Shown here: piece by piece, positions 1 through 64,000 of the stretch | Numbering within the stretch: the stretch's first letter is position 1 | How the letters are laid out: each line of letters opens with the position of its first letter | Origin: Escherichia coli | GTDB taxonomy: Bacteria; Pseudomonadota; Gammaproteobacteria; Enterobacterales; Enterobacteriaceae | Reading direction: 5' to 3' (one strand) | DNA: 64,000 bases | Assembly: GCF_044324875.1 (NCBI RefSeq) | Contig: NZ_CP172185.1 | Notes under the pieces: generated by a model | Told to the model about the DNA's origin: nothing | What the model saw: only the letters and a program-made list of their open reading frames with translations | Databases searched by the model: none | Translations under genes and position numbers: made by a program

Positions 1-1100
1 CCAGCAGCGGTATGGCATTCAGGGGCGCTCCACCGTTCTTGTCTGGTTACGTAAATATCCTGGACTTCCTGAGCTGGTGAAGAGGAAACTGCCTGTGACT
101 CAGACAACTATCCCGCTCACACCCGAGCAAAGAATCAGGGAACTTGAAACGTAGCTTGAGCTGGCGAACCAGAAAGCTACGTTTTTTGAGTCAGTTATCA
201 ATGTCCTGAAAAATGATTACGGGGTGAGTATCGTAAAAAGCGGCCCGGCAAGTCCTCGCGCAAAGTCCGGTCCCCAAAATAACTGTGACGCGTGCAGTCT
301 GTTCCTGGGACACAGCAGACAGGCATGGTATCAGGACAATGCAAGGCGCAGAAAACGGCAGGAACATCATGCTCAGGTTCTTGATTTTGTTGCCCGTGTC
401 AGATGTCGTCAGCCCCGAATCGGTGCGCGTAAGCTGCACTATCTGCTGAACACTCAGGCCGATAAAAGGCTGAATATCGGGCGAGACCGCCTGTTTAACC
501 TGCCCGATGAATACCGACTCCTGGTGCCAGTAAAACGGTCATATCACAAAACTACCAACAGCCATCATCGCTTCTACCGACATCCAAACCTGCTTAAACC
601 AGGCCCTGAACAGGTTACTGCTCTTGAACCAGAACAGGTCCGGGTCGCCGATATTACTTACCTTCCACTGCGCAATAGTTCGGCCTATCTGAGTCTGGTC
701 ACCGATGCCTGCTCCAGAAAAATTATGGGCTACCATGTTGGGGAAAACCTGCAGACAGAAAATGTGGTAAAAGCGTTCAGACAGGTGCTGAAGCTGAGAA
801 AAACGACGAGTCCCCTGGTGCATCATTCTGGCAGGGGCTGCAATACTGTTCAGCGCTCTATCAGTCAGTTCATGAAAGAAATGAAATAACCTGTTCAATG
901 ACTGATGGTTATGACTGCTACCAGCATTGGCTGAGTGAATAAATGGTACCCTGAAAAATGAGTTTTTACTCTCGCGTCCTGCAGACCTGGCTCAGGCCCG
1001 GGAAATGGTCCAAGAGTCCGTGGCAATTTATAACCATGAGCGGCCACACCTGGCTCTGAAATACAAAACGCCCTATGACGTTCATCAGGCGTTTTACAGA
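1..1100 (+). pseudogene. IS3-family element remnant: orfA tail plus orfB-like DDE transposase split by a frameshift; element begins left of the window
   Basis: ORF 224..889 has integrase-core character; its C-terminal continuation (…YNHERPHLALKYKTPYDVH) lies in another frame to about 1100; 1..190 reads as a leucine-zipper orfA tail. Confidence 0.55.
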
Positions 1101-1119
1101 CAGAAAAGTGTCAACTTAT

Positions 1120-1750
1120 ACCAAGACTAGTCAATGGTAAGAAGCTGGCTCCCGTCGTACGCGAACTGGGCTACCCTTCGAAAAGAAATCTGCGGCGTTG
1201 GATCCGTTCATAGGAATCAGGTGGCGGAGCAAAAGAATCCATTCGCCATAAGCCCCGTTACACAGATGAGCAAAAACAAGTTGCCGTTGAACATTATCTT
1301 AACCACGGCTGCTGCCTAGCGTTTACCAGTAGAACTCTGGGTTATCCCTGTACCGATGTGCTCGCTCGCTGGGTTAATGAACGTTACCCCGGCAGACGAC
1401 GTATATTTACCAGTAAGACCAGTCCGGTTGCGCCCTTTGAACCAGAAGTCAAACGTCAGGCTGTCATGGCATTCTGTACACGACAAATATCAGCCAGTGA
1501 AATCTCTAGGCGTATTGGTGTCAGTCGTGCGGTATTGTATAAATGGAAAGATGAAATTATCGGCAACAGTGCTTACCAGACTATGCGTAAACATAACGAA
1601 CCTTCCCTGGAGGCAGAACGCGATGCGTTGCGGGAGGAAGTCGCCCGACTGAATCAGGAAATACGCCGCCGGCAGATGGAACTGGATATTCTGAAAAAAG
1701 CGGAGAAAATCATAAAAAATCTATGGTCACCCCCGTTTTTGCTACACTGA
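1120..1750 (+). pseudogene. IS3-family orfA-like transposase fragment (HTH plus leucine zipper), frameshifted
   Basis: ORF 1358..1750 contains an HTH-like segment (ISRRIGVSRAVLYKW) and a heptad-like C-terminus; the upstream part is in another frame. Confidence 0.4.
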
Positions 1751-2178
1751 TTTTTGATTAATGGTGGGCTTGCTTAAATCTATCCGGCGTCTCTGTGGAC
1801 AAGGAGACCCGCGCCTCGATGAGTTCCGCACCTGATAATCCTAAAAAGACCCTCGGCTTCAGTGAGCCATTTTTTCTGTCAGGTTTTTAATCAGGTCTAT
1901 TTGCCGTTCATGTCATCAATAATCAGTCTTCGCAAAACCAGACAGGTAACTTGTATCTTATTTTTTAAAATAAGCTAATTGAGTTTTGTCAGTATCTATA
2001 TCAGGCCTGATATTCTTTGTGCAGAGCAGTGATTGCCCAGGCTATTCGGGCCAGTTTATTTGCCAGAGCGCAGGCGACAATATTTGAATGCTTATTGTCG
2101 AGTTGCTTTTGAACCCATTCAGCAACTCTGCCCTATTGAACCGCCCCGGGTTTCCTGGAGAGTGTTTTATCTGTGAAC

Positions 2179-3069
2179 TCAGGCTGCCAGATCATCGTTT
2201 CCGATGGAAGCATAATAAGATTTTTCTGCTTCTGCCGGTGGGATATGGCCCAGCCTTTCCAGCAATCGTCGATTGTTATACCAGTCCACCCACGTGAGTG
2301 TGGCCAGCTCCACTTCTGTCCGGTTTTTCCAGCTCTTACGGTGTATTACCTCCGCTTTGTAAAGGCCATTGATGCTCTCCGCCATCGCGTTGTCATACGA
2401 GTCACCAGTACTTCCTGTTGATGCCAGTAATCCGGCTTCCTTAAGCCGCTGTGTGTAGGCCAGCGATACATACTGAGAACCTTTATCACTGTGATGGACT
2501 GTGCCGGACGGTCGACGGGCCCATAACGCCTGCTCCAGAGCATCCAGCACGAATGTCGTTTCCATAGACGATGAGACCCGCCACCCCACGATGTATCCGG
2601 CAAACACATCAATGATGAACGCCACATAGACGACCCCCTCCCATGTGCTGACGTAAGTAAAATCAGCCACCCACAACTGGTCAGGACGTTCTGCCACAAA
2701 CTGACGGTTTACGCGGTCGCCTGCGGCAACGGCTTTCCGGCTGACGGTAGTGCGGACCTTTTTACCCCGGAGAACACCGGCAAGTCCCATAACCGCCATG
2801 AGGCGCGCCACTGTACATCTGGCTACCCTGATTCCTTCCCGTAACAACTGACGCCAGACTTTACGCACACCGTATACCTGATGATTCCCATCGTATACGC
2901 GCAGTATCTCTTTCTTCAGCCAGTCATCGCGCTGCGCACGGGCACTGCGTTTATCCGGATGATGTCGCTGTTGCTGACAGTGGTAATACGTTGACGGGGC
3001 AATATGTAGTTCACTGCATACCGGTCCGACCCCGTACAGCTTACGCAGCTTATCCAGCAGTGGCATCAC
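2179..3069 (-). CDS. IS629-like transposase OrfB (DDE integrase core)
   Basis: 296-aa [33 protein letters not shown]…; 4-nt overlap with orfA. Confidence 0.85.
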
Positions 3070-3392
3070 TTTTTCCAGAGGCGGTCGAACTCCGCCTTCG
3101 CAAAATAAGCGGAAGCCTGGCGAAGGATATCGTTACTGCGGCGCAGTTCACGATTTTCACGTTCCAGCTCTTTCAGACGCTGACGTTCAGCGGTGGTGAG
3201 CCCGCCATCACCGCCTCCGGTATCCCGCTCATGCTGGCGTACCCAGACACGCAGAGTCTCCGGTGTACAGCCAATCTTTGGGGCAATGGAACAAATTGCC
3301 GCCCACTGTGAGTCATATTCGCCCTGACTTTCCAGAACCATACGAATCGCCCTCTGACGGACTTCGGGGGAAAAACGAGTATTTTTAGTCAT
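3066..3392 (-). CDS. IS629-like transposase OrfA
   Basis: 108-aa [34 protein letters not shown]…; HTH and leucine zipper. Confidence 0.85.
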
Positions 3393-3466
3393 TCTGTTTA
3401 CCTCTTTCTCAGGGAGTTTAGTCTCCAGGATTCCCGGGGCGGTTCACTATTGATGCTCCAGCCGCA

Positions 3467-4293
3467 TCATGAACGAGCGGGCGTACAGAACAAGTAACCG
3501 ACTCGTTTGCTGATCCCCAGCAGCATTGATTTACCACCGGTACTGTATTGTCGGGGAACAAGTCCTGTGGATGCTGCAAAATCCCTACTGCACGAAAATT
3601 GTTTACCATCACCAAGCTGGGATGATAGCAGGCTGGCCGTCATCGGCCCAACACCGGGGATTGTCATGATTCGTTGCACAGTAGCGTCAGCTTTGATTGA
3701 CTGGTTTAACTCTGATTCCAGTTCTGTTATTTGCTCAATACGATAAAGATAGTGAGCATGTAATTTCATCAGCAAGCGACTCAGATATTCAGGTATTTCG
3801 TGTTCAGCTAACGCCAGAGATAACCATTTTATTGCGGCATCCCCTGTCGGCAGTCTGATTCCAAATTCCAGCAAGAAACCGTGGATCTGGTTGTTTTTTT
3901 TCACCTTATCTCTGATGAGCGATTCTCTGACCCGATGTAATGCCCTCATTGCCTGCTGGGTTTCTGTTCTGGGCTGGACAAAACGCATTGATGGTCGTGA
4001 AGCCGCTTTGCATATGGCTTCTGCATCAATAAAATCATTCTTATTACCTTTGACAAACGGACGCACGAATTACGGAGAGATAAGTTTTTCTTCATGACCG
4101 ATGTCGCTGATACGCCGGGCCATAAAATGCGTACCAGCGCAGGCTTCCATAACAACTACTGAGGATGGACATGTTGCCAGAAACTGCATCAGCTTCGTAC
4201 GCGTAAACTTTTTACGCAAAAGCGCATTGCCAGATTTATCTTGACAATGAATATGGAAAGAATGTTTACCGAGATCGATACCAATAAGCGCAA
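3467..4293 (-). pseudogene. IS110/IS1111-family transposase with a nonsense codon at position 2 and a frame break
   Basis: N-terminal segment reads M*NVALIGIDLGKHSFHIHCQ (ATG 4293..4291 then TAA); C-terminal ORF 3467..4066 carries the MTIPGVGPMTA motif; IS629 sits immediately downstream. Confidence 0.55.
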
Positions 4294-4351
4294 CGTTTTA
4301 CATGATGGTGCCCTCTAAAATAACCCACCCTGTCAGCGTACCGCTCACAGG

Positions 4352-5256
4352 GTGGGGGTGACCATCTCATTAGACCCGGGCATCAGTATCAGTCACCTAA
4401 ACAACAGAGAAAAAACAAATATCGCTGATGCCCTGAGACAAACATATCCCCTGACAGAATTACTGCATGTTCTGGGGCTTGCCCGTAGCAGTTATTTTTA
4501 TCACCGGGCTGCACTGAAAGCCGGTGATAAATACGCCACGATACGTACGATGCTGACAGATATAGTTAACAGTAATTACCAGTGTTATGGCTATCGTCGC
4601 CTGCATGCGATGCTCAGGCATGAGGGGGTCAGCTATCAGAAAAGGTTGTAAGCAGACTTATGGTGAAGGAACAGCTTGTCGTCAGCCGTAACCGTCGTCG
4701 CCGCTACAGCTCATATTGCGGAGAAATCGGACCGGATCCGGATAACCTTATCGCCAGAGATTTTAAGGAGGACCAACCTAATCAGAAATGGCTGACAGAT
4801 ATAACGGAGTTCCAGCTTCCTGCAGGAAAAGTCTGGCTGTCACAGGTGGTGGACTGCTTCGATGGAAAAGTTGTGAGCTGGTCTCTCAGTACACGCCCCG
4901 ACGCAGAACTGGTTAACGCTATGCTGGATAACGCTGTCAAAACGTTAAATGCTGGCGAACGACCGATGATACACAGTGGCAGAGGTGGGCATTATCGCTG
5001 GCCAGGCTGGCTGGAAAGAGTTAATGCCGCAGGTCTTATTCACTCAATGTCCCGTAAGGATGATGCCGCATGCGAAGGCTTTTTCGGCAGACTGAAAACG
5101 GAAATGTATTATGGGCGTAAATGGTCGGGCATCATGCCGGAAAAGTTCATGCAGCATGTGGATGCTTACATCAGAGGGTATAACGAGCGGCGTATAAAAT
5201 TATCGCTGGGTGAAGACAGCCCTGAAATGTACCGCCAACAATGTAGGCTGGAATAA
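4352..5256 (+). pseudogene. IS3-family orfB-like transposase in two frames
   Basis: ORFs 4352..4651 and 4660..5256 together read as an integrase core (…QKWLTDITEF…). Confidence 0.55.
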
Positions 5257-5779
5257 TAAAGAAGTCCAGGAAATCGTCCGCATCCCCAAAACGGCCAATA
5301 ATCTTGGCGTTGACATAGCACGACGATCTCTTGAAACTACCGCGCCGATAGTTATTCCCCAATCAAGCAACAGTCCCCTGATTTGACAAACGGTCACATT
5401 AACAATATGCTGCCTTGCCCGGTGCAAAGCGTAGATATCCTGTTGTTCCGAGCTTTTTGGAGGCATGAACAGCATTGTCGGTTACATCAGAAGCACTGCG
5501 ATGGCCTGTGCATCATTACCGTCATTTTTTGCCCACAGACAAAGGGAGTTACATACTGTGGGTTGAGGACCTTTACGTTATGCCCCAGTTTTTTAAATTC
5601 ACTCTGCCAGTAAAATTCCCATGTGGATGCCCTACATCAATTAGGAAGGCCGGAATATTCGCCACTATTTGGAGTAATTCTTTTCTGCCAATACGTTTTG
5701 AATAAACCGGATTACCGACCTAATTTAACCCGCAGAGCTGAAAGATATTTTTATCCAGATCAATACCCAGGAATACGAT

Positions 5780-6550
5780 ATTCATTGTGATTCCCCTGCT
5801 GAGTGAGTGCATTTCGTACAGTTAACCGCAAAAGGAGGGGGTACTCCATTCCATGAACTGGAAGCCCAGATACGATGCATAGAGTCACCTGATATTAAAA
5901 AGAACGAGGATCTTGAGGACGAGAACCGACGTCCAAAACAGATGCTTGCCGACCTTAGCCTAGAGAACCGGCATTGAAAGACATTATCGAAAAAAGCTTT
6001 AAAACCAGCCTGTAAGCGTGAGCTTGTTACTCATCAGATAACGACATTTGGACTCAGTGTCCATCAGGCCTGCCGGAGTCTGAACCAGAGCAGAACGGTT
6101 TCCCATTACCGTCCGGATACCACGTGGTACGACCCCGTTATTGTGGTGGTGCAGGCAGTGGACGAGCGATATCCTCGATACGGTTTTTCAAAACTTTTTC
6201 AGGTTCTGAGGCAGCAGGTTCGCGGCAAATCGCAGTTATCCGGTCATGCTGCGCATAGATAATGGTTCGGAATTTATCTCTCTAACGCTGGCTGAATGGG
6301 CTGATATACACGCAGTAAAACGGGAGTTTATCCAGCCGGGTAAGCTGACGTAGAACGCTTTTATTGGGCGTTTTAACAGGACACACCGTACAGAAATACT
6401 CGATTTTTATCTGTTCAGAACGCTGAATGAAGTTCTAGAAATTACGGAGAAATGGTTATCAGAATATAGCTATGAACGCACACATGAATCACTGAACAAT
6501 AAGACGCTGGAAGAATATCGACGACACCATTATTTGACCAAGATATAAAA
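5780..6550 (+). pseudogene. Degenerate IS3-family transposase C-terminal remnant
   Basis: Multi-frame translation gives …NGSEFISLTLAEWA… and …YNYERTHESLNNKTLEEY… interrupted by stops. Confidence 0.4.
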
Positions 6551-6707
6551 ATGCATGGAATTAAAACGGGGCATATTTATATATGAATAACACAACTATA
6601 TCGCTAAGGTAAAGGTGTATCCAAACGGAGAATACAGCACTAACAGCATATATTCATCCAAATTAATAAAATATGACCGAGAACATAGAATATTAAACAT
6701 TTTTAAA

Positions 6708-7967
6708 TTATGCTTTTCTCGCTAACGCGTCTATATCCGAAAAATACTCTTTAATTCCCTCTAGGATAGATTCTGCCACTTGTTGTTGGAATCTTGCCGT
6801 TTTCAGTTTGCGCTCTTCCTCAACGTTACTGATAAACGCCGTTTCGACCAGAATGGAGGGAATATCAGGTGCTTTCAGCACGGCAAACCCGGCCTGTTCA
6901 ACCTGATTTTTATGCAGCTTGTTGATTTTACCGAGCTTATTCAGCACCGCTTTACCCAACTTCAGGCTGTCGGCAATGGTCAGAGACTGCACCATATCGA
7001 ACATGGTGTGGTCGACATAGCGGTCACCGCTTTTGCTCACGCCGCCAATCAAGTCCGAGGCGTTCTGGGTTTGTGCCAGATATTTTGCCGCAGTACTTGT
7101 CGCGCCTTTGGTCGAAAGCGCAAACACGGAAGAACCGCTCGGCTGGCGACTGGTAAAGGCATCAGCATGGATAGAAACAAAAAGGTCAGCACGTTGTTTC
7201 TGTGCTTTTGCTACACGCACTTGCAACGGAATGAAGATGTCTTCATTGCGCGTCATGTACACCTTCATATTACCCTCTTTTTCGATCAGAGAGCGCAGAC
7301 GGCGAGCTATTTGCAATACCACGTCTTTTTCGCGTGTTTTGTATTTCCCCACCGCACCGGGGTCTTCGCCACCGTGGCCGGGGTCAAGCATAATGACAAT
7401 CGGACGATCACGCCCTGCTTTACCCGGTTGTGGACCACTTTGTGCTGGCGGCACCTGCTTTTCGAGGTCGCCTTTGTTGTAATCCTCCAGCAGCGCCAGC
7501 AGCGGGTCCTGCATATCCTGTGCATTGGCCGGATAGAGGTCCATCACCAGACGCTCTTTAAACCCGGCGACCGGCGCAAGGGCAAACAGCTGCGGTTTTA
7601 CGTTTTGCTTTAATTCAAAAACCATGCGTACGGTTTGCGGGTCAAATTGCCCGACGCGCGCCGACTTGATGAACGGGTCGTCTGCACGAATTTGTGCCGC
7701 CATCCCCTTGAGTACCGAGTTCAGGTTTACATCTTCGATATCCACCACCACACGTTCAGGGTTACTTAACGCGAACTGCTTATATTGCAGCTGACGATTT
7801 GATTCTACCGTCACGCGGGTGTAGCTGGACGCAGGCCAGACGCGTACCGCCACGACCTGGCTGACCGCAGCCAGGCTGACCTGACTTACGCTCAATAGCC
7901 ACATGGCGCCCGCACCTTGCAGTAAACGACGACGGCTGATTACATAATTATAGTTAGATACCAGCAT
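6708..7967 (-). CDS. amiC: N-acetylmuramoyl-L-alanine amidase, AmiC-like, with twin-arginine signal
   Basis: 419-aa ORF with [11 protein letters not shown] Tat motif and an amidase-3 type catalytic region; ATG at 7967 with an upstream AGG-rich stretch. Confidence 0.85.
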
Positions 7968-8599
7968 ACCTTACCTAAGCAATACAATGTTCAATAATAT
8001 AACTATGCTCTAATAAATTTTTACAGGTGTTTAAAGAAATAATCACACGTATTCTTATCTTTGCAATCTAATCTAATTTTAAATAAAGGTCAATATCTTA
8101 TTTTTTGATATAAGTTTTCTTAAATACCACGATATAAAAACATTTTATTTAAGTGATTTCTTTTAGTTTGTTTTTCAAATAAAAGGGATGTACTCATGAC
8201 ATTTTAAATATGTACATCATGCACAGCAATATTATAGTTTTTTATCTGATTACTGAGAAGTATCTATCAATAGAACAATGTTTTTTAGTTTGTATAGGGA
8301 AGAGTTGGGTTGAATTGAGAATAAAAACTAGAGATTACTGGGGAAGGAACTTTTCAAATCCGAAATCATGGTCTACAATGAAAAAATGATGTTCTAAGTA
8401 TTCCTATCATGAATAAGAATGCACCATATTTTGAATAGTATAATTTTATATTTATATATCCTTTACTGTACGATGATGATATTTTATACCTGAATGACAA
8501 GGGTGTTATTTTATACCACATATAAATTTGCAGAAAATATAAAATGAGAAGCACTGAATAATCGCGGCTTCTGGCTATGATTTAAATGTTTTTACATTT

Positions 8600-8830
<231 letters not shown>

Positions 8831-8831
8831 G

Positions 8832-9908
8832 TCAAGCAGTTATCGGGGTGCTGTTGATCTGCCTGTTTTGATTACGCAGTAATGTATAAACTTCGTGTGA
8901 GATATAGCGCTTCAGGCTGCGTATTGTTTCCATTTTTGTATGCCCTTCCGCTACTCGTCTGGCGACATATTCCTTCGTTTTATCGTCAGTTCGCAAACGT
9001 CCGATGGAAATGATGTGAAGTGCACTATTTGCAGCACGATCTCCACCCCGGTTAAGTCGATAACGATTCGTTTTTCCTGAAGATACGGGAACAGGGCTGA
9101 CACCACACAGTGCCGCAAAACCTGATTCTGATCTTAATCGTTGGGGATTGTCTCCGGCAGTGATCAGCAACTGTGAAGCGCTTTCGTATCCAATAGCATT
9201 ACGTTTAATCAGTGCAGGTGCCAGCTCATCCACAATTGCCGCAATCATAACATCCAAATCAGCGATTTCGTCATGTAACTCGAGATAGCGTCGGGCAAGG
9301 GACTTTAATGAAATACGATAAACGTTGGTAACATTGAGCTATTCACTGGCATCAGGCCGCTAGGATCTCAGAGTCCTGATGAGCTGCATGCGCGTCATAT
9401 TTCTGAGCTGTTCACGTAATTCATCCGGGGCAGAGATAATATTGGAATGGTTAATCTGGAGAGCGACTCTGCGGGCTGATATTGCTGTTTTTCGGCAAGT
9501 TTTTAATACCCGCAGAGACTCAATCATACCATTGCGCGTTTTGGGTGTGACAGTTCTTATTCCGGAGCATGCGGCGTGAGCGGCACATTCAGCATCAATC
9601 GTGTCACTTTTACCCCGTTTGCGTCGCTCCATCCGATCTGGCACAGCCACCTCAAGAACTTCTAACCCGGCATTCTGTAAATAGCGAAGCAGACCTGATC
9701 CATAGGTGCCTGTACACTCAACACCAATTCGCTTTAATGCCCCAAACGAAACCATCCATGCCAGCATCTGCCGGTAACCTTGCCGTGTTGTGGAGAAAAA
9801 CGGGGGCCCCAGAACTTTATTGTTCTGATCTACGACAGCGGCAACGTGCAGATCTTTATGTATATCCACGCCACCCACAACAGCGGTTTCCGTAACTTTA
9901 CCTGCCAT
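8832..9908 (-). pseudogene. IS110-family transposase split into two ORFs
   Basis: ORF 9360..9908 is the N-terminal catalytic part; ORF 8832..9257 is the C-terminal part; roughly 100-nt gap with a frame change. Confidence 0.6.
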
Positions 9909-10576
9909 AACAGAGCTCCTGTGAGGAAACAGAGTTGAATCTCCAGACAGATAACCCGGACAGGACAGTAACGAGACAAGCCGTCAGGCCCTTCTTGAGT
10001 CACGCGCATCGGTGAGGAGACGCCTCGCATGAAGGCGTTTCCGACATCCTCTCTGTTCATCGGCAGATAGCCTATTTCATCCAGGATCAACACCCGGGCA
10101 TAACTCAGTTGCTGTAGCTGACGCTCCAGCCGGTTTTCCTGTTTCGCTTTCATCAGTGTCGCGATCAGTCTGTCCAGTGGCATAAACAGTACCCGATGTC
10201 CCGCATCCACCGCTTTCACGCCAAGAGCTATGGCCAGATGAGTTTTTCCGACACCAGGAGGTCCCAGCAGGATCACGTTTTCGCTGCGCTCCACGAACGC
10301 CAGACCAGCCAGTTCCCGGACAACCTTACGGTAGATGCCCGGCTGGAAGGTAAAGTCGAACTGCTCCAGCGTTTTGACCCACGGCAGACGAGCCTGCTTC
10401 AGCCTGGACTCCATACCGCGCTGATGCCTGCCGTTCCATTCCTGCTGTAGCGCCATGCACAGGAACTCCCGGTAGTTCAGCTCTTTTTTAGCTGCCTGTT
10501 CCAGCAGGCTTTCAACGTGATAACTCAGATGCTCCATTTTCAGGCGACTCAGCAGGACTTCCAGCTCATGCATCAC
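9830..10576 (-). pseudogene. istB: IS21 helper ATPase IstB with aberrant C-terminus
   Basis: Walker [12 protein letters not shown] is present; the sequence diverges from IstB after about residue 180. Confidence 0.6.
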
Positions 10577-11846
10577 AACAGCTCCTCATAGGCACTCAGT
10601 AGTCGATGTTCCACCTGACTGACCTGCTGCCAGAGCGGGGTGTGATGCTCCGGCACTGTCTGCCAGCCAGACGATGCCGAACAGAGGCGATGTGAGGCCA
10701 CCAGTTTCTCATTACTGTAGATCCGCAACTCGTCATCCAGCGATATTCGTATCGATACCGGCTGACCACACAGCGCTTCGGGAACGCTGTAACGATTACC
10801 ACCAACCTCGATATAGCTGTCCCAGGACACATGGCGGATGTCAAAGTAACTGGTATCGAAGTCCGTATCCGGTAACGGCTGCAGATATTCCTGCTCCAGC
10901 GCGAAGCGCTGTTCCGGCGTTTCTTTGAACTGACGAAGCTCCCGTTTGTCAGCCACATCGGCTATCCATTGCTCCAGTTGTTGATTGACATGAGTGAAGC
11001 TGTCGAACCTGCGGTACCGGACGAGGAAGTTCTCCTTGAGGTATTTCACCATCCGCTCAACCTTACCTTTTGTTCTGGCCCTGCGTGGACGACATGCCCG
11101 TGGCAGGAAGTTATAGTGGTCAGCCAGCAACAGAAATCCGGAGTTGAACACGACTTTCCCGTTGTTATTCTTCAGCACCGCAGCCTTCTGGTTATCAACC
11201 AGCACCGTTTTCACACAACCACCGAAGTAGCGGAAGGCGCGAACCAGTGATTCGTAGGTATTCTCAGCATCCTGTTTTGGGGCAGCGAAGACATGAAAGC
11301 GGCGGGAGAACCCCAGCGCATTAACCGCAAAGTTAACTTTGCACCGTTGCCCGGCAACTTCCACCTCAACTTCGCCCCAGTCGTGCTGGAGCTGGTATCC
11401 AGGCTGAGTTTCGAAGCGAACTGTTCTTTTTGACGGACGCATTTTACGTTTGGGCTGGATGTAGTAACGCAGCATGGAACGTCCGCCCGTATAGCCCATT
11501 GCCTTAATCTCCGCGAAGATAACCGCGCTATTCCAGACATTCTCTGCCAGGCGCATGTCGATGTAATCCATAAACGGTTTCAGCTTAACCATTTTGTGGC
11601 GGGTCCTTCTGGCTGGCGGTTCAGGGTATTTGAGGTAGCGTCTGACCGTTCGTTCAGAGCAACCAATCTGAGTCACAATATCGACAATGTACGCGCCCTG
11701 CTGGCGCATTTGCTTTATCATGTAAAAGTCCTCTCTGCTCAGCATGTTGATGTCCTTTCTGGTGTGAGAACCTTAAGGAAACAACATGTTGGGTGGAGCG
11801 GACAATCCAAATGGTGAATTACCGTCTTATATCACTGGCGCTGACA
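9960..11846 (-). mobile_element. IS21 element, partial; istB 3' end replaced next to the IS110-like element
   Basis: istA/istB gene pair; terminus CTGACA at 11841-11846; IstB homology ends after …LDEIGYLPMNRE. Confidence 0.7.
10573..11745 (-). CDS. istA: IS21 transposase IstA
   Basis: 390-aa ORF MLSREDFYMIKQMRQQG… with HTH and DDE regions. Confidence 0.85.
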   Translation of the reverse strand: MLSREDFYMIKQMRQQGAYIVDIVTQIGCSERTVRRYLKYPEPPARRTRHKMVKLKPFMDYIDMRLAENVWNSAVIFAEIKAMGYTGGRSMLRYYIQPKRKMRPSKRTVRFETQPGYQLQHDWGEVEVEVAGQRCKVNFAVNALGFSRRFHVFAAPKQDAENTYESLVRAFRYFGGCVKTVLVDNQKAAVLKNNNGKVVFNSGFLLLADHYNFLPRACRPRRARTKGKVERMVKYLKENFLVRYRRFDSFTHVNQQLEQWIADVADKRELRQFKETPEQRFALEQEYLQPLPDTDFDTSYFDIRHVSWDSYIEVGGNRYSVPEALCGQPVSIRISLDDELRIYSNEKLVASHRLCSASSGWQTVPEHHTPLWQQVSQVEHRLLSAYEELL

Positions 11847-12131
11847 GGCTTTAACGGCCTGTCCTCAAAAGTTCAGAACGTCCTGAAGGATGACCCGTTC
11901 TCCGGGCATATCTTCGTCTTCCGGGGCCGCAGTGGCAAAATGGTGAAAATACTGTGGGCCGATCGTGATGGGTTATGCCTGTTCGCCAAACGCCTGGAAC
12001 GGGGCCGCTTCATCTGGCCGGTGACCCGGGAAGGGAAAGTGCACCTGACGCCAGCTCAGTTATCCATGCTACTGGAGGGGATCGCGTGGCAACATCCCAA
12101 ACGGACAGAACGGCCTGGCATCCGGATATAA
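11793..12131 (+). pseudogene. IS66-family TnpB with chimeric N-terminus
   Basis: The first 18 codons are encoded by the IS21 terminus; homology to the intact TnpB starts at GFNGL. Confidence 0.6.
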
Positions 12132-12691
12132 CCCGTTGCAAAGCGAGTATATGGACACCTCACTTGCTCATGAGAATCCCCGCCTGCGGGCACTGTTGCA
12201 GACGCAACAGGACACCATCCGCCAGATGGCTGAATACAACCGCCTGCTCTCACAGAGGGTGGCGGCTTATGCTTCTGAAATCAACCGGCTGAAGGCGCTG
12301 GTTGCAAAACTGCAACGTATGCATTTCGGTAAAAGCTCAGAAAAACTTCGCGCAAAAACCGAACGACAGATACAGGAAGCACAGGAGAGAATCAGCACAC
12401 TTCAGGAAGAAATGGCGGAAACGCTGGGTGAGCAATATGACCCGGTACTGCCATCCGCCGCCCTGCGTCAGTCTTCAGCCTGTAAACAGTTACCGGCCTC
12501 ACTTCCCCGTGAAACCCGGGTTATCCGGCCAGAAGAGGAATGCTGTCCTGCCTGTGGTGGTGAACTCAGTTCTCTGGGATGTGATGTGTCAGAGCAGCTG
12601 GAGCTTATCAGCTGCGCCTTTAAGGTTATCGAAACACAAGTCCGAAACTGGCCTGTTGTCGGTGTGACCATATCGTGCAGGCGCCGGCTCA

Positions 12692-14645
<1,954 letters not shown>

Positions 14646-64000: not shown

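Follow-up and report, generated by a model that had tools for sequence, protein, structure and literature searches.

AmiC of Escherichia coli K-12 (b2817; PDB 4BIN) has the same architecture as the protein considered here, namely a Tat signal, an AMIN domain and an Amidase_3 domain with a blocking helix. The AMIN domain of AmiC binds peptidoglycan and targets the protein to the septum. In K-12, the gene lies in the order mltA-metZWV-amiC; that it is divergent from argA had rightly been stated in the initial annotation of the DNA. AT-rich DNA acquired by horizontal transfer is silenced by H-NS in E. coli and Salmonella. Export of AmiC through the Tat pathway has been established (PMC10268282). 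Accessory division-type Amidase_3 genes on mobile DNA also occur as plasmid-borne amiA-like genes in Klebsiella, Enterobacter, Serratia and Pantoea. These, however, are of the AmiA type: no AMIN domain was matched in them, identity over the catalytic domain is only 45–50%, and they belong to another lineage than the gene described below.

We analysed a window of 64,000 nucleotides of E. coli DNA (contig NZ_CP172185.1), in which an amiC gene lies among insertion sequence (IS) fragments and orphan DNA instead of at the K-12 position (Table 1). In our reading, which we hold with good confidence, this gene is a second, accessory amiC from a paralogue lineage, mosaic with a native-type interior and carried on a 2.09-kb block in an IS-riddled island. 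Apart from its recombinant history it is an accessory gene of an ordinary kind, and no new mechanism is suggested.

Table 1. Features of the accessory amiC block and its borders (window coordinates)
Feature	Position	Strand	Description
IS3-family transposase remnant	5857..6583 (start approximate)	+	Frameshifted and lacking its N-terminus; borders the unique block on the left
Unique AT-rich 3' flank	6584..6707		124 bp, 29% GC; between stop codon and IS3-family remnant
Accessory amiC paralogue CDS	6708..7967	-	419 aa, ATG start; identical to WP_000961389.1
Diverged 3' end of CDS	6708..6797	-	Last ~28 codons and stop; paralogue-lineage; GC 38.9%
Amidase_3 catalytic domain	6750..7394	-	Residues 192-406; Pfam PF01520, E 6.9e-52
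Interior patch with paralogue-lineage sites	7044..7164	-	nt 804-924
Interior segment	7428..7937	-	nt 31-540; within E. coli native amiC diversity
AMIN domain	7536..7850	-	Residues 40-144; Pfam PF11741, E 2e-21
Predicted Tat signal peptide	7869..7967	-	Residues 1-33; SRRRLL motif; SLA|A cleavage site
Diverged 5' end of CDS	7938..7967	-	nt 1-30; paralogue-lineage sequence
Orphan AT-rich tract	7968..8585		618 bp, 26.4% GC; presumed promoter and 5' UTR region
Shine-Dalgarno-like AGGTAAGG	7969..7976	-	Directly upstream of ATG; read from sequence
Sigma-70-like candidate TTGACC-17-TAGATT	8065..8093	-	~98 nt upstream of ATG; 9/12, consensus match only
Second promoter-like site TTCTCA-17-TATAAT	8231..8259	-	10/12; consensus match only
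Spacer	8586..8672		87 bp, 34.5% GC; between AT-rich tract and IS3-family fragment
Truncated IS3-family transposase fragment	8673..8816	-	Right boundary of the block; 83% similar to ISEc31

A second amiC gene and its predicted protein

The gene had been called amiC-like on first reading, and Pfam and NCBIfam place an AmiC ORF at exactly 6708..7967 on the minus strand. Its product is identical to WP_000961389.1, the protein annotated in NZ_CP033635.1, a record with 100% identity here; it scores 792.6 bits against the NCBIfam AmiC model NF038267, above the cut-off of 700, and stays below the cut-offs of both the AmiA and the AmiB model. The stop codons of the island copy and K-12 amiC align, no internal indels separate them, and overall amino-acid identity is 95.5%. 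Between codons 8 and 389 (K-12 numbering) the proteins differ only by K59Q, which is the one replacement in the AMIN domain, S201P and F335L; the last of these is unique and lies just after the activator-binding region. The remaining differences are at the termini, where the island copy has two extra codons and five replacements at the N-terminus, and 11 replacements within the last 28 residues. Alignment with the E. coli AmiC structure 4BIN is near-identical over residues 36–418.

From island residue 10 on, the predicted signal peptide is identical to K-12 AmiC residues 8–31; it is of the AmiC Tat type, and export is predicted. The motifs DPGH, REKD, SIHADA and LVETAF, along with one further 10-residue motif, are all intact, and the Amidase_3 domain takes in the blocking and interaction helix region. 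In the predicted protein, the zinc ligands, the catalytic Glu and the autoinhibitory blocking helix are conserved. The roles of these residues are assigned from the AmiC structure and from published work (PMC10268282).

Near-identity to the characterised AmiC suggests how the protein would behave if expressed. After export by the Tat pathway, its AMIN domain would bring it to the septum, and the blocking helix would keep it inactive until the LytM activators NlpD and ActS switched it on. The activated enzyme would then cleave the MurNAc-L-Ala bonds of septal peptidoglycan and so supply further amidase capacity, redundant with that of AmiA, AmiB and AmiC. This function could be impaired or altered by F335L and by the replacement of the C-terminal tail.

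The gene is additional to the native one. Among 5,426 complete E. coli genomes, the block is present in 57, with an identity of at least 99.8%; all 57 carriers have amiC in two places and every other genome has it in one. Carrier genomes keep the normal amiC next to argA. In strain SMS-3-5, for example, the native locus reads mltA-metZWV-(5-gene islet)-amiC at 3.037 Mb, with the divergent amiC-argA pair at 3,036,388-3,039,204, and the extra amiC lies at 3.227 Mb, about 190 kb away, within the pheV island. The island copy is not a positional orthologue of native amiC (metZWV/mltA–argA, divergent from argA). Synteny thus confirms the non-native context proposed at the outset and, of the two explanations then offered, selects the accessory paralogue over the rearranged chromosomal locus. 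The exact island protein was found in 1,828 sample blocks, with the same context in 28 of the 28 contigs read. The literature searched makes no mention of this second amiC. Annotation, pan-genome and MLST pipelines meet two 'amiC' genes in roughly 1% of the complete genomes of E. coli and in at least 1,800 assemblies. The two gene copies, 1.2-kb direct repeats 190 kb apart, could also mediate rearrangements.

The unique block (6584..8672) is bracketed by two truncated IS3-family fragments, with a broken IS110 also present on its right side (IS annotation was taken from RefSeq records identical over 6200..9000). The 'IS debris' of the initial annotation is accordingly real on both sides. Its remark that the downstream side is also AT-rich holds for the 124-bp flank and fails beyond it, where the IS remnant has 44.6% GC. 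IS3-family similarity ends at about 6583, and similarity to the Klebsiella-contig locus described below extends only 9 nt beyond the stop codon; the 3' flank showed no terminator-like site. We rejected a composite transposon, as the flanking IS3-family pieces are truncated pseudogenes, neither is a copy of the other, and the block is not bracketed by long repeats, direct or inverted.

Mosaic structure and the paralogue lineage

One other member of the lineage was found, an AmiC-like protein (P0041) encoded on contig DAGCYQ010000186.1, a third-party assembly deposited as Klebsiella pneumoniae. Beyond the island copy, the lineage is thus represented by this one sequence. The two proteins have a common start, ML(V/T)SN..VISRRR, and a common end, YFSD(I/V)(D/E)ALARK(A/V), and both carry Pro where the natives have Ser201. 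Overall they are 86% identical in nucleotides and 90% in amino acids. The contig gene differs in that its interior is not of the E. coli native type and in that it has neither the TATAAT insertion (see below) nor F335L. Its neighbours also differ, comprising an RHH gene, a truncated colicin M domain, a YebF-like ORF, an IS2-like element and phage tail-fibre genes; the contig ends 2 nt upstream of the ATG. The contig copy is 85–86% identical to E. coli natives, 83.5–86% across Escherichia, and 75–79% to the natives of Klebsiella, Salmonella and Citrobacter. By these comparisons the paralogue lineage is distinct and branches near the base of Escherichia amiC.

Searches for further members of the lineage added none. 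P0041 is a singleton in a protein search of 5.8 billion non-redundant sequences clustered at 90% identity. A degenerate, back-translated pattern of the C-terminal tail had no match in 100,044 species-representative genomes and none in viral contigs; its two matches in metagenomes were both the same E. coli island copy. With the 42-aa tail as query, nothing was retrieved but short pieces of partial AmiC sequences. Neither plasmids nor phages carry the lineage in the records searched, and high-identity 'phage' matches proved to be bacterial contigs or fragments. A prophage endolysin or moron was rejected, the lineage being in no phage record or viral contig.

Over its whole length the island copy is 93–95% identical to native amiC. 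This average conceals segments of different affinity, and the segment trees of the gene disagree with one another. First, nt 1–30 are only about 50% similar to native amiC, to which alignment becomes detectable from about nt 24–27 (window position ~7944) and does not extend upstream of the ATG. Here the island copy has a 6-nt insertion, TATAAT, relative to the contig copy, and agrees with that copy against all E. coli natives at nt 13, 18, 23 and 26. Second, nt 31–540 match native amiC of K-12 and M15 at 98.0% identity and the contig copy at 85.5%; in 200 neighbour-joining bootstraps, the segment was sister to M15 in 167, to K-12 and M15 together in 23, and to K-12 in 5. Third, nt 804–924 contain six sites common to the contig copy against the natives, and a tree of nt 780–930 joins the two copies in 114 of 200 bootstraps. 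Fourth, the 3' end is 69–71% identical to native amiC genes and 88.9% to the contig copy, with which it groups in 200 of 200 bootstraps. A recombination breakpoint was placed at window positions 6795–6802, with a maximum chi-square of 76.2 that none of 5,000 permutations reached. The sites uniting the two copies cluster at nt 13–26, 804–924 and 1173–1254.

As aligned, the gene is therefore a mosaic, in which paralogue-lineage sequence makes up both termini and a short patch in the centre, and everything else lies inside the range of native E. coli alleles. Such a pattern indicates homologous recombination or gene conversion between the island paralogue and a resident-type (E. coli-type) amiC. 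It would mean that an island paralogue and a core gene have recombined, with the interior homogenised and the ends, near the limit of homology, still divergent. The native C-tail is conserved at 27–29 of 30 positions across 75 Enterobacteriaceae species, and both paralogues differ from it at 9–10 of 30. Because no native AmiC tail among the 75 exceeds 22 of 30 matches to the paralogue tail, we take this tail to be a derived feature that was not acquired from the gene of any other species sampled. The recombinant origin of the gene, from the paralogue lineage and an E. coli-type amiC, is its most informative feature and was absent from the initial annotation.

Whether the gene has been maintained for a function bears on the main competitor to our reading. 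By this account, which we consider unlikely but entitled to serious attention, the gene is a functionless, unexpressed passenger, open because it arrived recently in this clone and because recombination with native amiC repaired its interior. The surroundings agree with it, for the gene sits in an IS graveyard, most of its neighbours are pseudogenes, no native promoter lies alongside and the flanks are orphan AT-rich DNA. So does the decay of its ends: outside the exchanged interior, 14 changes run from GC to AT and 4 from AT to GC, and the near-invariant tail has been replaced. Moreover, dN/dS between the contig copy and K-12 is 0.06 (0.061), several-fold to about 20-fold above the native comparisons (0.003–0.027). 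Against it, the contig copy has kept its ORF open despite 180 differences from K-12; when 180 substitutions were simulated under neutrality, the ORF stayed open in just 0.3% of runs. Together with a dN/dS of 0.06, this argues that the lineage has long been under purifying selection. The intact catalytic and regulatory motifs and the wide occurrence of the exact protein in one constant context also speak against a mere passenger. For the island copy itself, the dN/dS of its core against K-12 (0.02) largely reflects native-type sequence, and the carriers are near-identical across the block and so give no power to detect selection. Under the accessory-paralogue reading, a housekeeping cell-envelope gene would have been captured by mobile DNA and kept intact in an otherwise decayed pathogenicity island.

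A more ambitious proposal is that the island copy is a diverged, separately regulated AmiC, in which the replaced tail, F335L and a promoter in silenced DNA make a conditional extra or altered septal amidase that also exchanges sequence with the core amiC. We regard this as doubtful. If true, it would confer a benefit on the poultry- and human-associated lineage that carries it, and an island gene would shape variation in a core gene of an essential pathway.

A recent duplication within the genome, which would have placed a copy of the host amiC in the island and let its ends decay there without any separate paralogue lineage, would account for an interior that is overall 95–98% identical to E. 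coli natives. We nevertheless think it very unlikely. The diverged termini recur in an independent gene on another contig, which cannot derive from the E. coli island copy because 14% divergence runs throughout the gene. In addition, the interior is nearer to K-12 (98.0%) than to the native allele of its own carrier (96.7%), and among 5,368 non-carrier native alleles the closest match to nt 31–540 is 98.4%, with none at 99% or above.

The AT-rich tract upstream of the gene

The initial annotation had pointed to some 600 bp of strongly AT-rich, foreign-looking DNA upstream of the gene, and a GC profile upholds both the extent and the impression. The window has 50.5% GC; its 618-bp windows average 0.504 (sd 0.052), which places the tract about 4.6 sd low and 24 percentage points below the window as a whole. 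The lowest 618-bp window, 7944..8561 (GC 0.256), overlaps the tract almost wholly. This genuine compositional outlier points to a foreign or orphan origin. Among E. coli genomes the tract was found only in the 57 carriers, at an identity of at least 99.5%. It has no homologues in PLSDB plasmids, INPHARED phages, the Klebsiella-contig locus or elsewhere in the window, and IMG/VR viral contigs held no match to a 28-nt probe taken from it. The upstream DNA is unrelated to that of K-12 amiC, and neither blastn nor tblastn matched the tract to native amiC flanks or argA.

Since no native promoter came with the gene, transcription would, with lower confidence than the steps proposed above, start within this orphan DNA. 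Two promoter-like sites on the coding strand of the gene are candidates (Table 1); the region holds 11 sigma-70-like sites, against 6.3 ± 2.4 in shuffles. The island copy is probably poorly expressed under standard conditions, as H-NS typically targets DNA of such high AT content. Silencing of the tract by H-NS is plausible from its AT content. It resembles known silenced DNA in being AT-rich (26.4% vs 50.5% GC) and in lying in an acquired island, but lacks the high-affinity nucleation motif: none of the 51 window matches to the published 10-mer TCGATAAATT, at up to two mismatches, falls in 7968..8585. The locus thus offers a natural test case of a core gene placed behind orphan 26% GC DNA.

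The suggestion that the tract hides a promoter or a small RNA has fared unevenly, with promoter-like hexamers present and the search for an RNA negative. We give very little credence to the view that a separate small RNA or small protein is encoded in the tract. It contains two ORFs of 59 and 62 aa and several promoter-like sites on both strands, and two overlapping windows at 8100..8259 on the minus strand have marginal folding z-scores of -2.2 and -2.4. However, the z-scores of 30 windows are centred on 0, with -2.4 the lowest and the putative 5' UTR at +0.24. No Rfam family matched the tract at E values up to 1 (the only match, isrN at 6001..6143, lies outside it), and no terminator-like site was found there. 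Both ORFs lack a Pfam match and have the composition of translated AT-rich DNA, and PGAP annotates no feature in the tract. Repeats and tandem repeats in it were at chance level. A presumed promoter and 5' UTR region for the accessory amiC remains our preferred description.

Remaining alternatives and the island setting

The neighbourhood of the Klebsiella-contig copy raises the idea that the gene is accessory to a colicin-M-type bacteriocin module, serving for instance in toxin release or self-protection. On that contig, an ORF with a Colicin_M domain and a YebF/Cmi-like ORF follow 1.3 kb downstream of the related amiC. This is a single example, though, and the ORF covers only profile positions 123–281 and is therefore considered truncated. 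An RHH gene and a spacer of about 0.9 kb intervene, neither the window nor the related loci hold a remnant of colicin M or its immunity gene, and the lineage is on no plasmid or phage. We judge this origin highly improbable. Finally, the notion that IS-mediated rearrangement moved the strain's only amiC away from argA, which the 93–95% identity and the surrounding IS elements might have invited, is refuted by the two amiC places in every carrier, the presence in SMS-3-5 of both the argA-linked and the island copy, and the lack of native-flank similarity around the latter.

The setting of the accessory paralogue can be compared with a described island. GI-pheV of E. coli SMS-3-5 (ST354, phylogroup F) has published limits of 3,197,159-3,289,098 (PMC11537424), and the paralogue falls inside them; the same report mentions neither amiC nor any amidase. 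Carrier records and the window, from its left end on, share a module order of IS graveyard, ibrAB-like genes, sodC, sitABCD and iucABCD-iutA, with iha just past the left end of the window in this series. The window stops short of pheV, and the insertion site of its island was deduced from related genomes. In SMS-3-5, the island is integrated at tRNA-Phe (pheV).

A second amiC in a genomic island

The island amiC adds a previously undescribed member to a well-known family; it sits in a known island and has a neat recombinant history and an orphan AT-rich leader. RefSeq records that are 100% identical to the window across 6200..9000 annotate the ORF as AmiC WP_000961389.1, and its neighbours there are broken transposase genes only. 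The IS debris described in the initial annotation is thus real, with a broken IS3-family transposase gene on the left and broken IS3-family and IS110 genes on the right. Since the IS3-family similarity on the left stops at ~6583 and the right-hand IS fragment begins at 8673, a unique block of 2.09 kb is delimited.

Features of the amiC block and of other regions of the window
Feature	Position	Strand	Basis or remark
amiC ORF, 419 aa, ATG start	6708..7967	-	ORF scan
IS3-family remnant	left of ORF		RefSeq annotation
IS3-family fragment and IS110 pseudogene	right of ORF		RefSeq annotation
Unique block	6584..8672		between IS similarities
AT-rich tract	7968..8585		26.4% GC
Sigma-70-like site TTGACC-17-TAGATT	8093..8065	gene's strand	consensus match
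Sigma-70-like site TTCTCA-17-TATAAT	8259..8231	gene's strand	consensus match
TATAAT insertion	7947..7952	-	codons 6-7
F335L	6963..6965	-	K-12 codon 335, paralogue codon 337
IS3-type element	2140..3446		orfA 108 aa, orfB 296 aa, both intact
isrN (RF01396) match	6001..6143	-	full length, 138 bits, E 1e-31
Autotransporter and tail genes	50373..51968, 52694..53269, 53284..54780, 60871..63873	all -

The non-native context claimed for the gene was confirmed by synteny. The K-12 native amiC lies between mltA-metZWV and argA and is divergent from argA, as stated in the initial annotation, and the island neighbourhood differs from this normal setting. Among 5,426 complete E. coli genomes, amiC is present in 5,425 and has a second place in exactly 57; the same 57 hold the AT-rich tract and the entire 2-kb block at ≥99.8% identity. 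In one of these carriers, SMS-3-5, the native locus occupies 3,036,388-3,039,204 and the extra copy 3,227,446-3,228,705. The second place in all 57 carriers and the native locus kept in SMS-3-5 refute the idea that the native gene was moved. Of the two alternatives offered initially, the rearranged chromosomal locus is therefore wrong and the accessory paralogue correct. One of the 5,483 amiC places in these genomes is on a record labelled plasmid, and one genome has no amiC match. SMS-3-5 also carries, between metZWV and native amiC, a five-gene sugar/PTS islet (3,030,901-3,036,130) encoding a phosphoglycerate dehydrogenase, a KpsF/GutQ isomerase, a MalY/PatB protein, a PTS EIIC and a PRD regulator, which is found in neither K-12 nor strain M15.

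The extra copy of SMS-3-5 sits ~30 kb into an island that begins at tRNA-Phe (3,197,159) with a tyrosine integrase. A 2024 study (PMC11537424) sets the limits of GI-pheV in this strain (ST354, phylogroup F) at 3,197,159-3,289,098 and finds its integrase the most divergent of the set; amiC is never mentioned there. The module order, iha, an IS graveyard with amiC, ibrAB-like genes, sodC, sitABCD and iucABCD-iutA, recurs in the other carrier inspected and also in the window from its left end on, iha being just outside that end. A large assembly collection lists the exact island protein in 1,828 sample blocks, and its IS-rich surroundings are the same in 28/28 contigs read. The IS3-type element is missing at its place in SMS-3-5 and in NZ_CP033635.1, which are otherwise colinear; the IS content of the island thus still varies between carriers.

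A mosaic gene and its paralogue lineage

In the island coding sequence, the initial 7-9 codons and the final 28 are strongly diverged. These unusual ends were found in two retrieved homologues, P0041 and P0002. As P0002 turned out to be the island protein itself in partial form, P0041 is the sole distinct relative among the homologous proteins retrieved. It comes from a 5-kb contig (L004, DAGCYQ010000186.1) of a third-party assembly that was deposited under the label Klebsiella pneumoniae. This contig copy shares 85-86% identity with native amiC of E. coli (83.5-86% over Escherichia as a whole), 79% with the Salmonella and Citrobacter natives and 75% with the Klebsiella native; its origin is therefore an Escherichia-like amiC, and it branches near the base of Escherichia. 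Across 75 species, native AmiC tails agree at 27-29 of 30 positions, yet no native tail agrees with those of the paralogues at more than 22/30, so the shared tail was not borrowed from another sampled species. The shared lineage-specific changes lean towards AT (14 vs 4). A 6-nt TATAAT insertion gives the island protein 419 aa, as opposed to 417 aa in the contig copy.

The island copy sides with the contig copy, and not with the E. coli natives, at sites within nt 13-26, at nt 607 and within nt 804-924 and 1173-1254, with zero such sites in nt 27-606 or 925-1172, and 120 sites (124 in the two-native count) join the island copy to the natives. A maximum chi-square scan located a breakpoint within nt 1166-1173 (window 6795-6802), with a chi-square of 76.2 that 0/5,000 permutations reached. 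Neighbour-joining trees of segments give conflicting placements: for nt 30-540 the island copy nests among the natives as sister to M15 (bootstrap 167/200), and for nt 780-930 and 1170-1257 it is sister to the contig copy (114/200 and 200/200). That the contig copy simply evolved faster is ruled out as the cause by its distance to Salmonella, just 2.6 percentage points beyond that of the island copy. The island interior shares 98.0% identity with the K-12 and M15 alleles, 96.7% with the native gene of SMS-3-5 itself and at best 98.4% with any native in 5,368 non-carrier genomes; recent self-duplication is contradicted by these allele comparisons and by the shared derived termini. The simplest reading is that a gene of the paralogue lineage and an E. 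coli-type amiC exchanged sequence by homologous recombination or gene conversion, the ends being spared because homology stops there.

Against K-12, the island core has a dN/dS of 0.02, which mainly reflects native-type sequence, and the contig copy one of 0.061, several-fold to ~20-fold over native comparisons (0.003-0.027) and far under 1. When the 180 differences of the contig copy were placed at random, just 0.3% of simulations left the ORF open. The lineage was therefore kept as a coding gene, under relaxed but real constraint. That the island copy is a silent passenger, instead of expressed and useful, we consider less likely than not.

The orphan AT-rich leader

The strongly AT-rich 0.6-kb upstream region of the initial annotation was borne out: GC is ~24-28% over 7951..8550 and ~50% on both sides. 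Windows of 618 bp average 0.504 GC (sd 0.052) over the whole window, and the minimum, 0.256, falls at 7944..8561, nearly all of it within the tract. The AT-richness also claimed for the 3' side holds for 124 bp only (29% GC). No relatives of the tract were detected in non-carrier E. coli, PLSDB, INPHARED, the native amiC-argA region, the argA protein, the rest of the window or the contig locus, and a 28-nt probe found no match in IMG/VR. It contains no PGAP feature and no meaningful repeats, and its two small ORFs match no family. It is best described as orphan AT-rich DNA.

In 6100..8800, 11 sigma-70-like sites were found vs 6.3 ± 2.4 in shuffles, and AGGTAAGG stands directly before the ATG. 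The gene's promoter would have to come from the tract. The proposed small RNA fared poorly: the tract has no Rfam family at E up to 1 and no terminator-like site, and folds no more stably than shuffles (lowest z -2.4 among 30 windows; +0.24 for the putative 5' UTR). Two overlapping 120-nt windows at 8100..8259 (-), with z of -2.2 and -2.4, are not significant after 30 tests and have neither terminator nor Rfam match. The H-NS high-affinity 10-mer is absent from the tract at up to 2 mismatches; H-NS silencing would be a reasonable expectation, with composition as its sole basis. Just left of the amiC block, the isrN match lies within a frameshifted IS3-family transposase remnant, so this 'Hfq-binding sRNA' family seems to coincide with IS-derived sequence.

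The protein and mobile neighbourhoods

The island protein scores 792.6 bits against the NCBI AmiC model (cut-off 700), has AMIN and Amidase_3 domains and is colinear with K-12 AmiC, with stop codons aligned and two additional codons near the start. Over codons 8-389 (K-12 numbering), ~45 changes are synonymous and three only are replacements, K59Q, S201P and F335L. Proline is the majority state at position 201 in 133 native AmiCs. Phe335 is invariant in these, and the contig copy has it too; the replacement F335L occurs in the island copy only and lies just after the blocking/interaction helix region that binds LytM activators. The twin-arginine motif and signal-peptide core are the same as in K-12, and the motifs that hold the zinc ligands, catalytic Glu and blocking-helix Gln are intact. 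AmiC is exported by Tat, targeted by AMIN, autoinhibited and activated by the LytM proteins NlpD and ActS (PMC10268282); we infer the function of the island copy from its near-identity to this characterised enzyme.

Carriage as phage or plasmid cargo was not supported by plasmid, phage and viral-contig searches. Genuine plasmids of other genera carry amiA-like genes, a precedent for accessory division amidases on mobile DNA. A truncated colicin M activity domain and a YebF-like ORF occur close to the contig copy, a single case: downstream of this copy, L004 1482..3444 holds an RHH-type ORF, a colicin M ORF of 151 aa with the C-terminal activity domain only (Pfam positions 123-281 of 281) and, in convergent orientation, a YebF/Cmi-like ORF. 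No trace of colicin M or YebF-like genes was seen in the window. Elsewhere in the window, a YadA/Eib-like autotransporter gene directly adjoins prophage tail genes, whose products are a DUF4376 protein, a tail fibre carrying long collagen-like GXY repeats and a host-specificity protein similar to lambda J; IS66 and IS21 copies are inserted among these genes. The DUF4376/tail-fibre end shares 96% identity with L004 at the right end of that contig.
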